This document shows positions 1 through 64,000 of a DNA stretch of 64,000 bases, in pieces. The notes beneath the pieces were generated by a model. The model made no database searches. It was not told where the DNA came from and worked only from the letters and a program-made list of their open reading frames with translations. The stretch spans positions 16,020-80,019 of the forward strand of contig CALAMO010000002.1 in the NCBI GenBank assembly GCA_937925855.1, written 5' to 3'. Both the position numbers and the translations under genes were made by a program. The DNA comes from an uncultured Thiotrichaceae bacterium (lineage in GTDB: Bacteria; Pseudomonadota; Gammaproteobacteria; Thiotrichales; Thiotrichaceae). Positions within the stretch are counted from its first letter, which is position 1. Each line of letters begins with the position of its first letter.

Positions 1-917
1 CTTACAACCCCCTCTTCATTTATGGCGGCGTGGGTTTGGGTAAAACGCATTTGATGCATGCCATTGGTAACCGCATTCTAGAGTATAATCCGCGCGCGCA
101 TGTGCTTTATGTTTATGCTGAACGCTTTGTGAACGACATGATCACTGCGCTGCGTAATTCCCGTATCGAAGAGTTTAAACAGCATTACCGCAGCGTTGAT
201 GCCCTGCTGATTGATGATATTCAGTTTTTTGCGGGTAAAGAGCGTTCGATGGAAGAGTTTTTCCACACCTTTAATGCACTGTTGGAAGGTCAGAAACAGA
301 TTATCCTTGCTAGTGATCGTTTTCCGCGCGATGTGGAAGGGATTGATGACCGGCTGCGTTCACGTTTTAACTGGGGTTTAACCGTGCACGTTGAGCCCCC
401 CGATCTGGAGACAAGAGTCGCAATTTTGCGCAAAAAAGCAGAGGATGCTCATCTGGATCTGCCGCAGGATGTGGCCTTTTTTATTGGTAAGCGTTTTCGT
501 TCTAATATCCGTGACTTGGAAGGTGCTCTACAGCGGGTTATTGCGAACATGCGTCTGCGTTGTATCTCTGAGCTGAACATGGATTTTGTGCATGACGCCC
601 TGCGTGACCAGCTCGCCAGCCAAGATAAAATGGTCTCGATCAACAATATAAAGAAGGTGGTCGCGCAGTATTACAATATTCGCGTCAATGAGATGGATTC
701 CAAACGTCGTACCCGCTCTGTTGCGCGGCCCAGACAAATTGCGATGGCCCTGTCGAAGGAATTGACCAGCCACAGCCTGCCTGAAATTGGCAATGATTTT
801 GGTAACCGGGATCATACCACGGTGCTACACGCCTGCCGTAAGGTGCAGGAATTGCGGGATTCAGATAATCGGATTGAGGAGGATTATCGTATCCTAATCC
901 GCACGCTGACCAACTAA
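1..917 (+). CDS. dnaA: Chromosomal replication initiator DnaA, C-terminal ~305 aa (5' end outside the window)
   Basis: The reading frame is open from base 3 ([17 protein letters not shown], the AAA+ Walker A of DnaA). The M at 30 in the ORF track is an internal GTG. DNA-binding motif [11 protein letters not shown] lies near the C-terminus. dnaN-recF-gyrB follow. Confidence 0.97.
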
Positions 918-990
918 ATAAAGCTGCTGGTTAGCAGAACTAACTTGCGCTGTTTTTTTTAATGATTGTGACTGAATAAAGATTTTATAC

Positions 991-2100
991 ATGAAACTAA
1001 CACAGACCCGGGAAACATTACTGGAGTCCCTACAGGCAACACTAGGGGCTATCGAAAAACGCCATACATCGCCTATTCTGGAAAATGTGTTGGTTAGGAT
1101 CGAAAACAGCCAGGTATTCTGGCGTGGCACTGATCTTGAGCTGGAGATTGCGACCTCTTCACAGCTGATTGACTGCGTGGACGGCGAAGTCACGTTGCCG
1201 GCTAGAAAGCTGGCTGATATTTGTAAGGCCTTACCGGCGGAGAGCCTAGTTGCCATTGATATCGACGCTAATAATCGTGCCTTAGTCACCTGTGGCCGCA
1301 GCCGCTTTGAACTGGCGACGCTGCCCGCCGCTGAATTTCCTGAATTAGATGATTTAGGTGCTACCTACCAGTTTGAACTGCCCGAAAATCGACTAAAGAA
1401 TCTATTAGACAGTACGGCGTTTGCCATGGCTAATCAGGATGTCCGTTATTACCTAAATGGTATGTTGCTGGAGCTGACGGCGGAACACATCCGCACGGTG
1501 TCTACCGATGGTCACCGTCTGTCGCTGTCGACACATTGTGATACCGGCTTAGAAGTGGCGGAGTCGCAGCAGGTTATTATTCCACGCAAAGGCGTATTGG
1601 AATTATCAAAGCTGCTGCGGGCGGACTGCCAAGTGCCGGTTGCCGTGCAAATCAGTCAAAATCACCTGCGAGTGCAAATTGATCAGCTGCGCTTTACCAC
1701 CAAGCTGGTCGATGGACGCTATCCAGATTATCAAGCCGCTGTTCCCGCTCAAGGCCATATTCAGCTGGATGTCGATCGTAAAGACTTTCGCAATATGCTA
1801 CAGCGGGTAGCCATCTTGTCGAATGAGAAATTCAGAGGTGTGCGTTTAAGCCTGAGTGAGAATACGCTGCGTGTGCAGTCTACTAACCCCGAACAGGAAA
1901 CCGCCACCGACGAGCTGGATGTTAATTATCAGGGCGATGAATTTAGCATCGGCTTCAATATTAATTATGTGTTGGATGCAGTTAGCCACCTCAGCAATGA
2001 CAATATGGTGTTACAACTGAATTCGCCGGAAAGCAGCGCGCTAATTACCGATCCACAGGATGATACGGTGTGTAATGTTATTATGCCGATCAGGCTTTAA
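991..2100 (+). CDS. dnaN: DNA polymerase III beta sliding clamp
   Basis: 369 aa, typical length. Canonical position after dnaA. Ends ...NVIMPIRL, as beta clamps do. Confidence 0.97.
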   Translation: MKLTQTRETLLESLQATLGAIEKRHTSPILENVLVRIENSQVFWRGTDLELEIATSSQLIDCVDGEVTLPARKLADICKALPAESLVAIDIDANNRALVTCGRSRFELATLPAAEFPELDDLGATYQFELPENRLKNLLDSTAFAMANQDVRYYLNGMLLELTAEHIRTVSTDGHRLSLSTHCDTGLEVAESQQVIIPRKGVLELSKLLRADCQVPVAVQISQNHLRVQIDQLRFTTKLVDGRYPDYQAAVPAQGHIQLDVDRKDFRNMLQRVAILSNEKFRGVRLSLSENTLRVQSTNPEQETATDELDVNYQGDEFSIGFNINYVLDAVSHLSNDNMVLQLNSPESSALITDPQDDTVCNVIMPIRL

Positions 2101-2121
2101 GTTTAATGCTGGTTGCTGTTC

Positions 2122-3219
2122 GTGTGGCTGAAACAACTGACCGTTGAAAATTGCCGGGTTATTGAGCGAGCCGTATTAGCGCTTTCCCCTCGGACTAATT
2201 TACTGATTGGTGATAATGCGGCGGGCAAGTCCAGCCTGCTGGAAGCCTTAGCGATACTGTCGCGGGGCCGTTCCTTCCGCAGCCCGCGAATTCAAGAAGT
2301 GATTAGGTACGGTGCAGAGACCTTGACGGTCGCAGGTAAGGTTGACAGTAGCGTCGTTAGCGCCGAATACCCTATAGGTATTAGTAAGACGGCGCAGCTA
2401 ACCCGAATTCGGATTAATCATGCGGATATAAGTCAACAGGCTGAACTAAGCAGTCACTTACCGCTGACAGTTGTCCATCCCGATACCCTGGATATATTAA
2501 GCGGCAGTCCAGCACAGCGGCGCGCTTTACTTGATTGGGTGGCCTTTTACCGGTCAGCTGATTTTCATCAGGACTGGCGTAGTTACCAGCGGGTGCTTAA
2601 ACAACGCAACGTTTGTTTGCGTGATGAACAGCAGCGTTTTGCCCTCCAGCACTGGACCGATAAACTTGCAGCGTTACAACCCACTATTCATCGTGCTCGC
2701 TGCGACGCTTTGGACGCCTTAAACCGAGTGCTGGATACCTTGGCCTCGTTGTTTACCCACACCGGAATGCCTGAGCTGAAATTACAGTCTGGTTTTCCAG
2801 CGACGGTAAAGCCTGATGACTATGAGTCAATACGCCGTTTTTTACAGGCGCGTCAGGCGCATGAAATTCAGCACGGTTTGAGTTTATATGGCTGTCATCG
2901 TGGTGACCTACAGGTGACTTTAAACGGCATTCTGGCAGCACGCTATGCGTCACGCGGCCAACTAAAAATGCTGGGGGTGGCGCTGTTGCTGGCACAGAGT
3001 CAGGCAATCACCACGGAAACTTCAAAACGCGGTATTATAGCCATTGATGATTTGATCTCAGAGTTAGATATGGAAAATCAAACCTTGTTATACCGGGTGC
3101 TGGAACAGACCGAACAGCAGCTGATTGTGACGGGCACACAGGCTCCGGGTGGTAAGCATTTAATGGGTGCTGGGAAAATGTTTCATGTGAAACATGGCAT
3201 ATTTAACGAAGTATCATAA
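2122..3219 (+). CDS. recF: DNA replication/repair protein RecF
   Basis: Walker A GDNAAGKSSLLEA, and position between dnaN and gyrB. The ORF track starts at TTG 2113. In-frame GTG 2122 gives an N-terminus (MWLKQLTVENCR) that aligns with the usual RecF start. The start remains uncertain. Confidence 0.93.
   Translation: MWLKQLTVENCRVIERAVLALSPRTNLLIGDNAAGKSSLLEALAILSRGRSFRSPRIQEVIRYGAETLTVAGKVDSSVVSAEYPIGISKTAQLTRIRINHADISQQAELSSHLPLTVVHPDTLDILSGSPAQRRALLDWVAFYRSADFHQDWRSYQRVLKQRNVCLRDEQQRFALQHWTDKLAALQPTIHRARCDALDALNRVLDTLASLFTHTGMPELKLQSGFPATVKPDDYESIRRFLQARQAHEIQHGLSLYGCHRGDLQVTLNGILAARYASRGQLKMLGVALLLAQSQAITTETSKRGIIAIDDLISELDMENQTLLYRVLEQTEQQLIVTGTQAPGGKHLMGAGKMFHVKHGIFNEVS
3178..3195. repeat. 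18-nt palindrome ATGTTTCATGTGAAACAT inside the recF 3' end (copy 1 of 3)
   Basis: Read directly. Its reverse complement shares 17 nt (ATGTTTCACATGAAACA) with the copy at 5817-5833. Confidence 0.8.
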
Positions 3220-3290
3220 TGGGCATGAAAAAAATTTCACCTTCAAGCAGGCAAGCTTGCGACTTGCAGCACGCAACAGCTGCATATTAA

Positions 3291-5747
<2,457 letters not shown>

Positions 5748-5771
5748 TCATAGGCCTTAAGTGCCTTAAAT

Positions 5772-5814
5772 ACGGCACCTGTGTTTCACATGAAACGTAA
5801 GGTGCCGTTTTGTT
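5772..5814 (+). terminator. Probable gyrB intrinsic terminator
   Basis: Stem ACGGCACC (5772-5779) pairs with GGTGCCGT (5801-5808) and is followed by TTTTGTT. The loop itself contains the GTTTCACATGAAAC palindrome. Confidence 0.55.
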
Positions 5815-5832
5815 AAATGTTTCACATGAAAC
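5783..5832. repeat. Two direct copies of palindrome GTTTCACATGAAAC (5783-5796 and 5819-5832) upstream of prlC
   Basis: Read directly. The arms GTTTCA/TGAAAC are separated by 2 nt, and the copies sit 36 bp apart. Confidence 0.8.
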
Positions 5833-5849
5833 AATGAGCACAGTAAACC

Positions 5850-7952
5850 ATGAAGAAATCCCATTCTGGTGCAAATGAATCTGCGACCCAGGCTGCGGCA
5901 GTCAGCACCAATCCTTTATTGCAACAAGATGACCTGCCCTTATTCGCCCAAATCAAACCAGAGCACGTTGTCCCTGCCTTAGAACAGGTGTTAGTAGAAA
6001 ATCGAAGCTGGCTGGCTGAGCGCTTACAACAAACCGATCTAACGCCTAGCTGGGATAATTTGCTCTACCCGTTGGATGAGAAGAACAACTGGATGGAGCG
6101 CATGTGGTCGCCGGTTAGCCATATGAATGCGGTGGTAAACACTGGGGCAATGCGGGATGCTTATAACGGCTGTTTACCTAAACTCAGTGAGTATCAAACA
6201 GAAATCGGTCAAAACAGTCAGCTCTATCAAGCCGTCAAACACATCAGCCAGCAGTCAGAAAACCTCAATGCCGGGCAGCGTAAGGCGCTAGAAAACAGCC
6301 TACTATCGTTTCAGCTGAGTGGAATTGGTCTATCTGCGGTGGATAAGACCCGCTTTCGTGAAATTAGCCAGGAGCTGGCACAGTTAAGTGCCCGCTTCTC
6401 CGATAACGTATTGGATGCTAACAATGGCTGGTTCAAGCAGATTAGTGCTAAAGAGCATCTCAGTGGCTTGCCAGATTCTGCGTTAGGAATGGCACAGCAG
6501 GCCGCCGAGCAGCGCGAACTAGACGGTTGGGTTATTACGTTGGATTTCCCGAGTTACCTGAGCGTGATGCAGTACGCCGATAACCGGGAACTGCGGGCGG
6601 AGGTTTATCGGGCTTATACGACCCGTGCCTCAGATTTAGGCGCTGATCCTGCACAGGACAATAGCCAAGTGATGCGTGATATTTTGCGTCTGCGCCAGGA
6701 AAAAGCTGAGCTATTGGGCTACGCCAATTACGCGGAGGTGTCTCTGGCACGCAAGATGGCTGAGGATACGACTCAGGTCATTAGCTTTTTGCGTGATCTA
6801 GCCGTAAAGAGTAAGCCTGTGGCGGAGCGTGAGTTTGCAGAGGTCTCTGCATTTGCGGCGGAGCACTTAGCGATAGATGATACCCAGCCCTGGGATGTCA
6901 CTTATGTCAGCGAGAAGATGCGCCAGTCGCTATTTGACTTCAGTGCTGAAGACCTGAAACCCTACTTTCCTGTGGATCAGGTAATTGAGGGCTTATTCCA
7001 GCTAGTGAGCCGTCTGTATAAAGTCACTATTGAGCCTTCAGATAAGACCGTGGAGTTATGGCATCCTGACGTGAAGTTTTTTCGCATATTGGATCGCACA
7101 GGCACGCTTTGTGCGGAGTTTTATCTGGATCTGTATGCGCGCCAGCATAAGCGTGGTGGTGCCTGGATGAGCGATTACTGCGGGCGTTTTCAGCAGCGTC
7201 ATCAGCTACAGACGCCAGTGGCTTTTATGACCTGTAACGGCAGTCCGCCGGTCGGTGATCAGCCCGCCTTATTCACGCATGATGAAGTCGTTACCCTCTT
7301 CCATGAGTTTGGACATGGTTTGCATCACATGTTAACCCGCGTTGATTACCCTGATATTGCCGGTATCAGCGGTGTTGAATGGGACGCGGTCGAGTTGCCT
7401 AGCCAATTTATGGAAAACTGGTGTTGGGAGCGCGAAGTATTAGATCTGATTGGTGGTCATTGGCAAACTGGCGAGCCCTTACCCCAGGCATTGTTTGAGA
7501 AAATGCAGGCCGCGCGTCATTTCCAAAGTGCGATGGGCATGGTGCGCCAGCTAGAGTTTGCGCTGTTTGATATGCACCTGCATATTGATCCACAGGCGGC
7601 TTCGATCGGTCGTCTTGAGCACATTATGCAGGCCGTGCGTGATGAAGTTGCGGTGATAAAAGCACCGGACTTCAATCGAATGATGCATAGTTTTTCTCAT
7701 ATTTTTGCTGGGGGGTATGCGGCGGGCTATTACAGCTATAAGTGGGCGGAGGTGCTTTCAGCTGATGTTTATGCGCGTTTCGAGGAAGAAGGCTTGTTTA
7801 ATGAGCAGGTCGGCGAGTCATTTTTGACTGAGGTCTTGCAGGTCGGTAGCTCGCGTCCAGCCATGGATTCCTTTGTTGCTTTTCGCGGTCGAAAGCCAAA
7901 AATCGATGCTTTACTGCGCCACAGCGGGTTGGCAGAAGCGGAGATAACTTAA
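5850..7952 (+). CDS. prlC: Oligopeptidase A (M3 family zinc metallopeptidase)
   Basis: 700 aa. HEFGHGLHH zinc motif. Overall M3 architecture and length. Confidence 0.92.
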   Translation: MKKSHSGANESATQAAAVSTNPLLQQDDLPLFAQIKPEHVVPALEQVLVENRSWLAERLQQTDLTPSWDNLLYPLDEKNNWMERMWSPVSHMNAVVNTGAMRDAYNGCLPKLSEYQTEIGQNSQLYQAVKHISQQSENLNAGQRKALENSLLSFQLSGIGLSAVDKTRFREISQELAQLSARFSDNVLDANNGWFKQISAKEHLSGLPDSALGMAQQAAEQRELDGWVITLDFPSYLSVMQYADNRELRAEVYRAYTTRASDLGADPAQDNSQVMRDILRLRQEKAELLGYANYAEVSLARKMAEDTTQVISFLRDLAVKSKPVAEREFAEVSAFAAEHLAIDDTQPWDVTYVSEKMRQSLFDFSAEDLKPYFPVDQVIEGLFQLVSRLYKVTIEPSDKTVELWHPDVKFFRILDRTGTLCAEFYLDLYARQHKRGGAWMSDYCGRFQQRHQLQTPVAFMTCNGSPPVGDQPALFTHDEVVTLFHEFGHGLHHMLTRVDYPDIAGISGVEWDAVELPSQFMENWCWEREVLDLIGGHWQTGEPLPQALFEKMQAARHFQSAMGMVRQLEFALFDMHLHIDPQAASIGRLEHIMQAVRDEVAVIKAPDFNRMMHSFSHIFAGGYAAGYYSYKWAEVLSADVYARFEEEGLFNEQVGESFLTEVLQVGSSRPAMDSFVAFRGRKPKIDALLRHSGLAEAEIT

Positions 7953-8126
7953 CCAATGCTGAGTTTAATCTTAACCTTAGCTGAGTGAAAAGTCGCGTAA
8001 CTTCATGTTTTATAACAAATAAATTCCGCTTGGCGTAAAAAAAACTATTTTTATCGGCTGAATGTTCACACGCTAACCGGGTTTGGGGTTTACTGGTTTT
8101 ATTCCAACGAACCCCAAGTTGTGTGA

Positions 8127-9014
8127 ATGAGAACAAAACTAATTATTATGGCGCAGCTCATTTTGAGCGCGCTACTCATCTCTGCTGCGACCACAGCAGC
8201 CCTGACCGACAATAGTGCCACCCAATTAAAGCCAAGCGTAAGCGCTCCGTCAGTGCTAACGAGTCTGGCGGCTGTGCGACCTAGCCGCATGAATAGCACG
8301 CAGCTTACGATGCTCAATGGTAAAAACCTACAGTTACAGACGGGTATTGCGAATGAGCTAGCGATTGCTGATCAGCGTATCCATTGGACGATAAGCCAAC
8401 ATGGCGAGTCAGTTAAAACGCTACGCGGCAATCTGCAAGCGGTGGATTTACCAGAGGGTTTATACACCGTCCAACTAGCAGTGGGGCATTATCGTAGCGT
8501 AAAGCAGGTAAATATCCGACACGACCAGCAGATACAGCTCTACTTCAGTGCGGCGCTCGCCGAACTGCGTCTTAGCTCGAATCAGGCTATTGATTGGCTG
8601 ATTACAGACAGCAGTAAGCGTAGCTACCGCATAAACGCTAAATCACAATTCAATGAGTTATTGCCAGCGGGCAGTTATACGGTGCGTGCCCTGTGGGGCG
8701 GCCTAGCGTTAGACAAAAAGCTGCATATTCAGGCGGGGCAGCAGCTAGAAGCTAGTTTGAATATGCCTATCGCAAAGGTCAGACTTATGGCGACTAAAGA
8801 CAGTCAGCCACTGTTTAAAGCGGTTGCCTGGGATGTGTATCGGTTAACGGATGGGGCGCGCAAGCTAGTGGGACAGTATTATTTGCATAACCGTGCGATC
8901 AGTATCCCCCCCGGTCATTATGAAGCGGTCGCTAGGTATCAAGGGAACAGTGGTAAGCGCCAGTTCCGCGTACGAGAAAACAGCACCAATAATGTCATTT
9001 TGGCCTTAAATTAA
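8127..9014 (+). CDS. Hypothetical secreted protein with repeated G-x-Y-x-V beta-strand-like modules
   Basis: Hydrophobic N-terminal signal-like segment (AQLILSALLISAATTAAL). Recurring motifs GLYTVQLAVGHY, GSYTVRALWGG and GHYEAVARYQG. No SD recognised. Confidence 0.55.
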   Translation: MRTKLIIMAQLILSALLISAATTAALTDNSATQLKPSVSAPSVLTSLAAVRPSRMNSTQLTMLNGKNLQLQTGIANELAIADQRIHWTISQHGESVKTLRGNLQAVDLPEGLYTVQLAVGHYRSVKQVNIRHDQQIQLYFSAALAELRLSSNQAIDWLITDSSKRSYRINAKSQFNELLPAGSYTVRALWGGLALDKKLHIQAGQQLEASLNMPIAKVRLMATKDSQPLFKAVAWDVYRLTDGARKLVGQYYLHNRAISIPPGHYEAVARYQGNSGKRQFRVRENSTNNVILALN

Positions 9015-9103
9015 AGCGCTCGTTTTATGCGCTTTAGCGCTGCCCCATAGGTTTATGTGAGGGACTTGCTTTACTGTCTTGGGATGTGGGTTGGCGTGAG
9101 ACG

Positions 9104-9637
9104 TTATACCTGTGCCTTCGTCGCTTGCGCTAGCTTGACGTATTGATTGGCTGAATAAGTCAGGCTGGCGCTTTCTTCGGGCGTTAGCGCGCGAATTTTT
9201 TTCACTGGGCTGCCCATCCACAAAAAGCCGCTGTCTAGTTTCTTCCCTGGCGGCACCACGCTGGCGGCCGCAATGATGGTATTGTCTGCAATGACAGCCC
9301 CATCGAGTAGGGTTGCATTCATGCCGATCAGACAGCGATTACCTATAGTGCAGGCATGGAGTACCGCTTTATGCCCAACGGTTACCTCATCCCCTATAAT
9401 TAATGGCCGTCCACCTGGTGTATAAGGCCCATCATGCGTGACATGGAGTACGGCACCGTCTTGAATATTACTGCGCTCGCCGATACTGATCATATTAACA
9501 TCGCCTCGAATCACCGCCATTGGCCAAACTGACGAGTCGGCCCCGATGGTGGTTTGTCCACTGACATAAGCCGTTGTATCGACATAGGCTGAGGGATGTA
9601 TCGAGGGCGTGTAGGGGCCAAAGATCTTAATGGTCAT
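9104..9637 (-). CDS. Gamma carbonic anhydrase-like / hexapeptide-repeat protein (YrdA/PaaY/CaiE family)
   Basis: 177 aa. Left-handed beta-helix hexapeptide repeats and the VIRGDVN...IGERSNIQDG...LH signature. Confidence 0.85.
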   Translation of the reverse strand: MTIKIFGPYTPSIHPSAYVDTTAYVSGQTTIGADSSVWPMAVIRGDVNMISIGERSNIQDGAVLHVTHDGPYTPGGRPLIIGDEVTVGHKAVLHACTIGNRCLIGMNATLLDGAVIADNTIIAAASVVPPGKKLDSGFLWMGSPVKKIRALTPEESASLTYSANQYVKLAQATKAQV

Positions 9638-9667
9638 ATTAATACGCGGTGTGAGTGGGATTTAGGG

Positions 9668-9922
9668 TCAGTGTGTGCTGGTGTATTTATCATCGCCGGG
9701 TGGGAGCTGTAGGAAATAACCGTTCTCTGTGATGTTACGCATCACTTCCCCCGCGTCTGCCAACGTGAGTTTGCGTTCGGGGTAGAGCTTGAAGTCAAAC
9801 GAAAATTCGGCCTCTCCGAACAGTTTGAGCAGTGAGGCGGGTACATCTGCAAAGTTATCCTGCTTGGGCAGGAATAGGTAAGTGTTTGATTTTTTTTTGC
9901 TGCGATAAACAAAACATTGCAT
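9668..9922 (-). CDS. YcgL-domain protein
   Basis: 84 aa. MQCFVYRSKKKSNTYLFL... resembles the YcgL family N-terminus. Confidence 0.75.
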   Translation of the reverse strand: MQCFVYRSKKKSNTYLFLPKQDNFADVPASLLKLFGEAEFSFDFKLYPERKLTLADAGEVMRNITENGYFLQLPPGDDKYTSTH

Positions 9923-9934
9923 CGATGGTGTGTC

Positions 9935-10567
9935 CTAACGGGCTTTTTTCATGATTTCTGATTGTTTGATGTCATTAAAATTAATTCTTTGTTCGAGGAT
10001 GTTGCCGTCGACCCGTCGCTCGATAATGACACCTTTATCATCTACAGCAAGCACCTTGCCCTCAAAACGCTTGCGGTCAATGCGGGTCAGACGCACATAG
10101 TGGCCGATATATTGGCCAAGACCAGTAGACGCAATCTCTTGATAAGACATGCTGTAGAGCGCACTTTTGGGCAGTGCTTTGCCGACTGCAACCGGTGTTA
10201 CTGAGTTGTTGTCGCTGCCGTTTGCATTGACTGTTAGATTATCCCGGTTTAAATCCAATCCCGTTACCCCTATCCCGCCTTGCGTCGTTGGTGCAGCAGG
10301 ATCTGTATTATGGGTGTATCGGTACACATGTTGATCGGCACCGGCATACCAGCAGCCAATAGCGACTAACAGACCGATAGCACCTGTTAATACCCAGCGA
10401 TAAACGCGGTGCCATAGGCTAGGTAAGACCAGTAAATTTAGCACCAGAACAATTGAAAATAGACCGGTAATAAAATGATGATTAAAACCGGCAAAAATCA
10501 CCCGCAGCCAGCTCAGTACAAACAAGAGCAGTCCGATGACGAAGGCGCCGAGTAGTAAATATTCCAA
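9935..10567 (-). CDS. Membrane protein with 4 predicted TM segments and a soluble C-terminal domain
   Basis: TTG start preceded by AAGGAAG at 7 nt. Hydrophobic N-terminal half. No family recognised. Confidence 0.6.
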   Translation of the reverse strand: MEYLLLGAFVIGLLLFVLSWLRVIFAGFNHHFITGLFSIVLVLNLLVLPSLWHRVYRWVLTGAIGLLVAIGCWYAGADQHVYRYTHNTDPAAPTTQGGIGVTGLDLNRDNLTVNANGSDNNSVTPVAVGKALPKSALYSMSYQEIASTGLGQYIGHYVRLTRIDRKRFEGKVLAVDDKGVIIERRVDGNILEQRINFNDIKQSEIMKKAR

Positions 10568-10939
10568 CGTGAATCTTCCTTATACCCTGAACGCATGAGG
10601 ATTGCTGTTCAGTCTGTCGGTCATAGTATAACCGTATAGCCGAGAAACGTATGACTTTTGTCTCTAGCATTTTTTATCATGTGTCACTGTTACAGGCGTA
10701 GTGCAGTTTAACAGATAGTTTTTGTGTGTATAATGATCAGTTGCTTTGTGTGTTCGTTTTCTATCAGTAAAACTACCGTTCAGCTCAGCCAATCTTGGCT
10801 TGGTTGCGTACGACTTTTGATCAACCCTATTTCGGCGCGGTAAAACCCTTATGCTGTACTACACTAGTGAGCATTAATAAGCGTTTTGCATTTGTGTTTT
10901 GGCAATATCCGATATAACTAACCCCGTTAGGAGTGTGTG

Positions 10940-11494
10940 ATGAATATTCAGCTTGGAGGCATGAAGAGCCGTATCGCTGCGTCTCTGTTTTTCACTTTTC
11001 TGATTTCTGGTGCTGGTCCTGTGAGTGCATCAACACAAATTAAGAAGCCATTGGAGGCTGGGCCGATTGCGAATGATGCGGAAGCACAGCAAAAATGCCC
11101 TCGGCTGGCTAAGCAGAATCGCGCCCGCTGGACTGGGCAATGGTGGTCTATCGCTTCTGGAGATATGGCGGTGTGTGAGTTGGAGACCTTATACCGCGAT
11201 ATTGCCGCCGGTCAGCTGCGTAACAAGCAGGAAGCGACAGGCCGTTGTCCGACGCTGGCGCAAAAATACCGGGCGCGCTGGACGGGAAAGTGGCGTACTG
11301 ATGCGCGTACCCGCCAGTCTTTTTGTGAGCTGGACTACAGTATCCGTGAGTTGGAAGCCGGTTTTATCAGCAATCAACAGCAGGCGCAGCAGCGCTGCCA
11401 ACAGATGGCGCAGAGTAATAAGGCGCGCTGGACGGGTCGCTGGCGCACGACGGTGCCGGGTAAAATGTCGATGTGCCAACTGAATTTCATCTGA
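10940..11494 (+). CDS. Secreted protein made of three tandem MVL-like (mannan-binding lectin-like) repeats
   Basis: AGGAG at 10929-10933, 6 nt before ATG 10940. Signal peptide. Three ~50-aa repeats share AG..N...A...CP.LA......RWTG.W.......M..C.L. Confidence 0.7.
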   Translation: MNIQLGGMKSRIAASLFFTFLISGAGPVSASTQIKKPLEAGPIANDAEAQQKCPRLAKQNRARWTGQWWSIASGDMAVCELETLYRDIAAGQLRNKQEATGRCPTLAQKYRARWTGKWRTDARTRQSFCELDYSIRELEAGFISNQQQAQQRCQQMAQSNKARWTGRWRTTVPGKMSMCQLNFI

Positions 11495-11570
11495 TAGGTC
11501 GTTGGCGCAGCCAGCGGTGAGACCTATAACTCGGCTGACTGATTCAGTGGTTTCAGTGGCCTCCGCGGCG

Positions 11571-14366
11571 TTAGCTGATCAGTTCAGCCCAGTATTGCCG
11601 GATGCGGTCGCACTCTTTCTGAAACTGTGCATGAGGTACGACAGCCGCTTGTTCCTGTAGAGCCAAGGCATGTATCTGGTTCCTCAGCGTGCGGTAGGTG
11701 GTTGCTAGCTCGTCTGCTTGCGGTTCACTGAGCAGGTGTTTTTGCTGCAAGGACGCGAGCTGGCGAATATTATCGCTCCAACGGATGAGTTCAGGGTACT
11801 GATGTGCATGCGCCAAGATCAGGTATTGCACAATAAATTCGAGGTCAGTAATTCCGCCTTGGTCTTTCTTTAGATTAAAGACGGGTGGATCTGTTTCATT
11901 CTGCGCCTGTGTGCGCCACATTTTTTCACGCATGGCAACCACCTCCTCACGCAGCGTCTTTTGCTGGCGCGGCTGGCATAATACACGCTGTCGCACGGCA
12001 GCATAGCGTTGTTGCAGTGCGGCTGTGCCAGTGATCATGCGGGCGCGCAGCAGCGCCTGATGTTCCCAGGTCCAGGCCTTTTCCAGCTGGTACTGTTGTA
12101 AGGCGTCAATGCTACTGACTAATAGACCGGATTGCCCGCTGGGGCGCAGCCGAGTGTCAATCTCATACAGGCGGCCATCGTGGGTGTAGGTCGATAGGAT
12201 GTGAATAATTTTTTGGGCCAGCCGCACAAAGAATACGGAATTATCTAGGGGACGCGGTCCATTAGTGCGCTGCTGTTGACCGCTGCTATTATGGATAAAG
12301 ATAATATCCAAATCGGAATCATAGCCCAGTTCAAGCCCGCCTAGTTTACCGTAGGCGACAATACCAAAATCAGCTTCATAAGGCTGCCCTGCGATTTGAT
12401 AACTGGGAACGCCGTTTTGTGCGCTGAGCGCTCGCCAGACATGCTGCGTAGTGTATGTCAGAATAACTTCTGCAATCCAGGACAGTTGATCTGAGACCAC
12501 CATCAGCGGCAACACACCGCTGATGTCGGCGGCGGCCACTCGCAGGGTTTGTGCCAGCTTAAACTGGCGCAGGCGTGCCATCACACTTTCGGTATCATTA
12601 GGATCAATATTACGCATATCCTGCACAAGCGCTGCGTGCAGTTCACTGCGGTTGAGCGGCTGGTACAACTGGCGGGTGTCCAGCAGGCTGTCTAATAAAA
12701 TTGGATGCTGGGTAAGCTGGCTGCTAATCCAACTGCTGGCATGGACCAGTTTGACAAATTGTTCGGCAGCACTGACCTGATCGCCTAACATCGCAATATA
12801 ACCAGAGCGGCTGGCGATAGCCTGTACGACCTGTAGACTACGTTCTAGCGCTAACAGCGGATGAGTTTGCATTGCGCAAATACGGATGAGCGTGGGGATA
12901 AAACGATCTAGCCGTGCGCATGCGAGTTCGGTGAGTGATTGATAGCGGCGGCTGTCCCGCAGCTGCGTCAGCTGGTGCAGCGCTGCATCGGCTGGGGTAA
13001 ACCCCTGATCTGTGAGTAAATCAAGCGCCTGCTCGGTATCAGAGGGCGGTGGCCAGAGCGCGCTCAGTGCTTGCTGCGTTTTGTCGGCTGCGTCATCCAC
13101 CGCAAATATACGCTGAAAGACCGCACTCACCTGGGCTCTGTGTTGGTCTAATTGCGCTTTGAAATTGGCCCAGTCTGGCGTTTGCATTGATAAAGCCAGC
13201 TGCTGGCGCTGAAGTGGATCTTGCGGCAGCGCATGCACTTGCTCATCGTTCCACATCTGTAGGCGGTTTTCTGTACGCCTTAGGAAGCAATAGGCCGCTT
13301 GTAACGGCTGATAATCATCAGCACGCAGCAGCTGCAGCTGTTCCAATACTTGCAGGGTGGCTAATAGATTAGTGTGCTGGAGCGCGCTTAAGCGCCCGCC
13401 GCGCATGAGCTGGAATACCTGGACAGTGAACTCAATCTCACGGATGCCACCGCTACCGAGCTTAATATCCTGCTGCTTGCCGCTGCGCTGCGCCTCATGG
13501 TTGATTTTGTGTTTTAATTCGCGCAGCTGAGCGACCGCACCATAATCAAGGTAGCGGCGATAGATAAAGGGCTGTAAGCGCTGCTGTAGTTCAGCTCCCG
13601 CTGCGTTACCGTCCGTTATTAGGCGGGCTTTTATTAAGGCGTAGCGCTCCCATTCTCGGCCATGGGTTTGGTAATAATGCTCCATCGCATCGAAAGAAAG
13701 CGCGAGTGCTCCGGCGTCTCCAAACGGACGCAGCCGCATATCGACCCGATAGGCAAAGCCCGCAGCGGTCACCTGCGCTAAGCTGTTAATCACCTTCTGC
13801 CCGAGGCGGGTAAAAAAGGTTTGATTGTCCAACGCGCGGCGGCCATCGGTCTCCCCTGCTTCGGGAAAGGTAAAGATCAGATCAATGTCCGATGAAAAAT
13901 TAAGCTCATTGCCACCGAGCTTACCGAGGCCAAGAATCAGCAGCTGCTGCGGTGCACCAGTACGGTTATACGGCGTGCCATACTTTAGGCACAGTTGCGG
14001 ATACCACCAGTCCAATACGCCTGTGATCAGCGCGTCGGCTAGCGCTGAAGTATCGTGCATCGTTTCAGCGAGCGCGCTTAAGCCTGCGAGGTCACGCCAA
14101 GCAATACGCACGGTGTGCTGATGGCGAATTTGGCGAACATGATGCAGCAATTCATCTTCTGTGTTCACTGCGCGGAGTACGTTCTGGACGTGCTGTTTGA
14201 GCTGCCCCGCTGTGTAGGGCGGGCTATGCAAGATGGCTTCCCATTCTGGGTGAGCTGCCAGCTGGCCGCGCAGATAAGGACTAGCGTTCAACACTGCAGC
14301 CAGCTGCTGTTGAAACTTAGCGGGTGGTGCGGCCTGTAGGTGAGTCGTTGAATTTACAGCAGTCAT
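11571..14366 (-). CDS. glnE: Bifunctional glutamine synthetase adenylyltransferase/adenylyl-removing enzyme
   Basis: 931 aa. Two nucleotidyltransferase halves, each with GKLGG.EL...SD.DLIF. Confidence 0.95.
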   Translation of the reverse strand: MTAVNSTTHLQAAPPAKFQQQLAAVLNASPYLRGQLAAHPEWEAILHSPPYTAGQLKQHVQNVLRAVNTEDELLHHVRQIRHQHTVRIAWRDLAGLSALAETMHDTSALADALITGVLDWWYPQLCLKYGTPYNRTGAPQQLLILGLGKLGGNELNFSSDIDLIFTFPEAGETDGRRALDNQTFFTRLGQKVINSLAQVTAAGFAYRVDMRLRPFGDAGALALSFDAMEHYYQTHGREWERYALIKARLITDGNAAGAELQQRLQPFIYRRYLDYGAVAQLRELKHKINHEAQRSGKQQDIKLGSGGIREIEFTVQVFQLMRGGRLSALQHTNLLATLQVLEQLQLLRADDYQPLQAAYCFLRRTENRLQMWNDEQVHALPQDPLQRQQLALSMQTPDWANFKAQLDQHRAQVSAVFQRIFAVDDAADKTQQALSALWPPPSDTEQALDLLTDQGFTPADAALHQLTQLRDSRRYQSLTELACARLDRFIPTLIRICAMQTHPLLALERSLQVVQAIASRSGYIAMLGDQVSAAEQFVKLVHASSWISSQLTQHPILLDSLLDTRQLYQPLNRSELHAALVQDMRNIDPNDTESVMARLRQFKLAQTLRVAAADISGVLPLMVVSDQLSWIAEVILTYTTQHVWRALSAQNGVPSYQIAGQPYEADFGIVAYGKLGGLELGYDSDLDIIFIHNSSGQQQRTNGPRPLDNSVFFVRLAQKIIHILSTYTHDGRLYEIDTRLRPSGQSGLLVSSIDALQQYQLEKAWTWEHQALLRARMITGTAALQQRYAAVRQRVLCQPRQQKTLREEVVAMREKMWRTQAQNETDPPVFNLKKDQGGITDLEFIVQYLILAHAHQYPELIRWSDNIRQLASLQQKHLLSEPQADELATTYRTLRNQIHALALQEQAAVVPHAQFQKECDRIRQYWAELIS

Positions 14367-14568
14367 CCTGCCCCCGTGATCATCATGAAAGTACGTGCGC
14401 GGTGAAGATTATACCTGATCTCTCGTTGGGCCCCAGCAGGCTAGCCTCATGGGCGTATGATTAGCCCTATTAATAGCCTCTTTCATGAATGCAGCTATCA
14501 GGCGAGGTAAAGCCCGTAATTTTTGTTAAATTTTGCTTATCGTAGCGCTGCTGAATTAGAGTGTACCT

Positions 14569-15723
14569 ATGCATATTGAAATCGTTTCCAGTCTTGATCA
14601 AGTTTCGCCGACGCAGTGGAATGCGTTAGTGCATGATAATAATCCGTTTGTGCGCCATGAATTTCTGGCCGCTTTAGAGCACCATGGCTGTGTTGGGGAG
14701 AAATTTGGCTGGCTGCCGCGCCATGTTCTGATCTATGAGGGTGAGGCATTGATCGGGGCGATGCCGTTGTATGAAAAATATAACTCCTACGGCGAGTTTG
14801 TGTTTGATCATGCCTGGGCGAACGCTTATAAACACCACGGGCTGGACTATTATCCCAAGCTGGTTGCGGCCATCCCCTACACACCGGCCAGCGGCCAGCG
14901 CCTGCTCGCTCAGGCGGGTCAGGAAGCAGAAATCTATCCGGCCCTGCTCGCCACCGCGCAGCACCTGGCGAATGAACTGGTTGCCAGCGGCGTGCATTAC
15001 CTGTTTGCTAACGCTGATGAACAGGGCTGGCTGGAAGACCAAACCGACATTGCCACGCGCCACGACTGTCAGTTTCACTGGCGTAATTTCGACTATAAAC
15101 ACTTCGATGATTTTTTAGCGACGCTGAGTTCCAAAAAGCGTAAAAATATCCGGCAGGAACGCCGCAAAGTCACTGATAGCGGCGTGCAACTCCGCATTCT
15201 TGATGGGCATACCGCCAGCGCAGAAGACTGGCAACGCTTTGCTTTTTTCTACACGCATACCTTTGAGAGTAAATGGGGTATGCCCACCCTAAATGCGGGT
15301 TTTTTTACGGAGGTAGCGGAGAAATTACCGGACCAGGTGGTGCTGGTGCTGGCCGATTTAGACGGGCAGTGCATTGCCGGTTCACTGATGTATCGCAGTG
15401 CGACCCGGCTGTTTGGGCGGCACTGGGGCTGCGTTGAATATGTGGATCATTTGCATTTTGAAGCCTGCTACTATCAGGGTATCGAATACGCGATTAAGCA
15501 CGGTCTGAGCGTGTTTGAGCCGGGCGCGCAGGGTGAACATAAAGTGCCGCGTGGTTTCATCCCTACTTTGACCCGTTCCAGCCACTGGCTCAGCAGTGAC
15601 ATGTTCCGTCAGCCAGTGCTGCAGCACTGTGCGCACGAGCGTGAGGGGGTGGCACATTATATCGAATCGGTGCGAGAGCATATGCCGTATCGGGCTGAAT
15701 TTGTGGCTGAGCACCTGAGCTGA
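14569..15723 (+). CDS. FemAB-like / DUF482-type GNAT-fold N-acyltransferase family protein
   Basis: 384 aa. The N-terminus (WNALV...NPFVRHEFLAALEHHGCVG) and the length are typical for this conserved family. Confidence 0.8.
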   Translation: MHIEIVSSLDQVSPTQWNALVHDNNPFVRHEFLAALEHHGCVGEKFGWLPRHVLIYEGEALIGAMPLYEKYNSYGEFVFDHAWANAYKHHGLDYYPKLVAAIPYTPASGQRLLAQAGQEAEIYPALLATAQHLANELVASGVHYLFANADEQGWLEDQTDIATRHDCQFHWRNFDYKHFDDFLATLSSKKRKNIRQERRKVTDSGVQLRILDGHTASAEDWQRFAFFYTHTFESKWGMPTLNAGFFTEVAEKLPDQVVLVLADLDGQCIAGSLMYRSATRLFGRHWGCVEYVDHLHFEACYYQGIEYAIKHGLSVFEPGAQGEHKVPRGFIPTLTRSSHWLSSDMFRQPVLQHCAHEREGVAHYIESVREHMPYRAEFVAEHLS

Positions 15724-15792
15724 GTAGCGTGCAGATGAGCGCTTATAATCGGCGATTGAACGCTGTGTAGTGATACGGGCAGACGGCTAAAC

Positions 15793-16218
15793 ATGGCATA
15801 TTTTTCGCTGTTTCTATCTGCTCTGCTGGCGGCAACGCTGCTGCCTGCGCAGTCCGAAGGCTTGCTGGCGGCGCTTATTCTTGAAGGGTCTTACTTTTTC
15901 TGGGGGTTGATCTTGGTGGCCAGCGTCGGCAATACGCTGGGGTCGGTGGTGAATTGGTGGTTAGGCTATCACTTGCAGCGCTTCCAGGATCGGCGTTGGT
16001 TTCCGTTTAGTAGAGGGAGTATTGAAAAAGCTGGAGAGCGTTTGCGGCGCTATGGTTTGTGGTCGCTTTTATTGAGTTGGGTGCCGGTGATTGGTGACCC
16101 GATTACCTTAGTGGCAGGTTTTTTGCGGGTGCGGTTCTGGGTGTTTTTGGGATTAGTGGCGTTGGCTAAGACAGCGCGCTACTTAGTCATTGGGCTGCCA
16201 ATTTATAGCTGGGGTTAA
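15793..16218 (+). CDS. YqaA/DedA-related small membrane protein
   Basis: 141 aa. Hydrophobic. The LLSWVPVIGDPITLVAGFLRV motif is typical of YqaA-like proteins. Confidence 0.78.
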   Translation: MAYFSLFLSALLAATLLPAQSEGLLAALILEGSYFFWGLILVASVGNTLGSVVNWWLGYHLQRFQDRRWFPFSRGSIEKAGERLRRYGLWSLLLSWVPVIGDPITLVAGFLRVRFWVFLGLVALAKTARYLVIGLPIYSWG

Positions 16219-16240
16219 GGCATTGGCCATAAAGCGGCGA

Positions 16241-16267
16241 ATAAAGAACCCGACCTAGGCCGGGTTC
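16241..16267 (-). terminator. Probable intrinsic terminator of the hsp20 pair
   Basis: On the minus strand, GAACCCG-GCCTAGGT-CGGGTTC is followed by TTTATT. It lies 27 nt past the stop at 16294. Confidence 0.5.
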
Positions 16268-16293
16268 GCTGGAGGTAGATTAGTGAGACCGAC

Positions 16294-16716
16294 TTATCCG
16301 ACTTGCACCTCGATCTTACGCGGTTTGGCATGTTCCGCTTTTGGGATATGCAGGCTGAGCACGCCGTCGGCCTGTGAGGCTTCAATCTTTGTGCTGTCCA
16401 GTTCCCGGCTCAGGGTAAAGGCGCGCTGATAGCGTGCAGTCTTAACCTCGGCATAGGTGCTCTTCATGCCCGTGACCTGCGGCAGCTTAATATCTCCGGC
16501 CAGCGTCAGCAGACCATCTTCGACTTTCACTTCGACCGCGTCTTTGGGTACACCCGGCATTTCTGCCGTGAGGGTGAAGCCGTCTTCCGCTTCGGTAATA
16601 TTTACCAACGGGCGAAGGCTCACGCGGTGTTGGGTAGCATTCTCAGTGGCGATATCCGCAGTGTAAGTGCGATTGGTCGCGTTATCGGTAGTTGTCATTT
16701 CATGCTTACTCATCAT
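16294..16716 (-). CDS. Small heat-shock protein, Hsp20/alpha-crystallin family (downstream copy)
   Basis: Alpha-crystallin domain (FTLTAEMPGVPKDAVEVKVEDGLLTLAG). I prefer the start ATGATG at 16716 because AGGAGA sits 5-6 nt upstream and it removes the overlap with the upstream hsp20. Confidence 0.88.
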   Translation of the reverse strand: MMSKHEMTTTDNATNRTYTADIATENATQHRVSLRPLVNITEAEDGFTLTAEMPGVPKDAVEVKVEDGLLTLAGDIKLPQVTGMKSTYAEVKTARYQRAFTLSRELDSTKIEASQADGVLSLHIPKAEHAKPRKIEVQVG

Positions 16717-16801
16717 GTGTCTCCTGTTTACTTCGACTCCGCAGGCGAGTATGCCTGCGGGTGCAATCTGTTTTTGTACTTTAGGCAGCCTGTCGCGGCC
16801 A

Positions 16802-17272
16802 TTAGTGAATCGCAATACGCTTGGGTAAAGCCTCTGCGTGCCGCTGGATACTGATTTTAAGCACGCCATCCTGACAGCTGGCGCTGACGTTGTTAACGTC
16901 TACGTCTTCTGGCAGCGTGATCACTCGTTTGAATTTGCCGGAGAAGCGTTCCTGTGCATACAGCGTGGTCTTTTTGTCATCAGCGTTGTGCTTAAGCTGA
17001 CGCTCCCCCTCGATGGTTAGTCGATTTTTGTCGATTTGTAACTGAATGCTGTCGGCGGCAACACCGGGAACAAAAACCAACACCTCGACCGAGCTATCTG
17101 TTGTGCCAAGATTAATCGCTGGAAAAGTACCGCGTGCTATTGGGCGAATATTAGATACAATACTGCGTCCGCCGAACTGTTGCTGCAGCTGTTCCAACTC
17201 GTTAAACAGTTTGTTGGGAAAAGCCGAGTGGTTGAACAGGCCGTCAGTCAAATTGAATAATGAACCGTACAT
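16802..17272 (-). CDS. Small heat-shock protein, Hsp20/alpha-crystallin family (upstream copy)
   Basis: 156 aa. Alpha-crystallin domain (VEVLVFVPGVAADSIQLQIDKNRLTIEGER). GGAG precedes the ATG. Confidence 0.9.
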   Translation of the reverse strand: MYGSLFNLTDGLFNHSAFPNKLFNELEQLQQQFGGRSIVSNIRPIARGTFPAINLGTTDSSVEVLVFVPGVAADSIQLQIDKNRLTIEGERQLKHNADDKKTTLYAQERFSGKFKRVITLPEDVDVNNVSASCQDGVLKISIQRHAEALPKRIAIH

Positions 17273-17310
17273 TGAAAATCTCCGTTAATGACATCGTCTA
17301 TGGTTCAGTA

Positions 17311-17338
17311 AGTAGGGGCGCGGCAATAAATCTTCAAG
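17311..17338 (-). promoter_or_regulatory. Candidate sigma32 (heat-shock) promoter for the hsp20 pair
   Basis: The minus strand reads CTTGAA-N14-CCCCTACT, against the consensus CTTGAA-N13-15-CCCCATNT. Confidence 0.55.
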
Positions 17339-17396
17339 TGTTAGCGAAAAAAAACTTGACAAAACGTGATTTTAATAAAAATGACACTTTGTCAGT

Positions 17397-17425
17397 CTTG
17401 AGTTTTAAGAAACTGCCCCCACATA
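17397..17425 (+). promoter_or_regulatory. Candidate sigma32 promoter for cbpA
   Basis: The plus strand reads CTTGAG-N14-CCCCACAT, ~80 nt upstream of GTG 17503. Confidence 0.55.
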
Positions 17426-17502
17426 GGGCGTAGGAATTGGCCTGATGCTGTGGTTTACCGTGTAGTAATAGCAGTGTGAGAACAGGCTTTTAGGAGTTTT
17501 AC

Positions 17503-18423
17503 GTGGAATATAAAGACTACTACAAAATACTTGGGGTAGCGCGCAATGCCACTGCAGATGACATTAGAACAGCCTACCGCAGGCTAGCGAAAAAATATCA
17601 TCCCGATGTTAGTAAAGAGGCAGATGCCGAAGTGCGCTTTAAGGAAGTGGGCGAGGCATATGAAGTTTTAAAAGACCCTGAAAAGCGGGCGGCTTATGAC
17701 CGTTTGGGTTCCAATTGGAAACAGGGTGAGCAATTTCGACCACCGCCGGATTGGGGTAACCAGTTTGACTTTGGCGGAGCGCAGGGTGGTGGTAGTGCTG
17801 ATTTCAGTGACTTCTTCTCTTCTATTTTCGGCGGTGGGTTTAATGCGGGTTCCAGCGGCGGGCGCAGACAACAGCGCCGAGCGGGACGGGGGACTGATCA
17901 GCAGGCGACGATTCGGATTGACCTGGAAGATGCCTTACAGGGCGCGAAACGTAATTTTACCCTGAATAATAATCTTGGCGGACAGCGCACCCTCACGGTG
18001 AATATCCCCAAAGGCATTAAAGCCGGGCAAAAAATTCGGTTAAGTGGCCAAGGCAGTCCCGGTGCGGCGGGAGCGGGTGATCTATTATTAGAGATTGCGT
18101 TTAATCCCCATCCGTTTTACACCATCGAAGGGCGTGATTTATACCTGACTGTGCCGATTGCGCCGTGGGAAGCGATGTTGGGTGCCAGCATAAAAGTCCC
18201 GGTGCCGGGCGGCGGCAGCGCCGGTATTAAAATTCCTGCGGATTCACGCTCAGGGCGCAAGATGCGGCTTAAGGCCAAAGGTATTCCCGGCACGCCAGCG
18301 GGCGATCTGTATTTGGTGTTAGAGGTGGTGCTACCGCCAGCGGATACGGATAGAGCTAAGGCGCTGTATGAAAAAATGGCGGAGGAAATGCCGTTTAACC
18401 CTCGGAGTGGGTTGGGCGTTTGA
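17503..18423 (+). CDS. cbpA: Curved-DNA-binding protein CbpA (DnaJ-family co-chaperone without a zinc-finger domain)
   Basis: J-domain (DYYKILGV...KKYHPDVS), a G/F-rich region, no CxxCxGxG repeats, 306 aa. Confidence 0.87.
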
Positions 18424-18528
18424 CGATGTGGGCGACCTACTCCCTGCTATTGCCCTGGCTGTATGATTGGCAGCTATAGCCTGTTGCCCATTGTGCTTAT
18501 GGGGGGGGTGCCGCGCTCGCAAGCTGCG

Positions 18529-19254
18529 CTACTGCTTCCGGTACAGTAAATCCCAAACGCCGTGTCCGAGCTTGATACCACGGGTTTCAAATTTGGTGAT
18601 TGGCCGGTAATCTGGGCGCGGCGCATAGGGAAAATGCGTGTCTGTCGCCGCAACGGTATTACTGAACTCAGGACTGGCCTGCATTACCTCTACCATATGC
18701 AGCGCATAATCCTCCCAGTCGGTTGCGAGGTGGAAGCTGCCTCCCGGTTTTAGTAAGGTGGCGACCAAGTTCACAAAAGGGGGTTGTACGATACGGCGCT
18801 TATTGTGACGCTTTTTATGCCAAGGATCAGGAAAGTAAAGCTGTAGCCGGTGCAGCGAGGCCGCTGGAATACGGGTTTTTAAAATGTCTACGGCATCGCT
18901 ATTCATCACCCGCACGTTGCTGAGCTGATATTCATTGATTAAGTGTAAGAGATGACCAACGCCGGGGCCGTGCACCTCAATACCGATAAAATTCTCATCT
19001 CGGTTAGCGCGTGCCATCTGCGCCAGCGAATCACCGTTGCCAAAGCCAATTTCCAGATTGACGGGCGCTTCATTGCCAAACAGTGTGCGGTAGTCGAGCA
19101 GCTGTGCCGAATCGGGAGTGGCTGGCGCTTCAATGCCAAACAGCGGCCAGAAGTTTTCCAGCGCATACTGCTGGCCCTTAGTCAGGCGACCCTGACGCAG
19201 GACGAAGCTTTTAATGGGGCGGTGGGCGTTAGCGGAATGATCTGAAGTGCTCAT
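18529..19254 (-). CDS. trmB: tRNA (guanine46-N7)-methyltransferase
   Basis: 241 aa. LEIGFGNG SAM motif and LYFPDPWHKKRHNKRR signature. Confidence 0.93.
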   Translation of the reverse strand: MSTSDHSANAHRPIKSFVLRQGRLTKGQQYALENFWPLFGIEAPATPDSAQLLDYRTLFGNEAPVNLEIGFGNGDSLAQMARANRDENFIGIEVHGPGVGHLLHLINEYQLSNVRVMNSDAVDILKTRIPAASLHRLQLYFPDPWHKKRHNKRRIVQPPFVNLVATLLKPGGSFHLATDWEDYALHMVEVMQASPEFSNTVAATDTHFPYAPRPDYRPITKFETRGIKLGHGVWDLLYRKQ

Positions 19255-19308
19255 GGTGGTTCTGTTGCGGGCTAGATTAACAATAATTGGAATCGGAACG
19301 TGGCTGCT

Positions 19309-20133
19309 CTAAGCTGATGAGCTATCCGTCGTGGGGATATAACTCGCCCAATCCGGTGGATTTTTACCACAGACCAGAAACGGTGGATTAAGCAGCGAGT
19401 CCTTGGTGTTATAGCGCAAGGGAGAGCCATCGGTTTGGGTGATGTCGCCGCCCGCTTCTTGCACAATAATGTGTGCAGCGGCGGTATCCCACTCGGACGT
19501 TGGCCCCAGACGTGGATACACATCAGCCTGACCATCAGCGACCAGACAGGCTTTTAAGATACTGCCCATGGAGACCAACTCGGTTTCGCCCAGCTCGGTG
19601 CTTACCTTTCGCAGGAAACGCTTCAAAGAATCACCCGCATGTGAACGACTGCCAACGACGGTAACCGGCTTAGCTAACTCACGCGCATTCAGCGCAACCA
19701 CGGTCTCCCCACTTTGCTTAAAGGCGCCGTTGCCCAAGCTGGCATACCAAGTCGTGTCGATCACGGGGGCATGAACCACACCTAATACTGGCTCATGCTG
19801 ATGAATCAGCGCAATCAGCACGCTAAATTCGCCATTCTGCTTAATAAATTCACGGGTACCGTCCAGTGGGTCAACCAGCCAGTAAGTCGACCATGTTTGA
19901 CGCTCCTCAAAAGGAATCTTGACCGATTCTTCTGATAACACCGGATAGTCCGGCGTGAGCGCTGTCAACGCTGCCAAGATGTGCTGGTGAGAAGCAATAT
20001 CAGCCGCAGTGAGCGGCGAATCGTCGGCCTTATGCTCGATGGAAAAATCAGCCGTTTCATAGACGGCCATGATTTTTGCGCCCGCTTCAAGCGCCAAAGC
20101 ATGCACAGCTTCAGTCAGTGTTTCAAGGTTCAT
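19309..20133 (-). CDS. cysQ: 3'(2'),5'-bisphosphate nucleotidase
   Basis: Inositol-monophosphatase fold motifs (WLVDPLDGTREF, EWDTAAAH). 274 aa. Confidence 0.9.
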   Translation of the reverse strand: MNLETLTEAVHALALEAGAKIMAVYETADFSIEHKADDSPLTAADIASHQHILAALTALTPDYPVLSEESVKIPFEERQTWSTYWLVDPLDGTREFIKQNGEFSVLIALIHQHEPVLGVVHAPVIDTTWYASLGNGAFKQSGETVVALNARELAKPVTVVGSRSHAGDSLKRFLRKVSTELGETELVSMGSILKACLVADGQADVYPRLGPTSEWDTAAAHIIVQEAGGDITQTDGSPLRYNTKDSLLNPPFLVCGKNPPDWASYIPTTDSSSA

Positions 20134-20241
20134 GGCGACGGTGTAGACCTGTCCGCGAAAAAAAACGTAACCATAGCACTCAGCGTCCTTGTGGGGTAGC
20201 CCTCATTCAGTGCTTAAGGTTCCGCGCTACCTTTTTACAGG

Positions 20242-21510
20242 CTAATCTACGCGGTCTAGCTTACGCAGCGCACTAGGCAGTAAGCGCAGGTCTGCTAGCC
20301 CAGCGACCAGTGCCTTACCCAGCGTCGCCTCGTCCTCATAAACCATCTTATACAGCTGCACTTTCATTGTGAGCGCGCTGCTGAGTATGATGCTAAACAA
20401 GGTGATAAATGATCCCAGCGCCAGCGTTGAGATGCCGGTGATACCCTGTCCGATGGTACAGCCCAGCGCCAGTACGCCACCAACGCCCATTAATACTGCC
20501 CCTATCAAGTGCGTACTGAAGTCTTTAGCGTTAGCAAACCACTCGAAGCGAAAGCTGCGTGTCACCAGTGACCAAATAAATGAACCCGCGACTACGCCTA
20601 AAAACGCCATAATGCCAAAGGTTAACAGGGCGGGATTAAAGCCGCTCATGCCATAGCCCAGCGTTTGACCCATAGGGTTGATGAAGGTAAAGGACTGTGG
20701 ATTAAGGCCGCTGCCCGCCGCGGGTCGACCTGTATCAGAATCTGCCAGCATATCCCATTCGCTGTAATAGCCGAACAGGCTCATGGTCTCACCATCCGCA
20801 TCAACCCGGATAGTGCTAGTCACATACCACGCGGCCAGGACGCACAGGCCAATAATCACCCCGCCCCAGAGGTGGTCGCTATTCCGGCGAAACTCACTGG
20901 ATTTAAAGATCAGTGCCAGCAGCGCGACACCTAAGGCTAGACCCACCAGTAAGCGGGTATGCAGTGCGCCTGTTTCACCGGAAATCATTGAGCCGAGGTC
21001 TTGCCCTGTGTTCAGTGAAACGCTGAAAGGCTGCAGCCAGGGGTAAAATAAAGCGGAGTATAAGGTGATGTCAGTGCCGGGAAAGGGGGTCACCATAAAG
21101 TAGGCGATGAGGGCGATGACCAGAATGACGAACACGGATTTCAGGTTGCCACCGCCGAGACGCACCATGCACTTGTTGCCACAGCCGCTGGCCAGTGTCA
21201 TACCGATACCAAAGAGCAAGCCCCCCAATAGGTTTTCCAGCCAAATAAAGCTGCTACTGCGATAAGGAGGAAAGGAGCGGTCGGCCTGCACGGCATCCAC
21301 TGATTCTAGGACGACGACGCCAATCAGCGCGACCGCAATGGCCAGGAGCCAGGAGCGGAAGCGCCCCATATCACCGATGTTCACCCAGTCAGACACGGCC
21401 CCCATTGTACAAAAATTGGTTTTGCTGGCGGTGGCGCCCATAATGAAGGCCAGCACAAAGCCGGTACATAATAAAAACCATTGAGCTGATTCAAAATTTT
21501 CAAATGTCAT
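20242..21510 (-). CDS. YeeE/YedE-family inner-membrane protein (putative sulfur-compound transporter)
   Basis: 422 aa and polytopic. Two Cys-containing re-entrant motifs (LASGCGNKC and LALGCTIGQG) are typical of the family. Confidence 0.78.
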   Translation of the reverse strand: MTFENFESAQWFLLCTGFVLAFIMGATASKTNFCTMGAVSDWVNIGDMGRFRSWLLAIAVALIGVVVLESVDAVQADRSFPPYRSSSFIWLENLLGGLLFGIGMTLASGCGNKCMVRLGGGNLKSVFVILVIALIAYFMVTPFPGTDITLYSALFYPWLQPFSVSLNTGQDLGSMISGETGALHTRLLVGLALGVALLALIFKSSEFRRNSDHLWGGVIIGLCVLAAWYVTSTIRVDADGETMSLFGYYSEWDMLADSDTGRPAAGSGLNPQSFTFINPMGQTLGYGMSGFNPALLTFGIMAFLGVVAGSFIWSLVTRSFRFEWFANAKDFSTHLIGAVLMGVGGVLALGCTIGQGITGISTLALGSFITLFSIILSSALTMKVQLYKMVYEDEATLGKALVAGLADLRLLPSALRKLDRVD

Positions 21511-21617
21511 GACACGCTATCCTTTCAAACGGCTTATTCACTCAGCGCTAGTATATAAGCTAGCGCGGAGGATAAATAATCGTACTGAAGAGATAGAGAT
21601 CATATCGGCTATGGGCA

Positions 21618-23492
21618 CTAAAGCCCTAAGCCTCCCACATGGAGGACAGGTGTCTCCTGTTGGCAATGTATCGTAAATGCCGCATTGAGGTCGGGTGGAA
21701 TATCCTGCACGGTCACCCAAATTTGACTTAAATTTCCCGAGGTGGCCGAAGTGAGGCTGTTGATGGTGGCCGTCGTGCGTTCGGGGTCAAAAAATGCGAA
21801 GGGCTCGTCCAGAAAAATAAATTGGCCATCGGTATCGGTGCTGGCGGCTAAAGTGCCGGCGAGTGACATGCGCATAGCGAGTGCAATCTGACGTTGGGTA
21901 CCCGCTGAAATTTCCTCAAAGTCGAGGTAGTCACCTTTGGCTTCTGACAGCACCCGGGGCATAAAGTTATTGTCTATTTCCAGTTTGTTGTAACCGGATT
22001 GTGTGAACTCAGAGAGCAGACTGCTACAGCGGCTATGCACAATTCGATTAAAACTTTTGATAGCGTGACGTGACGCACGTTGGAGTAAGGTTATCCCCTT
22101 TGCCTTGAGCTGGATGTGATGCTGCTGCTGTTCCAACGCGGACTGGTAGTGGCTCATTTCGGTATTAAGTGCCATGTACTGGTCAACGCGCTGCTGTTCT
22201 GCAGTCGCCTTCCTATCGACAGCGTCGAAGCTGCCGCTTAGCCATTCGCCCTGATTTTCCAGTGCCATGCTTACGCCGTCTGCGGCAGCGATGGTATCTA
22301 GTGGAGCAGCCCTGAAGTCACGGACTTGTTCAGACAGGTCTCGTAGGTGATCGGGGTCGCTCTGCCAGGGTTTCAGGTCGTTGACATTGGCGTCTAACAG
22401 CTCATGCTTGAGGTGTTTTGCAGCGTCTGCATCGAGTAATCCAGTCAGGTCGCGGTTAAGCTGGTCTGCTCCATCCTGTAAAGTGCTAGCCAGTGCGAGT
22501 GATTTATTGCGCAGTGGATCCAGGCAATTGCGCCCGAGGTGCCAGTCGTAAATCATGAGTAAACTGGTCAGGATGGCGACAATGACGCCACCCCATAGCA
22601 AAGTGCGTCCCCAGGTATTCTGCTCATTTTCTGTTACTGGTCGAATCGAATCCAGCAGCTCTGGCATGAAGGTGAGCAGCGCCCAGGACAGGATCGCCAA
22701 CAGCAGAAAAATAATACCGAGGGCTGTTATCCAACCAGTCAGCTGACTCCGGCGCTTAAAACGGTGGAATAGGCCGTGCTGTTGTGTGTAGGATTCACGA
22801 ACATCGTTGATGTCATGGGTGAGTTTCAGGTTACCTTGATGTTGGGTAGCCAGCGTTTCACGCAAGTCAACTAAGGCGGGTAGGTAGTCCTGGTCGATAG
22901 CTAGGGTATCGAGTTTGGCATTGATTGTGGCTGATTGTTGTTCTAAGTCAGTGAGATTTGTGGCGTCGGCTTCCTGCTCTTGACGCAGTTCATTGTTGAG
23001 CTTGATATAGGTTTTTATCCCCGCCATAGCCTGTAGGCTTTCTGCGTCAGCTTGACCGTCTTCGTTAACCTTCTGGCCCCAGTAGAACGTACGAATAAAG
23101 GCTGGATAGCCATAGCCCAGAATTTTTTTAATGGCAATGGTGACGGCATCACTACTGTCAGCCAGCGTGCGGCCTTCCTCAATACTCCAGAGCGAAGCGG
23201 TTTGAGTGCCTGAGGTGTCGGCCATGCGGGTGAGGCGGTACTGTTTGTCTTTGTGGCTAAAAGACAGGGTGATTTTTACGGCTTGTTGACCCCAGCGCAC
23301 CAGTTTACCGATTTGTTCACCGCTGAGTTTATCAGTGCGGCCAAAGAGGGCGAAACACAGCGCATCGCCGATGCTGCTTTTACCAGCTTCATTATTACCA
23401 TTGACAGCAATTAAACCACTTTCCGGTAAATTTTCGAGGTGTAGATTTTCGTATTTGCGGAAGTCCTCCGCCTGGAGATCTGTAATAATCAC
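21618..23492 (-). CDS. Rad50/SbcC/RecF-like ABC ATPase with a central transmembrane hairpin
   Basis: Walker A GNNEAGKSS (aa 32-40). Signature-like ISAGTQRQIALAMRMSLA. Walker B FIFLDEPF. Two hydrophobic helices lie at aa ~252-276 and ~296-315 (nt ~22548-22739), where a coiled-coil apex would be expected. The GTG start overlaps the upstream stop (GTGA). Confidence 0.8.
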   Translation of the reverse strand: MIITDLQAEDFRKYENLHLENLPESGLIAVNGNNEAGKSSIGDALCFALFGRTDKLSGEQIGKLVRWGQQAVKITLSFSHKDKQYRLTRMADTSGTQTASLWSIEEGRTLADSSDAVTIAIKKILGYGYPAFIRTFYWGQKVNEDGQADAESLQAMAGIKTYIKLNNELRQEQEADATNLTDLEQQSATINAKLDTLAIDQDYLPALVDLRETLATQHQGNLKLTHDINDVRESYTQQHGLFHRFKRRSQLTGWITALGIIFLLLAILSWALLTFMPELLDSIRPVTENEQNTWGRTLLWGGVIVAILTSLLMIYDWHLGRNCLDPLRNKSLALASTLQDGADQLNRDLTGLLDADAAKHLKHELLDANVNDLKPWQSDPDHLRDLSEQVRDFRAAPLDTIAAADGVSMALENQGEWLSGSFDAVDRKATAEQQRVDQYMALNTEMSHYQSALEQQQHHIQLKAKGITLLQRASRHAIKSFNRIVHSRCSSLLSEFTQSGYNKLEIDNNFMPRVLSEAKGDYLDFEEISAGTQRQIALAMRMSLAGTLAASTDTDGQFIFLDEPFAFFDPERTTATINSLTSATSGNLSQIWVTVQDIPPDLNAAFTIHCQQETPVLHVGGLGL

Positions 23493-23689
23493 TTGTGCTC
23501 TCCATGGATGGCGCGCTCTAGGCGCTGGAGCACTAGCTTAGCGGCCTCGCGGTAGAGGTCATTGTCTGGATCGTCGGGGTCATCATTGTTAAGGATATCC
23601 TGTTTACAAAATTCTGCAAATCTGCGCGCTGCTACGCTTTTGAGACTGTTTTTATCCAACCAGTCCATGTCCATGGAATCGGATGACAC
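23489..23689 (-). CDS. Small acidic protein (66 aa), translationally coupled to the ATPase
   Basis: GTG start at 23689, preceded by GGAGG with a 6-nt spacer. The stop overlaps the ATPase start. Asp-rich centre NNDDPDDPDND. No family recognised. Confidence 0.55.
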   Translation of the reverse strand: MSSDSMDMDWLDKNSLKSVAARRFAEFCKQDILNNDDPDDPDNDLYREAAKLVLQRLERAIHGEHK

Positions 23690-23895
23690 GCTTCACCTCC
23701 ATACGAATAACGCTAACCGCACCTCTGATAATGGGAATAATTATGCTATTCAGAGGCCATCTTAAGATTAAACTCTATTTGGGTACTGACTACTGCTAAC
23801 TCTATCGAATGATACATTATTTAATATTGAATGGTACATCAACAATACGCGCGTAAACTAACCCGCGTGAATTGCTTCATGCGGGTTGAGAATGG

Positions 23896-25128
23896 CTACC
23901 TGTTTTCGGTTTGCATACGTTCCAGTCGATTAGCCGCTAAGCGGGCAGCGTTGGTCTCGGGGAAGAAACGTACGGTATCTTCGAGCGTGCGCCGGGCAAA
24001 ATCCCACTGGCGCAGCTCATAAAATGAGTAGCCCAGTTTTAAGGCAGCGCCTGGAGCCTTTGGGCTGCTTTTATGGTTCTTTAAAACCTGCATAAATTCT
24101 TCGGTCGCGCCGGCAAAATCCTGCTGTGCATACAGCGCTTCACCGAGCCAGTATTGCGCATTGGCGACGAACTCATGTTCAGGATAGTCGTTAATGAAAG
24201 CACGAAAGGCAGGGATGGCGCTTGCGGTATCATTAACCAGCAGTTTGTAAGCCTCGTTGTAAGCGGCCTTGGCTTGATGGGTTGTTGGTAGCGCAGCGGA
24301 AGCTGTTGGCGCGACCTGCTGTAGGCTGGGAGTTACTTGTTGTGTGGTTGGCGTGACCTGTACGCTTTGTTGGCTGTCTCCATTTACACGGGCGCTGGTC
24401 GGGCGGGTGTTCGTTGCGCGAGACGCTGCATTCCTGTCCTGCGTGCCATAAAAGTAATAGCTGTCCGGGCTGTTTGGATCGATTTTCTCCGCTGTGGCTT
24501 GCGCTTCTGTGTCGTCAACAGCCACCGTGGCCCGACGCTGCTCTTCGCCGCTTAGCTGCGCGCGTGCTGGGTCACCGCTGGAGTCACTGTCTACTTCGGT
24601 GCTGGTCTCACCTGCTGCTTCCGCTCCTGTTTGTGTTGCTGTGACTGCTGCCGCCCCTTGTGCTGTCGACTCAGCACTCAGCGCAGCCTCAGCGTTAGAC
24701 GTGAGCGTAATTGCTGAGGGTCTGGCGACAATCGTTCCTGGCGTGGGTAGCGGCTCTGCTGCGGTGTTGCCTAATGCAGGTGTGGCGTTCGCGGTGTTAC
24801 TGCTTGGTGCCGCTGGCTCGGGGGCGGTGCGGGCAGTGTTCGTAGCCGTTTGGCCCGCCAGGCCTTGCTGTTCCAGATTACTGATGCGCTTATCAATGTT
24901 GAGGAAGCCGGTACGCTGTGCCGCTCGCAGCGCCGTTAGGTCTTTGCGCAGTACTTCATTCTCACCGCGCAGATTGCTGATTTCCAGCTCCAACTCACTG
25001 AGACGCTCTAGTAATTGTACGGCGACTTCATCAGAAACTGCGTTTGCGGTTGACAGTGGGAGGACACCCACCCAAAAAACAAATGATACGGCTAATAGAC
25101 GTTGATTAAGCTTAAGCATGTCTCGCAC
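23896..25128 (-). CDS. cpoB: Cell-division coordinator CpoB (YbgF), with a long low-complexity insert
   Basis: Signal peptide, N-terminal coiled coil, C-terminal TPR block (YWLGEALYAQQDFAGA...LKLGYSFYE). Last gene of the tol-pal cluster. Confidence 0.87.
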   Translation of the reverse strand: MRDMLKLNQRLLAVSFVFWVGVLPLSTANAVSDEVAVQLLERLSELELEISNLRGENEVLRKDLTALRAAQRTGFLNIDKRISNLEQQGLAGQTATNTARTAPEPAAPSSNTANATPALGNTAAEPLPTPGTIVARPSAITLTSNAEAALSAESTAQGAAAVTATQTGAEAAGETSTEVDSDSSGDPARAQLSGEEQRRATVAVDDTEAQATAEKIDPNSPDSYYFYGTQDRNAASRATNTRPTSARVNGDSQQSVQVTPTTQQVTPSLQQVAPTASAALPTTHQAKAAYNEAYKLLVNDTASAIPAFRAFINDYPEHEFVANAQYWLGEALYAQQDFAGATEEFMQVLKNHKSSPKAPGAALKLGYSFYELRQWDFARRTLEDTVRFFPETNAARLAANRLERMQTENR

Positions 25129-25856
25129 TATTCCCCTGCATAAATAATTTCAACCCTGCGGTTTTTGCTCCATGAGCTTTCACCGTGACCAAAAGTGGCC
25201 GGTACTTCCTCGCCATAGCCCACAATATCGATTTGGTCAGACCTTACGCCTTTTATATTAAGGTAATCGCGCACTGAGTACGCACGGCGTTCTGATAAAG
25301 CGACATTGTACTCGCGTGAACCGCGTTCGTCTGCATGTCCCTCTAATCTTATTCTCAGTTCAGGGAAATTCACCAGTAAAGCGCTGTGTGCATCCAGCAC
25401 CTCACGAAATTCTGGTCTGAAACCTGCTTGGTTATAGTCAAAATAGATAATGCGCTGTGCCAATAGGCTGTTTGGGTTACGCAGATCCGATGGAGTGTAA
25501 ACTCCCTCAGTCTGACCGCCAAAGGCAGAGCCATTACTGAAACCTCCTTGATTTTGCTGCTGGCCCGCGTTGTTTTGTCCGGTATTATTAGCGTTAGAAG
25601 CATTAGTTCCTCTGCTGCTACCGGCAGCGTTTGTTCGGTCTGAACCATTGGCATTATTGCCTGCCGCCTGTCCGGTGCCGCTCCCATTCACTAACTTGCC
25701 GGAACCATCGCGCACGTATGGACTGCCGCCGTCGTTACCTGCGCTAACCGGGCCGGTCGTGCCGTTGCCCACCGGTGGCTTGTTGGTTTGCAGGGTACAG
25801 CCACTGACCCACAGTGCAGATCCTGCCAAACAGCTGATGATGAGTTTAGTGTTCAT
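25128..25856 (-). CDS. pal: Peptidoglycan-associated lipoprotein Pal, with an extended G/N/S-rich linker
   Basis: Lipobox LWVSGC. OmpA-like C-terminal domain (LEGHADERGSREYNVALSERRA). Confidence 0.93.
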   Translation of the reverse strand: MNTKLIISCLAGSALWVSGCTLQTNKPPVGNGTTGPVSAGNDGGSPYVRDGSGKLVNGSGTGQAAGNNANGSDRTNAAGSSRGTNASNANNTGQNNAGQQQNQGGFSNGSAFGGQTEGVYTPSDLRNPNSLLAQRIIYFDYNQAGFRPEFREVLDAHSALLVNFPELRIRLEGHADERGSREYNVALSERRAYSVRDYLNIKGVRSDQIDIVGYGEEVPATFGHGESSWSKNRRVEIIYAGE

Positions 25857-25886
25857 AGCGCTTGCCTCTATAATGCTTTGGTTGGG

Positions 25887-27149
25887 TTAATTCAGGTAAG
25901 GTGACCACGCAGCGTCGCGGACATGGCCTTCCTGAGCGGACAGGAACTGTCTGGCCTTACCGTTACTGCTGGAGACGGCGAGCACGCCGCGTCCATTTTC
26001 TTCTGTTGAATAGATAACCATGCTGCCATTGGGAGCCAGGGACGGTGATTCATCGTAGCGCCCGCCTTGTGAAACCATCACGGTAGCCTTAGTCGCAGCA
26101 TTCATCACCGCGATACGTGAAAAATTACCGTTCATACGCACCATGGCGACTGAATTGCCGACGACGCTGGGGGCGGAGTTCTCGCTGCCATTAAAGGTTA
26201 GGCGTGAGCCATTACCCCCCGCTATGGAAGTCCGATAGAGCTGGGGTCTGCCGCCCTGATCCGAGGTGTAAATCAGGGTATTCACATTCGCCCAGCTGGG
26301 TTCGGTATCAATCGCTCTTGTCGTGGTTATGCGCCGGGGTTCGCCGCCGTTGGTGCTGATCACGTAGATATCGGCATTACCGTCTTGCGATAAGCTCATG
26401 GCAATTTTACTGCCATCGGGCGACCAAGCCGGGGCACCATTCATCCCGCCCTGATTTGAAAGCGGATAGGCATTCCCGGTGTTTAGGTCCTGAATATAGA
26501 TTGCGGAACGGTTGCTTTCGAACGAGACATAAGCCAGCCTACGTCCATCCGGCGACCAAGTCGGTGACATAATCGGCTTGTCAGAGGTCAATACTGTGCG
26601 AGGATTATAGCCATCCGCTTCCGCCACGATCATACGGTAAGTTTGATTACCTGCTGGGCCAGACGCCGAGATATAAGCGATCTGGGTGTCAAAAGCACCC
26701 TTTACGCCGGTCAGGCGCTCAAAAATGAGGTCGGCTGCCTGATGGGCCCTGCGACGTGGGTTAACGCCCGGTGGTACATTGTAAGTGGCGATACGCTCAC
26801 CGCTGGCAACGTTAATAATCTCAAATTCCAGTCCGTTGCCCGGTCGACCCACCACAACATAATCAGCGCCACTGCTGCGCAGCAGTCTGTTTTCAAACGG
26901 GCGACCAAACAATAGCGGTTGGTTGGCTCGCGCTGGATCAATCAGGGTAAAGCGCCCGCTGCGCTGGAGGTCGTCCTCAATAATGGTCGCAGTACGGCTG
27001 CCTGGAAAGGGAATGATCATAATGGGGATGCCATCTTTCACACCGTCGGTAATACGGATGACCAGTTCAGCTCGCACAGCAGCACTCAATAATAAGCCGC
27101 TGATTAATAGGATCAGGAGAAAAAGGCGGGATTTAGTTTTATTCATCAT
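25887..27149 (-). CDS. tolB: Tol-Pal system beta-propeller protein TolB
   Basis: 420 aa. Repeated P.WSPDG propeller motifs. Position between tolA and pal. Confidence 0.96.
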   Translation of the reverse strand: MMNKTKSRLFLLILLISGLLLSAAVRAELVIRITDGVKDGIPIMIIPFPGSRTATIIEDDLQRSGRFTLIDPARANQPLLFGRPFENRLLRSSGADYVVVGRPGNGLEFEIINVASGERIATYNVPPGVNPRRRAHQAADLIFERLTGVKGAFDTQIAYISASGPAGNQTYRMIVAEADGYNPRTVLTSDKPIMSPTWSPDGRRLAYVSFESNRSAIYIQDLNTGNAYPLSNQGGMNGAPAWSPDGSKIAMSLSQDGNADIYVISTNGGEPRRITTTRAIDTEPSWANVNTLIYTSDQGGRPQLYRTSIAGGNGSRLTFNGSENSAPSVVGNSVAMVRMNGNFSRIAVMNAATKATVMVSQGGRYDESPSLAPNGSMVIYSTEENGRGVLAVSSSNGKARQFLSAQEGHVRDAAWSPYLN

Positions 27150-27152
27150 AGC

Positions 27153-28946
27153 TTATGGCTCGAAGATTAACTTCAGGTTCTGGTTATAAAGCGCCGGATC
27201 CGCAGGCTGTGGAAAGGGTTCTGATTTACGGAGTGCGACTTGCAGTGATTCACAGAACTGTGGGGTGCCGTTACAGCTAATGAGCTGCTGCTGGGCGATA
27301 TAGCCGGGCGGGCGAATATTTAGTGAGACCACGGCTTGCATGCCGAAGGTATCCACCGGCTCAATCCAATTTGAGCTGACGCGGTTTTGGATTTCGCGGC
27401 CCCAGGCCTGACCAGCGCGCTGCAGACTGGCTGAGTTGGCGGCATTAGCTTGAGCTAAGGCCTGCTGTGCTGCTTGGCTTTGTGCACTAGCCTGTGCCAG
27501 CGCTTGCTGTTCAGCCTGTCTTTGTGCATCAGCCAACGCCAGTGCTTGCTGTTCGGCTTGCCGCTGTGCATTCAACTGTTCTTGTTGTGCACGTTGCGCA
27601 GCGGCGGTGGCACGCGCTCTGGTGGCTTCAGCGTCTTGTTGTTTGCGGGCTTGTTCGGCCAGCCATTTAGCGTGGTATTCGGCTTTTTTGCGCGCTAGCG
27701 CTTCCTCTTCTGCCCGTTTTTTCGCGGCTTCTGCCTCTCGCTTAGCGGCGAGAATACGCTGCTTTTCCTCGGCTTCAGCTCGCTGCTTTTCGGCCGCTTC
27801 TTGTTTCTTGCGTTCCTGCTCTGCCTGCCATTTAGCATGGTATTCAGCCTTTTTAAGAGCTAATGCTTCCTCTGTGGCGCGCTTTTCTGCTTCGGCTTTG
27901 CGTTTAGCATCGGCGATACGTTTTTGTTCGGCTGCTTCTGCCTTGCGTTTTTCTTCAGCAGCCCGTTGTTTTGCGGCTTCCACCTTCTTGCGCTCGGCCT
28001 GCTCCGCTTCCCAGCGGCGACGAAATTCTGCTTCCGCATTGCGCTTTTTCTCGGCCTCTGCCTGCTTGACGGCTGCTGCCCGCAGGCGTTCCTCGCGCTT
28101 AGCTTGTTCGGCGAGCTCTTCCGCACGTTGGATACGCTGCTGTAGCCGTGCCGCGCGTGCGGCTTGCGCCTGTTGCGCTCGCAGTGCCTTTTCCTCCGCT
28201 GCTTGGCGCAGCTCTTCTTCTTCTGCTTTGCGTGCCAGCCGTTCTTGCTCGGCCTGTCGGAGCGCTTCTTCGGCCTTGAGTGTTGCTGCTTCGCGTTCTT
28301 TTCTGGCCTGTTCGGCCTGCTGGCGGGCTTCTTCTGCTTTGCGGCGTTCTTCTGCTAACAGGCGCTCCGCTTCTTGCTGGCGGGTACGTTCGGCTTCTAA
28401 CTCAAGGCGGCGCTGTTCGGCCTGCTGTTTTTGTGCTTCCAGTTCCAGCTGGCGGGCTTCTTCTTGTGCTTTTAGACGCTCGTTTTCTAGCCGCTGTTTT
28501 TCCAGCGCGAGTTTAAGCCGCTCAGCTTCCAGTTCAGCTTTCTGCTGCGCTTCCTGCTGGGCCAGTTTCAGCCGCTCCGTTTCTAGTGCAGCCTGTTGCT
28601 GTGCTTCCTGCCGGATACGTTGCTCGGCGGCGGCCTGCTGTTGTGCGGCTTCTAGCTGTGCCTGTTGTTGGAGGACAGCAGCGACGGCTTCCTCTTTTCG
28701 CGCGGCCTCGGCGCGTTTCTGCTGTGCCTTTTCTTCGGCCTGCTGCTGTTTTATTTTTGCCTGTGCTTGCTGCGCTGTGGCTTGTTGTTGCGCTGTTGTG
28801 GCAATAAGCTGCACGCCTTGTACCGCTGCGGGGGTGTCTGGCTGTTTGCTGGCGTTTAGGCCAAACAGCAGCAGGCCTGCAATAGCAATGTGCAATACAA
28901 TGGCCCAAAACAGGGCAACCGGGCTTTTTAGAATCTCTTTTAACAT
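27153..28946 (-). CDS. tolA: Tol-Pal system protein TolA (597 aa, very long A/E/K/Q/R helical domain II)
   Basis: N-terminal TM anchor, a huge charged helical region, and a C-terminal TolA-III-like domain. Position after tolR. Confidence 0.88.
   Translation of the reverse strand: MLKEILKSPVALFWAIVLHIAIAGLLLFGLNASKQPDTPAAVQGVQLIATTAQQQATAQQAQAKIKQQQAEEKAQQKRAEAARKEEAVAAVLQQQAQLEAAQQQAAAEQRIRQEAQQQAALETERLKLAQQEAQQKAELEAERLKLALEKQRLENERLKAQEEARQLELEAQKQQAEQRRLELEAERTRQQEAERLLAEERRKAEEARQQAEQARKEREAATLKAEEALRQAEQERLARKAEEEELRQAAEEKALRAQQAQAARAARLQQRIQRAEELAEQAKREERLRAAAVKQAEAEKKRNAEAEFRRRWEAEQAERKKVEAAKQRAAEEKRKAEAAEQKRIADAKRKAEAEKRATEEALALKKAEYHAKWQAEQERKKQEAAEKQRAEAEEKQRILAAKREAEAAKKRAEEEALARKKAEYHAKWLAEQARKQQDAEATRARATAAAQRAQQEQLNAQRQAEQQALALADAQRQAEQQALAQASAQSQAAQQALAQANAANSASLQRAGQAWGREIQNRVSSNWIEPVDTFGMQAVVSLNIRPPGYIAQQQLISCNGTPQFCESLQVALRKSEPFPQPADPALYNQNLKLIFEP
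27663..27880. repeat. Internal 165-bp (55-aa) tandem duplication within tolA
   Basis: CCATTTAGCGTGGTATTCGGCTTTTTTGCGCGCTAGCGCTTCCTC at 27663 recurs as CCATTTAGCATGGTATTCAGCCTTTTTAAGAGCTAATGCTTCCTC at 27828. At protein level this is EEALA(L/R)KKAEYHAKW(Q/L)AEQ. Confidence 0.85.
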
Positions 28947-29015
28947 GCGTCGTTGTCTACACTTTAGCGTTCTGTATCAATAGGTTAATCAGTCGGTTGG
29001 GCTCTATGTAGCTTG

Positions 29016-29444
29016 CTATTGCTCCACGATAACCCTTGGGTCAGCCATTAAACCAATTTTTTGTGCCCCGGCCTGTTGAGCGGCTGCGATCACATCCATT
29101 AAGTAGCGGTATTCCACGCCTGAGTCAGCTTTTACATAAAACGGGCGCTGTGTTGACTGTCCGCTCATCTGCTCTTGTACGTAATCTGCGATGCGGCTAA
29201 CAGCGATTTCAGAGCCGTCAGCTAGAAAGTACTTACCGGTTTGATCGACTGAAATAATCAAAGGTTCCTGCTGATTATCAGCGGTCAGTGGCTGAGTTGG
29301 TGCCTCTGGCATATCAATCTCGATTCCAGCCTGCATCATCGGTGCGGTCACCATGAAAATCACCAATAGCACCAGCATAACGTCGATATACGGCACGACG
29401 TTCATTTCGGCCATCGATTTACGTGGGCGGCGGCTACTTCTCAT
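29016..29444 (-). CDS. tolR: Tol-Pal system protein TolR
   Basis: 142 aa. ExbD/TolR motif MNVVPYIDVMLVLLVIFMV. Confidence 0.93.
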   Translation of the reverse strand: MRSSRRPRKSMAEMNVVPYIDVMLVLLVIFMVTAPMMQAGIEIDMPEAPTQPLTADNQQEPLIISVDQTGKYFLADGSEIAVSRIADYVQEQMSGQSTQRPFYVKADSGVEYRYLMDVIAAAQQAGAQKIGLMADPRVIVEQ

Positions 29445-29489
29445 GCTGATTCCGGGGCTGCGGCACCTGCCGGGTGAGATCTAGATCTA

Positions 29490-30185
29490 TCATGGCTTTG
29501 CCTGTCTGGCGGCATCATGCCGTTCGAGTAAGGCGGTAAATTCCTCACGGAAATTATCATAATTCACCACCAGCCGATCAATATGATCATTAAAACGGTT
29601 ATAGGCGATGACCGCTGGAATAGCCGCAAACAAACCAATGGCAGTGGCGATTAGCGCTTCGGCGATACCCGGTGCAACTACGGCCAGCGTGGCTTGCTGC
29701 ATTTTGCCGAGTGAAATAAAGGAGTTCATAATACCCCACACGGTACCAAACAGCCCGACGTAAGGGCTGGTCGAACCCACCGTAGCTAAGAAGGCCAAAT
29801 TCTGTTCCAGGCCATCAACTTCTTTGGAGCTGGTAATGCGCATGGCGCGCTGCACGCCATCAATCCGGTTTAATTGGAAATTACTGGAAGTGCTGGCCTG
29901 CTTGAGGTCACGTTTGTATTCACGGAAGCCATCGTAAAAGATACGCTCCAGTCCATGATGATTGGGTTTCTCGCTTAATTCTGCATGGAGCGCAGACAGT
30001 GAAATACCGCTCCAGAAGCGGGTTTCAAAATGCTCTGCCTCGCGGCGTGATTTTTTTAATTTACCGGTTTTAACGATGATAAGCGCCCAGGACATTAATG
30101 AAGCCAGCACCAGCAGCCCCATCACAATTTGCACCACGAGGGAGGCATCACTAATCAATTCGAAAATGGAAAGGTCAGTTTTCAC
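29490..30185 (-). CDS. tolQ: Tol-Pal system protein TolQ
   Basis: 231 aa. MotA/TolQ/ExbB channel motifs (GLFGTVWGIMNSF, APGIAEALIATAIGL). Confidence 0.95.
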   Translation of the reverse strand: MKTDLSIFELISDASLVVQIVMGLLVLASLMSWALIIVKTGKLKKSRREAEHFETRFWSGISLSALHAELSEKPNHHGLERIFYDGFREYKRDLKQASTSSNFQLNRIDGVQRAMRITSSKEVDGLEQNLAFLATVGSTSPYVGLFGTVWGIMNSFISLGKMQQATLAVVAPGIAEALIATAIGLFAAIPAVIAYNRFNDHIDRLVVNYDNFREEFTALLERHDAARQAKP

Positions 30186-30645
30186 GATTTAACGCGCCTT
30201 TTATAACTAAAGGAATGGCTTTGGGCTTAAAACTTTGGGCATCGACACAGGCAACTTTGACCGTTGCAGTCGTTAAATGCTCACCCTCAACGTGTTGCTG
30301 TGGATCGTAGGATGAGTTGGAACGGCTATTGCAAAGGAGTCGATGAATGTCTTGCTGAAAAATAACGCTGGCCCCGGCTACTTTAACGGCTGAGGTAATG
30401 ACCTGGAGCCGATCATTAAAACGGGCCGCTTTGCGGTAGTCCAACTGTATACTGCGTACGACAAATAAAATACCCAGCTGCTTTTGTAACACATCTTGAT
30501 CATAGCCCAGCTCACGCAGTAATTCTGTACGCGCCCGCTCCATAAAGTTTAGGTAGTTGCTGTGATAGACTACACCGCCCGCATCAGTATCCTCATAATA
30601 CACGCGCAGCGGGAAGGTAAACGCATGAAACTCGTTATTTTTCAT
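30175..30645 (-). CDS. ybgC: Tol-Pal-associated acyl-CoA thioesterase YbgC (4HBT hotdog fold)
   Basis: RVYYEDTDAGGVVYHSNYLNFMERAR motif. I prefer the start at ATG 30645 (MKNNEF...); the ORF track start at 30681 is an alternative. Confidence 0.87.
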   Translation of the reverse strand: MKNNEFHAFTFPLRVYYEDTDAGGVVYHSNYLNFMERARTELLRELGYDQDVLQKQLGILFVVRSIQLDYRKAARFNDRLQVITSAVKVAGASVIFQQDIHRLLCNSRSNSSYDPQQHVEGEHLTTATVKVACVDAQSFKPKAIPLVIKGALNREN

Positions 30646-30708
30646 GGATGAAAGGATAGCAGAAGCCAAAGTCAGCCGCATAGCCCCTGCCCATAAGATT
30701 AAGGATTA

Positions 30709-31797
30709 TTAATTTCGGCGGGAGTGTGTGTCAAAGTCCAGTGGCAGCTGTTCTGGCAAGCCGGGTTGGGAAAATTGCACGCCCATGCCCAGTAGTCTAA
30801 CGGGGCGTTTACCCCTGGCCCAGGCCTGTTCAATCAGCGGCGGATAGCGTTCTTCCTTAACCACCGTGGAGGCGGTTTGTACCGTTGTGGTGACGAAATC
30901 GTGGAAGCGTAGTTTGATATAGAGTGTCTTCGGCAGCTGGTAGTGGCGCGCCTGTGCTTGATCAAGCCGTTTTTTCAGACTGAGGTAAAGTGCCGGTACC
31001 CGTTCCAGGCAGGCAGCCAAACTAGGCAAATCAGCGCTAAAAGTATCTTCTACGCTGATTGATTTACGGGTGTCGGAGGTGCTAACTGGGCGCGTGTCAT
31101 AGCCACGGGCGAGCTGGTACAGGCGTCCCCCAAACTTACCAAATTCCAGCTTCAAATCATTTTCAGGTAAACGCTGTAAATCGGCGCAAGTTTTTATGCC
31201 CAGCCGATCCATATGGGCTTCCGTCACTTTACCCACACCTGGAATCCGTTTAACCGGTAGCTCAGCAACAAAGGTCTCCACGTCCTGTGGTCGGATAACA
31301 AACAGGCCATTGGGTTTGCGCCAGTCGCTGGCAACTTTTGCTAAAAATTTATTGGGTGCGACGCCTGCGGAGGCTGTTAGCCGATGATTTTTCTGAATAC
31401 GTGTTCGGATTTCTTCGGCGATTAGCGTTGCACTCCCCTGTCGATGATGGGTGGTGCTAACGTCGAGAAAGGCCTCATCCAGCGATAAGGGTTCAACCAA
31501 GTCGGTATATTCAGTGAACATGGCTTGGATGTCGCTGGAGACTTCTTTATAAGCATCCATACGGCCGGGTACAACAATGAGGTGAGGACACTTGCGCAGC
31601 GCAATACCCATCGGCATGGCGGAGTGTACGCCGAACTGGCGCGCCTCATAGGAGCAGGTCGCCACTACTCCCCGGCCATCAGGAGAGCCACCGACAGCAA
31701 TCGGTTTACCCTGTAACTCAGGGTTATCGCGTGCTTCGACGGCGGCATAAAAGCAGTCCATGTCGATGTGGATAATTTTGCGGGCGTGCTTGTTCAT
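30709..31797 (-). CDS. dinB: DNA polymerase IV (Y-family translesion polymerase)
   Basis: KIIHIDMDCFYAAVE N-terminus, SLDEAFLDV motif, 362 aa. Confidence 0.95.
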   Translation of the reverse strand: MNKHARKIIHIDMDCFYAAVEARDNPELQGKPIAVGGSPDGRGVVATCSYEARQFGVHSAMPMGIALRKCPHLIVVPGRMDAYKEVSSDIQAMFTEYTDLVEPLSLDEAFLDVSTTHHRQGSATLIAEEIRTRIQKNHRLTASAGVAPNKFLAKVASDWRKPNGLFVIRPQDVETFVAELPVKRIPGVGKVTEAHMDRLGIKTCADLQRLPENDLKLEFGKFGGRLYQLARGYDTRPVSTSDTRKSISVEDTFSADLPSLAACLERVPALYLSLKKRLDQAQARHYQLPKTLYIKLRFHDFVTTTVQTASTVVKEERYPPLIEQAWARGKRPVRLLGMGVQFSQPGLPEQLPLDFDTHSRRN

Positions 31798-31842
31798 CTG
31801 GGCTAATCATATATGAACTCTCTGCTAATGCTAATGGCAGGC

Positions 31843-31955
31843 AAAAAAATACCCCCATCAAGGGGGGTATTCAATGTTGGACAACCCAAGAGGGTTGGTT
31901 GAGGATTCAGTATTTTTTGGAAATTAGCGTTTTACGCTTAAATTGCTTAGTGTGT
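31843..31955 (-). ncRNA. Candidate sRNA, unit 1 (~113 nt)
   Basis: On the minus strand, TATAAT lies at 31962-31967. The conserved 5' segment is CACACTAAGCAATTTAAGCGTAAAACGCTAATTTC. There are internal hairpins, then terminator ATACCCCC-loop-GGGGGTAT plus T7 (31843-31870). No ORF. Confidence 0.45.
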
Positions 31956-31988
31956 GGGTACATTATAAGTGGTCCTAAAAAATAGTTC

Positions 31989-32004
31989 TGTGAACTACGT
32001 CACA
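31989..32004 (-). promoter_or_regulatory. Consensus CRP box TGTGACGTAGTTCACA, centred ~-41.5 relative to the predicted start of sRNA unit 1
   Basis: Perfect TGTGA-N6-TCACA, exactly 21 nt upstream of the TATAAT hexamer. Confidence 0.5.
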
Positions 32005-32044
32005 CCAATCAAAACTTACGGTTAGGATCTACTGGTCACCGGGT

Positions 32045-32155
32045 AAAAAAAATGCCACCGCAAAGGGTGGCAAATTTAGCTGTCGTTGGACAACTTGAGA
32101 GAGATTTACAACAATTGTTAGAAATTAGCATTCATGCTTAACTTGCTTAGTGTGC
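32045..32155 (-). ncRNA. Candidate sRNA, unit 2 (~111 nt), a paralogue of unit 1
   Basis: On the minus strand, GATAGT lies at 32163-32168. The 5' segment is CACACTAAGCAAGTTAAGCATGAATGCTAATTTC. It shares GTTGTCCAAC with unit 1. The terminator is GCCACC-loop-GGTGGC plus AT8 (32045-32071). A half CRP box, TGTGACAAAAACACCT (32190-32205), sits at the same 21-nt spacing. Confidence 0.4.
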
Positions 32156-32380
32156 ACCGTCGACTATCCAGCATTTGAGTCTGGAATAGAGGTGTTTTTG
32201 TCACAGAAGCTATGTGAGATAATTACGTGTTGGCTAAAAAACAATCGATTTTGGTTTTGAGCAAGTCTCCGCGTTAACTTTAATATACTATTTCAACCCC
32301 TCATACCGTGCAGGTCGTCGCCTCGCATGCTTGTGAGACAATTTGTTATGCCTGTTACCGTTTTGTCGAGGATATGGTGT

Positions 32381-33361
32381 ATGCGGTTTACTAAACCTAA
32401 GGGCTTTACTGGCAGTGGCTTGCTCTTTCTGGGGTTACTGATGTCACTGCAGCCACTACTAGCGGACGATAAACTCAGCGTTTTTGTCAGTGTCCTGCCA
32501 CAGCAGCTGTTTGTGGAACGCATCGGTGGTGAGGCCGTGGCGGTTGAGGTGATGGTAAAGCCAGGTTTTAGTCCGGCGACGTATGAACCTTCGCCCCGTC
32601 AGATTGCTGCATTAGCTAAGACACAGCTCTATATTCGTATTGGCGTGCCGTTTGAAGCCGCATGGCTACCCCGTATTCGCAGTGTGAACCCAGACATGCT
32701 GCTGTTGGATGCGCGTGATAGCATTGAATTACTGAAACTCGATGACCGTCATCATGGGCATGAAGCACAGTATAATGATGAGCACTCGGCAGTGCAGCAC
32801 GCTGACATTGAGCATACTGAACATACCGGTGCTAAAAAGGTCGCTCATGTCGGGCAGAGGAGTGCGTTTGACCCCCACCTGTGGACAGACCCGCAGCGGG
32901 TTATCACGATGGCTCAGCAAATTAAGCGGCAGTTGACCGCGTTAGTGCCCGCACAGGCCGAGGTGTTCCAGGCAAACTATGTCGCTTTTGCGGCTGAGCT
33001 ACAGGCGCTTGATGACGAGCTGCGCGCGTTGTTTGCGCGGGATGACGCAGCGGATAATAAGAAATTCTTAGTGTTCCATCCTTCCTGGGGATATTTTGCG
33101 GCGACTTATGGTTTGACGCAGTTAGCGATTGAAGCAGAGGGTAAAGAACCCGGTGCAAAGGCGCTCCAAGCCTTAATTAGGCAGGCTAAAGCCGCAAGGG
33201 TGAAAACGATTTTTGTTCAACCGCAGTTTGATCAGCGTGCGGCCCGTCAGGTCGCCAAGGCGATTAAGGGTGAGGTGGTGGCGATCGATCCTTTGGCCGC
33301 TGATTATTTTGCTAATATGCGCCGCGCCGCCCGTCTAATCGCAGGAGTGGGCGATGAGTAG
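32381..33361 (+). CDS. znuA: Zinc ABC transporter substrate-binding protein (ZnuA-like, with a His/Asp/Glu-rich loop)
   Basis: Cluster-9 SBP fold motifs and the loop DDRHHGHEAQYNDEHSAVQHADIEHTEHTG. I prefer the start at ATG 32381 (GAGGA 9 nt upstream, followed by a signal peptide); the track start is 32327. Confidence 0.83.
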   Translation: MRFTKPKGFTGSGLLFLGLLMSLQPLLADDKLSVFVSVLPQQLFVERIGGEAVAVEVMVKPGFSPATYEPSPRQIAALAKTQLYIRIGVPFEAAWLPRIRSVNPDMLLLDARDSIELLKLDDRHHGHEAQYNDEHSAVQHADIEHTEHTGAKKVAHVGQRSAFDPHLWTDPQRVITMAQQIKRQLTALVPAQAEVFQANYVAFAAELQALDDELRALFARDDAADNKKFLVFHPSWGYFAATYGLTQLAIEAEGKEPGAKALQALIRQAKAARVKTIFVQPQFDQRAARQVAKAIKGEVVAIDPLAADYFANMRRAARLIAGVGDE

Positions 33362-34094
33362 CCATGCTGGTGATGCTGTTATCAGCCTGCACAATGTGAG
33401 TTTTTCCTATGACCGCTTGCCGGTGCTGGATGATGTGTCGTTACAGGTCGGCCATAAAGAGTTTCTGGGGATAGTTGGGCCGAATGCGGGGGGTAAAAGC
33501 ACGCTGTTAAAGCTGATCCTGGGTTTGTTAAAGCCGCAGCGTGGTGCAGTGAAAGTGCTTGGTAAAAAGCCGCGTCAACAGCGTAAGGCGATTGGCTATG
33601 TGCCCCAATATCCGGCGTTTTCTCGTGATTTTCCGATTACTGTTGAACAGGTTGTTCTGTTGGGCCGCTTGGGCGCAGGCCGCTGGTTTGGGCGTTATTC
33701 TAAGGCAGATTATCAGGCCGCAAGGATGGCGCTGGAAGAGGTGGAAGCTGATGACCTCGCGCAGCGTCTGGTAGGTGGTTTGTCCGGTGGGCAGCTGCAG
33801 CGTGTGTTGCTGGCTCGGGCGCTGGTGAGTGCGCCACAAATTCTGATTTTAGATGAGCCAACTGCTAATATTGATATGCGGCTGGAAAGTGATATTTTTG
33901 ACCAGTTGAAACGCCTGAACGAGCAGATGACGATACTGGTAGTGTCACATGATATTGCGTTTATTTCAGATTATGTCCAGCGCGTTGCCTGTCTAAATCG
34001 TACTTTGGTTTGTCATCGTACCGACCATATTGATGGTCAGCTGGTGCAGCATTTATATGGTGACAACGTACGCATGGTAGCGCATCATCATTGA
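33354..34094 (+). CDS. znuC: Zinc/metal ABC transporter ATP-binding protein
   Basis: Walker A GPNAGGKST, signature LSGGQLQRV, Walker B ILILDEP. Overlaps the znuA stop. Confidence 0.88.
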   Translation: MSSHAGDAVISLHNVSFSYDRLPVLDDVSLQVGHKEFLGIVGPNAGGKSTLLKLILGLLKPQRGAVKVLGKKPRQQRKAIGYVPQYPAFSRDFPITVEQVVLLGRLGAGRWFGRYSKADYQAARMALEEVEADDLAQRLVGGLSGGQLQRVLLARALVSAPQILILDEPTANIDMRLESDIFDQLKRLNEQMTILVVSHDIAFISDYVQRVACLNRTLVCHRTDHIDGQLVQHLYGDNVRMVAHHH

Positions 34095-34158
34095 ATGATT
34101 AAATCCGTGTTCAAGCCCGCTCCTCCTACCTTTGATCTATACGCAGGCAGGCCGCGTT

Positions 34159-35013
34159 ATGAGTGAGTTTTTCAGTGCACTCAGCGAAGAATCTTTTTTG
34201 CAGATGGCCGTGCTCGCTGGCTTTCTGGCGAGCTTGGGCTGCGGGCTAATTGGTACGTTTGTGGTGGTGAAACGCATTACCTTTATTGCCGGCGGGATCG
34301 CACATTCGGTGTTGGCGGGTATGGGGGCTGCCGTGTATTTTGGCTTTGACCCGCTGTTGGGTGCCTTGATTGCAGCGGTGATTTCCGCGCTACTGATCGG
34401 CTGGATTCGACTTTACTGGGAAGCGCAGGAAGATACGCTGATTGGGGCGCTGTGGGCGATTGGGATGGCGATTGGCTTGATTTTTATTTACCAGACGCCG
34501 GGTTATAGCAGCGATTTAATGAGCTATTTGTTTGGCAATATTCTGTTGGTGCCCACCGAAGACTTGGGGTTTATGCTGCTGCTGGATAGCGTGTTATTGT
34601 TGGCTGTCGTCTTGTTTTATCGCCAATTCTTAGCGGTCATTTTTGACGAGGAGTTTGCCCGTTTGCGCGGCGTACCCGTCAACTTCTTTTATCTGTTATT
34701 ACTGTGCCTGATTGCGGTGACAGTGGTGCTGCTGATTCATGTGGTTGGGTTGATTTTAGTGATTGCACTGTTGACCCTACCGGCGGCAATTGCTGGACAC
34801 TATGTGCGCTCGCTCAGTCATATGATGGTTATTGCGACCCTGCTGGGCTGTGTGTTTACCAGCGGTGGATTGGCTTTATCTTATGCACCTGATTTACCGG
34901 TTGGGCCTGTCATTATTCTATTGGCTGGGCTGGCTTATGTGTTGTCTGCACTGGGTTCGGGTTTGTATGTGAAAGTCAGGGCGCGCTATGCTGTGCGTCA
35001 CTCTGGCGTATAA
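34159..35013 (+). CDS. znuB: Zinc/metal ABC transporter permease
   Basis: Polytopic ABC-3 family permease. I prefer the start at ATG 34159; the track start is TTG 34132. Confidence 0.87.
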   Translation: MSEFFSALSEESFLQMAVLAGFLASLGCGLIGTFVVVKRITFIAGGIAHSVLAGMGAAVYFGFDPLLGALIAAVISALLIGWIRLYWEAQEDTLIGALWAIGMAIGLIFIYQTPGYSSDLMSYLFGNILLVPTEDLGFMLLLDSVLLLAVVLFYRQFLAVIFDEEFARLRGVPVNFFYLLLLCLIAVTVVLLIHVVGLILVIALLTLPAAIAGHYVRSLSHMMVIATLLGCVFTSGGLALSYAPDLPVGPVIILLAGLAYVLSALGSGLYVKVRARYAVRHSGV

Positions 35014-35060
35014 TGCGGTGGGAAATTGATTGACCCGTATGGATGAGAAGGAATTATAGA

Positions 35061-35333
35061 ATGTCTAGTCCGTTTGAAGCGATGATTAAGCAGTTCACTG
35101 AGGCTATGCCAGAGCCGTTAAAGAACGTACAGCAGGATATGGAAAGTAACGTCAGAGGGATTCTGGAAAGCGGCTTGCAGAAGATGAATTTGGTGACGCG
35201 GGAAGAGTTTGAAATCCAGACGGCGGTTTTGCAGCGGACGCGGGAGAAACTGGAGGCGTTGGAAAAGCGAGTGGCTGAATTGGAAGGCGAAGTATTGCCA
35301 GCAGCCCCTGATGTTTTAGCTGATACTGAGTGA
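35061..35333 (+). CDS. ubiK: UbiK/YqiC-family accessory factor
   Basis: ~90 aa coiled-coil protein. LVTREEFEIQTAVLQRTREKLEALEKRVAELE matches the family core. Confidence 0.78.
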   Translation: MSSPFEAMIKQFTEAMPEPLKNVQQDMESNVRGILESGLQKMNLVTREEFEIQTAVLQRTREKLEALEKRVAELEGEVLPAAPDVLADTE

Positions 35334-35340
35334 GATTTGA

Positions 35341-36552
35341 TTAGGCCGGAGTGAGCAGTAGTTCAGGCATATTTCTTTCTTTTCTTTCAGGAAAATCAGC
35401 AAATCTGATTTGTTTACGCCCTGCCTTTTTAGCTTCATACATCAGTGCATCTGCTTTCTCCAGCAGCTTTTCCAGGTCCTCGCCATGGTGTGGATAGCAG
35501 CATACACCGATACTGGCACTTACATGGTACGTTTGATTTCCGTGCACTATAGGTTGTTCAATCGTGCTGAGTACTTTGCGTGCTAGATTACAGACATAAT
35601 CAGTGTCATATTTGTTCCTGAGGTTAGATAGGGCAACGATTTCATCGCCCCCAATGCGAATAACATCACCTCTTTCGTTTAGAAGGTTAATCAGTCGCCT
35701 AGCAATAGTTTGCAGCAGAAAATCGCCCGCTTTGTGCCCGTAGGTATCATTTACCGCCTTAAAACCATCAAGATCCAGATAGAACATGGTAAAGGAGTGT
35801 TGGTTGTCCTCTGCTTCTTTTGCATACAGGTTAAACAATTTATCCAGGTGGCTGCGGTTGTACAAGCCCGTTAAGGTGTCATGTGTGGCGGCGTAAATGG
35901 CCTTTTGCTCGGATGCTTTGGCTCTTTGTTCGGACTCTTTGGTTTGTTTTTCGAATTGTAGGAGGGCGAGAACAGCTAAGGAGAGACCCAGAAACACCCC
36001 TAGGATCATTCCGACCAAAAAACCTATCGGGGCAAACCACTCTACAGCACCTAGCAGCGGGTAGTTTAACCAGTGTACCCCCATTAATGCATATAGTGCT
36101 ATAACGCACTTAATGCTCTGATTTTTAATGGGTAATTTCAACAAGCGAAAAGCTACATATAACATGCTACCGGAGAGAAACGTTACAAATGATAAGTCTG
36201 CTAATAATTTTAGTCCGTTGTTATGTAGCAAACATACAGTTACTGCTGTGATAGCGAAAATTAAAAAATAGAAATTTTCATTAAATTTTAGTCTGAAAAA
36301 TAGCATGGTTCCTACTGTCAGCCCGACGTGAGCGCCCAGCTGGAGTACAGCAAAGACTACTTCACCTGTTACTGTTTTTTCTTGTCCATAAAAAACATAG
36401 GCCAGCAAGTATGAGCATGCTGTGATAAGCATGGATGACATCCACCATGCGACCCCAGGCCTGGAAGGCATTTTTCGTACAACTAGCAACATGGAACTGA
36501 CTAGTACAAAGGAAGTGATGCCGATAATCATGGTGATCTGAAGTGGATGCAT
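35341..36552 (-). CDS. Membrane-anchored diguanylate cyclase (GGDEF domain)
   Basis: ~6 N-terminal TM helices. The C-terminal GGDEF domain has active site RIGGDEI. The gene is visibly AT-richer than its flanks. Confidence 0.87.
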   Translation of the reverse strand: MHPLQITMIIGITSFVLVSSMLLVVRKMPSRPGVAWWMSSMLITACSYLLAYVFYGQEKTVTGEVVFAVLQLGAHVGLTVGTMLFFRLKFNENFYFLIFAITAVTVCLLHNNGLKLLADLSFVTFLSGSMLYVAFRLLKLPIKNQSIKCVIALYALMGVHWLNYPLLGAVEWFAPIGFLVGMILGVFLGLSLAVLALLQFEKQTKESEQRAKASEQKAIYAATHDTLTGLYNRSHLDKLFNLYAKEAEDNQHSFTMFYLDLDGFKAVNDTYGHKAGDFLLQTIARRLINLLNERGDVIRIGGDEIVALSNLRNKYDTDYVCNLARKVLSTIEQPIVHGNQTYHVSASIGVCCYPHHGEDLEKLLEKADALMYEAKKAGRKQIRFADFPERKERNMPELLLTPA

Positions 36553-36734
36553 GGTTATAAATTTATTATTTTAATAGTTTGATTCTAAACCTTACCACCT
36601 GATAGCAAAAATTCACTTCAAGCAGATGGAAGGTTGTAATGAACTAAAATAAAGTAAGGTTTTATCAACGTTTGGTATGTGGAAATTTAGATTTGAATAT
36701 TGTTATTAAGTTATTGATATTTAAAGTTAAAGTG

Positions 36735-36762
36735 GTGGCATGTTGCTAGGATTTCATGCCAC
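36735..36762 (-). terminator. Possible terminator hairpin after the 952-aa gene
   Basis: GTGGCATG-N12-CATGCCAC, 23 nt past the stop at 36785. The trailing sequence is only moderately T-rich. Confidence 0.35.
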
Positions 36763-36784
36763 TTTTAACAATTAACCTTTAAGG

Positions 36785-39643
36785 TTACTTTCTTCTTAAG
36801 CTAAAGAGACTGGGTCTTGTTGCATAACTTAAGTTCAATGTTAATGCTGGGAAGGTATTAGCTCCCATTTTTAACAGTGCGGTAAATTTTTCTTTAAGTG
36901 CAGTAACTTCGTCAACATAGCTCTCTTGCATCAACTCACAGATCTCCTCATGTTTGTTTGCATAAAGAAATATGGGGGAAACAGGCTGCACGGCAAGCCC
37001 TTCCTGTTCTGCCAACAACCATAAATGTTGGACAGCTCGCCCACCATTAAGGTAGTCAGTGTCTGTCTGTCCAGTTGTGCCTACTACAACTGTAGCAGCA
37101 GCATTTCTAATCCTATCGCGGTTGTAATCCCCTAGTGCATAGCCTGCATCCCATTCTGCCAACTGTTCCATGACATCTTCGCGTTGAATGACAGACATTA
37201 CATTGAGGTCTTTGTTGTCCAGTCCTAACGTCCTGATGTCTATGCCTTCTTCAAGTGAGTCTTTGCCCGGCCAGCTTAATTCTGCCATCATTTCCTTGTG
37301 CAAATGACTGCAGAGGTAGCGTAAGCGCGCAGACTCAGCCAAAACTTCACCATATTCTTCTAGTTCATTTTCCTCTGTTAGCAGGTGTAAAGATACAGGG
37401 TGTTGAAATGCTAAAGCGTCCAACTTGGTTATAAATTCAGTAGATAAAGGCTTTCTGTTGCCTATTGCACGATTAGTTATACGGGACATTAAGAATTCAA
37501 ACAAACCAGCTATTGCTTGTTTTTTTGATGAGGTGTTTTGCTTTCTCTTTGTCCATATTGCTACCAGATCACTTTTTTTGGTATCAGTAGGAAAGAATGT
37601 CATGTTGCCTGATAGCTCGTAGTGAGCAGCTACTATTTCTGCATTAAAGCAAGCTGCCCCAATCGCTACCATTGAAGCACGCCAGTTTACATCCAGCGCC
37701 GAGGTGCGCTCTCTGTCAATTTCAAAGTGTAATTTATTATTTTCCCAGTAAATATTCCAAGGCTGAACGTTACCACCTGAGGGAGCAAACTTTGCTGCTA
37801 AAAGCATATCTGATTTTGCTTCACTACAAAAATCAGGCTTTTCTGGTAGAGGATCAATTGGTTTGGTCTTATGTGGAACCGTAGCTTCCTGTAAAATACT
37901 ATCCATATCGATTCTGGCACGACATGAAGGTGTGGGTTTGCCGATTCCAATTCTTCTTACTGCCGTTGCGATGATTGCTGCCCCCTGCGTCACATCAGAA
38001 GCAAGTTGCGGCCAAGTTTTTAGGGTGTTACCGATCTCTGTCATTGATGCAGCTAGACGAGTTGAAATTTTATCGCCTTCCACAATCCCGAGGCCATACC
38101 CAGCCTTGTCCTGATTAGATAGATCTTTCATTTCCTCAGCAGTTGCATCAACTAAACCATGAAATGGTTGCTGTTTATGATTTTGATCATAACGTTCAAT
38201 ATCAATCATTCCGAGATCACTAGTTGACATGAGAACGGGGATGCCATGTTTAGCTGCTGCTTCTCTGAGCTGCAATTTAATATCCAGCGAATCACATTCA
38301 TCAATAATTATATCAAGGCCATTAACAAAGTTTTCAATGTTATTTTTCTTAATGCCTTCTTCAAAAACATCAATTGTTATGTATGGATTGAGCTCTGCTA
38401 CACGACGTGCCGTGATCACAGCTTTGTTTAGGCCAATATCTAATAATGATGCAGGAACCCGGTTTAGGTTCGAGGTTTCGAGAACATCAAAGTCAGCTAG
38501 CTTTAAATGCCCACACAAACCTTCCATAGCGAGAGTATGGGCAATAGCGTGACCTGTACTTAATCCAGCAATGCCTATTCTGAGATTTAACAACTTTTCT
38601 TGTTCGTCAGCCGTAATTTTATTTTTATTTCGATTAGTGTGCAATTCTCTAAATTCAGAAGGCGCAAGAATTTTTAGTGCTGTTTTTCGCCATGGATAAA
38701 GTATCCAGCGGCTATTGTCTTTGTGATCGTAAGATTCATCTTTTTGATGCGTACTTTTCAGTTCTTTACACATGTCTTTTATATGTGAGATTTTTTTGTA
38801 ATCGCTATCCATTTGCATGGATTCAATTGGAATCATATGAAACGAATTCTTCTCGTCTAATATTATTGGTAAATATATACTCTGATTGTTATTAATTTCT
38901 ATTATCCGATTTTGATGGATAATTGGCCACTCTCTTCCAAGTAAGGTAAGATTCCTATCATGAGCGCGATCAGTAATTGTCTGCATGTCAAAAAATCCAC
39001 AGCTTGTCTTAAATGAATCATTGGGATAGGGCACACAACCAATATTATCTAATTCATGCATACCTAATTCAGCATAGGTTTTTTTCATATTTTGTGGAAA
39101 CGAATAAATTAAATAACGAGCCTCCATAATTAAAGCTCCATAGACTGCGGCTCTTGCCATAAGTCCAAGTGCTACCTTCCGAGTTGAGTGCGTGGACTGA
39201 ACCCATACTCCTTTAGGTTCAATGACTTTTTCGGGTATCCACGACTTAATGTACTTTTTCAAAAGCGTGCTGTTTCCCGCTTCCATTTCATGAATGATGA
39301 AGGAATCATCTGGTTTTGCTATGGGCTGATGGAGTCTAACACCAGCAACAACATCGCCATCAGCAATCGCTAACATAGCTAAGGGTACACAACCTGGTGA
39401 CTCTAGTGCCTTTAGATCAAGTACCGAGCTGGCTCCAATTCGAGTGTATTCTCTGGTTAAGCCTTCTACATACTTCAGCCACATATATGGATAATCAGAC
39501 GGATTGAATATGAATAGCTTTATTTCTTGATGTGTTGGCAACTTAACTTCGATATAATCGTGCTTAAATGATTGATATTGATGAGAGTTGGATAAAAACA
39601 AAACATTACTAGTCAATAAATTTTTGTTTGAACTGAGACCCAT
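36785..39643 (-). CDS. Three-module protein: unknown N-terminal domain (possibly GNAT-like), ThiF/E1-like adenylyltransferase, and nitroreductase-like domain (Rv1355c-type core)
   Basis: Start ATG 39643 with GGAG 6 nt upstream. Rossmann motif RIGIAGLSTGHAIAHTLAMEG...LADFDVLETSNLNRV lies at aa ~365-410. The nitroreductase-type motif APSGGNVQPW begins the C-terminal ~320 aa. The gene is strongly AT-rich. Confidence 0.85.
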   Translation of the reverse strand: MGLSSNKNLLTSNVLFLSNSHQYQSFKHDYIEVKLPTHQEIKLFIFNPSDYPYMWLKYVEGLTREYTRIGASSVLDLKALESPGCVPLAMLAIADGDVVAGVRLHQPIAKPDDSFIIHEMEAGNSTLLKKYIKSWIPEKVIEPKGVWVQSTHSTRKVALGLMARAAVYGALIMEARYLIYSFPQNMKKTYAELGMHELDNIGCVPYPNDSFKTSCGFFDMQTITDRAHDRNLTLLGREWPIIHQNRIIEINNNQSIYLPIILDEKNSFHMIPIESMQMDSDYKKISHIKDMCKELKSTHQKDESYDHKDNSRWILYPWRKTALKILAPSEFRELHTNRNKNKITADEQEKLLNLRIGIAGLSTGHAIAHTLAMEGLCGHLKLADFDVLETSNLNRVPASLLDIGLNKAVITARRVAELNPYITIDVFEEGIKKNNIENFVNGLDIIIDECDSLDIKLQLREAAAKHGIPVLMSTSDLGMIDIERYDQNHKQQPFHGLVDATAEEMKDLSNQDKAGYGLGIVEGDKISTRLAASMTEIGNTLKTWPQLASDVTQGAAIIATAVRRIGIGKPTPSCRARIDMDSILQEATVPHKTKPIDPLPEKPDFCSEAKSDMLLAAKFAPSGGNVQPWNIYWENNKLHFEIDRERTSALDVNWRASMVAIGAACFNAEIVAAHYELSGNMTFFPTDTKKSDLVAIWTKRKQNTSSKKQAIAGLFEFLMSRITNRAIGNRKPLSTEFITKLDALAFQHPVSLHLLTEENELEEYGEVLAESARLRYLCSHLHKEMMAELSWPGKDSLEEGIDIRTLGLDNKDLNVMSVIQREDVMEQLAEWDAGYALGDYNRDRIRNAAATVVVGTTGQTDTDYLNGGRAVQHLWLLAEQEGLAVQPVSPIFLYANKHEEICELMQESYVDEVTALKEKFTALLKMGANTFPALTLNLSYATRPSLFSLRRK

Positions 39644-39869
39644 AGTTAACTCCAGCATTATTAACAAGCTATTACCTGTGTATGCTTGTTAGGGTTAAGA
39701 AGAGTCTCTCTTAGAAATTTTATTTAGTAGCTTTATAAGTAACACTTAACAATATTTATGGGTTGGAAAGAAAATTCACTAAGGATAAGGGGAGTTTTTT
39801 TGCAGATGAGTGGTTTTTGAACTCATTGGTGGGAGGTATAAATATGGTGACTATGCATAAAAATTGCTT

Positions 39870-39894
39870 CCCAAGCCACTGACAATGGCTTGGG
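39870..39894 (-). terminator. Probable terminator of the DUF3047 gene
   Basis: On the minus strand, CCCAAGCC-N9-GGCTTGGG is followed by AAGCAATTTTTAT. Confidence 0.5.
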
Positions 39895-39940
39895 AAATTG
39901 TGATGTTTGTATCAACTCAATAGAAGGGGCGTGGTCTTCT

Positions 39941-40585
39941 CTACTGCGCCGAAAAGAATATATCCCCATAAGCCGCAGTCGCCTGACCTTTACCATTATC
40001 AGTATCTGTCATAATGGCAACGCCATCGATCTCAGTGATGTCTTTACCAAAGATGCGCTTAAAATCGGCGCGTACATTACGTTTTTCCCGCACCCAGCCA
40101 CCGACCTTATCCTCTGAACCACGGACGGCGGTCATCTTAGCATTTTTGGGTAAATAAGCATTGTCCCAGGTTGTACCGCGTGGCTGGTTGCTTGACCAGA
40201 CATAGTTCATCGCTTTGGTATTCCAAGGGATAATACCGCCATCAACAATAACGTAAATCCGCGCAGCGTAATCATCACCCTGCTTGCTTTGTTCGTCGAG
40301 GGTGCCTAATTTATTATCGATACGCCAACTCCAGTTCATCACAGGGGTTTTGGTGAGGTCAATATTAACTTTTTTCCCTAGGCCCGAAGCAGCGCTGTTG
40401 CTGGTTGCTGTCAACACTTTGGTATTGCCCTCGGCGCTGATTTGGTATTGTGTTGTGCCGCTGAACGCCTTGGTTTCCCAACCGGCCAACTGGCCCTTAG
40501 AAAACTCGCCGACCACAACGTTTTCACTAGCCATGATAGGGCTAGTGAGCGCGATACCAGCTAACAGAGCATAGAATTTTTTCAT
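39941..40585 (-). CDS. DUF3047-family periplasmic protein
   Basis: Signal peptide. 214 aa. NWSWRIDN...GDDYAARIYVIV block as in DUF3047 proteins (recognised from memory). Confidence 0.8.
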   Translation of the reverse strand: MKKFYALLAGIALTSPIMASENVVVGEFSKGQLAGWETKAFSGTTQYQISAEGNTKVLTATSNSAASGLGKKVNIDLTKTPVMNWSWRIDNKLGTLDEQSKQGDDYAARIYVIVDGGIIPWNTKAMNYVWSSNQPRGTTWDNAYLPKNAKMTAVRGSEDKVGGWVREKRNVRADFKRIFGKDITEIDGVAIMTDTDNGKGQATAAYGDIFFSAQ

Positions 40586-40704
40586 GATTAAAGCCTCTTT
40601 GTGCGTTAACGTTAAGATAGATAGTTTTTAGCTATACGCATCAGAACCGTTTTCGGATCAAAGATTCCCAGTGGGCAGGGTTAAATATTAAATTATTCGT
40701 GCGC

Positions 40705-42135
40705 TTACCCAATGGGTTTTTTCATTGTGACCAGCTCTTCCGCACTTACCGGGTGAATGGCCACGGTATCATCAAAGTCCTGCTTAGTAGCCCCCATTTT
40801 AATGGCTACAGCAAAGCCCTGGAGCATCTCATCCACGTCCTTACCCAAGAGGTGACAGCCGACGACTTTTTCTTCTTCTCCCACCACAATGAGTTTCATC
40901 AGCGTTTTCACCTTGTGCTGGGTGAAGGCGTAATACATTGGGTTAAATTCAGTTGAGTACACCTTGACCGTTTCGCCATACTGCGCGCGCGCCTCTGCTT
41001 CGGTCAGGCCAATCGTGCCGATCGGCGGGTGAGTAAACATTACAGTAGGAATCAGCTGATAATCCAGCTTACGCCCTGCCATGCCGCCATATAAACGATC
41101 TGCTAGCCGTCGTCCTGCCGCAATGGCGACCGGCGTTAGCTGAACGCCTCGTTTGTTGATGATATCCCCAAGCGCATAGAGTCCGGCAACATGAGTTTCC
41201 TGATAATCATCAACGTCAATCAATCCGCCCCGTGCCAACGTGATACCCGTATTTTCTATGCCAATATCATCGGTATTGGGCACACGCCCCACAGCCCATA
41301 ACACCTGATCCAGGTCGGTTATGACCGTACCGTCGGCGAGGTGTATACTTAAGCGCCCATCCGCTTGTTGCTCGACAGCGGTGATTTTGTCTTGAGTATT
41401 GGACTGAATGCCTTCTTTATCCATCTGCTTACGCAGCGCTGCTCGAATATCAGCATCAAAACCACGCAGTACTGAATGTCCCTGATGCAACAGATGAGTT
41501 TCAGTGCCCAGCGCATTCAGCACACCCGCCAGTTCCAGTGCGATATAGCCACCGCCGACCACCGCAACCTTCGCGGGCTGCGCTTCGTCTAGCTCAAAGA
41601 AACCATCTGAACTGATCACTAAGTCAGCGCCAGGTAGATCGGCAGGTGGGTCAGCTGGGCGTCCACCGGTCGAAATCACAATGCGGTCAGCAGTATACTG
41701 TGCGCCATCGACGGCAATGGTCTTCGCGTTCACGAAGCGCGCCTTACCTTCGATGAGTTCGACGCCTGCCTCAGCTAGAAATTCGTAATACCAGTCGTTA
41801 ATTCCACCGATCATGTTTTCACGCTTGGCGACCAGTTTTTTCCAATCCAGTTTGCCCGCCTTAACATCGAAGCCATAGTCGGCCGCATGGTGCATTGCAT
41901 GTGCCAAATTAGCGGAGTACCACATCACCTTTTTGGGTACGCAGCCTCGGTTGACACAGGTGCCTCCCATCACATCAGACTCAATGATCAAACACTTCGC
42001 ACCATAGCTGGCGGCGCGTTCCACCACAGACAGACCGCCGCTCCCGGCACCAATCGTAATCAGATCAAAATCATTAGGCTGCGCGTCAGAAGCTGCTGCT
42101 GTCTGTGACGAAAGATCTGTTTGACGGTTACTCAT
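40705..42135 (-). CDS. gor: Glutathione-disulfide reductase
   Basis: FAD motif IGAGSGG. Redox-active [18 protein letters not shown]-terminal HP dyad region (AIHPVSAEE). Confidence 0.9.
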
Positions 42136-42251
42136 GTTTCACCCCTTGGATAGTTATGTGTGGTGCAGGCGATCAGCGGATGATGATTGATAGAAAATAA
42201 CAGCAGCGCTAATCGGCGTGCGAAATTAAATAATTATACTTGTGAAACGTT

Positions 42252-42548
42252 GTGACGGATGCACATGAAAATGATGTTTCTAGGCCAGAGTATATGGCAA
42301 ATAGAGGCTACAGCGCACGCGCTAGGGCAATAGACGTAACAGGGTGGCGATGTGTTGGTTATTCGTTCGTGCTAGGCGTAGGGTTGGGGGTGGGCTTTAT
42401 GGTGCACATCTGTCCCTTACTGATCTCAATCAGTGGGGTGATCCTTAACTTCACCACAGGTTTACCCGACTTGTATGCCACGATTAAACAGGACTGGTGG
42501 CAGCTTGGAAAAGATCCGGCTCGACTGTCACTGGGTTTTGTTGCCTGA
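42252..42548 (+). CDS. Hypothetical small membrane protein (weak call)
   Basis: 98-aa ORF with a GTG start and one or two hydrophobic segments. No SD, no recognisable family. Confidence 0.25.
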   Translation: MTDAHENDVSRPEYMANRGYSARARAIDVTGWRCVGYSFVLGVGLGVGFMVHICPLLISISGVILNFTTGLPDLYATIKQDWWQLGKDPARLSLGFVA

Positions 42549-42625
42549 GTATGATCCACTTCTTATACTAACGATCGTTTGCTGTGTGTACTCTTGGATA
42601 ATAGCGTTTAACGGGCTGGGAACAG

Positions 42626-43771
42626 ATGGATAAATTGCATAAGGATGTGCGGGTTTTTACAGAGTGCTGGCGCGGCGGCCTCTGTGCAATGCTATGGATG
42701 GTTACCCCTGGCCTATTGCTAGCCGAAGCGTTTGAATACAAACCACAAAAATTCTTTGAGTCCGGTGATACAGCGCACTTTGCGGTGGATGATCGTCAGC
42801 CGCTACAGCGAATTTTCTCAGGCAATGAGTCGCTTTATATGACGCAGGACGGCGATATCTATAATGAAGATGTCGCCACGCTCGACCCGCCCATTAAGCA
42901 GGCGCGCAGTACGGACTATTCTTTTCGTAAATCCAAATACATTCTAGCCACGCAGGTATACACGCATTCAAATTATCGGATAGCGTTTTACAGTGGCTGT
43001 CGTTTCCGTCAGTATGAAAAGAAATTGGTGCCGGTACACCGCTCTTGTGGCTACCAACCGCGCAAAAATGTGAGTCGCAGCAAGCGCATTGAGTGGGAGC
43101 ATGTGGTACCTGCTTGGGTATTCGGCCATCAGCTTAAATGTTGGCAGGAAGGTGGCCGCTCACACTGCCGAAACACACACCAGCGTTTTCGTCAGATGGA
43201 AGCGGATATGCATAATCTGGTGCCTGCCATTGGTGAAATTAACGGTGATCGCAGCAATTACCGTTTCCAGATGATTACTGGCGAAAACCGCTTATATGGC
43301 CAGCCAGTGAATATGGAAATTGATTTTGGGCAGCGCTGGGCCGAGCCGCCAGAGCAGGTGTTTGGCGATATTGGCCGAATTTATTTGTATATGAAGGAGC
43401 GCTACGGTTTTCGGCTGAGTGCCAGCCAGCTTAAGCTGTTCCGCAGCTGGAATAATCTTGATCCGGTGGACGAGTGGGAGCTTAAGCGCAATCAGTTGCT
43501 CACAACATTACAGGGCAACCATAATCCCTTCGTCACACACTACAAAAAGATGGCACTAGAAACAGCAGAGGGCACTCCGCAGCCTAGTGAACGGCCAGAT
43601 GCTTTGGGGTATCCTGAGGATGGCACGCTGATAGACCAGCTGTATCGCATGATTTATCAGCACCGTGACCAAATGCCCTACTTCGTGCTGAGCATTGCGA
43701 CCATGCTGTATTGGGTTTATCTGCGCCATCGACGTAAGCAAAATCCGGTGGTGCCTAAAAAGAAAAAATAA
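42626..43771 (+). CDS. Endonuclease I (EndA/Vvn family) with a C-terminal extension ending in a TM segment
   Basis: Catalytic block IEWEHVVPAWVFGH...MEADMHNLVPAIGEINGDRSNY. C-terminal YFVLSIATMLYWVYL followed by RHRRKQ. Confidence 0.87.
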   Translation: MDKLHKDVRVFTECWRGGLCAMLWMVTPGLLLAEAFEYKPQKFFESGDTAHFAVDDRQPLQRIFSGNESLYMTQDGDIYNEDVATLDPPIKQARSTDYSFRKSKYILATQVYTHSNYRIAFYSGCRFRQYEKKLVPVHRSCGYQPRKNVSRSKRIEWEHVVPAWVFGHQLKCWQEGGRSHCRNTHQRFRQMEADMHNLVPAIGEINGDRSNYRFQMITGENRLYGQPVNMEIDFGQRWAEPPEQVFGDIGRIYLYMKERYGFRLSASQLKLFRSWNNLDPVDEWELKRNQLLTTLQGNHNPFVTHYKKMALETAEGTPQPSERPDALGYPEDGTLIDQLYRMIYQHRDQMPYFVLSIATMLYWVYLRHRRKQNPVVPKKKK

Positions 43772-43792
43772 TAGAGGCCTTAGAAAAATAAT

Positions 43793-44368
43793 ATGAGCAC
43801 GGGAATGATTACTTTTTTTGCGATGTTGGGTGGGCTGATCGTCTGGATAATCGTGCTGTATAATCATTTGGTTATGCTGAAAAACAACTCTGACAAGGCG
43901 TGGAGCAATATTGATGTCCTGTTGAAGCAGCGTAATGAGGAGCTGCCCAAGTTGATTGCGGTGTGTAAAGAGCACATGCAGTATGAGCAGGAAACCTTAC
44001 AAAGAGTGATTGCAGCCCGTAGTCGGGTGGAAACCGCGCTGAAGGCGGGTGATATGGGTTCGATTGGGATGGCAGAAGATCAGCTCCGGCTAGGACTGGG
44101 CCAGCTATTTGCCGTGGCGGAGGATTATCCTGAACTGAAGGCCAGCGATGCCTTCCTGCAACTTCAGATGCGTATTACGACCCTGGAAGACAATATTGCG
44201 GATCGGCGCGAGTTTTATAATGACTCCGCGAATCTGAATAATACCCGGATTGAACAGTTTCCTGATGTACTGATTGCCCGCATGTTTTCCTTCCGGCGCT
44301 ACCGCTTAATGAGTTTTACCACGCTAGAAAAGCATGATGTGGATATTGCGGCTAATTTTAAGCACTGA
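43793..44368 (+). CDS. LemA-family protein
   Basis: N-terminal TM, then YNHLVMLKNNSDKAWSNIDVLLKQRNEELPKL, the family hallmark. Confidence 0.9.
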   Translation: MSTGMITFFAMLGGLIVWIIVLYNHLVMLKNNSDKAWSNIDVLLKQRNEELPKLIAVCKEHMQYEQETLQRVIAARSRVETALKAGDMGSIGMAEDQLRLGLGQLFAVAEDYPELKASDAFLQLQMRITTLEDNIADRREFYNDSANLNNTRIEQFPDVLIARMFSFRRYRLMSFTTLEKHDVDIAANFKH

Positions 44369-44423
44369 GTGGCTAGGTCGCCGCATGCGCTATCGCACCA
44401 CCTGTCACTCCAGCTAAGTCCCG

Positions 44424-45305
44424 ATGTTCTCAAAGCAGCAGTCCCCGTTCTTAGGTTGGTCCTATTTTTTACGGCATCAATACCGTGTGCTGTGGCGTAA
44501 GGGTGGCTTGGTGAATGCCATGGCGCGTCCGAGCCTTCTATTGACTTGGGCGTTATGCGGTTATGGACTGATTTACAGTACCGGTACGGTCTGGTTGTGG
44601 CTATTTGCGCTCTTGAGTCTGTCTTTTGCGCTGGCTTTGTATCAGCGTTATCGCTTGTTAGTCGATACCGCAACGTCGGCGGTGAGTAGTAGTGCACAGG
44701 GCTATGTTGCGCTACAGGGGACAGCGCGGCTGCCCGATGGGGAATATACACGCGGTTTGCCGCAGCTGCCGGTCACACTTTGGCTGCCGGGTTATATTGA
44801 AGACCAGCCATTTTACTTGCTCGATGACGCTGGGCGTTGCTTGCTGTACCCGGAGGCAGCCGATATTGTCATCCAACCCTCAAACCACCATTACCACTGG
44901 CTACAGGCGATTTACCCGGGCCAGACGCTGTATGTGCTCGGTGATATGCGTACCTATACTGGGGATAATACGCGCCATGGCTATCACTATCGGGTCAGTG
45001 AGTTACTGGCGCGGTGGAAGAGCAATTCTTTTAATTTGCTCGGTGCGTTTGATAAGAATGGTGACGGTCGGCTGTGTGCTGAGGAGTGGGCCGTCGCGGT
45101 AAAGTCTGCACAACAGCTGGCGCGTGAGGCTCAGGCAGAAAATCGCTATAAAACGGGCACCCACATTATTGACCGCTCAAGCGGCGGCAGATTATTCATG
45201 ATCAGCAATATTCCACCGGATCGACTGGCGACCCGCTATCGGATTGCCAGCGGTTTATACAGCGCAGCATGGTTAGGCGTGCTGGTGATATACTATTCCG
45301 CTTAA
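44424..45305 (+). CDS. Membrane protein with a GIDE-like domain and a canonical EF-hand loop
   Basis: TM segments at both ends. GYVALQGTA... resembles GIDE-type partners of LemA. DKNGDGRLCAEE fits the 12-residue EF-hand loop (D1, N3, D5, G6, E12). Confidence 0.68.
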   Translation: MFSKQQSPFLGWSYFLRHQYRVLWRKGGLVNAMARPSLLLTWALCGYGLIYSTGTVWLWLFALLSLSFALALYQRYRLLVDTATSAVSSSAQGYVALQGTARLPDGEYTRGLPQLPVTLWLPGYIEDQPFYLLDDAGRCLLYPEAADIVIQPSNHHYHWLQAIYPGQTLYVLGDMRTYTGDNTRHGYHYRVSELLARWKSNSFNLLGAFDKNGDGRLCAEEWAVAVKSAQQLAREAQAENRYKTGTHIIDRSSGGRLFMISNIPPDRLATRYRIASGLYSAAWLGVLVIYYSA

Positions 45306-45853
45306 TCGCGTGCCTGATGATCTGCGATGGGGGCGTCGGGCCTGTTGTAGAAGAAGCTGCTGAGCGTGAACAGTGTCATTAGCAGTACTAATAGTCCAGC
45401 CAGTAGCACCAGCACCTCCGCCATTGACATAAACTGTGGAATAACCCACGGCGTGAGGCCACAAGATTCCAGCGGTTCAAACACGGCGGGCAGCCATTTG
45501 TCCAGCGCAAACCACGCCGGTAAACCCGTGACTAAATCACCGCAGCTACCATCGACCCAGCCACGTTCCGTGCCCAATACGATATAAGAGCGTTCCAGCA
45601 TACCGAACGCAGCGGTTAAGGTGAGTAAATTAGCGATAATCAGGCCAGGGCGGCTATTGCGCAGGAAAAAGCCAACAATCGCCGCCAGCATAATCGCAAA
45701 TACCCAGATGCGGATGTGAACACAGAGTACACAGGGCAGGTAATCCAGCTGGTACTGGTAGTAGAGTGCGCCCAGTTCTAGCGCAATACAGACAAAGATC
45801 AGCCCGCCCCAAAACAGGGCAGAGCGGTTGAGTGAGGCGAATTTAGCGAGCAT
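45302..45853 (-). CDS. dsbB: Disulfide bond formation protein B family
   Basis: 4-5 TM helices. Periplasmic-loop Cys pair in LPCVLCVHIR, plus a second Cys pair. Confidence 0.8.
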   Translation of the reverse strand: MLAKFASLNRSALFWGGLIFVCIALELGALYYQYQLDYLPCVLCVHIRIWVFAIMLAAIVGFFLRNSRPGLIIANLLTLTAAFGMLERSYIVLGTERGWVDGSCGDLVTGLPAWFALDKWLPAVFEPLESCGLTPWVIPQFMSMAEVLVLLAGLLVLLMTLFTLSSFFYNRPDAPIADHQARD

Positions 45854-45997
45854 GATGTTATTCCGTGTGTGCTGCGGTTAGTAGGATTATGGCGCAAGGG
45901 GCCGACAGGTCAATATCAAAGGCATTGGCTGCGGTAAATTTTGCACGGTAGGTGGCGTCAAGCGCTACACGGTGACGCGCAACCCAGTGCGCAGCCA

Positions 45998-46687
45998 TCA
46001 GGTCCGAATCTGCGCACGGAAAAATGCAGCGGTTTCGGCACCGTATAAATCATCGGCTACCGTATACTGGGCCAGCGATTGGCGCGAGTCAGCCGCTTCC
46101 TGCTTCGTCATGAGATTACCATCAAATAGTTCGGTCGCCTCAGCGATAAAGTGGTGCGGATACTCCGGGTGAAACTGGACTGAGCGTGCCGGAAAATCAT
46201 ACTGTAAAGCGGCCACCGGGCAGTAGGACGCAGAGGCCGTCACTTTAGCTGAGGGGGGTACCTGCGTGATTTGATCTTGGTGCATGACGCGGGCCGCATA
46301 CTGCCCTGTGTCTGTATTAAATTCACGCGGCCCGACCACAAAGCCGTGCGTAGATTTTTCTGCCTTACCGCCATAGGTATCGGCCATGAGCTGGTGACCA
46401 AAACAAATACCAAACACCGGAATATTAGCCGCTCTCAGCTGTAAGAGCAGCGTCCGCAGCGGCTGCATCCAGTCTGCCTCATCATAGACACCTTTTTCTG
46501 ACCCGGACAAAATATAACCGTCGTAGTCATTCACTTTTGGCAGCGCTGCACCGGTAGCAATATTAAGCTCGGACAGCTTGGCTTCCGGTAGATGCGGAGT
46601 GAGCCAGCGGGTAATCAGACTGCCCAAGTTGCCATAATGTGCTAGGCGAGCGTCAGGTTTGCAAAGATCGAGGACTGCAATATGCAT
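45998..46687 (-). CDS. Class I glutamine amidotransferase-like protein
   Basis: Nucleophile elbow VFGICFGHQLMA and a distal HPE motif. 229 aa. Confidence 0.87.
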   Translation of the reverse strand: MHIAVLDLCKPDARLAHYGNLGSLITRWLTPHLPEAKLSELNIATGAALPKVNDYDGYILSGSEKGVYDEADWMQPLRTLLLQLRAANIPVFGICFGHQLMADTYGGKAEKSTHGFVVGPREFNTDTGQYAARVMHQDQITQVPPSAKVTASASYCPVAALQYDFPARSVQFHPEYPHHFIAEATELFDGNLMTKQEAADSRQSLAQYTVADDLYGAETAAFFRAQIRT

Positions 46688-46721
46688 AGACCTTTCCTAT
46701 GAGAGAATCAAAGTGTAGCCA

Positions 46722-48320
46722 TCAACCAATGCCCACGCCGTGTTCGCGGGTGGAATGAAAGGTCACCTCCGGCCACTTTTCCTGTGCCATCTGTAAATTT
46801 ACCCGCGTTGGCGCGATATAAACCAGTTCACCTGCATGGTCATAAGCCAGATTCTGTGCCGCTTTGGTTTTAAATTGCTCGAAGCGCTTGTCATCATCTG
46901 ACGTGACCCAGCGGGCAGTTTGTACATTGACGGCTTCAAAAACCGCATCAACCTTGTACTCATCTTTTAAGCGTTGTGCGACAACATCAAACTGTAGCAC
47001 GCCGACCGCGCCTAGAATAAGGTCGTTATTATTCAGTGGCTTAAACAGTTGGGTCGCCCCTTCTTCACACAGTTCGCCCAGCCCCTTCTGGAGCTGCTTC
47101 ATCTTCAGCGGGTCTTTTAACTGCGCGCGGCGAAACAGTTCGGGGGCAAAATTGGGAATGCCGGTGAACTGCAGATTCTCGCCCTGAGTAAAAGTGTCGC
47201 CAATCCGAATACTGCCGTGGTTATGAATCCCAATAATATCGCCCGCGAAGGCTTCCAGCGCATGCTCACGGTCTGAGGCCATAAACGTGAGCGCATCGGG
47301 AATTTTGATATCCTTCCCGATGCGCACTTGTTTTGCTTTCATGCCTTTTTGGAATTTACCGGAGCAGATGCGCACAAACGCCATGCGATCCCGGTGCTGT
47401 GGGTCCATGTTGGCCTGAATTTTAAACACAAAGCCGGTGAATTTTTCTTCATCAGCTCCGACTTCGCGCGTGATGGCCGGGCGCGCCTGTGGCGGTGGTG
47501 CATGCGCTACAAAATCATCCAGCAGCTCTCGAATCCCGAAGCTATTCAGGGCAGTACCAAAATAAACCGGCGTCATTGCACCGCGCAGATAGGCCTCGTG
47601 GTCGAAGGCATGGCTGGCGCCTTGCACGAGCTCAATTTCTTCGCGCAGGGCGGCGGCCTCGGCACCCAATAATTCATCCAGCTTGGGGTTGCCCAGCCCC
47701 TGAATTTCCTCATACGCTTCGCGCCGTTCCGTATTGGCTTTATACAGAATGACTTTATCCTGATAGAGGTGATAAATCCCTTGCAGCCGCTTACCCATGC
47801 CAATTGGCCAAGTGACTGGCGCGCATTGAATTTTTAAGACGGCCTCCACTTCATCCAATAGCTCAATCGGATCTTTGCCCTCACGATCCAGCTTATTGAT
47901 AAAAGTCATAATGGGGGTATCCCGCAGGCGGCAGACTTCCATGAGTTTAATTGTGCGTTCTTCCACCCCTTTCGCCACGTCGATAACCATGAGCGCAGAA
48001 TCCACCGCTGTGAGCACGCGATAGGTGTCTTCTGAGAAATCTTCGTGCCCCGGCGTATCCAGCAAGTTGACAATGCAGTCACTGTAGGGAAACTGCATTA
48101 CGGATGAAGTGACGGAAATACCGCGCTCTTTCTCCATCGCCATCCAGTCTGAAGTGGCATGTCGTGCGGCTTTGCGACCTTTAACGGTGCCCGCTAGCTG
48201 TATCGCACCACCAAACAGCAGGACTTTTTCTGTCATGGTGGTTTTACCCGCATCGGGGTGCGAGATAATCGCGAAAGTTCGCCTTCTTTGTATTTCCTGT
48301 AGTTCAGCGCTGTTTGCCAT
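46722..48320 (-). CDS. prfC: Peptide chain release factor 3
   Basis: GTPase G1 [10 protein letters not shown]3 [14 protein letters not shown] prefer the start at ATG 48320 ([28 protein letters not shown]); the track ORF extends further, to 48395. Confidence 0.95.
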
Positions 48321-48502
48321 TAGATAATGTCTGCCGTTTGATCTGATATAAGCTGAAATAGCCTGTGCAGCAGAAGTCCCCTGCGCAGGCAGCACCAGAG
48401 TATAGCACTGTCGAAAACGGGCCGGGTGGAAAAGCCAAGCACTTAAGTAGCGGCAGCACCATAAGCTTTAAAATGATGATTATTAAGCGAGTGCGCGCGG
48501 CC

Positions 48503-49765
48503 CTATTGGAGGGTGATACGCTTTTCCAGCACGATCCGCTGCGCGTTAACGTCTGTGTTTGGCTGCGCCGCACGCGAAAATACCACATCCACGCGCTGAC
48601 CGCGTCGGGTGGCGGCCAGCACGAGCAGTAGGTCAGCGGTCGATTGAACGGCTCGCCCATTGACGCGGATGAAGCGATCACCGGCCTGCATGCCTGCCGC
48701 TGCGGCAGCGCTGGTCTCAGCCAGTTCGCGGATTGCTACATAGGCTGTAGCCGTGCCGGCGCTGTGATCTTCCAGCCAGACCCCGAGCTTACCGACAGGC
48801 GGCAGACTCAGCTTGTCACTGAGGATAAAATAATCGAAGGTCGTTGCTTCTGCTTCTGCTTCTGCTTCTGCTTCTGCTTCTGCTTCTGCTTGCTCGCGAG
48901 TGACGCTTTGCACCGTTGCCATTTTCACGGTGGGTAGGGCGCGTGCCACATCATTAGGCATAGCCTGTCGGCCCAAATGCCCGGAGCCCGCGAAGATAAG
49001 CATGCGTCGTTGGGGCTGGGATGTGAGTTGCTGTACGATCCGTGCGGCCATGGTTTCATCCCAAATGCGCTGGATTAGTATGAAACGTTCTAGATCCCCC
49101 TGACCGGCCATGTGTTCATTAAAAACACCTTCCAGGTAGTCGCGATAATTACCCATGGGGGGGTGGATAATGGCAGGTAGCTGTTGACGCGCTGCGGCTG
49201 TCAATGCCTCCAGGCCGCTCGCTGAAACTTCGCGCGTAATTTCGCTGGCGGCATTCAGGGCGATCACTGGTAGTTTGTGTTCCCGCGCATACGCTAGTAT
49301 TGGACGCAGCAGGCGAAAGTCATAGCGCCAGCGCGCGTAATATTCGCTCCGTTTTAATAGGTCTGTTTCACTTAGCTGACCCGCCAAATAGCCATCCAGC
49401 ACTGACTGAAACGGCTGCTGGAACCATTCCACGCCAATTGCCAGCGCTGAATCTTGCTGGTGCATAAGGCGCAGCAGTGCGAGTTGATTGAGGTGATGAT
49501 CATAACGGTCATGCTGTTCGGCCACAAAGATCACTTGCTTGTCCGCCAGCGCAGCAGCGAGTGCCGGCCAATCCATTTCTACTAGTGAATGGGGTTGGGT
49601 CTCTGTCACGTTGGTGCCTCTGCCTGATGCAACAATGCTTGGCTGATACGCTTGCAGAAAGTTCAGTGCGTCCTGGGTTGTCTGATGGTGCAGCAGCTGT
49701 GCTTGCGCAGGACTGCTTAACTGGAATAGCAGAGACAGGCAAAATAATATCGTGTGTGTTTTCAT
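48503..49765 (-). CDS. ChaN-like (haem-binding/Tiki superfamily) periplasmic protein fused to a C-terminal PDZ domain through an (EA)n linker
   Basis: Signal peptide. ChaN-type block VIFVAEQHDRYDHHLNQL...IGVEWF. PDZ-like GMQAGDRFIRVNGRAV. Confidence 0.78.
   Translation of the reverse strand: MKTHTILFCLSLLFQLSSPAQAQLLHHQTTQDALNFLQAYQPSIVASGRGTNVTETQPHSLVEMDWPALAAALADKQVIFVAEQHDRYDHHLNQLALLRLMHQQDSALAIGVEWFQQPFQSVLDGYLAGQLSETDLLKRSEYYARWRYDFRLLRPILAYAREHKLPVIALNAASEITREVSASGLEALTAAARQQLPAIIHPPMGNYRDYLEGVFNEHMAGQGDLERFILIQRIWDETMAARIVQQLTSQPQRRMLIFAGSGHLGRQAMPNDVARALPTVKMATVQSVTREQAEAEAEAEAEAEAEATTFDYFILSDKLSLPPVGKLGVWLEDHSAGTATAYVAIRELAETSAAAAAGMQAGDRFIRVNGRAVQSTADLLLVLAATRRGQRVDVVFSRAAQPNTDVNAQRIVLEKRITLQ
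48846..48887. repeat. Hexanucleotide microsatellite (GCTTCT)x7
   Basis: Seven perfect tandem copies read directly. They encode the (AE)7 linker of the ChaN-PDZ protein. Confidence 0.95.
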
Positions 49766-50156
49766 GCTTGGAATTGAATTTTTTTCATGTGTGTGGCTAT
49801 CGATAAGGAAAAACTCACTATTGAAACTGAGGTTTTGTGGTGCTGAGCAGGAGCAATAGTATGCTCAAAAAAGTTCCGTTATGGTATAGGTATTGTTTTG
49901 GGTCTCAACACGATATTAACAAAATAAAGATAGTTTTGGTCGCGATAATGGAAATAATGGACAGCATCTTTTTTTACAAACCTTGTTCGAATCTTTTACA
50001 ATAGCCACTAACCGCTGATTTTGTACAACGCGAGGACATTTAATCAGATGAAACGGATCCGCATGACAAAATAACTGATGTCCATCAGCACAAATTTAGC
50101 ATGTTCTCTCAACCAACACTAATAACCCAAACTATTCCAAAGAGGAAAGGAATACT

Positions 50157-50564
50157 ATGAATAGCAAAATTAAGGGTAGCTGCTTATGCGGCAGGGTAAA
50201 GTTCACCTTAGTAAAAGATTTCAAGGCGTTTCACCTTTGCCACTGCAAGCAATGTCGGAAAATTACCGGTTCCGCCCACGCTTCGAACTTGTTTACCGCT
50301 CCCGAAAATATCGAGTGGAGCGCTGGCAAAGCGCTATTGCAGACCTTTGATCATCCCGATAATAATTTCCGTAAAGTATTCTGCCGTGAATGTGGTTCAG
50401 GCTTGCCCTATGAGTCGCGCCGCATCCCTATGCTAATTGTGCCTGCGGGCTCGCTTGATGATGAGCCAGAAACAGAACCTATGGATCATATCTTTTGGCA
50501 TGAGAAAGCCAAATGGTATGAGTCTGTCAGCGATAAAGTTACTTTTGACGGCTTTCCTGCCTAG
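50157..50564 (+). CDS. GFA/CENP-V family zinc protein (glutathione-dependent formaldehyde-activating enzyme-like)
   Basis: CLCGRVKF...CHCKQCRK...CRECG cysteine pattern. 135 aa. Confidence 0.87.
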   Translation: MNSKIKGSCLCGRVKFTLVKDFKAFHLCHCKQCRKITGSAHASNLFTAPENIEWSAGKALLQTFDHPDNNFRKVFCRECGSGLPYESRRIPMLIVPAGSLDDEPETEPMDHIFWHEKAKWYESVSDKVTFDGFPA

Positions 50565-50677
50565 TGCACGGTCTCCTTTGTGACCTGCCGCGACACATTC
50601 AGTGTCAATATTTAACCTCAGAGGTTGCATAACCTACATATTAATGAATTTGATATAAAAAATAAGGGCGTTTTGTA

Positions 50678-51226
50678 ATGAAAAAATTTAGTAGTAAAAT
50701 GAATGGGTTAAGGCTGAATTCTGGTCTTCTTTCGGCCATGATTGTGCTGATGATACCCTTCAATAGTACAGTAGCCAGTGAAATTAACACAACGCGGGCT
50801 GTACCGGACTATGGGAATAACGACTGTGTATCATTTAAATACAGTGCGGATACTAATCCGCTGAATTTCACCTTTGGTTATGCCTGCGTGTCTGAAAATT
50901 TCTGTGAGGTTTCTGAGCATGGCTGCGTCGATGAAGACTGTCAACACAGCGATTACAGCAGAGGCGTCCGCACTACGCTGACCCATATCTCAATGACGGC
51001 GCGGGTTGATCAGATCAGCCTGGGGGCGATGGGTGAAGATTTAGCTAGCCATGCGCAGTGGTGCTTGGTGCAAGATGGTGTGGGTAACTATTGGGCGCTG
51101 GACAAGCAGCGTGGCACCTCGGAGCTGTTCAGTCTTGATAATCAAAAGGAAACAGTGATTGCTTGTAAAGACACTGATTATTTCCATAGCGAACTTGGCT
51201 GTATGACTGGGGCTGCAGCGCAATAA
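50678..51226 (+). CDS. Hypothetical secreted cysteine-rich protein
   Basis: Signal-like N-terminus and 9 Cys in the mature part. No family recognised. AT-rich context. Confidence 0.5.
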   Translation: MKKFSSKMNGLRLNSGLLSAMIVLMIPFNSTVASEINTTRAVPDYGNNDCVSFKYSADTNPLNFTFGYACVSENFCEVSEHGCVDEDCQHSDYSRGVRTTLTHISMTARVDQISLGAMGEDLASHAQWCLVQDGVGNYWALDKQRGTSELFSLDNQKETVIACKDTDYFHSELGCMTGAAAQ

Positions 51227-51690
51227 TTTTTGTGCAAAAAGGTATGTGTCTAATGAATTAAAAATAGACACGAACATAGAGAATTTAACCTCTATTTCTG
51301 GTGATTCATTTAATCAGGGGTAAGCTAAAATTGGTCATAATTTGTTATTGATCGCTGAAAAATTGGGAAAAGAGTTTGAGTCACTTGCAAATAAGCAAAA
51401 TGGTTTCTTCGCATTTGAATAAAATTTTCTTATATTTTAATCTCAATAATTAAAATGCTCTTATTTATCAGGCAAATGGATTTCGCCTGATTTATGGCGC
51501 AATCATTACGTTGGGTTGACTGATGATTGGCTCAAACATGCCCTGATGGCAACGGTTCAGGGCCATGGGACACATCACCAACATAATTAATACTCTGAAA
51601 ACACCGGATAGAACGGAAACAGATTGAGTCACATATTTTTTAAAATTTTTTTGTGTTAAGTTCAACGTCTCCCTTTATTTGCGTTGACTC

Positions 51691-54015
51691 ATGATCCGAC
51701 TGCTGCATACATGCTTTGGAATACTACTGTTTTGCCTGCTTTTACCAACGACCAGCACAGCAGATAACGGCACCGTTAGTCCCTCACAATCGGCCCCAGG
51801 CCTTGACGATTACGCCCTTCAGGTCGAACAGGCGATTAAACGCTTTGAAAGCAATCGCGCTGATCCTGACATCCTGAAAACAATCAGCCGTGAAACCCTG
51901 GCCGCCGCCAATTACGCACAAGGCTGTATTGCTGAACAGGAAAGCAAAATAGCGAAAGTCACGGAATCGCTGGATAGTCTGGGGACAGTTCACCCCAATG
52001 AATCACTCTCAGCTCCCCACAAAGCGCTAGCCAAACAGAAACAAGAGGTCGAAAAAGTACTCTCACAGTGCCGTTTACTTAATGTTCGTACCAAAGACTT
52101 ACTGGAGCAGACCCAGACCGCTGAGCAGGACTTGCTGAAAGAGCGGATGTTTGCACGTAACCCCTCAGTATCTGATTTCATTTCAGGAGTGCTGGCCCAG
52201 CCACGCTCGCTACAACAGGAAGTGGAACAAATTCTGCGGACACTGGGCAATCTGCCACTTAATAAAGATAATTTTTATATGGCTTTGGTATACGGTGGAC
52301 TGGGACTGATAATTGGTTTTTTCTGGAGTTTATATAAACGGCGCACACCCGAAAACCAAACATCCGGCACGTTCCTAACCAGCCCAACGTTGGCTACTGT
52401 TTGGAATAGCATTATTCGGGTTTCCCCCGGCCTTTTAATGTTTGGCATGATCAATCTGAGCTTTCTGTTTGCTCCGGTTGGTATGCCTGCCGTGCATAAT
52501 CTGGCGCTGAGCTTATTGATGTTTACCATCAGCTACACGATTCTGCGCGCTATATTAAGGCCACAAAGCAGTCTGCATGGTTTCCAACCCTTACTCCCGA
52601 ACACGTCGCGCAAATTATTTTACTGGGGACGTTTGTTATTGCTCGCGACCTTAGCCAGTGCATTTTTTCAGTCCGTCCTGTTTGATACTGATCCGCTGAG
52701 TAATTTGGTTGGGTTAATTCGTCTTGGTCTCGGCACGCTGGCGGGGCTCGCCTTAATGTGTGTCTTATGGTTCCTGCGTAAGCCCATCCCCACGGTCAAA
52801 CAAGCTTATCTGCATTTCCTGTCCATTATTGTGATTTCAGTCGCGATTATTGCGCTCTGGCTGGGCTATACCAATTTTGCTATTTTTCTGTTTCAGGGGG
52901 TCGCGGGTACGCTGTTTATTCTCTTACTGGGCTGGTTACTGGTACGCATCCCCGCTGAAATGTTTGATGGCATGGATGCCGGCAATACGGTCTGGCAGCA
53001 AAGAATACGCCAAAAAATGGCCTTACAGGACGCGCAAATCGTTCCCGGCCTGATCTGGCTGCGACTCGTGCATATTCTGATTATTGGCAGTGTAGTCATT
53101 ATCGCTTTGCTGATGTTATGGGGCATGTCAGAACAGCAGCTCAACCTCATGGCCTCCCGTATCGCCAGCGGCTATGAGATCGGCGGTTTTACGCTGGAAC
53201 CACTCAGCATTCTCAGCGGTTTATCACTCCTGGCCTTTTTGATCTTGCTGACCCAGTTCGTTAAGCGCAGTCTGGCGCAACACTGGTTGACTAAAACCAA
53301 TCTGAGCCGGGGCGCAAGAGAGGCTACCGTCACCATTACCGGCTATGTTGGGGTAGCGACAGCGGTGTTTATGGGGCTGTCGATGGCGGGGATTAATTTT
53401 GGCAGTCTGGCGCTGATCGCCGGTGCGCTGTCGGTGGGTATTGGCTTTGGCCTACAGAATATCGTTAACAACTTTATCTCCGGCCTGATTTTATTGTTTG
53501 AGCGTCCGATCCGGCGCGGTGACTGGATTCGGGTCGGCGCATCTGAGGGTTATGTCAAAGACATCAGCATTCGTTCCACTATTATCAATACCTTTGACCG
53601 CGCTGACATTATTGTGCCGAATTCCGAACTAATCTCGAATCAGGTCACTAATATGATGCTGAACGATCCGGTGGGGCGCGTCATTATTCCGGTCAGAGTG
53701 GCGTATGGCGCTGATACGCAACAGGTGATGGATACCCTGCGCAGCGTAGCTGAAATTCATCCGGCGGTATTACGTGAACAGGGGAAATTACAGATTTGGG
53801 TATTGTTCCGCCGCTTTGGAGAAGATGCTATGCACTTTGAGCTGCGGTGTTATATTCGGGATGTGGAAGAAATTCTTAATATCACCAGTGAGCTGAATTT
53901 GGCGATAGATGGCGCTTTTCGTAAAGCGGGCATTAACATGCCTTACCCACGGCAAGTGGTGGAATTGGAAAGTAGTGATAACGCTCAGGATACAATTCCT
54001 AATCACAACCAATGA
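51691..54015 (+). CDS. Large mechanosensitive channel of the MscS superfamily (MscK/KefA-like)
   Basis: 774 aa. Signal peptide plus a periplasmic coiled coil, ~10 TM helices, and an MscS core (LQNIVNNFISGLILLFERPIRRGDWIRV). Confidence 0.9.
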   Translation: MIRLLHTCFGILLFCLLLPTTSTADNGTVSPSQSAPGLDDYALQVEQAIKRFESNRADPDILKTISRETLAAANYAQGCIAEQESKIAKVTESLDSLGTVHPNESLSAPHKALAKQKQEVEKVLSQCRLLNVRTKDLLEQTQTAEQDLLKERMFARNPSVSDFISGVLAQPRSLQQEVEQILRTLGNLPLNKDNFYMALVYGGLGLIIGFFWSLYKRRTPENQTSGTFLTSPTLATVWNSIIRVSPGLLMFGMINLSFLFAPVGMPAVHNLALSLLMFTISYTILRAILRPQSSLHGFQPLLPNTSRKLFYWGRLLLLATLASAFFQSVLFDTDPLSNLVGLIRLGLGTLAGLALMCVLWFLRKPIPTVKQAYLHFLSIIVISVAIIALWLGYTNFAIFLFQGVAGTLFILLLGWLLVRIPAEMFDGMDAGNTVWQQRIRQKMALQDAQIVPGLIWLRLVHILIIGSVVIIALLMLWGMSEQQLNLMASRIASGYEIGGFTLEPLSILSGLSLLAFLILLTQFVKRSLAQHWLTKTNLSRGAREATVTITGYVGVATAVFMGLSMAGINFGSLALIAGALSVGIGFGLQNIVNNFISGLILLFERPIRRGDWIRVGASEGYVKDISIRSTIINTFDRADIIVPNSELISNQVTNMMLNDPVGRVIIPVRVAYGADTQQVMDTLRSVAEIHPAVLREQGKLQIWVLFRRFGEDAMHFELRCYIRDVEEILNITSELNLAIDGAFRKAGINMPYPRQVVELESSDNAQDTIPNHNQ

Positions 54016-54089
54016 TTGCGCTTAAACAGCCATAACATAACAGCGATTAACGCCAAAATGATTCCACGGGGCGCGACATAATTTTTTAC

Positions 54090-55130
54090 TCAGAACAGAT
54101 GAGTTTCACCATCGGGATCAATTTCATGGTGAAATTGTTTGAGCGTGCCGTCGATATCATCCTTAGCGCCAATTCTTGCGATATGAAACAGTGCTTCTCC
54201 CTCATGCACCAAAGGCAGGGTAGAATGACCAATCAGGATCCCACTCAATGGTGAGTAAACAATTTCTTCTGTCAAACCGGTGGGATCAGCGACGTAGCCC
54301 ATAATGTCGCCGCTGTTTATCTGTTCACCCATGGACTTGGCCAGTCGCAAAATACCGCTTTGTGGCGCGCGTACCCAACGACTGCCCTGACTGAATAGCG
54401 AAGCAGCCGGTGGTTTACCTGCCTTACGCGGCGGTAACATGCCGAGATGACGCATTGTAGAGAGAATGCCGCGCACACCTGCCCGGATAGATATTTCATC
54501 AAAACGTAAGGCTTCTCCGGCTTCGTATAGCATCACCTGCGTATCATATTCGGATGCTACACTGCGCAATGAGCCATCACGGGTTGGCGCATCTAATATT
54601 ACTGGGCTATGAAAGGCCTGCGCCATAGCGAGCATATCGGGACTGTCGGCAAGATCCGTGCGGATTTGCGGTAGGTTACTGCGCCCAATAGCAGCCGTAT
54701 GTAAGTCAATACCGTGGGTACAACAGGTCACAATGTTGTCGATAAAAAGTTTTGCTATTTGTCCGGCTAGGGAGCCACGCTCACTGCCGGGGAAGCAGCG
54801 ATTTAAATCACGCCGATCAGGCAAATAGCGCGACTTATTATTAAACCCAAACACATTGACCACCGGCACTGCGATTAATGTGCCCCTCAAACGCTCCAGC
54901 GCTTTAGTACGCAACAGTCGCCGAATGATTTCTACGCCATTAATTTCATCGCCATGAATGGCCGCACAAACAAACAGACAGGGCCCGTCCCGACGTCCAT
55001 GGATAATATGAACAGGCATATTCACTTCTGAGTGCGAATACAAATGTGGGAGGCGAAGATTTATGCCTCTACGCTCTCCAGCCCGCACGGAGAAACCACC
55101 TACTGTTATTGCTTTGCGCTGTATTGCCAT
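54090..55130 (-). CDS. Succinylglutamate desuccinylase/aspartoacylase (AstE/AspA) family zinc hydrolase
   Basis: AIHGDEINGVEI zinc-binding motif. I prefer the start at ATG 55130, which avoids overlap with rimK; the track start is 55187. Confidence 0.85.
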   Translation of the reverse strand: MAIQRKAITVGGFSVRAGERRGINLRLPHLYSHSEVNMPVHIIHGRRDGPCLFVCAAIHGDEINGVEIIRRLLRTKALERLRGTLIAVPVVNVFGFNNKSRYLPDRRDLNRCFPGSERGSLAGQIAKLFIDNIVTCCTHGIDLHTAAIGRSNLPQIRTDLADSPDMLAMAQAFHSPVILDAPTRDGSLRSVASEYDTQVMLYEAGEALRFDEISIRAGVRGILSTMRHLGMLPPRKAGKPPAASLFSQGSRWVRAPQSGILRLAKSMGEQINSGDIMGYVADPTGLTEEIVYSPLSGILIGHSTLPLVHEGEALFHIARIGAKDDIDGTLKQFHHEIDPDGETHLF

Positions 55131-55137
55131 GTGTAAG

Positions 55138-56043
55138 CTAGCCTTTACCTTTAGTGGCGGTTTTACCGGGTTTTGCCTTGCTCTCAATGAATTTGATGAT
55201 TAGCTCAGCAACATTTTTACCACTAGCGGCCTCAATACCTTCCAGCCCCGGCGATGAGTTAACTTCCATCACTACGGGGCCATGGTTCGCGCGCAGCAAA
55301 TCAACCCCGGCCACGTTTAATCCCATGGCTTGGGCCGAACGCACCGCTGTTGAGCGCTCTTCCGGCGTTAACCGGATCAGCGAAGCGGCGCCACCACGAT
55401 GCAAATTAGAACGAAACTCACCGGGCGCACCCTGGCGCTTCATCGCCGCAACCACCTTACCGCCCACCACAAAACAACGGATGTCCGCGCCACCGGCTTC
55501 TTTGATAAATTCCTGTACCAAAATGTTAGCTTTCAAGCCCATAAAGCCTTCGATTACACTTTCAGCCGCCTTCTGCGTTTCCGCCAGCACCACACCAATA
55601 CCTTGGGTACCCTCCAGCAGCTTGACCACTAATGGTGCACCGCCCACCAGCTTAATAACTTCTTGCACATCATCAGGTTTATTAGCAAAGCCCGTCACCG
55701 GCAAACCAATACCTTTACGCGATAACAATTGCAGAGAGCGTAGTTTGTCTCTGGAGCGTGTCAGCGCCACTGATTCATTAACGGGATAAACGCCCATCAT
55801 CTCAAACTGACGCAACACCGCCGCACCATAAAACGTAACCGAGGCACCAATACGCGGAATAACCGCATCGAAGTCATCCAGTGCCTGCCCCCGGAAGTAA
55901 ATCATGGGTTTATGTGAAGCAATATTCATATAGCAGCGCAACACATCGATCACTTGGACGGTATGGCCGCGTTTTTCTGCGGCCTCGATCAATCGGCGCG
56001 TTGAGTAGAGTTTCGCGTTTCTGGAAAGAATAGCGATTTTCAT
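55138..56043 (-). CDS. rimK: Ribosomal protein S6 L-glutamate ligase RimK (ATP-grasp)
   Basis: MKIAILSRN...LYSTRRL N-terminus, ATP-grasp motifs, 301 aa. Confidence 0.95.
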
Positions 56044-56549
56044 AAGTTTGCTTCCTTGGTCACAGGTAGTGTCTTATCGTAATAATAGCGTGTTATCGAC
56101 TTTCCTTTACGTTTACCTTGCAGATATGAGCGTGCGGGGTTTACCAAAAAGGTGTTTTTTATCGCCTGGCGGCCCACCAGCATCCTGAAACGCATGCTGT
56201 CACGATTGGTCAGGGTCAACTCAATTGGCCAGGAAGCTTGACCAATCTGTAACGTAGTCTCGATGACATAGCGCATTTCGATATGTCCCCCAGAATCTTT
56301 CACCAAACGCTCATCTTTTAGCAATGCGCTGCCGACAACGACTGTTTCGAAGTCTCGCTGTATCGGGTGTATCTGAAAGCGCACTCTGTCCCGACCAGAT
56401 TGGCGGTAACGTTCTACCCCAAAAGCATGTAAAGCAGAGGTACGCGCACCCGTGTCGATTTTTGCCTTGATGACAGGCAAGCCCAGCTCAGGCAGTGAAA
56501 CCCACTCACGCCATCCTAATGTTGCCGGTGGGTCAGGTCTTTTGGTCAT
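56040..56549 (-). CDS. RimK-associated retropepsin-like 'ATP-dependent zinc protease' family protein
   Basis: [31 protein letters not shown] hallmark. The stop overlaps the rimK start (ATGA). Confidence 0.85.
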
Positions 56550-56628
56550 GATCGGTATCTGATTTAGTGCATTAGTTCATGCAAACAAGGCTTCATTAAA
56601 GTGCGAGGTATCTGAAATTCTTTCAAAA

Positions 56629-56692
56629 CCGTGTGGCAATATGCGAGATGACTGCTTTATCTTGCCTATTTTCATAGGCTATTGCCACACGG
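56629..56692 (-). terminator. Long hairpin (13-bp perfect arms), probable terminator of the outer-membrane protein gene
   Basis: CCGTGTGGCAATA (56629-56641) pairs with TATTGCCACACGG (56680-56692). A nested GCCTAT/ATAGGC hairpin lies inside. On the minus strand it is followed by TTTTGAAAG. Confidence 0.5.
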
Positions 56693-56763
56693 AAACATGA
56701 TTAAAGGGCAGTAAGGCGGAGGAACCACCCCTTAGTGTTTTTTAAACATCCATAAAGTCCATA

Positions 56764-57960
56764 TTAACGCAAACGGTAACGTACACCCATCAACACGGCT
56801 CGGTCAGTACCATCTGGGTTATTCACATCACTGCTGCCACTTACATTAGCAATACGCGCTGTAGTGGTGAAATCCAGCGAATTACTGAGTTCATAGATAA
56901 AGCTCGAACTCAGGGTATTCGTCGTCACATCATCATCGTTCTGCGAGTTTTTCGCATAGTCCAGTGCCCAGGTGTTTTCCCAGTCAATCCGGTCATCAAT
57001 TTCATGCGTCAACGATAGATTGTTACTCAAATTATAAGCATTATCACCGTCATTAATAATGGTACGCAGCGTCGCTTCATTCGACAACTGGGTCTGATTA
57101 CTTAGCGGCATGTGGTATTCCGCACCCGCTTCTAAAGCAGGCTTATTCTTCAGTCCATCGAAGTTAGTCCCAACGTAGCCTAAGCCCGCACGTACCTTCC
57201 AGCCATAACGACGCACCGAAATATTTTCGTTCAACAGTACATCACGCGCCTTCAGAACACCGGCAACGTTCAAGCCATTAGCCGCCACACCGCTGTTCCT
57301 TAATGCGGCTTCAATGTCCGCAATCCACACCAGCGCATAATCTTTAGCACCGTGTTTGCTTAAATACTGAGCTTCGCGTGAAATAATGCGGGCAATTTTT
57401 TGATAAGTCACTTTATCGGGTTTCGCCGTAATTGCACTGCGCTGATGCAGTTCGTCCATAATACGGATCGCTTTTGCCATCGGCGTGACATTAACCACAC
57501 GACCATAACCTACACCGACACCCGCAGTCGTTTCTAGGTCGTCAAATGCATCATTTGCACGTACTGAGGCACTGCCATACCAGAATGCACCATTGCTACC
57601 TGGCTGGAAGTAATTGTCAGCCGTCACACTAGCGCCAGCAGTGTAGCTGCTTTCGCTGTTCGCATCGGCAGTACCCGCACGGTTTACTTGACCATCTGCA
57701 TCGGCTTTGATGTTGAGGTCTCTGTCTGGTGTGCTGAGTGTACGGTCAAAGTTCGCATTAACGTTGAAGGTGTACTGCGCTTGATCATCACCACGGTTCT
57801 TACCAAAAAAGGCGCTACCGTTGATGTAGGCTTCTTCATAAGCGCTGCTGGCTTCCTGATAGTCAAACAGGGTGACCGGCGAGATGCTCATGCCTAAGTC
57901 GCTGGCCTGTGCGCTACTGGCTATACCGGTAATAATGACTGCTAAAATTTGCTTTTTCAT
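56764..57960 (-). CDS. Putative outer-membrane beta-barrel protein with a helical insert
   Basis: Signal peptide MKKQILAVIITGIASSAQA. Alternating-hydrophobicity strands rich in N/S/T/Y/G. The central segment (aa ~155-235) looks helical. No family recognised. Confidence 0.62.
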   Translation of the reverse strand: MKKQILAVIITGIASSAQASDLGMSISPVTLFDYQEASSAYEEAYINGSAFFGKNRGDDQAQYTFNVNANFDRTLSTPDRDLNIKADADGQVNRAGTADANSESSYTAGASVTADNYFQPGSNGAFWYGSASVRANDAFDDLETTAGVGVGYGRVVNVTPMAKAIRIMDELHQRSAITAKPDKVTYQKIARIISREAQYLSKHGAKDYALVWIADIEAALRNSGVAANGLNVAGVLKARDVLLNENISVRRYGWKVRAGLGYVGTNFDGLKNKPALEAGAEYHMPLSNQTQLSNEATLRTIINDGDNAYNLSNNLSLTHEIDDRIDWENTWALDYAKNSQNDDDVTTNTLSSSFIYELSNSLDFTTTARIANVSGSSDVNNPDGTDRAVLMGVRYRLR

Positions 57961-58189
57961 GGGTTGACTCCAATAGAATTAATCTTTAATTGCTCAAAAT
58001 TCGGTTGTTACCCAACGCTTTTATGCGCTGTCGTAGAAGTGAGAGGGCGTTGCTTCCAGGAAAGTCACAAATTTTGAGTTTTTTTTAACTTTTGCTGGAA
58101 TGCCCATCAAATGGGTGTGCAATGACCTGGATAAAAAATAGTTTGCGTTATGATGTGACTTTCTCTCACTTCAACCCCTCAGAAAAAAT

Positions 58190-58780
58190 ATGAGCACTAC
58201 AGAAATCGCTTTGCAGGATATGGATGACAGCGCACTGATTGCGCGTTGCTGTACTGAGTTGCCCTATGTTATGCATGCCTTCGGTGAGCTGGTAAAGCGC
58301 CACGAGCGTTATGTCTTTAATGTCTGTCGCCGCTATCTCGGCTCAGAAGATGATGCTGAAGACGGTACGCAGGAAGTATTCATGCGTGTGTTTCATGCTC
58401 TGCCGCAGTTTGAAGGACGCGCGCAGTTTCGTACCTGGCTGTACCGCATCGCGATGAATCACTGCCATGAAGTGTCTCAAAAAAACAAGCGCTACATGTC
58501 ATATGACTATGAAGAAGCGCTGGACGATCCGGCAATGCACCTCGCAGAGGAGGACTTGCCGGATGCGATGCTGGATGCGGCGGACGAACGCGACTGTGTA
58601 CAACGCAGCCTGACGCAAATGCGCACCCAGGATATGGAAATACTAAACCTGCGTTTTATGGGCGAACTGTCGTTAGAAGACATCGCTAGTACGCTGGGCA
58701 GCAAACTCAGCGCCACTAAAATGCGTTTTTACCGGGCAATGGAAAGCTTCCGGGGCATTTACGAAAAATTATGTATGTGA
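58190..58780 (+). CDS. ECF-type RNA polymerase sigma factor
   Basis: Sigma-70 region 2 (FRTWLYRIAMNHC) and region 4 (LRFMGELSLEDIASTLGSKLSATKMRFYRA). 196 aa. Confidence 0.9.
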   Translation: MSTTEIALQDMDDSALIARCCTELPYVMHAFGELVKRHERYVFNVCRRYLGSEDDAEDGTQEVFMRVFHALPQFEGRAQFRTWLYRIAMNHCHEVSQKNKRYMSYDYEEALDDPAMHLAEEDLPDAMLDAADERDCVQRSLTQMRTQDMEILNLRFMGELSLEDIASTLGSKLSATKMRFYRAMESFRGIYEKLCM

Positions 58781-58787
58781 GAAAGCT

Positions 58788-59063
58788 ATGAACAAACCAT
58801 CAGACTCCTGGGAATCACAGGATACGGCGCAATTGGAGAACGAATTGCGCCGTATCTGGCAGAGCGCCGCCAATACCCGCAAAGCCACCGCCCCCCGACG
58901 AGTCACAGCGATTCTGGAACAATCGCAGGCCGAACTGTCGCTGCGTGATTCATTCAATTTTTTTATTTATTTAGGGGAGGCTTGTGCTGTGTTAGCCGCC
59001 ACAATCGTGCATTTACCCTTCACCAGTGAACACCCAAGCCAAGCTCAGGATGCCAAGAAATGA
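58788..59063 (+). CDS. Putative anti-sigma factor (single TM, 91 aa)
   Basis: Lies 8 nt after the sigma gene. One hydrophobic helix (FFIYLGEACAVLAATIV). The call rests on position only. Confidence 0.45.
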   Translation: MNKPSDSWESQDTAQLENELRRIWQSAANTRKATAPRRVTAILEQSQAELSLRDSFNFFIYLGEACAVLAATIVHLPFTSEHPSQAQDAKK

Positions 59064-59950
59064 CTCAGGCCAAAGAAGAACTCAGCAAAAACATCGAAAC
59101 AGCAAAAGAAGCGCTCAAGCTAGAAAATATTCAGAACACCGCGATTGACCCACTTGTGCAAATGTGGGCCAGCTTTATTGGCTTTTTACCTAAGCTCATC
59201 ACTGCCGGTTTTACGCTGCTGGTGGGGCTAATTATTGGTTATTTGCTGAGTAAAGCGGCCGCTTCATTGCTGCGTCGCTTAGGTATTGATCGTCTGGGAC
59301 GTAATGCCGGTGTTAGTGACATGATGACAGAGCGAGGCTTAAGCAGCAGGCCATCCAAATTGATCGGTAAAGTGGTATTCTGGCTGGTAGCGTTTACCGC
59401 TTTTATACCGTCTATTAAGCTATTAGGCATTAAAGAACTGACAGAGATTACGCAGACCTTTGTGCTCTTTCTGCCTAAGTTGATTATTGCCATCCTGATT
59501 ATGGTGCTAGGCCTAGTCATTGCTAATTCCCTACGCAAAAGCCTACAAAACAGTAAAAACCGCCTTGGCCTGAAATCAACTAAGGCGGTAGGTAATTTGG
59601 TCTATGGCTTAACCGCTGCCATTACCGTCGTGGTAGCATTGAACCAGCTGGAGCTGGATACTCGTTTATTGCACACCGTATTAATCACCTTCATTGCGTC
59701 CATCTGTGCAGCTATCGCACTGGCTGTGGGCCTGGGGGGGCGCGATCTGGCACAAAATTTGGTCGCCAGTTCTTATGCGCGTGAATCGTTCAAGCCGGGC
59801 CAGCACATCACATTCGGCGAATATAGCGGTATCTTGATAGAAGTACGTGCGCAAAATACAATTTTAGCGCTTGAGAACGGTGGACAACTCTCTATCCCTA
59901 ACAGTCTTTTATTTGAGCAAACGGTGCAAAGCTACAGTGCGGTAGAGTGA
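59060..59950 (+). CDS. Conserved-TM-helix-repeat / MscS-like membrane protein
   Basis: The start overlaps the preceding stop (ATGA). Repeated TM-helix modules (FLPKLITAGFTLLVGLIIG, FLPKLIIAILIMVLGLVIA). C-terminal beta segment like the MscS middle domain. Confidence 0.72.
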   Translation: MTQAKEELSKNIETAKEALKLENIQNTAIDPLVQMWASFIGFLPKLITAGFTLLVGLIIGYLLSKAAASLLRRLGIDRLGRNAGVSDMMTERGLSSRPSKLIGKVVFWLVAFTAFIPSIKLLGIKELTEITQTFVLFLPKLIIAILIMVLGLVIANSLRKSLQNSKNRLGLKSTKAVGNLVYGLTAAITVVVALNQLELDTRLLHTVLITFIASICAAIALAVGLGGRDLAQNLVASSYARESFKPGQHITFGEYSGILIEVRAQNTILALENGGQLSIPNSLLFEQTVQSYSAVE

Positions 59951-60099
59951 GGTTGAATTAGAATGTAGCTTGTTTCCCACTCAAACCCAAGCAACCGGTG
60001 ACGCCACCCGTTTCCGGGGTTAGAATGCTCCTAACTATCGCTCAATCTATCGCTTAATCAGCAACAACTACAGCTAACAAGAGACATCAGGAGATTGTC

Positions 60100-61944
60100 A
60101 TGCCCGAATACCGCTCAAAAACCTCAACCGCTGGCCGCAATATGGCCGGTGCACGCGCCCTGTGGCGTGCGACCGGGATGAAAGACGATGATTTCAGCAA
60201 ACCGATCATCGCGATTTCCAATTCCTTCACCCAGTTCGTGCCGGGTCATGTTCACCTGAAAGACCTCGGTCAGATGGTAGCGCGGGAAATTGAAGCGCAC
60301 GGCGGTGTGGCCAAGGAATTTAATACGATTGCGGTAGACGACGGTATCGCAATGGGCCACGGCGGTATGCTGTACTCACTGCCCTCACGCGAAATCATCG
60401 CCGATGCGGTCGAGTATATGGTGAACGCCCACTGCGCCGACGCGCTGGTGTGTATCTCCAACTGCGACAAAATCACCCCCGGCATGCTGAACGCAGCGAT
60501 GCGCCTCAATATCCCCACGGTTTTTGTTTCCGGTGGCCCGATGGAATCAGGTAAGGCAGTGATTAAGGGCAAGGTGATTAAGCTTGATCTGGTTGACGCG
60601 ATGGTGTCGGCGGCAAATCCGAATGAGTCAGATGAAGATGTGAATCAAATCGAGCGCTCCGCCTGTCCGACCTGCGGCTCCTGTTCCGGTATGTTTACCG
60701 CGAACTCAATGAACTGCCTGACGGAAGCGCTGGGCCTGAGCTTACCGGGTAATGGCTCGCTGTTAGCAACGCACGCGGATCGTAAGGAATTATTTTTGCA
60801 GGCTGGCCGTACGGCGGTTGAACTGGCGAAGCGTTATTACGAAGAAGACGATGAATCCGTGTTACCACGCTCGATTGCCAACAAACAGGCCTTCAGCAAT
60901 GCGATGTGCCTTGATGTCGCCATGGGTGGTTCGACCAATACGGTATTACACCTGTTGGCTGCCGCGCAGGAAGGTGAAGTCGATTTTGATGTCTCTGATA
61001 TTGATGCCCTGAGCCGTCGCGTGCCCAATCTGAGCAAAGTTGCCCCCGCAACCCAGCTGTATCACATGGAAGACGTGCATCGTGCCGGTGGGGTCATGGG
61101 TATTCTGGGTGAGCTGGATCGTGCCGGACTGATTGACCGTGAATGTGGCACCGTACACAGCGAAAACATGGGCGCAGCGCTGGATCAATGGGACATTATG
61201 CGTGATCCTGATGAGGCGGTGCGCGAATTCTACAGTGCCGCACCGGGCAATGTGCCAACGCAGCAAGCCTTCTCCCAGGCGAAACGTTGGGAGCTGGATA
61301 CCGACCGCGCTAATGGCTGTTTGCGCTCGAAGGAAAATGCCTACTCACAGGATGGTGGTTTAGCCGTACTTTTTGGCAATATTGCACTGGAAGGCTGCGT
61401 GGTGAAAACCGCTGGTGTGGATGAGAGTATTCTCAAATTCTCCGGCCCGGCGCGTATCTTTGAATCACAGGATGCGGCGGTAGAAGGTATTCTCGGTGAT
61501 ACCGTAAAAGAAGGCGATGTGGTTGTTATCCGCTACGAAGGCCCACGCGGTGGGCCGGGCATGCAGGAAATGCTGTACCCGACCTCCTACCTGAAATCCA
61601 AAGGATTGGGTAAAGCCTGTGCGCTGGTGACTGACGGGCGTTTCTCCGGGGGTACTTCTGGCCTGTCGATTGGGCATGCTTCGCCGGAAGCGGCTGAGGG
61701 CGGTGCGATTGGCCTGATCGAAGAAGGCGATACTATTGATATTGATATTCCGAACCGGACGATTGATGTGCGTTTGTCGGCTGAGGATTTGGCGGCGCGG
61801 CGTGAGGCGATGGATGCTAAGGGCGCTGATGCCTGGAAGCCGATTGGACGCGAGCGGGTGGTGACGACGGCGTTGAAGGCTTATGCTTTGTTGACGACTT
61901 CGGCGTCTAAGGGGGCGGTTAGGGATGTTACGCTGTTGGGGTGA
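60100..61944 (+). CDS. ilvD: Dihydroxy-acid dehydratase
   Basis: [27 protein letters not shown]-terminus. Fe-S ligand motifs ([24 protein letters not shown]). 614 aa. Confidence 0.97.
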
Positions 61945-61952
61945 ATAAAGAA

Positions 61953-62085
61953 AAATCCCCCTCGTCTCCCCTTTTGCAAAGGGGAGTGCCCTCCAGCAAA
62001 AACAAGGGTGTTTATCGAAGGGTCTCCCCCTTTGTTTCAAACGTTTTGCTTTGTAAATGTTGCTTTGGGGAAACGAGGGGGATTT
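61953..62085. repeat. MITE/REP-like element bounded by 13-bp perfect inverted repeats
   Basis: AAATCCCCCTCGT (61953-61965) pairs with ACGAGGGGGATTT (62073-62085). An inner 9-bp-stem hairpin, CTCCCCTTT-TGC-AAAGGGGAG, lies at 61966-61986. There is an internal direct repeat, TCTCCCC(C)TTT. The element fills the gap between convergent genes. Confidence 0.6.
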
Positions 62086-62094
62086 AATCTTTAA

Positions 62095-63045
62095 TCAAGC
62101 ACAAAACGGACTATCAGCCGTCCAGCGGTGCTGTGGAACATGAGGCTTCTTAGCCACCTTAAGTCGGGTGTCCTCCCAGCGTTTTCTCCACGTCCGCCAG
62201 TCCCGCAGCTCACGCTCCGGCTCAATTTTTGAACGCGCTACAAAATCTGGAAAATGCGAGCGCCCCGTCGGCTGGCCGGTGACGTTATAGCGCAAATCGA
62301 ATGACCAGCGATAGCTATCTTCCGAAACATTCGGCAACGAAGAATGCGGCGTTAACGGATGAAACAATACCACGCCCCCCGCTTTCACTGGCAGCGGCAC
62401 TGCTTTAGATTCATCCAAATAGTCATCCGCAATCGCGGTCTGTTGTTTCGGGCAGTGCGGCAGCATTTCGTCATGTGCCCCCGGAATCACCTGCAGGCAT
62501 CCATTCTCAACGGTGACATCAGTAATCGCCACCCAAACCGTCACCATGTCGGTATTGTCCGCTTCCGCATGCCCCACGCCGCGATCCTGATGCCAGTCGG
62601 TGACATTGATATGTGGGCGGATTTCGCCTGCCGCCATTTGCTGTGGTGGTGGTTTGATGCGAACATGCTGAATCGGGTTAGAGGTAATCTCCGGCCCGAT
62701 CAGGCTCTCCACAATGTCCAGCACACGCGGGCTGGTCACAATATCAAAAATCGCCGGGCCAAAATGCATGGGCGTATCGGTACGGATATTATCGAACGGC
62801 AGGCTAATATCCAGCGGTTGAAACCAGTCGAGTCCGGCGGCGCTGCATTGGGCTAGCTGTTGCCAAAACGTTGTGCTAACCGGCACATTGTCCAGCAAGC
62901 CCTGCGTGCGCCATTGCCGATATTGTGTGTCCAGCAGTTCAGCATATTCCGTGCGTAGGGCAGCTAAACGCGCCGCTTCGATCACGTTTTCAACGACCAG
63001 GTAGCCTTGTTGGTGAAATTGATTAACTTGTGTGGCGTTTAGCAT
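62095..63045 (-). CDS. Phytanoyl-CoA dioxygenase (PhyH) family Fe(II)/2-oxoglutarate oxygenase
   Basis: 316 aa. WHQD...H motif pattern (TDWHQDRG, then VLFHPLTPHSS) is typical of PhyH-family enzymes. Confidence 0.85.
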   Translation of the reverse strand: MLNATQVNQFHQQGYLVVENVIEAARLAALRTEYAELLDTQYRQWRTQGLLDNVPVSTTFWQQLAQCSAAGLDWFQPLDISLPFDNIRTDTPMHFGPAIFDIVTSPRVLDIVESLIGPEITSNPIQHVRIKPPPQQMAAGEIRPHINVTDWHQDRGVGHAEADNTDMVTVWVAITDVTVENGCLQVIPGAHDEMLPHCPKQQTAIADDYLDESKAVPLPVKAGGVVLFHPLTPHSSLPNVSEDSYRWSFDLRYNVTGQPTGRSHFPDFVARSKIEPERELRDWRTWRKRWEDTRLKVAKKPHVPQHRWTADSPFCA

Positions 63046-63129
63046 GAGGCAGTCACTTCCAGTTTCCAGTTTGTTGCTGCAGCCAGCGACCTATATGCAT
63101 TTGATGGTGTAAGCGCTACACGCACATGA

Positions 63130-63561
63130 TTAGTGCTGTCTTTGTTGAATAAACTCAGAGCTGCTGAGTTTCGGCAGTGCTTCTGAGTAGAATTTTTTAT
63201 CGTTCGTGAGAATGCATTCGCATCGGCTATGCATCGCCAGGACGTACTGTATCGTGTCTTCAAGATCGCTATATCTCGCGTTCTTATTCATTAGATGAAT
63301 GGCTTGTTCAAGCAGCGCGTTGCCAAAGGGAACAATTTCAAAAATATTGCTCACTTTTTCCAAAGCGGTTAACGCATCGCTTTTACCTTTGGCTTTAGCG
63401 GTAATGTAATAAACCGTAGTGACTAAGTCGCAGCTGGTTACCAGTCGTATGTTATTTTGCAGGCAATATTCGACGCATTGATGGCTTTCCTGATGGAAAC
63501 GACGGCTGTCATCGTAAATATCATTGATGATGTTGGCATCAACAAACAAACGTTGCGTCAT
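63130..63561 (-). CDS. vapC: PIN-domain ribonuclease toxin (VapC-like)
   Basis: LFVDANI (Asp8), DLEDTIQ and ILTND acidic residues at PIN positions. The start overlaps the upstream gene's stop by 4 nt. Confidence 0.87.
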   Translation of the reverse strand: MTQRLFVDANIINDIYDDSRRFHQESHQCVEYCLQNNIRLVTSCDLVTTVYYITAKAKGKSDALTALEKVSNIFEIVPFGNALLEQAIHLMNKNARYSDLEDTIQYVLAMHSRCECILTNDKKFYSEALPKLSSSEFIQQRQH

Positions 63562-63824
63562 AGCTGGCGCTCACTCTTCATGCTTTGGATTGACTGTTCG
63601 TCACCAATCATGCCGCTAAAAACCCCCTTAATGTCCTGTAAGTCTTGTAGGCGTTGCTGATTGCGTAGCGCTTCAGACTCTTTATGGATAAGCTCTTGAA
63701 TAATTTGGCTTTGTTTCTTGTTGAGGATGCCTGCAAGAAAAGCTAACTCGCGCGCAGTCTCTTCCTTCATGGTGAAGTTTTTTCTGAGTGAGCCGCTGGT
63801 TTCATGTTGCTGAGTATTATTCAT
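63558..63824 (-). CDS. Putative ribbon-helix-helix antitoxin (VapB-like)
   Basis: KNFTMKEETARELAFLAGILNKKQSQIIQELI fits an RHH strand-helix-helix. I prefer the start at ATG 63824; the track ORF extends to 63938. No clear SD. Confidence 0.68.
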   Translation of the reverse strand: MNNTQQHETSGSLRKNFTMKEETARELAFLAGILNKKQSQIIQELIHKESEALRNQQRLQDLQDIKGVFSGMIGDEQSIQSMKSERQL

Positions 63825-63837
63825 GACGTGCTTTTTA

Positions 63838-63866
63838 TGTGTATGCAAGATACACACTATATCATA
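63838..63866 (-). promoter_or_regulatory. Candidate TA promoter -10 (TATGAT) with an adjacent 7-bp-arm palindrome, a possible operator
   Basis: TGTGTAT-GCAAG-ATACACA lies at 63838-63856. On the minus strand, TATGAT lies at 63861-63866, immediately upstream. Confidence 0.35.
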
Positions 63867-64000
63867 CGCACCAGAGATCCTAAAATGGCTGTTTGTCTGG
63901 CAAGGGGTGTAGTTAAGCGTTAATTTGTTCGCAGACAAAATTACCGATAGACGGTACTATTCAGTCATACCCGATGAGATTGAACAATGGCCGATACTTC

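Follow-up and report, generated by a model that had tools for sequence, protein, structure and literature searches.

What kind of machine is encoded by a Rad50/SMC-like ATPase gene whose product carries two strongly hydrophobic helices in place of a hinge or zinc hook, and which is coupled to an open reading frame of only 66 codons? The pair lies in a 64,000-nucleotide stretch of DNA from an uncultured Thiotrichaceae bacterium, which is called the window below. Direct reading of the window places both genes on the minus strand, with the following layout and translation signals.

23489..23689, minus strand: small partner gene, 66 aa (VSSDSMDMDW...), from the open reading frame list.
21618..23492, minus strand: Rad50-type ABC ATPase with a predicted transmembrane hairpin at the coiled-coil apex, 624 aa.
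23696..23700, minus strand: Shine-Dalgarno sequence GGAGG, then the 6-nt spacer TGAAGC and the GTG start of the small ORF, by direct reading.
23489..23492, minus strand: GTGA overlap of the small-ORF TGA stop and the ATPase GTG start, by direct reading.

The GGAGG-N6-GTG signal and the GTGA overlap with the 624-aa frame had been described in an earlier, sequence-only reading of this locus, and our direct reading agrees. The SD/start context GGAGGTGAAG(A/C)GTG is kept in relatives L009-L012 and L021, and the junction between small ORF and ATPase is overlapping or abutting in most of 80 loci. The GTGA overlap is predicted to couple translation of the small protein to that of the ATPase. Upstream of the pair in the window are cpoB/ybgF, pal, tolB, tolA, tolR and tolQ, and downstream is a YeeE/Sulf_transp gene (neighbors identified via clustering with Pfam-annotated orthologues), so that the position between tol-pal and YeeE given previously is correct.

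The 624-aa protein matches the Pfam families AAA_23 (3e-15) and SMC_N (4e-10). Comparison of the family profile with the PDB gave matches to Rad50 of M. jannaschii (2.2e-35), T. maritima (1e-16) and P. furiosus (1e-13), to E. coli SbcC (2e-9), and to SMC proteins at 1.6e-7 or weaker. With the AF2 model of the ATPase (pLDDT 82), the top Foldseek matches are Mre11-Rad50 and SbcC/SbcCD heads (1.7e-18 to 1e-16), ranks 1-7 being all Rad50 or SbcC. The head motifs were located as follows.

23373..23399, minus strand: Walker A / P-loop GNNEAGKSS, aa 32-40, aligned to Rad50 GENGSGKSS.
23070..23084, minus strand: Q-loop YWGQK, with Q140 invariant (alignment and conservation).
21888..21911, minus strand: ABC signature variant ISAGTQRQ, aa 528-535, aligned to Rad50 LSGGEQ.
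21786..21824, minus strand: Walker B and D-loop QFIFLDEPFAFFD, aa 557-569 (reading, alignment and conservation).
21702..21725, minus strand: switch region QIWVTVQD, with Q596 at the Rad50 His-switch position.

Among 329 relatives, 47 positions are conserved at 95% or more, and all catalytic motifs are among them. Walker A residues G32, N34, E35, G37 and K38 reach at least 95%, signature residues S529, G531 and Q535 are invariant, and C610 is likewise at least 95% conserved, with C46 a further conserved cysteine. The N- and C-terminal thirds are modeled as folding into one Rad50-type nucleotide-binding head with complete motifs for ATP binding and hydrolysis, and the split-head assignment of the sequence-only reading is borne out by motifs, profile and fold. 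The invariant Q596 aligns in the profile alignment with the His of VSHD in P. furiosus and of ITHH in M. jannaschii Rad50. This His-to-Gln switch suggests slow hydrolysis and a long-lived ATP-engaged state, by analogy with degenerate ABC sites.

In the AF2 model, two long helices leave the head and pair as an antiparallel coiled coil, each arm being about 95-100 residues long (roughly 14 nm; helices at residues 160-275 and 288-345 / 397-496, pLDDT mostly 80-94). Across the 329 relatives the base of this coiled coil is the most conserved part of the ATPase outside the head, and the FTxxxY motif at the base of the C-terminal arm matches Rad50 FTEGKY. The arm bases and the segments at the opposite end are listed below.

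22974..23033, minus strand: base of the N-terminal arm with conserved M156, G158 and E172 (conservation profile; AF2 helix starts at 160), a candidate partner-docking region.
21990..22061, minus strand: base of the C-terminal arm and head entry, with F481, N482, T497 and Y501 invariant.
22665..22739, minus strand: predicted TM helix 1 TGWITALGIIFLLLAILSWALLTFM, aa 252-276, after RFKRRSQL on the cytoplasmic side.
22608..22664, minus strand: predicted periplasmic loop, aa 277-295, net acidic, beginning with P277.
22545..22607, minus strand: predicted TM helix 2 RTLLWGGVIVAILTSLLMIYD, aa 296-316, followed by a basic cytoplasmic flank.

If these segments were buried, soluble helices, and if the small ORF were a chance frame in the leader region, the whole construction would be an artefact. 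Hydropathy, the charges of the flanks and the AF2 model are the basis of the predicted hairpin topology. Each of the two segments, however, is about 20 residues long with a Kyte-Doolittle 19-residue mean above 2 (2.63 at aa 255-273, and 2.07 at aa 297-315), and they form the tip of the two-helix coiled coil (TM helix 1 continuous with AF2 helix 203-275, TM helix 2 within AF2 helix 288-345), where AF2 places no globular domain that could bury them. Two hydrophobic segments are found in 313 of the 329 relatives, and a third was never seen. The TM helices and the loop are poorly conserved in sequence, and their hydrophobicity is kept. The ratio of K+R to D+E in relatives is 4.27/0.74 before TM helix 1, 1.44/2.69 in the loop (median 28 aa) and 3.47/1.22 after TM helix 2; given these positive-inside flanks, the heads would face the cytoplasm. 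P277 is invariant in a 21-sequence alignment and kept in about 70% of the wider family. Family members P0001-P0025 lack a CxxC in their middle third, whereas all 87 of the next-best homologues have a CxxC hook there and lack a comparable pair of hydrophobic helices; nor does the ATPase have a Pfam match to SMC_hinge. These observations uphold the earlier claim of two hydrophobic helices in place of hinge or hook, and support an apex that is a conserved transmembrane hairpin, predicted to cross the inner membrane twice with cytoplasmic heads and about 20-28 residues outside.

The other half of the artefact explanation concerns the small ORF. A 60-70-aa ORF is the only conserved companion of the ATPase, and in 78 of the best 80 of 473 genomes a homologous ORF adjoins the ATPase gene on its upstream side, where it is conserved as a protein at identities from 97% down to 12%. 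Its SD and start are conserved and its length is stable across relatives. The pair also occurs in every metagenomic context looked up, and the partner still accompanies ATPases of only 28% identity as well as those of the 750-aa subclass. Eleven protein clusters match the small protein at E<=5e-19, and it has no match in Pfam, NCBIfam, PADLOC or the PDB. Its AF2 model (pLDDT 74) is a helix-loop-helix with helices at residues 19-34 and 43-62, carrying the conserved motif RFAEFC...(F)D..Y..A..L.

23588..23635, minus strand: helix 1 of the small protein, VAARRFAEFCKQDILN, with near-invariant F24, F27 and C28 (AF2 and conservation).
23504..23563, minus strand: helix 2 of the small protein, NDLYREAAKLVLQRLERAIH, with conserved Y46, A49 and L52 (AF2 and conservation).

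The protein in the window is acidic (net charge -5). Its description as Asp-rich holds for the window and the closest relatives, to which the loop DDPDDPD is limited, but not family-wide, where an acidic helix-loop-helix is the shared feature. Pairwise identities of partner and ATPase correlate (r=0.83). The recurrence, in 78 of the best 80 of 473 genomes, of a 60-90-aa ORF that abuts or overlaps the start of an ATPase with a two-helix hydrophobic apex is far beyond chance, and the sequence data support the small ORF as a dedicated partner inherited together with the ATPase, as had been proposed. The artefact explanation is effectively refuted, and the architecture, namely a Rad50-type head, a coiled coil, a membrane hairpin and a coupled small protein, can be stated with high confidence.

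The distribution and the surroundings of the pair bear on what this architecture is for. Conservation was measured on the 329 relatives, carriers on the best 80 of 473 genomes, and neighborhoods on 88 loci. The pair is conserved in hundreds of bacteria of the Thiotrichales, Chromatiales and Magnetococcus; named carriers are Thiothrix, Thiolinea, Achromatium, Thiogranum, Sedimenticola, Ca. Thiodiazotropha, a Solemya symbiont, Endothiovibrio, Chromatiaceae and Magnetococcus (M. massalia among them), together with Leucothrix and Cocleimonas. No curated family covers the pair, and the NCBIfam equivalog scores are far below cut-off (Rad50, 65.5 bits vs 847; SbcC, 31.6 vs 1420). At least five different neighborhoods were found, with the pair intact in each. 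The tol-pal adjacency that had suggested envelope surveillance as a possible role is seen in Thiothrix/Thiolinea only; elsewhere the pair follows trxA-rho (Cocleimonas/Leucothrix), rnb (Chromatiales/Sedimenticola), or tadA/guaA or radical-SAM genes (other lineages). Clustering and annotation of the neighbors in 88 loci revealed no adjoining Mre11/SbcD or kleisin gene, in line with the earlier reading, and these neighborhoods are also free of nuclease, helicase and recombination genes. The only Metallophos match is a divergently oriented 5'-nucleotidase, two to three genes upstream in 4 loci.

In the window, as in about 18 genomes of Thiothrix/Thiolinea, the genes ybgC-tolQRAB-pal-cpoB are directly followed by the pair in the same orientation. 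The pair could encode an inner-membrane ATPase co-expressed with tol-pal as an accessory of Tol-Pal/CpoB envelope constriction, acting in division or outer-membrane maintenance. This adjacency is, however, confined to one lineage. In the window, cpoB is followed by a hairpin with 12-bp arms (23860-23887), and ahead of the small ORF lies a 206-nt AT-rich spacer with an SD of its own; across loci, the upstream regions are enriched in T-rich terminator-like words. Being short and variable, the periplasmic loop offers little to contact Tol proteins. Such an accessory role appears quite improbable.

A sulfur or redox function, e.g., as a thiol- or persulfide-responsive ATPase, would explain the restriction to sulfur-oxidizing lineages, since the named carriers are mostly sulfur oxidizers or their relatives. 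A same-strand YeeE gene is downstream in about 10 loci and a rhodanese gene in 6 loci of another clade, and cysteines are conserved in both proteins (C28 of the partner, C610 and C46 of the ATPase). On the other hand, the taxonomic pattern in the best 80 of 473 genomes may reflect no more than vertical descent in related basal Gammaproteobacteria, the YeeE and rhodanese neighbors are lineage-specific, and C28, kept in about 90%, is replaced by Y, F, S or G in some members. We know of no precedent for a sulfur or redox role of such an ATPase, and consider this explanation improbable.

The sequence-only reading had also suggested a defence-type module. An anti-phage or anti-plasmid system of this kind would use the ATPase to sense foreign DNA or a phage protein, with the TM hairpin either acting as an effector that permeabilizes the membrane or placing the sensor where DNA enters; combinations of a sensor ATPase and a TM effector are common among defence systems. 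PADLOC returns weak matches to ABC/SMC-like defence ATPases (mad3, 2.6e-16; PbeC, 4e-10; LmuB, 2e-9; DndD, 3e-6), and Lamassu LmuB and Wadjet JetC are among the Foldseek matches. The PADLOC matches, however, are limited to the generic head and weaker than those to Rad50: mad3 aligns only at head positions 2-320 of 374, spanning the whole insert, and the PbeC, LmuB and DndD model matches are fragmentary (1e-10 to 1e-6). The partner genes of MADS, Pbe, Lamassu and Dnd are all absent. The pair is chromosomal and was seen once per genome in the best 80 of 473, its two proteins evolve in parallel, and it has lineage-stable synteny among housekeeping genes (tol-pal/cpoB, trxA-rho, rnb, tadA/guaA). 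No relatives were found in 2.9 M viral contigs or 50,697 phage records, and 72,556 plasmids gave head-level matches only, with no family member. A defence role is unlikely, and this part of the earlier proposal is not sustained.

The explanation that we favor, at somewhat less than even confidence, is a self-contained chromosomal two-gene operon for a membrane-integral ABC ATPase of the Rad50 branch and a small acidic subunit, which together would form an ATP-gated clamp. Two ATPase chains would dimerize via ATP-sandwiched heads and probably via their membrane hairpins too, the hairpins serving, like a hook or hinge, as a constitutive apex-dimerization element that would close a compartment under the membrane; dimerization through the hairpin is purely what we infer. 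The small subunit may bind the conserved coiled-coil base or the head, like the helix-loop-helix Rad50-binding domain of Mre11, and tune or read out the ATP cycle. The clamped substrate would be DNA because of the homology with every characterized relative, and, lacking a nuclease, the complex would not cut this DNA but tether or sense it at the inner membrane. This DNA-clamp function is a tentative proposal, possible more than probable. Several observations speak against it: the 88 neighborhoods contain no DNA-related gene and 76 upstream regions no LexA box, and the head lobes, N-arm and partner are acidic (net charges -4.5 and -6.9, -10, and -4.3, respectively). By eye on the alignments, basic residues near the DNA-contacting strand-loop-helix of Rad50 lack conservation. 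The partner has no detectable similarity, in sequence or fold, to the Mre11 Rad50-binding domain or anything else.

The acidic cytoplasmic parts, a poor fit to DNA binding, and the neighborhoods devoid of DNA-related genes would suit a nucleotide-driven membrane tether or remodeler, in which ATP-dependent head dimerization, between molecules anchored in two membranes or in separate regions of a single one, draws cytoplasmic membrane faces together, possibly those of intracytoplasmic membranes or of invaginations holding sulfur globules or magnetosomes. Alternatively, ATP-driven movement of the coiled coil would be passed into the bilayer. A head, a stalk, two closely spaced TM helices and a minimal external loop are consistent with such a device, and carriers are enriched in Chromatiaceae, Thiothrix, Achromatium and Magnetococcus massalia, which have internal membrane systems or membrane-bounded inclusions. 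However, Leucothrix, Cocleimonas and Sedimenticola, for which we know of no internal membranes, are carriers as well, and, to our knowledge, no ATPase of the Rad50/SMC class acts on membranes. The poor conservation of the TM helices and loop is as expected of a passive anchor, and an amphipathic helix or other fusogenic element is absent. Membrane tethering would be a rather unlikely function. In architecture only, the protein resembles atlastin and mitofusin, which likewise have a nucleotide-dimerizing head, a helical stalk, a TM hairpin and a very short luminal loop; those are dynamin-like GTPases, whereas here the head is that of an ABC ATPase, and the folds are unrelated.

Returning to the clamp, the closest known system is Rad50/SbcC, the best match to the head in both sequence and fold. 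The two share a split ABC head with Walker A, Q-loop, signature, Walker B, D-loop and FTEG(K/R)Y, and an antiparallel coiled coil between the head halves, whose apex is the expected place for joining two chains. They differ in that the family has a predicted TM hairpin instead of a CxxC zinc hook, arms of about 95-100 residues rather than hundreds, Gln in place of the His switch, an acidic protein overall, and, in the 88 loci, an adjoining small helix-loop-helix gene rather than Mre11/SbcD. As an analogy only, the Rad50-binding domain of Mre11 is a two-helix element of similar size on the Rad50 coiled-coil base, and the partner here has two helices with a conserved hydrophobic face; the latter, however, is free-standing, without a nuclease domain.

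The SMC complexes (Smc-ScpAB, MukBEF, Wadjet JetABC and Lamassu LmuB) likewise combine an ABC head and coiled coil with an apex dimerization element, and their small non-SMC subunits attach to the head or neck. They are among the Foldseek matches at 1e-16 to 1e-11. Unlike them, the present locus has no hinge, kleisin/KITE genes, or LmuA or JetD effector, its sequence similarity to them is weaker than to Rad50, and its protein is predicted to be membrane-integral. The 60-70-aa companion, which has no Pfam match, is too short for a kleisin.

Among described proteins, we know of a hydrophobic apex only in SbcE/YhaN, a Firmicute-only protein of about 960 aa in total, which the sequence-only reading had named as the nearest architecture. 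In B. subtilis, SbcE/YhaN is an SbcC-like SMC-family ATPase without a CxxC hook, with heptad-repeat arms of about 300 aa each and a hydrophobic central domain that has a conserved proline and is insoluble on expression; it acts in double-strand-break repair and transformation (PMC2811018). Its partner SbcF (YhaO) is an SbcD-like nuclease. Compared by description, the architectural parallel stands in the hydrophobic central region, the conserved proline (P277 here) and the lack of CxxC. It fails in size and partners, since no nuclease adjoins the ATPase here and a small helix-loop-helix partner is not described for YhaN. Membrane insertion is not demonstrated for the SbcE domain in PMC2811018. 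The match to Pfam AAA_27 (the YhaN-type N-terminal family) is limited to residues 1-78 and reaches 22.5 bits, the cut-off being 22; in the 750-aa class it falls below the cut-off.

PMC6969161 reports the Rad50 hook to be interchangeable with an SMC hinge, and a modular apex is plausible. Against these systems, the pair may represent a previously undescribed SMC/Rad50-like inner-membrane machine, for which we would put the chance a little below even: a transmembrane hairpin would stand in for the hook or hinge and a small subunit for Mre11 or kleisin, in a clamp on DNA or membrane that would belong to the core housekeeping of Thiotrichales, Chromatiales and Magnetococcus.

The two genes lie co-directionally on the minus strand, with tolQ, tolR, tolA, tolB, pal and cpoB on their 5′ side and a YeeE/Sulf_transp gene on their 3′ side, which confirms the location between the tol-pal operon and a YeeE gene given by the sequence-only reading. 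The 66-aa ORF with its GGAGG-N6-GTG start and GTGA overlap, and the Walker A, signature-like and Walker B motifs of the 624-aa protein, were all read in the sequence as claimed there, the strand (minus) being the sole addition. Within the tetranucleotide GTGA, the TGA stop of the small ORF overlaps the GTG start of the ATPase.

23489-23689, minus strand: small partner ORF, 66 aa, VSSDSMDMDWLDKNSLKSVAARRFAEFCKQDILNNDDPDDPDNDLYREAAKLVLQRLERAIHGEHK; GTG start, with GGAGG 6 nt before it
21618-23492, minus strand: ATPase ORF, 624 aa, GTG start
ATPase aa 32-40: Walker A, GNNEAGKSS, by direct reading
ATPase Q140: Q-loop
ATPase aa 528-535: signature, ISAGTQRQ
ATPase aa 557-569: Walker B/D-loop, QFIFLDEPFAFFD

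A minus-strand hairpin at 23860-23887 (12-nt arms, 92% complementary, 4-nt loop), located 8 nt past the cpoB stop and followed by no T-run, may be a terminator or RNA-stability element parting tol-pal/cpoB from the pair. Scanning the window region for sigma-70 promoters and terminators returned one promoter-like site, on the wrong strand; no Rfam element was found in 21400-24000, and no LexA box in 76 upstream regions. The words enriched in upstream regions were terminator-like GC-stem/T-run words and clade-specific promoter-like words, and nothing else; the T-runs upstream of the pair are terminators of the preceding genes. An imperfect 32-nt palindrome, TGATGTACCATTCAATATTAAATAATGTATCA (23810-23841, minus strand), is located in an AT-rich spacer ~120-150 nt upstream of the small ORF, and an inverted repeat, CCTCTGA/TCAGAGG, at 23722-23756 in the likely 5′ leader of the pair; both resemble operators or leader structures. 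The palindrome half-site had no match in the other upstream regions except one with 3 mismatches in the relative L052. A further inverted repeat (21541-21570; 11-nt arms, 8-nt spacer) sits in the 107 nt that separate the ATPase stop from the yeeE start, and may be a terminator or a yeeE operator.

By computation, the ATPase has a Rad50-type, catalytically complete head. When a profile of 21 relatives was compared with all PDB sequences, Rad50 ranked top (M. jannaschii, 2.2e-35; T. maritima, 1e-16; P. furiosus, 1e-13), with E. coli SbcC at 2e-9 and SMC heads no better than 1e-7. The AlphaFold2 (AF2) model (pLDDT 82) consists of a bilobed head, built from residues 1-158 and 497-620, and long helices at 160-275, 288-345 and 397-496. 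Foldseek against the PDB returned Mre11-Rad50 and SbcCD chains first for this model (1.7e-18 to 1e-16), and SMC, Lamassu LmuB and Wadjet JetC below them. The split Rad50/SMC-like head claimed earlier is thus supported by both searches, each placing Rad50 first. Furthermore, every catalytic motif aligns in register with Rad50 at the residue level, including the Rad50-like FTxG(R/K)Y motif, and nearly all of the 47 positions conserved at ≥95% in a 329-sequence family alignment are ATP-site residues. The His-switch position of Rad50 (VSHD in P. furiosus, ITHH in M. jannaschii) is taken by an invariant Gln, Q596 (21705-21707), in 329/329 relatives. Going by degenerate ABC sites in general, this replacement suggests slow hydrolysis, and the protein may be a slow-hydrolysing, switch-like ATPase.

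No curated family in the Pfam, NCBIfam and PADLOC scans covers either protein. The small protein had no match in any of the three, and the ATPase matched generic SMC/Rad50 head domains only in Pfam (AAA_23, 3e-15; SMC_N, at its cut-off), Rad50, RecF and SbcC at the head only and far under the family cut-offs in NCBIfam, and generic ATPase head domains only in PADLOC, a result that counts against the defence-type module suggested earlier. Membership in the defence families whose models the ATPase touches was rejected.

Beyond the head, computation gives a two-helix stalk of ~95-100 residues per arm and, from hydropathy, flank charges and the AF2 model, a transmembrane hairpin at the apex with the heads in the cytoplasm. 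The hydrophobic stretches (19-residue Kyte-Doolittle means: 2.63 for aa 255-273, 2.07 for aa 297-315) form the membrane-distal ends of both coiled-coil helices in the model, with a low-confidence loop of ~12-20 residues between them and no globular domain at the apex able to bury them. Exactly two such segments occur near mid-chain in 313/329 relatives, and a third in none. Family-wide, the 15 residues before segment 1 carry on average 4.27 K+R vs 0.74 D+E, the apex loop (median 28 aa) 1.44 vs 2.69, and the 15 residues after segment 2 3.47 vs 1.22; the heads are placed in the cytoplasm because these charges fit the positive-inside rule for an N-in/C-in hairpin. The transmembrane helices keep their hydrophobicity as their sequence drifts, just W270 and P277 standing out, and are therefore membrane-anchor-like. 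Among the next-best homologues outside the family, 87/87 have a CxxC hook in the middle third and no comparable hydrophobic helix pair, thus the hairpin sits exactly where the zinc hook would. The proposal of two hydrophobic helices replacing the hook in the middle of the helical region therefore held on hydropathy, conservation and flank charges, and we regard the architecture as a whole as very probable. In proteins of the 620-aa class, the N-terminal arm falls short of the C-terminal one by ~80 residues, and the C-terminal arm must fold back close to the membrane. Longer family members, of ~740-770 aa (proteins P0024, P0137, P0158 and others; locus L089), form a second class, in which an insertion of ~110-130 residues extends the N-terminal coiled-coil arm.

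The partner is, by computation, a translationally coupled, co-evolving helix-loop-helix protein. A homologous small ORF lies directly at the ATPase start in 78/80 species-representative genomes, and an ORF of 64-72 aa either stops at the ATPase start or runs into it in seven metagenomic contexts across the family, which reach 28% ATPase identity and take in the 750-aa subclass (one ORF was called longer, from an upstream start). The dedicated small partner predicted earlier is thus conserved with the ATPase across genomes. Eleven homologous clusters were found at E≤5e-19, relatives keep the same SD and GTG start context, and the pairwise identities of partner and ATPase are correlated (r = 0.83, 2926 genome pairs). 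The conserved pattern consists of an N-terminal (L/M)xWL, [RK]RFAEFC..[DE], a variable acidic loop, and (F)D...Y..A..L[VI]..[KR]L; AF2 predicts helices at 19-34 and 43-62 with a loop between. Foldseek with this model gave nothing under E 4.5 in the PDB. The best PDB match of a profile of 33 small proteins was a LysR regulator C-terminus, which was taken as chance (E 0.016, 24 residues). In a Cocleimonas-related subgroup (loci L053, L059, L068), the partner reaches 116-131 aa and ends in a C-terminal stretch that is long, low in complexity and very acidic (net charge to -16). Cysteines are conserved at C28 of the partner (23606-23608; ~90%) and at C610 (21663-21665; ≥95%) and C46 (23355-23357; ~80-90%) of the ATPase; a metal or redox site common to the two proteins is conceivable.

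A genome scan placed relatives in 473 GTDB species representatives, of which the best 80 belong to Thiothrix, Thiolinea, Cocleimonas, Leucothrix, Achromatium, Thiogranum, Sedimenticola and other Chromatiales, with cultured strains among them. An exhaustive HMM search (E≤1e-30) gave 527 clusters at 50% identity, in length classes of ~600-650 and ~740-770 aa, and a further search at least 825 clusters at 90% identity, named only 'AAA family ATPase', 'exonuclease SbcC' or 'Rad50/SbcC-type AAA domain-containing protein'. That the pair is an artefact has a negligible probability. Named carriers in the latter search include Chromatiaceae, Endothiovibrio, Ca. Thiodiazotropha, a Solemya symbiont and Magnetococcus massalia; apart from the last, the named carriers of both scans are mostly lineages known as sulfur oxidisers. 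Gene neighbourhoods are fixed within a lineage and different between lineages.

Thiothrix/Thiolinea and the window: ybgC-tolQRAB-pal-cpoB, then the pair, then yeeE
Cocleimonas/Leucothrix: trxA-rho, then the pair
Chromatiales/Sedimenticola: gcvT-like gene and rnb, then the pair
Fourth arrangement: tadA/guaA, then the pair, then a rhodanese gene
Fifth arrangement: radical-SAM surroundings

In the neighbourhoods compared, the pair has no constant third companion and no adjoining nuclease gene. An accessory role in Tol-Pal is highly improbable, tol-pal adjacency being limited to one lineage. A sulfur- or redox-linked function, weakly suggested by which lineages carry the pair, by YeeE and rhodanese as neighbours and by conserved cysteines, is very unlikely. 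A sulfur-trafficking gene lies downstream on the same strand in two clades (yeeE in L022-L028 and the window; rhodanese in L033, L043, L047, L051 and L054), which could be coincidence or a functional hint. No relatives were found in 2.9 million viral contigs or in 50,697 phage genomes, and 72,556 plasmids gave four head-level matches only (coverage ≤27%). By computation, the pair is chromosomal and vertically inherited. A defence system, as the sequence-only reading had offered, is quite unlikely, given the core-genome synteny of the pair, its single occurrence per listed genome and its absence from mobile elements. Two loci from differently labelled MAGs, L073 (Aquificaceae; trxA-rho synteny) and L087 (Bathyarchaeota; gcvT-rnb synteny), are probably mis-binned gammaproteobacterial contigs rather than a wider distribution, since their synteny matches gammaproteobacterial clades. 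The sole candidate found for an informative domain fusion in the family, a C-terminal DUF7662 past the head (E 6.9e-12) of P0223 (881 aa, single metagenomic contig), may be a true fusion or gene-calling read-through.

We tentatively infer a DNA-clamp function as a possible role of the pair. The ABC heads would pair around two ATP molecules, and in the bilayer the transmembrane hairpins of two chains would come together and do what a hook or hinge does, joining the apices constitutively; swapping the Rad50 hook for an SMC hinge is reported to be possible (PMC6969161). The conserved hydrophobic face of the partner would pack on the coiled-coil base (M156-E172; F481/N482 to Y501), the most conserved part of the ATPase beyond the ATP site. 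The helix-loop-helix Rad50-binding domain of Mre11 docks on the coiled-coil base in this way. The ring closed beneath the membrane would hold DNA, a substrate proposed because every characterised relative known to us clamps nucleic acid. SbcE/YhaN, an SbcC-like ATPase of B. subtilis, acts in double-strand-break repair and transformation (PMC2811018). Without a nuclease, the role would be tethering or sensing. Against a DNA function stand the net acidic heads and stalk and the lack of a DNA-related neighbour or SOS box, and no basic surface like the Rad50 DNA-contact region is conserved in alignments judged by eye. A membrane tether or remodeller, by analogy with the architecture of atlastin/mitofusin, would account for this acidity and for carriers with internal membranes or membrane-bounded inclusions; it is unlikely and has no known precedent among ATPases of the Rad50 class.

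All characterised Rad50 and SMC proteins known to us are soluble; the two groups are the universal ATP-driven DNA clamps. SbcE/YhaN is a poorly understood Firmicute protein. At the level of structure, the pair is robustly described as a Rad50-like ATPase integral to the membrane and accompanied by a novel small subunit, and we infer its function. The ATPase derives from the Rad50/SbcC branch and works in the manner of its members, but lacks four of that family's defining traits: it has no zinc hook, no Mre11 partner and no His switch, and its scores fall short of the curated family cut-offs; therefore, it is not filed as Rad50 or SbcC. SMC identity was rejected, the protein having neither hinge nor kleisin. 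The finding, which would surprise SMC/Rad50 specialists, is of a Rad50/SMC branch built into the membrane in several hundred species, with the nuclease partner lost and a tiny subunit gained. Should it act on DNA, the pair would tie the chromosome or incoming DNA to the inner membrane through a dedicated, ATP-gated connection; otherwise, a role away from DNA would be seen for the first time in a Rad50-class ATPase. The question is experimentally tractable, since several carriers are in culture (Thiothrix caldifontis, T. fructosivorans, Cocleimonas flava, Leucothrix arctica), and the pair (620 aa + 66 aa) is a compact test case for the exchange of coiled-coil apex modules. A literature search for a membrane-anchored Rad50- or SMC-like protein turned up the SbcE/YhaN paper alone, which concerns the one hook-less SbcC-like protein with a hydrophobic centre described to date (PMC2811018). 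The parallel with YhaN/SbcE drawn earlier holds at the level of architecture, for which it is the nearest precedent, but not in size, lineage or partner, and the pair would also illuminate SbcE/YhaN.

Follow-up and report, generated by a model that had tools for sequence, protein, structure and literature searches.

Tandem paralogous genes for a candidate small RNA family, with CRP-type promoter sites, upstream of dinB in an uncultured Thiotrichaceae bacterium

Small RNAs (sRNAs) under the control of CRP and tandem pairs of paralogous sRNA genes have been described in several gammaproteobacteria. CyaR (RyeE) of the Enterobacterales is an Hfq-binding sRNA that is activated by cAMP-CRP, and its pairing with Shine-Dalgarno regions, for example in ompX, relies on an unpaired C/U-rich motif. 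Spot 42, the product of spf, is also CRP controlled, but here CRP represses and does not activate. Pairs of adjacent paralogues include OmrA and OmrB of E. coli, for which the shared 5′ end is the seed, and PrrF1 and PrrF2 of Pseudomonas. The locus described in this study shares features with each of these systems. Its two predicted RNAs resemble CyaR in length (~90 to 110 nt), in having their own CRP-dependent promoter (predicted here), and in ending with an intrinsic terminator, and they resemble Spot 42 as putatively CRP-controlled sRNAs of ~110 nt with unstructured pairing regions. As with OmrA/OmrB and PrrF1/PrrF2, the genes are adjacent paralogues on the same strand, each with a promoter and a terminator; the ends are conserved around a divergent middle, and both copies are kept across species. 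The promoter of one of them is similar to class II CRP promoters such as galP1, with a TGTGA-N6-TCACA site at −41.5 from a start predicted here, which replaces the −35 element, and a good −10 hexamer.

The two homologous units of ~110 nt are carried on the minus strand of the window, the 64-kb stretch of DNA that was analyzed, at 31843 to 31955 and 32045 to 32155. Direct repeats between the units have offsets of 200 to 209 bp, the units are 76% identical over 188 alignment columns, and a 19-nt 5′ segment occurs twice compared with 0.05 occurrences expected by chance. Unit 1, the downstream paralogue (B type; ~113 nt), occupies 31843 to 31955 on the minus strand and is matched by the covariance model at 31843 to 31954 with 96.8 bits. 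Unit 2, the upstream paralogue (A type; ~111 nt), occupies 32045 to 32155 on the same strand and is matched at 32046 to 32154 with 84.7 bits. Shuffled controls fold worse than both RNAs (z = −3.7 for unit 1 and −2.7 for unit 2). The first-pass annotation had proposed tandem minus-strand units encoding two paralogous RNAs of ~110 nt, and at the level of sequence this proposal holds: the coordinates and the repeat offsets agree, the paralogy is seen in the identity of the units, and the units have the anatomy of sRNA genes and belong to a family of 10 copies.

The gene directly downstream of unit 1 is dinB, encoding DNA polymerase IV (30709 to 31797, minus strand; NF002677, E = 3.9e-150), and it has a promoter-like site, TTAGCA-17-TATGAT, at 31834 to 31806. 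dinB appears leaderless or nearly so, and its −10 closely adjoins the terminator of the sRNA. Divergent from unit 2 is a gene for a ZnuA-family metal ABC transporter binding protein (32327 to 33361, plus strand; PF01297, also found in the orthologues). Because this protein scores under the cut-offs for both ZnuA and AztC, znuA is a loose name, and the earlier description of the region as a dinB-znuA spacer is correct for dinB and for the PF01297 family but not for ZnuA in the strict sense. The same description saw no convincing open reading frame (ORF) in the spacer, and neither the ORF scan nor the alignment of homologues revealed a conserved one there. The sole ORF of at least 30 amino acids within a unit (32036 to 32131, 31 amino acids) crosses the terminator, and unit 1 contains nothing equivalent. 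Loop lengths across the homologues are 3, 3, 4, 4, 5, 6, and 6 nt, so any reading frame would be shifted, and the indels in the linker are likewise not multiples of three. A small-protein gene was also considered and was rejected because the 5-amino-acid and 31-amino-acid ORFs exist in unit 2 alone.

In the terminator scan, terminator-like hairpins with U-runs were confined to the minus strand. Unit 1 ends with an intrinsic terminator at 31847 to 31872 (10-bp stem, then a U7 run) and unit 2 with one at 32053 to 32072 (stem GCCACC/GGUGGC, then a U8 run), in line with the GC hairpin and U-run reported for each unit before. All 10 homologues end with a G+C-rich hairpin and a U6-8 run, and the terminator stems covary. 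The RNA of unit 1 is laid out as an unstructured 5′ tail with a small hairpin, the AUCCUCAA segment, stem-loop 2, a UCCAAC linker, and the terminator. Stem-loop 2 (CAACCC-UCUU-GGGUUG; 31882 to 31897, minus strand) has stem equivalents in relatives, with the arms CAGCUC/GAGUUG or CGACUC/GAGUUG in seven other B-type and single-copy RNAs; it shows one compensatory change, from U-A to C-G, which is a single pair among 10 related sequences. The stem cells are paired in 91.5% of cases, compared with 32 to 42% when the partners are slid, compensatory changes also occur in the terminator, and the folds of the homologues are mutually consistent.

The GUUGUCCAAC core is found at 31876 to 31885 in unit 1, with its GUUG as the 3′ arm of stem-loop 2 and its UCCAAC unpaired, and at 32085 to 32094 in unit 2, as located by the direct repeat and the homologue alignment (both on the minus strand). 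The sole block that is invariant over all 10 homologues is GUUGUCCAA, and in the folds it is mostly unpaired, as is AUCCUCAA. The latter, an anti-Shine-Dalgarno-like segment (31899 to 31906, minus strand, in unit 1), is conserved in 8/10 homologues, with a mean unpaired probability of 0.8 to 0.98 in seven copies; in L004, the copy of which is shortened, the value is 0.56. Together with the C/U-rich loop, it is kept in these eight copies, that is, in all but the two upstream-type paralogues. Unit 2 shares its 5′ end and GUUGUCCAAC with unit 1 but is without AUCCUCAA; its GUUGUC pairs with downstream sequence instead, and the altered architecture is also seen in the folds of the orthologue L029a. 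The conserved 5′ end had been put forward as the seed. The 5′ segment is, however, conserved in the closest relatives alone (the window, L029, and L001), so it is one candidate among several.

Eight further homologues were found upstream of dinB in relatives, giving a family of 10 members at 8 distinct loci. A covariance model built from the 10 copies was searched against ~190 kb of DNA and matched exactly these copies and nothing else. A second genome (L029) carries the same tandem pair, with both paralogues kept and in collinear order. All copies of the family lie just upstream of dinB on its strand, most loci having been found through DinB searches, and the ZnuA-family operon adjoins the copies wherever the flank was recovered (the window, L001/L007, L004, and L010 to L014). 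When the genome collection was scanned for CACACTAAGCAA-N40-70-GTTGTCCAA, 3 matches were obtained; the only true one is in L007 (Thiolinea sp.), and those in Woeseia and Ferrovum were dismissed as chance. The metagenome scan for ATCCTCAA..CTCT..GTTGTCCAA gave 10 matches, with L028 as the only true one, and the single match of the viral scan was likewise put down to chance. The window itself comes from a Thiolinea-like genome, and the family appears to be confined to a narrow, Thiolinea-like clade of the Thiotrichaceae.

Selection was assessed by comparing the window with L029, with the 4-fold sites of dinB and the spacers as neutral benchmarks. Neutral identity is saturated, at 37% for the dinB 4-fold sites, 38% for the inter-unit spacer, and 43% for the promoter spacer. 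By comparison, identity in the RNAs amounts to 83 to 85% in the 5′ parts, 88% in the middle of unit 1, and 75 to 80% in stem-loop 2 and the core, and unit 1 is 80 to 88% identical to its orthologue L029b. Conservation in relatives, which the first-pass annotation had named as a check, is thus evident, with 75 to 88% identity of the RNA bodies versus 37 to 43% at neutral sites, and from this comparison the RNA sequences are under purifying selection.

Each unit is preceded by a −10 hexamer on the minus strand, TATAAT for unit 1 (31962 to 31967), with no usable −35, and GATAGT for unit 2 (32163 to 32168; from a check of the sequence). No −35 element was found at the promoters of the units, and a sigma-70 scan that requires both hexamers does not call the unit 1 promoter, as would be expected because this promoter is predicted to depend on an activator. 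TTCACA, which matches a −35 element at 5/6 positions, was rejected as such because its distance of 21 nt from the −10 is too long. Upstream of unit 1 lies the perfect CRP-type palindrome TGTGACGTAGTTCACA (31989 to 32004, minus strand), with its center at 31996.5, which is −41.5 from the predicted start at 31955. In both units, a spacing of exactly 21 nt separates the box from the −10, and CACAC begins 7 or 8 nt past the −10. The arrangement TGTGA-N11, 21 nt, −10, 7 to 8 nt, CACAC is found in 7/8 promoters of the family, with a spacer sequence that is not conserved, and the predicted −10 hexamer stands 7 to 8 nt before the conserved CACAC in 8/8. The first reading of the promoters is thereby corroborated, both for the layout of box, 21 nt, and −10 and for a perfect CRP consensus centered at about −41.5; TGTGACGTAGTTCACA is the sole TGTGA-N6-TCACA site with 0 mismatches in the window. 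The orthologous site of L029b, TGTGAAATAGTTCACA, is also a perfect palindrome, with a different N6 and a geometry identical to that of unit 1. These orthologous unit-1 promoters hold the only two perfect sites in 128 kb of related DNA, and the boxes are identical at 14/16 positions (88%), compared with 43% for the adjoining spacer.

The box of unit 2, TGTGACAAAAACACCT (32190 to 32205, minus strand), has a good left half-site and a poor right half and is also 21 nt from the −10. Unit 2, L001, L009, L010, and L014 share the TGTGA half plus ..ACA at the same offset. They also share the position of a second conserved element, CGTAATTATCTCACA (consensus yGTrm-N5-TCACA; 32213 to 32227, minus strand), which is centered near −64 and the TCACA of which is separated from the downstream TGTGA box by 7 nt in all five. 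In the orthologous promoter of L029a, the box has been lost by deletion, and the CGTAATTATCTCACA element stands 22 nt from the −10 after this 22-bp deletion. A further conserved block, TCGATTGTTTTTTAGCCAA (family form TTGATTGTTTTTTAACCAA; 32230 to 32248, minus strand), is located between the sRNA promoter and that of the divergent metal transporter and is kept in the window, L029, L001, L010, and L014. The earlier claim that unit 2 retains the TGTGA half-site at identical spacing is thus correct with regard to the 21 nt, but the box is weak and is deleted in L029a. Because it is a half-site and can be lost in this way, the dependence of unit 2 on the activator is probably weaker than that of unit 1. 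tblastn searches of the window and the fetched loci (~190 kb, a small part of a genome), with E. coli CRP and FNR among the queries, gave no homologue of crp, fnr, or hfq. With up to 2 mismatches, 28 CRP-like sites were counted in the window versus 24.4 expected, and with up to 1 mismatch, 5 were counted in 128 kb of related loci versus ~3.8 expected by our own arithmetic, a sample too small for a verdict. Neither count amounts to an enrichment of CRP-like sites, and neither gives separate evidence of a CRP regulon.

None of the families of Rfam 15 matched the window or the 7 homologous loci at the gathering score. At E ≤ 10, the best sub-threshold matches scored 15 to 23 bits, and most of those shown merely cover the terminator hairpin; the initial failure to recognize a known sRNA family is thus consistent with the Rfam search, in which no family matches any copy. 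Searches of the literature for Thiothrix sRNA and Thiothrix CRP found nothing relevant, and no description of a regulatory RNA in Thiothrix/Thiolinea-type filamentous sulfur bacteria was found in the searchable literature. When sequences complementary to the conserved segments were sought in the window, no convincing target emerged; two 12-mer near-matches (37027 and 59879) were dropped because of their positions, either antisense to a gene or far within a gene. RNAduplex energies against the start regions of the ZnuA-family gene and dinB were within background, with no pairing conserved across loci.

Taking the anatomy, homology, and conserved structure of the units together with their promoter geometry, their purifying selection, and their lack of coding potential, we consider it probable that they are two paralogous, independently transcribed genes of a new sRNA family, probably trans-acting and with a class II CRP-type site. 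Each gene would be its own transcription unit with a reasonable −10, no −35, and an upstream site for a CRP/FNR-family activator, the TGTGA half-site of which lies 37 nt before the −10 and the center of which is at −41.5, the class II position. Transcription would start at or beside CACAC and end at the Rho-independent terminator ~110 nt further on. Unit 1, with its perfect TGTGA-N6-TCACA, would most likely be activated by a CRP/Vfr-type regulator, with cAMP as the presumed signal, and unit 2 would probably show a weaker response or combine inputs because it has only the half-site and the second upstream TCACA element. The most likely mode of action is pairing in trans with ribosome-binding regions of mRNAs, probably with Hfq bound to the U-tail. 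In both units, UCCAAC within the invariant GUUGUCCAAC is a candidate pairing region, as is the 5′ CACACUAAGCAAG that they share, and unit 1 alone would offer the anti-Shine-Dalgarno-like AUCCUCAA and the C/U-rich loop in addition.

The position of the units could also be read as a sign that they serve dinB in cis, as a leader or attenuator or as an upstream activator-dependent promoter, the sRNA being a by-product or a regulated leader. Transcription would then start at the CRP-type promoter and, on reaching the hairpin, would terminate or continue into dinB, with the tandem pair forming successive checkpoints. Every copy immediately precedes dinB in the same orientation, and the U-run of the L001 terminator ends ~24 nt before the dinB ATG and overlaps the would-be −35 of dinB. 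However, this adjacency is partly an ascertainment effect because most loci were found through DinB, the gap between terminator and dinB is ~170 nt in L029, and the relatives L008, L002, and L015 to L018 have dinB without the element. Furthermore, at several loci a −10-like TATGAT belonging to dinB itself stands a few nucleotides ahead of the ATG, the terminators are strong (7- to 10-bp G+C-rich stems and U7-8 runs), and no antiterminator pairing is conserved among the homologues, the terminator arms varying (GCCACC, CCGCC, and CCCCC) while the conserved segments upstream are fixed. We therefore regard such a cis role as unlikely. A mixed arrangement, in which a starvation-type signal at the CRP box gates dinB in cis, by promoter occlusion or by read-through into a leadered mRNA, while the RNAs act in trans, seems to us a long shot; if true, such gating would couple mutagenic DNA synthesis in the clade directly to its nutrient status.

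For independent sRNA genes, the question arises whether the activator is instead another CRP/FNR-family regulator or an unrelated factor recognizing TCACA-N7-TGTGA and responding to a different signal, possibly a metal-related one common with the divergent ZnuA-family operon. In 5/8 promoters, the TGTGA half-site stands alone with a conserved TCACA exactly 7 nt upstream, which reads equally well as an everted repeat, and the spacing within the upstream element is N5, not N6. The conserved regulatory region is common to the sRNA genes and the metal transporter operon, and neither a CRP gene nor a regulon signal was seen in the window and the fetched loci. The two unit-1-type promoters nevertheless carry the perfect TGTGA-N6-TCACA exactly at −41.5, the textbook class II arrangement of CRP, and the right half of these sites, AGTTCACA, fits AG(A/T)TCACA, the extended CRP/Vfr consensus, so that a different activator is in our view improbable. 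It is far harder to see the repeats as devoid of RNA function, whether as what is left of a duplicated promoter and terminator, as a relic of a mobile element, or as a gene for a small protein. The window has only two copies, the family is rare, with one true match each in the genome and metagenome scans, and an IS-like remnant adjoins the L004 copy. Nevertheless, conservation is strong and region specific over a saturated neutral background, two genomes keep both copies, and no ORF is conserved, with indels shifting the frame; the copies are neither dispersed nor bounded by terminal inverted repeats, and viral contigs gave no true match. We consider this reading highly improbable.

The genes look like members of a family of bacterial regulatory RNAs that is ordinary in kind but has not been described before. 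Thiothrix/Thiolinea-type bacteria are important in sulfidic habitats and in the bulking of wastewater, and the locus offers a well-delimited candidate, a duplicated sRNA pair that has diverged in promoter and RNA architecture and has a predicted activator site. If the CRP-type control is true, it would extend the CyaR-like motif of a CRP-activated sRNA to a distant gammaproteobacterial lineage and would provide a handle on carbon-status regulation in that lineage.

The locus changes no general concept, as sRNAs in tandem paralogous pairs are well known and so are those that depend on CRP. Compared with CyaR, the new family has no similarity in sequence or structure, with no CyaR match even at E ≤ 10, belongs to the Thiotrichaceae lineage, and comes as a tandem pair, although its AUCCUCAA segment and CUCUCU loop would suit a CyaR-like pairing mode. 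It has no Rfam match to Spot 42. OmrA/OmrB and PrrF1/PrrF2, which also gave no match even at an Rfam E of ≤ 10, have other regulators, OmpR and Fur. Unlike in these pairs, the two promoters have diverged here into a perfect palindrome and a half-site with an extra element, and the upstream paralogue has rewired its central hairpin. In contrast to class II CRP promoters, most members of the family conserve only the promoter-distal half-site, together with a second element centered near −64, a position that is standard neither for class I nor for class III.

The 529-bp spacer between dinB (30709-31797, minus strand; NF002677, E = 3.9e-150) and the gene of a ZnuA-family metal-binding protein (32327-33361, plus strand) carries two homologous units on its minus strand, unit 1 (31843-31955) next to dinB and unit 2 (32045-32155) upstream of it. 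The first-pass annotation had read them as tandem homologous units, and they do share 76% identity over 188 columns of a pairwise alignment, with direct repeats at offsets of 200-209 bp and a 19-nt 5' segment, CACACTAAGCAA(T/G)TTAAGC, that occurs twice against 0.05 expected. Both end, as that annotation had described, in a terminator-like hairpin with a U-run (31847-31872 and 32053-32072, minus strand), and the predicted RNAs are more stable than shuffled controls (z = -3.7 and -2.7). Its promoter elements also match the sequence in both units: on the minus strand, unit 1 has TATAAT (31962-31967) and the box TGTGACGTAGTTCACA (31989-32004), and unit 2 has GATAGT (32163-32168) and the box TGTGACAAAAACACCT (32190-32205). 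The box lies exactly 21 nt from the -10 hexamer in each, and CACAC begins 7 or 8 nt downstream of the -10. The unit 1 box, held there to be a perfect CRP consensus, reads as a perfect TGTGA-N6-TCACA, and the window has no second one.

The nearest proteins to the window's DinB come from Thiolinea and Thiothrix metagenome-assembled genomes, which agrees with its origin from an uncultured Thiotrichaceae bacterium. We retrieved the DNA surrounding the DinB relatives and inspected it for homologous units. A single copy lies directly upstream of dinB at loci L001 and L007 (DinB 85% identical to the window's), L009 (83%), L014 (75%) and L010-L013 (74%), and a tandem pair lies there in L029 (87%). L004 (72%) has a unit with a shortened 5' part beside an IS-like remnant. 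The divergent ZnuA-family operon is present at every locus whose flank was recovered (L001, L004, L010-L013 and L014); L009, L028 and L029 are short contigs that do not show it. The element is absent from L008 (89%), whose dinB is preceded by a different gene, from L002 (73%), where the spacer is 69 bp, and from all examined loci with DinB at most 68% identical. Since L007 and L028 were the only additions from pattern scans of genome and metagenome collections, the remaining matches being due to chance, and a covariance model built from the 10 copies recovers exactly those copies (74-104 bits) with no further match in the window, the retrieved loci and the other DNA searched, the sRNA family is real, rare and phylogenetically narrow. 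In L004 (~3100-3800), the usual promoter region has been replaced by a degenerate transposase remnant, which we take from a protein motif to be IS1595/ISXO2-like and which sits as an insertion between the sRNA unit and the ZnuA-family gene; the L004 copy of the unit may be inactive.

The B-type (unit 1-like) or single-copy RNAs (n = 8) consist of a 5' region of 20-55 nt that is A/U-rich and mostly unpaired, an unpaired segment AUCCUCAA, stem-loop 2 (CAGCUC, a C/U-rich loop, GAGUUG) and an unpaired UCCAAC linker before the terminator. In the closest relatives the 5' region forms a small hairpin, in which units 1 and 2 differ by a compensatory change (G-C to A-U). Of the stem cells in the alignment made with the model, 91.5% pair, versus 32-42% with the partners slid, and compensatory changes affect two terminator pairs and one stem-loop 2 pair. 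In the upstream paralogues (unit 2 and its orthologue L029a), AUCCUCAA has been lost together with the 5' arm of stem-loop 2; their GUUGUC is predicted to pair with downstream sequence, which would place CCAAC in a loop. The 5' end, earlier proposed as the seed, is plausible as such for the sub-clade of the window, L029 and L001, because CACACUAAGCAAG is kept there and drifts in L009, L010, L014 and L028, but the best-conserved element of the family is GUUGUCCAA, the only block invariant across all 10 copies. A coding function was ruled out, since loop lengths vary (3-6 nt) and the copies share no ORF.

The layout TGTGA-N11, 21 nt, -10, 7 (8) nt, CACAC is common to seven of the eight promoters, and the 21-nt spacer is kept in length but not in sequence. 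No promoter of the family has a usable -35, and a sigma-70 scan calls none of them; this pattern is that of activator-dependent class II promoters. Perfect CRP-type palindromes are confined to the downstream-type promoters (unit 1 and its orthologue L029b); 128 kb of related DNA contain no other perfect site. Unit 2 and the single-copy promoters retain TGTGA(C/A), usually with ACA at the right; upstream of the box they have a second element, yGTrm-N5-TCACA, with exactly 7 nt between its TCACA and TGTGA. The box of L029a has been lost in a 22-bp deletion, and the second element now lies 22 nt from the -10. The DNA between the sRNA promoter and the divergent ZnuA-family operon contains a conserved block, TTGATTGTTTTTTAACCAA followed by yGTrm-N5-TCACA (32213-32248, with equivalents in L001, L010, L014 and L029), which may serve either promoter as an operator or UP-like element; TTGGTT-N7-AACCAA, a perfect inverted repeat, makes up the first part of the block in L029. 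A conserved motif upstream of the ZnuA-family gene (32270-32300, plus strand; AACTTTAATATACTATTTC in the window, TTTAAGATACTATCTC or TTTGCGATAAGATCAC in L001, L004, L010 and L014) includes a short GATA...ATC-type palindrome and probably represents the -10 region of the operon, a metal-regulator operator, or both.

The two units are likely independent sRNA genes. It is probable, most convincingly for unit 1, that a CRP/Vfr-type regulator would bind the class II site and switch on the sRNA gene. CRP/Vfr is a candidate assignment, and the rival is another activator: the window and related loci show no enrichment of CRP-like sites, the window and retrieved loci contain no crp, fnr or hfq gene, and we found no literature on CRP-type regulation in the Thiothrix group. 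The one-mismatch CRP-like match at 5811 is explained by the second copy of GTTTCACATGAAAC (arms GTTTCA/TGAAAC), which occurs at ~5773-5786 and 5821-5834, 48 nt start to start, within the 100 bp that separate an 804-aa ORF (3333-5747) from a 700-aa ORF (5850-7952) with an N-terminus like that of oligopeptidase A; the pair may be a paired operator. As to the action of the sRNAs, we lean towards base pairing in trans by the conserved segments that are left unpaired, whose CCUC/CUCUCU content makes ribosome-binding regions the likely sites, with Hfq probably assisting.

A cis role as an attenuator of dinB is opposed mainly by the terminator arms, which vary freely while the conserved segments upstream show no co-variation; moreover, dinB has its own -10, and relatives possess dinB without the element. 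That the units lack function is the other alternative, and the comparison with L029 speaks against it. L029 has the same two genes in unchanged order, and the entire region aligns collinearly. Against an essentially saturated neutral benchmark (dinB 4-fold degenerate sites, 37% identity; inter-unit spacer, 38%; unit 1 promoter spacer, 43%), the RNA 5' parts are 83-85% identical, the unit 1 middle 88%, stem-loop 2 and core 75-80% and the unit 1 box 88% (14/16, both differences within N6), so the duplication is old, and purifying selection has maintained both copies and the box.

The -10-like hexamer of dinB, TATGAT in several relatives and TACCAT in L010, lies 6-8 nt before the start codon (window 31806-31811, ATG at 31797; L001 and L004, ~3989-4001; L009, ~706-718; L010, ~2989-3001), with no Shine-Dalgarno between them in these five, suggesting that the dinB mRNA is leaderless or nearly so and its promoter packed against the sRNA terminator. 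L029 (~565-674) carries a vestigial copy of the beginning of dinB, promoter and initial codons (TTATGAT-N8-ATGAATAAGCCCGC; the window has TATGAT-N8-ATGAACAAGCACGC), ~100 nt before the called dinB start; a ~95-nt insertion follows it, and the 5' end of dinB is thus remodelled in this genome. Downstream of dinB in the window (29490-31797) come ybgC (30175-30681), after a gap of only 27 nt, and then tolQ (29490-30185), both on the dinB strand, which suggests co-transcription of dinB with the tol-pal cluster; the genes downstream of dinB differ in relatives.

No Rfam family matches any copy. CyaR is a CRP-activated sRNA (PMC5861431), and the units would work in a similar way without being members of its family. 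Nor do they belong with OmrA/OmrB or PrrF1/PrrF2, whose tandem-pair arrangement they share.

Follow-up and report, generated by a model that had tools for sequence, protein, structure and literature searches.

A fused TrzA-TrzS gene beside a diguanylate cyclase gene in a Thiotrichaceae genome: a probable self-contained N-acyl amino acid oxazolone synthase

Oxazolone synthases and the Thiotrichaceae locus

N-acyl oxazolones have been known since 2021, and studies of 2023 and 2025 carried the discovery over to M. tuberculosis. The closest described system is TrzA/TrzS, from M. tuberculosis, M. smegmatis and R. jostii RHA1, in which N-acyl-tryptophan from a separate acyltransferase, TrzA (Rv1356c), is converted to N-acyl tryptazolones by TrzS (PMC12856293). 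TrzS, which is Rv1355c, carries out an ATP-dependent cyclisation and then an O2-dependent desaturation (Kleetz et al., JBC 2025, PMC12856293). Its D217A, R540A and Q651A variants are defective, and R540 and Q651 matter for FMN content and desaturation (PMC12856293). Among the relatives of TrzS are OxzB (bioRxiv 10.1101/2020.06.11.147165) and TyzBC (PMC10404671). OxzA/OxzB, the tyrazolone/phenazolone synthetase of Pseudoalteromonas rubra and other Proteobacteria, consists of an acyl-CoA N-acyltransferase followed by a ThiF-nitroreductase didomain (de Rond et al. 2021, bioRxiv 10.1101/2020.06.11.147165), and TyzA/TyzB/TyzC (Rv2336/Rv2338c/Rv2337c) make up a C12-tyrazolone pathway whose three enzymes are of the same kinds (Grigg et al., JBC 2023, PMC10404671). 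In other bacteria, the three enzymes occur as two or three separate proteins.

The window analysed here is a 64-kb stretch of DNA from a gammaproteobacterium of the Thiotrichaceae. It contains a fused trzA-trzS gene (trzAS; 36785..39643, minus strand), defined by its open reading frame, a match to the NCBIfam model NF005901 and an AF2 model. On the minus strand, the frame runs uninterrupted over 36785..39667, which is 960 codons counted from a TTG, and the start at ATG 39643, with GGAG 7 nt 5' of it (39650-39653), gives a product of 952 aa plus stop, the single protein reported in the preliminary description. That description also considered that the N-terminal region might be a separate gene obscured by a frameshift. 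Such an artefact is rejected, since independent assemblies (Leucothrix, Thiolinea and Acidimicrobiia MAGs) encode the same 940-980-aa fused architecture. The full-length AF2 model (pLDDT 82.6) contains three folded catalytic regions. The window proteins are singletons when clustered at 90% identity, and E. coli genomes contain no match to the gene or its flanks.

The window protein belongs to the same equivalog family as TrzS, has the same domain order as TrzA/TrzS and conserves the residues that align with D217, R540 and Q651. Both loci combine a TrzA-homologous acyltransferase with a downstream c-di-GMP gene, which is Rv1354c-like in the described system. In contrast to TrzA/TrzS, the acyltransferase is covalently fused at the N-terminus, the protein comes from a gammaproteobacterium and the partner is a TM-GGDEF rather than a GAF-GGDEF-EAL protein; identity is 40-44% in the core, measured against actinobacterial TrzS-type proteins, and approximately 20% in the TrzA part. 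OxzA/OxzB resembles the window protein in its sequence of enzyme types, its oxazolone products and its proteobacterial hosts, but it represents another subfamily (30-36% identity, the outgroup in a neighbour-joining tree), has no GGDEF linkage and keeps OxzA as a separate gene. The Tyz system differs in comprising three separate proteins, in a reaction order that is not obligate and in belonging to a different FDO subcluster.

The fusion is new to the literature found, in which no paper describes it, yet it is not unique to this genome. It is present in 22 of the 60 TrzS-type loci examined, among the matches listed, a pattern-biased sample that, for all synteny counts given here, excludes the window's own genome and the Leucothrix loci. 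Of the 38 unfused TrzS-type loci among those matches, 26 have a separate trzA immediately upstream. The FDO-A4/TrzS sequences as a whole number about 14,000 (PMC10404671). In the neighbour-joining tree, built without bootstrap, the characterised actinobacterial TrzS together form the sister group of the gamma-type fused clade, and the fused form falls in two deep clades, which could reflect one or two fusion events.

Domain organisation of the fused protein

By their sequence, residues 250-951 constitute a complete member of the Rv1355c/TrzS family: they match NF005901 ("Rv1355c family protein") over model positions 4-712 of 722, scoring 789.2 bits where the cutoff is 476. The assignment to an Rv1355c/MoeY-type family thus stands, at 789 bits, while the earlier remark that this family is poorly understood is outdated, Rv1355c being the TrzS that makes N-acyl tryptazolones (PMC12856293). 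By analogy, the core is predicted to cyclise an N-acyl amino acid with ATP and to desaturate it with O2 and FMN. It opens with a small alpha/beta N-terminal subdomain of the TrzS/Rv1355c family (aa ~258-337; 38633..38872, minus strand), placed by NF005901, alignment and the AF2 model, in which it is folded; the alignment locates it in 710-aa short forms as well.

The ThiF/E1-like adenylating (cyclase) domain follows (aa ~338-600; 37844..38632, minus strand). Pfam ThiF matches aa 339-474 (E 5e-27), bearing out the ThiF/MoeB-type Rossmann domain first proposed, and sequence matches in the PDB are to TcdA and ThiF. Across 22 family members, no variation occurs at G357/G360/G364, D384, N392, R395, K407 or D451. 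The last of these corresponds to D208 of the Mycolicibacterium homologue P0073 and from there to D217 of M. smegmatis TrzS, the latter step, here and below, being a numbering shift of a constant +9 relative to Mycolicibacterium homologues rather than an alignment to the M. smegmatis sequence itself. The nearest solved structure is TcdA (PDB 4D7A), which closes the oxazolone ring of ct6A (PMC12596934).

The C-terminal part is a flavin-dependent oxidase domain of the nitroreductase superfamily with an Acg-like tandem fold (aa ~609-952 plus stop; 36785..37819, minus strand). From the APSGGNVQPW motif on, aa 613-908 match the NCBIfam model NF047509 for Acg-family FMN oxidoreductases (E 1.7e-34), and Pfam Nitroreductase matches aa 813-901 (E 4e-10). 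The nitroreductase-like assignment therefore holds; of the SagB-type opening suggested for it, the nitroreductase fold is retained, but by NCBIfam the domain is of the Acg/FDO type and not the SagB type. The PDB match, and nearest solved structure, is Acg (Rv2032-type, 2YMV); unlike the window protein, both Acg and TcdA are single-domain proteins acting on other substrates (tRNA for TcdA). The invariant R773/R775 correspond to P0073 R530/R532, one of the pair aligning with M. smegmatis TrzS R540, and Q886, conserved as Q/H, corresponds to P0073 Q642 and aligns with Q651.

The N-terminal extension was originally given as approximately 320 aa, but it is shorter. Residues 1-29 are predicted to be disordered, and the added domain ends near aa 255, since the Rv1355c-family model starts at aa 250; aa 258-337 are that family's own subdomain. 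What remains is a TrzA-like N-acyl amino acid synthase domain of about 225 aa (aa ~30-255; 38879..39556, minus strand), recognised by BLASTP, HMM, residue conservation and AF2/Foldseek. Pfam, NCBIfam and PDB sequence-profile searches give no match to it, and its identification came through comparison with a neighbouring gene and a fold search only. BLASTP aligns the domain with the product of the separate gene that immediately precedes trzS in Nocardia (E 1e-12), a positional orthologue used in place of Rv1356c itself, and a TrzA HMM built for this analysis matches it with E 3.5e-102. Conservation was computed over 53 TrzA sequences (24 fused and 29 stand-alone): all nine invariant residues (P48, W55, Y66, G101, E142, W147, G194, P207 and T213) are kept, as are R103 and R164, which are 96% conserved. 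A word-indexed homologue search with the domain alone returned one protein, and an exhaustive HMM search of 1.84 billion representatives returned mostly stand-alone proteins of 200-290 aa and about 18 fused ones.

The AlphaFold and Foldseek analysis proposed in the preliminary description gave an AF2 model of this domain with pLDDT 81.7 and pTM 0.79, for which the best Foldseek match is FeeM (2G0B, E 3e-7), followed by the AHL synthases TofI, MesI, EsaI, BjaI and LasI, with probability 1.0 and TM-scores of 0.63-0.70 normalised to the target. The published TyzA model likewise matches FeeM and BjaI (PMC10404671). The predicted fold is common to FeeM/NasY synthases and LuxI-type or CoA-dependent AHL synthases (2G0B, 5W8C, 1RO5, 1KZF), which acylate the amine of an amino acid to form an amide; however, these enzymes stand alone and have no detectable sequence similarity to the domain. 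Going by homology and the modelled structure, the domain is a TrzA homologue with a FeeM/AHL-synthase-type fold of the GNAT superfamily, so that the weak guess of a GNAT-like N-terminus proved sound. By analogy, its predicted function is acylation of the amine of a free L-amino acid.

Predicted reaction sequence and alternative readings

Taken with its characterised relatives, the gene is, with fairly high confidence, a TrzA-TrzS fusion encoding a putative trifunctional, self-contained N-acyl amino acid oxazolone synthase. First, the FeeM/AHL-synthase-like domain would use acyl-CoA to acylate a free L-amino acid, probably an aromatic one, at its alpha-amine. The ThiF-like domain would then adenylate the carboxylate with ATP/Mg2+, and attack by the amide oxygen would close the 5(4H)-oxazolone ring. 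Lastly, the FMN domain and O2 would desaturate C-alpha/C-beta to give a conjugated 4-ylidene oxazolone of the tryptazolone/tyrazolone type; hydrolysis of this product may yield an N-acyl dehydro-amino acid. With the domains fused, the N-acyl amino acid, a diffusible intermediate, would not leave the enzyme. The chemistry and the substrate identities are predictions from domain homologies, conserved residues and fold. Because the gamma-type clade is sister to the characterised actinobacterial TrzS, specificity for the amino acid (Trp, Tyr, Phe or other) and for the acyl chain is not transferable. The logic of a self-contained acyl/adenylate/redox enzyme, as first described, is matched by the TrzA, ThiF-like and FMN domains; its product was then called unknown, but the product class is predictable from the characterised TrzS, OxzB and TyzBC relatives.

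It may be that the same chemistry leads to a different end product, either a ring-opened N-acyl-2,3-dehydro-amino acid (of the thalassotalic acid, kyonggic acid or stieleriacine type) or a non-aromatic oxazolone, instead of a tryptazolone. This is a real, if minority, possibility: clusters of NAS, ThiF and nitroreductase genes occur in N-acyl dehydrotyrosine producers that gave no detectable oxazolone (PMC12479983), oxazolones hydrolyse readily (PMC12856293), and the Trp-specific actinobacterial clade that has been characterised does not include the window protein. However, OxzAB, TyzACB and TrzAS (3/3 reconstituted) all give oxazolones when extraction is free of acid and alcohol, both of which open the ring (PMC12856293).

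Alternatively, the TrzA-like domain could be a catalytically dead remnant that binds or delivers substrate, with the N-acyl amino acid coming from another enzyme. Its identity to stand-alone TrzA, at 18-25%, is low enough to raise the question. Such a role is nevertheless very unlikely, given that every family-invariant TrzA residue is kept, that the fused loci examined, among the matches listed, have no separate trzA within approximately 6 kb, and that the fused form has been kept in two deep clades.

The historical annotation as a MoeY/MoeB-type adenylyltransferase, activating the sulfur carrier used in molybdopterin or thiamin synthesis, reflects ThiF/MoeB model matches to the middle domain (E 1e-17 to 1e-21), but it is rejected as extremely improbable: all ThiF/MoeB equivalog scores (38-82 bits) are far short of their cutoffs (152-650), no CxxC zinc motif occurs anywhere in the 952-aa protein, no MoaD/ThiS-like (beta-grasp) carrier gene is nearby, and Rv1355c itself has been demonstrated to be an oxazolone synthase (PMC12856293). 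A role in a TOMM/azoline RiPP pathway, whose echo was noted earlier because the E1-like and nitroreductase-fold pairing resembles SagC/SagB, or in an E1-like (Cap2/6A-MBL) anti-phage system, to which PADLOC E1-E2 models matching the ThiF core point (best E 4e-11), is rejected as equally remote: the PADLOC matches are restricted to the Rossmann core, no YcaO, E2 domain, JAB or CD-NTase partner is encoded within approximately 5 kb, the oxidase domain is not SagB-type and the substrates would be small molecules. A scan for short ORFs over the same distance found only ORFs embedded in other genes and no credible Cys/Ser/Thr-rich one, and the locus annotation agrees with the earlier statement that no carrier protein or precursor peptide gene lies nearby.

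The GGDEF partner gene and the variable cassette

Downstream of trzAS is a gene for a membrane-anchored diguanylate cyclase (35341..36552, minus strand; NCBIfam and Pfam GGDEF, E 1.8e-43). Its product has about 6-7 TM helices and a GGDEF domain at aa 222-381 with the motif GGDEI and no RxxD I-site. This adjacent gene, the most informative context, was missed in the preliminary description. The spacer between the two genes (36553..36784, minus strand) is 232 bp long and AT-rich (GC 0.28), and a terminator scan of it detected none. The window GGDEF protein is 43% identical over its full length to the one downstream of the Leucothrix fused gene, and within the gamma-type clade such partners are 42-47% identical over their full length. 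Among the matches listed, a GGDEF gene lies directly downstream in 43 of 57 TrzS-type loci, including all 21 fused loci (21/21), and in at most 1 of 23 loci of the OxzB-like outgroup. Judged from sequence and gene order, trzAS and the membrane diguanylate cyclase gene form a conserved two-gene cassette that is putatively co-transcribed. One Thiolinea contig (L087) encodes its GGDEF proteins on the opposite strand.

Upstream, a terminator-like hairpin found by terminator scan (39867..39897, minus strand), with a 14-bp stem and a T-run, terminates the DUF3047 transcript and is the left boundary of a variable cassette. The non-coding region between it and the gene (39644..39866, minus strand) contains the GGAG ribosome-binding site and presumably trzAS's own promoter, although a search for a sigma-70 promoter there gave no convincing match above background. 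In Thiolinea contigs L086 and L087, similarity stops at the DUF3047 stop codon. Related Thiolinea contigs carry highly divergent alleles at this same chromosomal site, downstream of DUF3047: the flanks are approximately 89% identical in DNA and the synthase approximately 50-53% identical in protein. The neighbours in the window are DUF3047, gor, endA, GGDEF, ubiK and a metal ABC transporter. The host was placed by the window's Gor, which is similar to that of Thiolinea/Thiothrix.

The AT-richness noted at the outset is confirmed: trzAS has a GC of 0.400 and a GC3 of 0.338, whereas GC3 averages 0.543 (sd 0.040) in 46 other window ORFs (z = -5.1), and the GGDEF gene is of in-between composition (GC3 0.436, z = -2.7). 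This deviation and the incongruent alleles at a fixed locus support the horizontal acquisition or replacement of the cassette in a Thiolinea-like (Thiotrichaceae) genome, as had been suggested from composition. No tRNA genes or Rfam families were found in the 64-kb window, which thus has no tRNA-linked integration site.

Given the conserved synteny, the oxazolone product is probably tied to c-di-GMP signalling, and the GGDEF adjacency hints that N-acyl oxazolone lipids act as signals. A more speculative and rather doubtful extension is that trzAS-GGDEF is a portable signalling cassette, in which one polypeptide makes an autoinducer-like oxazolone lipid whose production or perception is wired to c-di-GMP synthesis, and divergent alleles are exchanged horizontally; the divergent trzAS alleles at one Thiolinea site would then resemble pherotype diversification at quorum-sensing loci.

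These findings bear on the physiological role of N-acyl oxazolones. The fused enzyme would hold the whole three-step pathway in one polypeptide, a compact biocatalyst, and the gene would offer a clean genetic handle, one gene for one metabolite. Published work noted adjacency to a c-di-GMP gene for M. tuberculosis only, but the pairing of TrzS-type, not OxzB-type, synthases with GGDEF/c-di-GMP genes spans Actinomycetota and Gammaproteobacteria, even though one of the groups has GAF sensor domains and the other multi-TM ones. This cross-phylum pairing makes the idea that oxazolones are signals coupled to c-di-GMP testable in a two-gene system.

Domain architecture and family assignment

The minus-strand gene at 36785..39667 is a single uninterrupted ORF, and an ATG at 39643 with a GGAG at 39650-39653 yields one 952-aa protein, as the preliminary description had proposed. 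Homologues of 940-980 aa are present in independent assemblies, so the N-terminal extension is not the frameshift artefact that had been considered.

The ThiF and nitroreductase domains first read from the sequence were both recovered by Pfam, at residues 339-474 (E 5e-27) and 813-901 (E 4e-10). In NCBIfam, residues 250-951 match NF005901, "Rv1355c family protein", with a score of 789 bits (cutoff 476), and an Acg-type FMN-oxidoreductase model spans residues 613-908. The earlier view of Rv1355c (MoeY)-type proteins as poorly understood is outdated: Kleetz et al. (PMC12856293) established that TrzS turns N-acyl-L-tryptophan into N-acyl tryptazolones, by cyclisation followed by O2-dependent desaturation, and that the N-acyl-tryptophan comes from a separate upstream acyltransferase, TrzA (Rv1356c). 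In an alignment of 22 sequences, the residues for nucleotide binding and adenylation are retained in the window protein (G357, G360, G364, D384, N392, R395, K407 and D451), as are R773, R775 and Q886 of the flavin-dependent oxidase (FDO). Mycolicibacterium homologues have D208, R530/R532 and Q642 at the positions of D451, R773/R775 and Q886; the residues mutated in Mycobacterium smegmatis TrzS (D217, R540 and Q651) were matched through a constant +9 offset from these homologues. Judged from its sequence, the window protein is a genuine TrzS/Rv1355c family member.

Other assignments did not hold. A MoeY-like sulfur-carrier role fails on its defining features, as all NCBIfam ThiF/MoeB equivalog models score far under their cutoffs and the ThiF part contains no CxxC zinc motif; the defining features of Cap2-like systems, and of the azoline-forming RiPP (TOMM) machinery of which an echo had been suggested, are likewise lacking. 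The protein also matches NF011425 (PRK14852), which places the ThiF region at positions 308-455 of a 989-aa model. PRK14852 is thus another long ThiF protein of several domains, with some 300 aa ahead of the ThiF region, and this curated "hypothetical protein" family could be an analogous fusion from a different lineage.

The N-terminal domain is not recognised by any sequence profile from Pfam, NCBIfam or the PDB. In Nocardia cyriacigeorgica, however, a 257-aa gene overlaps the start of a short-form trzS, the position of trzA; its product, likewise without a Pfam match, aligns with window residues 47-213 (BLASTP E 1e-12). A profile of the fused N-termini, searched against 1.84 billion representatives, recovered a small family (338 clusters), mostly of stand-alone proteins of 200-290 aa, with fusions of at least 770 aa making up about 18 of the best 150. 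Nine residues are invariant in 24 fused and 29 stand-alone members (P48, W55, Y66, G101, E142, W147, G194, P207 and T213), and R103 and R164 are conserved at 96%; the window protein has all eleven. An AlphaFold2 model of residues 1-265 (pLDDT 81.7, pTM 0.79) best matches the N-acyl amino acid synthase FeeM (2G0B), followed by the AHL synthases TofI, MesI, EsaI, BjaI, LasI and RpaI and generic GNATs; the published model of TyzA gave the same FeeM/AHL-synthase match (PMC10404671). The "GNAT-like flavour" tentatively noted before was therefore right, and the N-terminus is a member of the TrzA family of acyltransferases. Four folded units are seen in the full-length model (pLDDT 82.6): TrzA-like (residues 30-252), a small alpha/beta subdomain that is part of TrzS itself (258-337), ThiF-like (338-600) and FDO (609-940).

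A neighbor-joining tree, built without bootstraps, places the window protein at the base of a fused clade of gammaproteobacterial type that includes Leucothrix, Thiolinea and metagenomic sequences; this clade is sister to all actinobacterial TrzS, with OxzB-like proteins as the outgroup. Related systems are OxzA/OxzB of Pseudoalteromonas rubra, which yields tyrazolones and phenazolones (bioRxiv 10.1101/2020.06.11.147165), and TyzA/B/C of M. tuberculosis (PMC10404671).

Fusion and the diguanylate cyclase neighbour across loci

ORFs were called in 84 distinct loci, a pattern-biased sample of the matches listed, and searched with custom HMMs for TrzA and TrzS; GGDEF genes were sought with a jackhmmer profile seeded on the GGDEF domain encoded in the window. 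Among 60 TrzS-type loci, the TrzA domain lies in the same ORF in 22; in 26 a separate trzA is immediately upstream on the same strand, in three it is elsewhere in the locus, and in nine none was detected. The fusion occurs in MAGs of Acidimicrobiia and other Actinomycetota and in one of Acidobacteria, as well as in Leucothrix and the window; a separate upstream trzA was found in Nocardia, Mycobacterium, Nakamurella, Rhodococcus and Jiangella. Where at least 1.5 kb of downstream sequence was available, a GGDEF gene is directly downstream on the same strand in 43 of 57 TrzS-type loci (21/21 of the fused ones) and anywhere within about 6 kb in 54 of 57. In the OxzB-like outgroup (Bacteroidota, Myxococcota, Streptomyces and Janthinobacterium) it is directly downstream in at most one of 23.

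The Actinomycetota partner is a GAF-GGDEF-EAL protein (Rv1354c-like). In the gamma-type clade, the partner has about 400 aa and combines 6-7 TM helices with a GGDEF domain; the versions from the window, Leucothrix, Thiolinea and two metagenome contigs share 42-47% identity over their full length. The window partner (35341-36552, minus strand) carries the motif GGDEI in place of GGDEF/GGEEF, with no RxxD inhibitory site; its multi-TM N-terminal domain of about 200 aa matches no Pfam family. In a Thiolinea MAG (L087, JBMZDK010000179.1, 5525-8050), two tandem paralogous TM-GGDEF genes, 68% identical to each other, follow the synthase on the opposite strand; elsewhere there is one same-strand gene. 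Downstream of the fused synthases in L004, L005 and most Acidimicrobiia loci (e.g. L006-L015) lies a conserved pair, a GAF-GGDEF-EAL protein (~766 aa) and a short GGDEF-only protein (~274-299 aa), followed in L004 and L005 by an unannotated 199-aa protein.

Published adjacency of a TrzS-type synthase and a c-di-GMP gene is mentioned for M. tuberculosis only, and no description of the triple fusion was found in the searched literature on these oxazolone compounds. The TrzS/Rv1355c and TrzA families have characterised members; the cross-phylum linkage to c-di-GMP genes is new, and the covalent three-domain architecture is, as far as could be found, new and unstudied.

Cassette borders and probable horizontal exchange

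The AT-richness noted previously is borne out: the synthase gene (GC 0.400, GC3 0.338) is the most AT-rich ORF in the window, against a mean GC3 of 0.543 +/- 0.040 for the 46 others (z = -5.1), and the second-lowest GC3 (0.436) is that of the adjoining downstream GGDEF gene. Glutathione reductase of the window shares 78-90% identity with the Thiolinea MAG proteins and 72% with that of Thiothrix, so the host is a Thiolinea-like member of the Thiotrichaceae. A metagenomic contig (L086) and L087 have a common hipA-DUF3047 upstream flank (89.5% DNA identity), with similarity that extends to the stop codon of DUF3047 and not beyond. At its N-terminus, the L086 synthase shares 72% identity with that of the window, but only 53% with that of L087; window and L087 synthases are 49.5% identical, while their DUF3047 proteins are 88% identical. 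The synthase tree is therefore incongruent with that of the flank. Because of this incongruence, the GC3 deviation and a terminator hairpin (39867-39897) separating the cassette from DUF3047, the data support a horizontal exchange that replaced the cassette at a conserved site, in line with the acquisition suggested earlier. In Leucothrix (L001, GC 0.44), synthase gene composition is host-like.

The closest relative of the window synthase, at 2676-3239 of L086 (Logan SRR22346075, 3254 bp), is cut by a stop codon that follows residue 187 and lies 15 bp short of the end of the contig; this could reflect a pseudogene or an assembly-end error. The DUF3047 gene (window 39941-40585, minus strand; L086 1750-2394; L087 1545-2189) encodes a secreted-looking 214-aa protein (Pfam E 6e-62). 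It directly precedes the synthase gene in the window and in both Thiolinea-like contigs (87-96% aa identity), its GC is host-like, and it ends in a strong terminator of its own. It seems to lie outside the variable cassette and to delimit its conserved left border. The right border of the low-GC cassette is marked by ubiK (35043-35333), convergent with the GGDEF gene (ends 7 bp apart) and located after an AztABC/ZnuABC-like metal ABC importer (32327-35013, plus strand; binding protein, ATPase and permease).

Elsewhere in the window, the longest form of the gor ORF (40705-42135, minus strand; 476 aa) extends about 21 codons beyond the N-termini of its homologues (454-455 aa, 95% coverage), and translation probably begins at an internal ATG. 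A LemA-family gene and one for a 293-aa protein with weak EF-hand and GIDE matches (43793-45305, plus strand) form a common, uncharacterised membrane gene pair. In a second stretch, at 50000-52000, GC dips less strongly, to 0.43-0.44; here lie a GFA-family gene, an unannotated 182-aa ORF (50678-51226) and the beginning of a gene for a 774-aa MscS-type channel.

Proposed chemistry

By homology, the TrzA-like domain would join an acyl-CoA and an L-amino acid into an N-acyl amino acid, the ThiF-like domain would adenylate its carboxylate for ring closure to a saturated 5(4H)-oxazolone, and the FMN/O2 domain would desaturate this to a 4-ylidene oxazolone. Alternatively, the end product could be a ring-opened N-acyl dehydro-amino acid (PMC12479983). 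Substrate identity is not transferable from the characterised TrzS to the window protein. In the two-protein TrzA/TrzS system, the N-acyl-Trp intermediate builds up mainly in the culture supernatant (PMC12856293); fusion would plausibly retain the N-acyl amino acid intermediate on the enzyme. With the pathway in one gene and an obligate GGDEF neighbour, the locus gives experiments direct access to what oxazolones do in bacteria.
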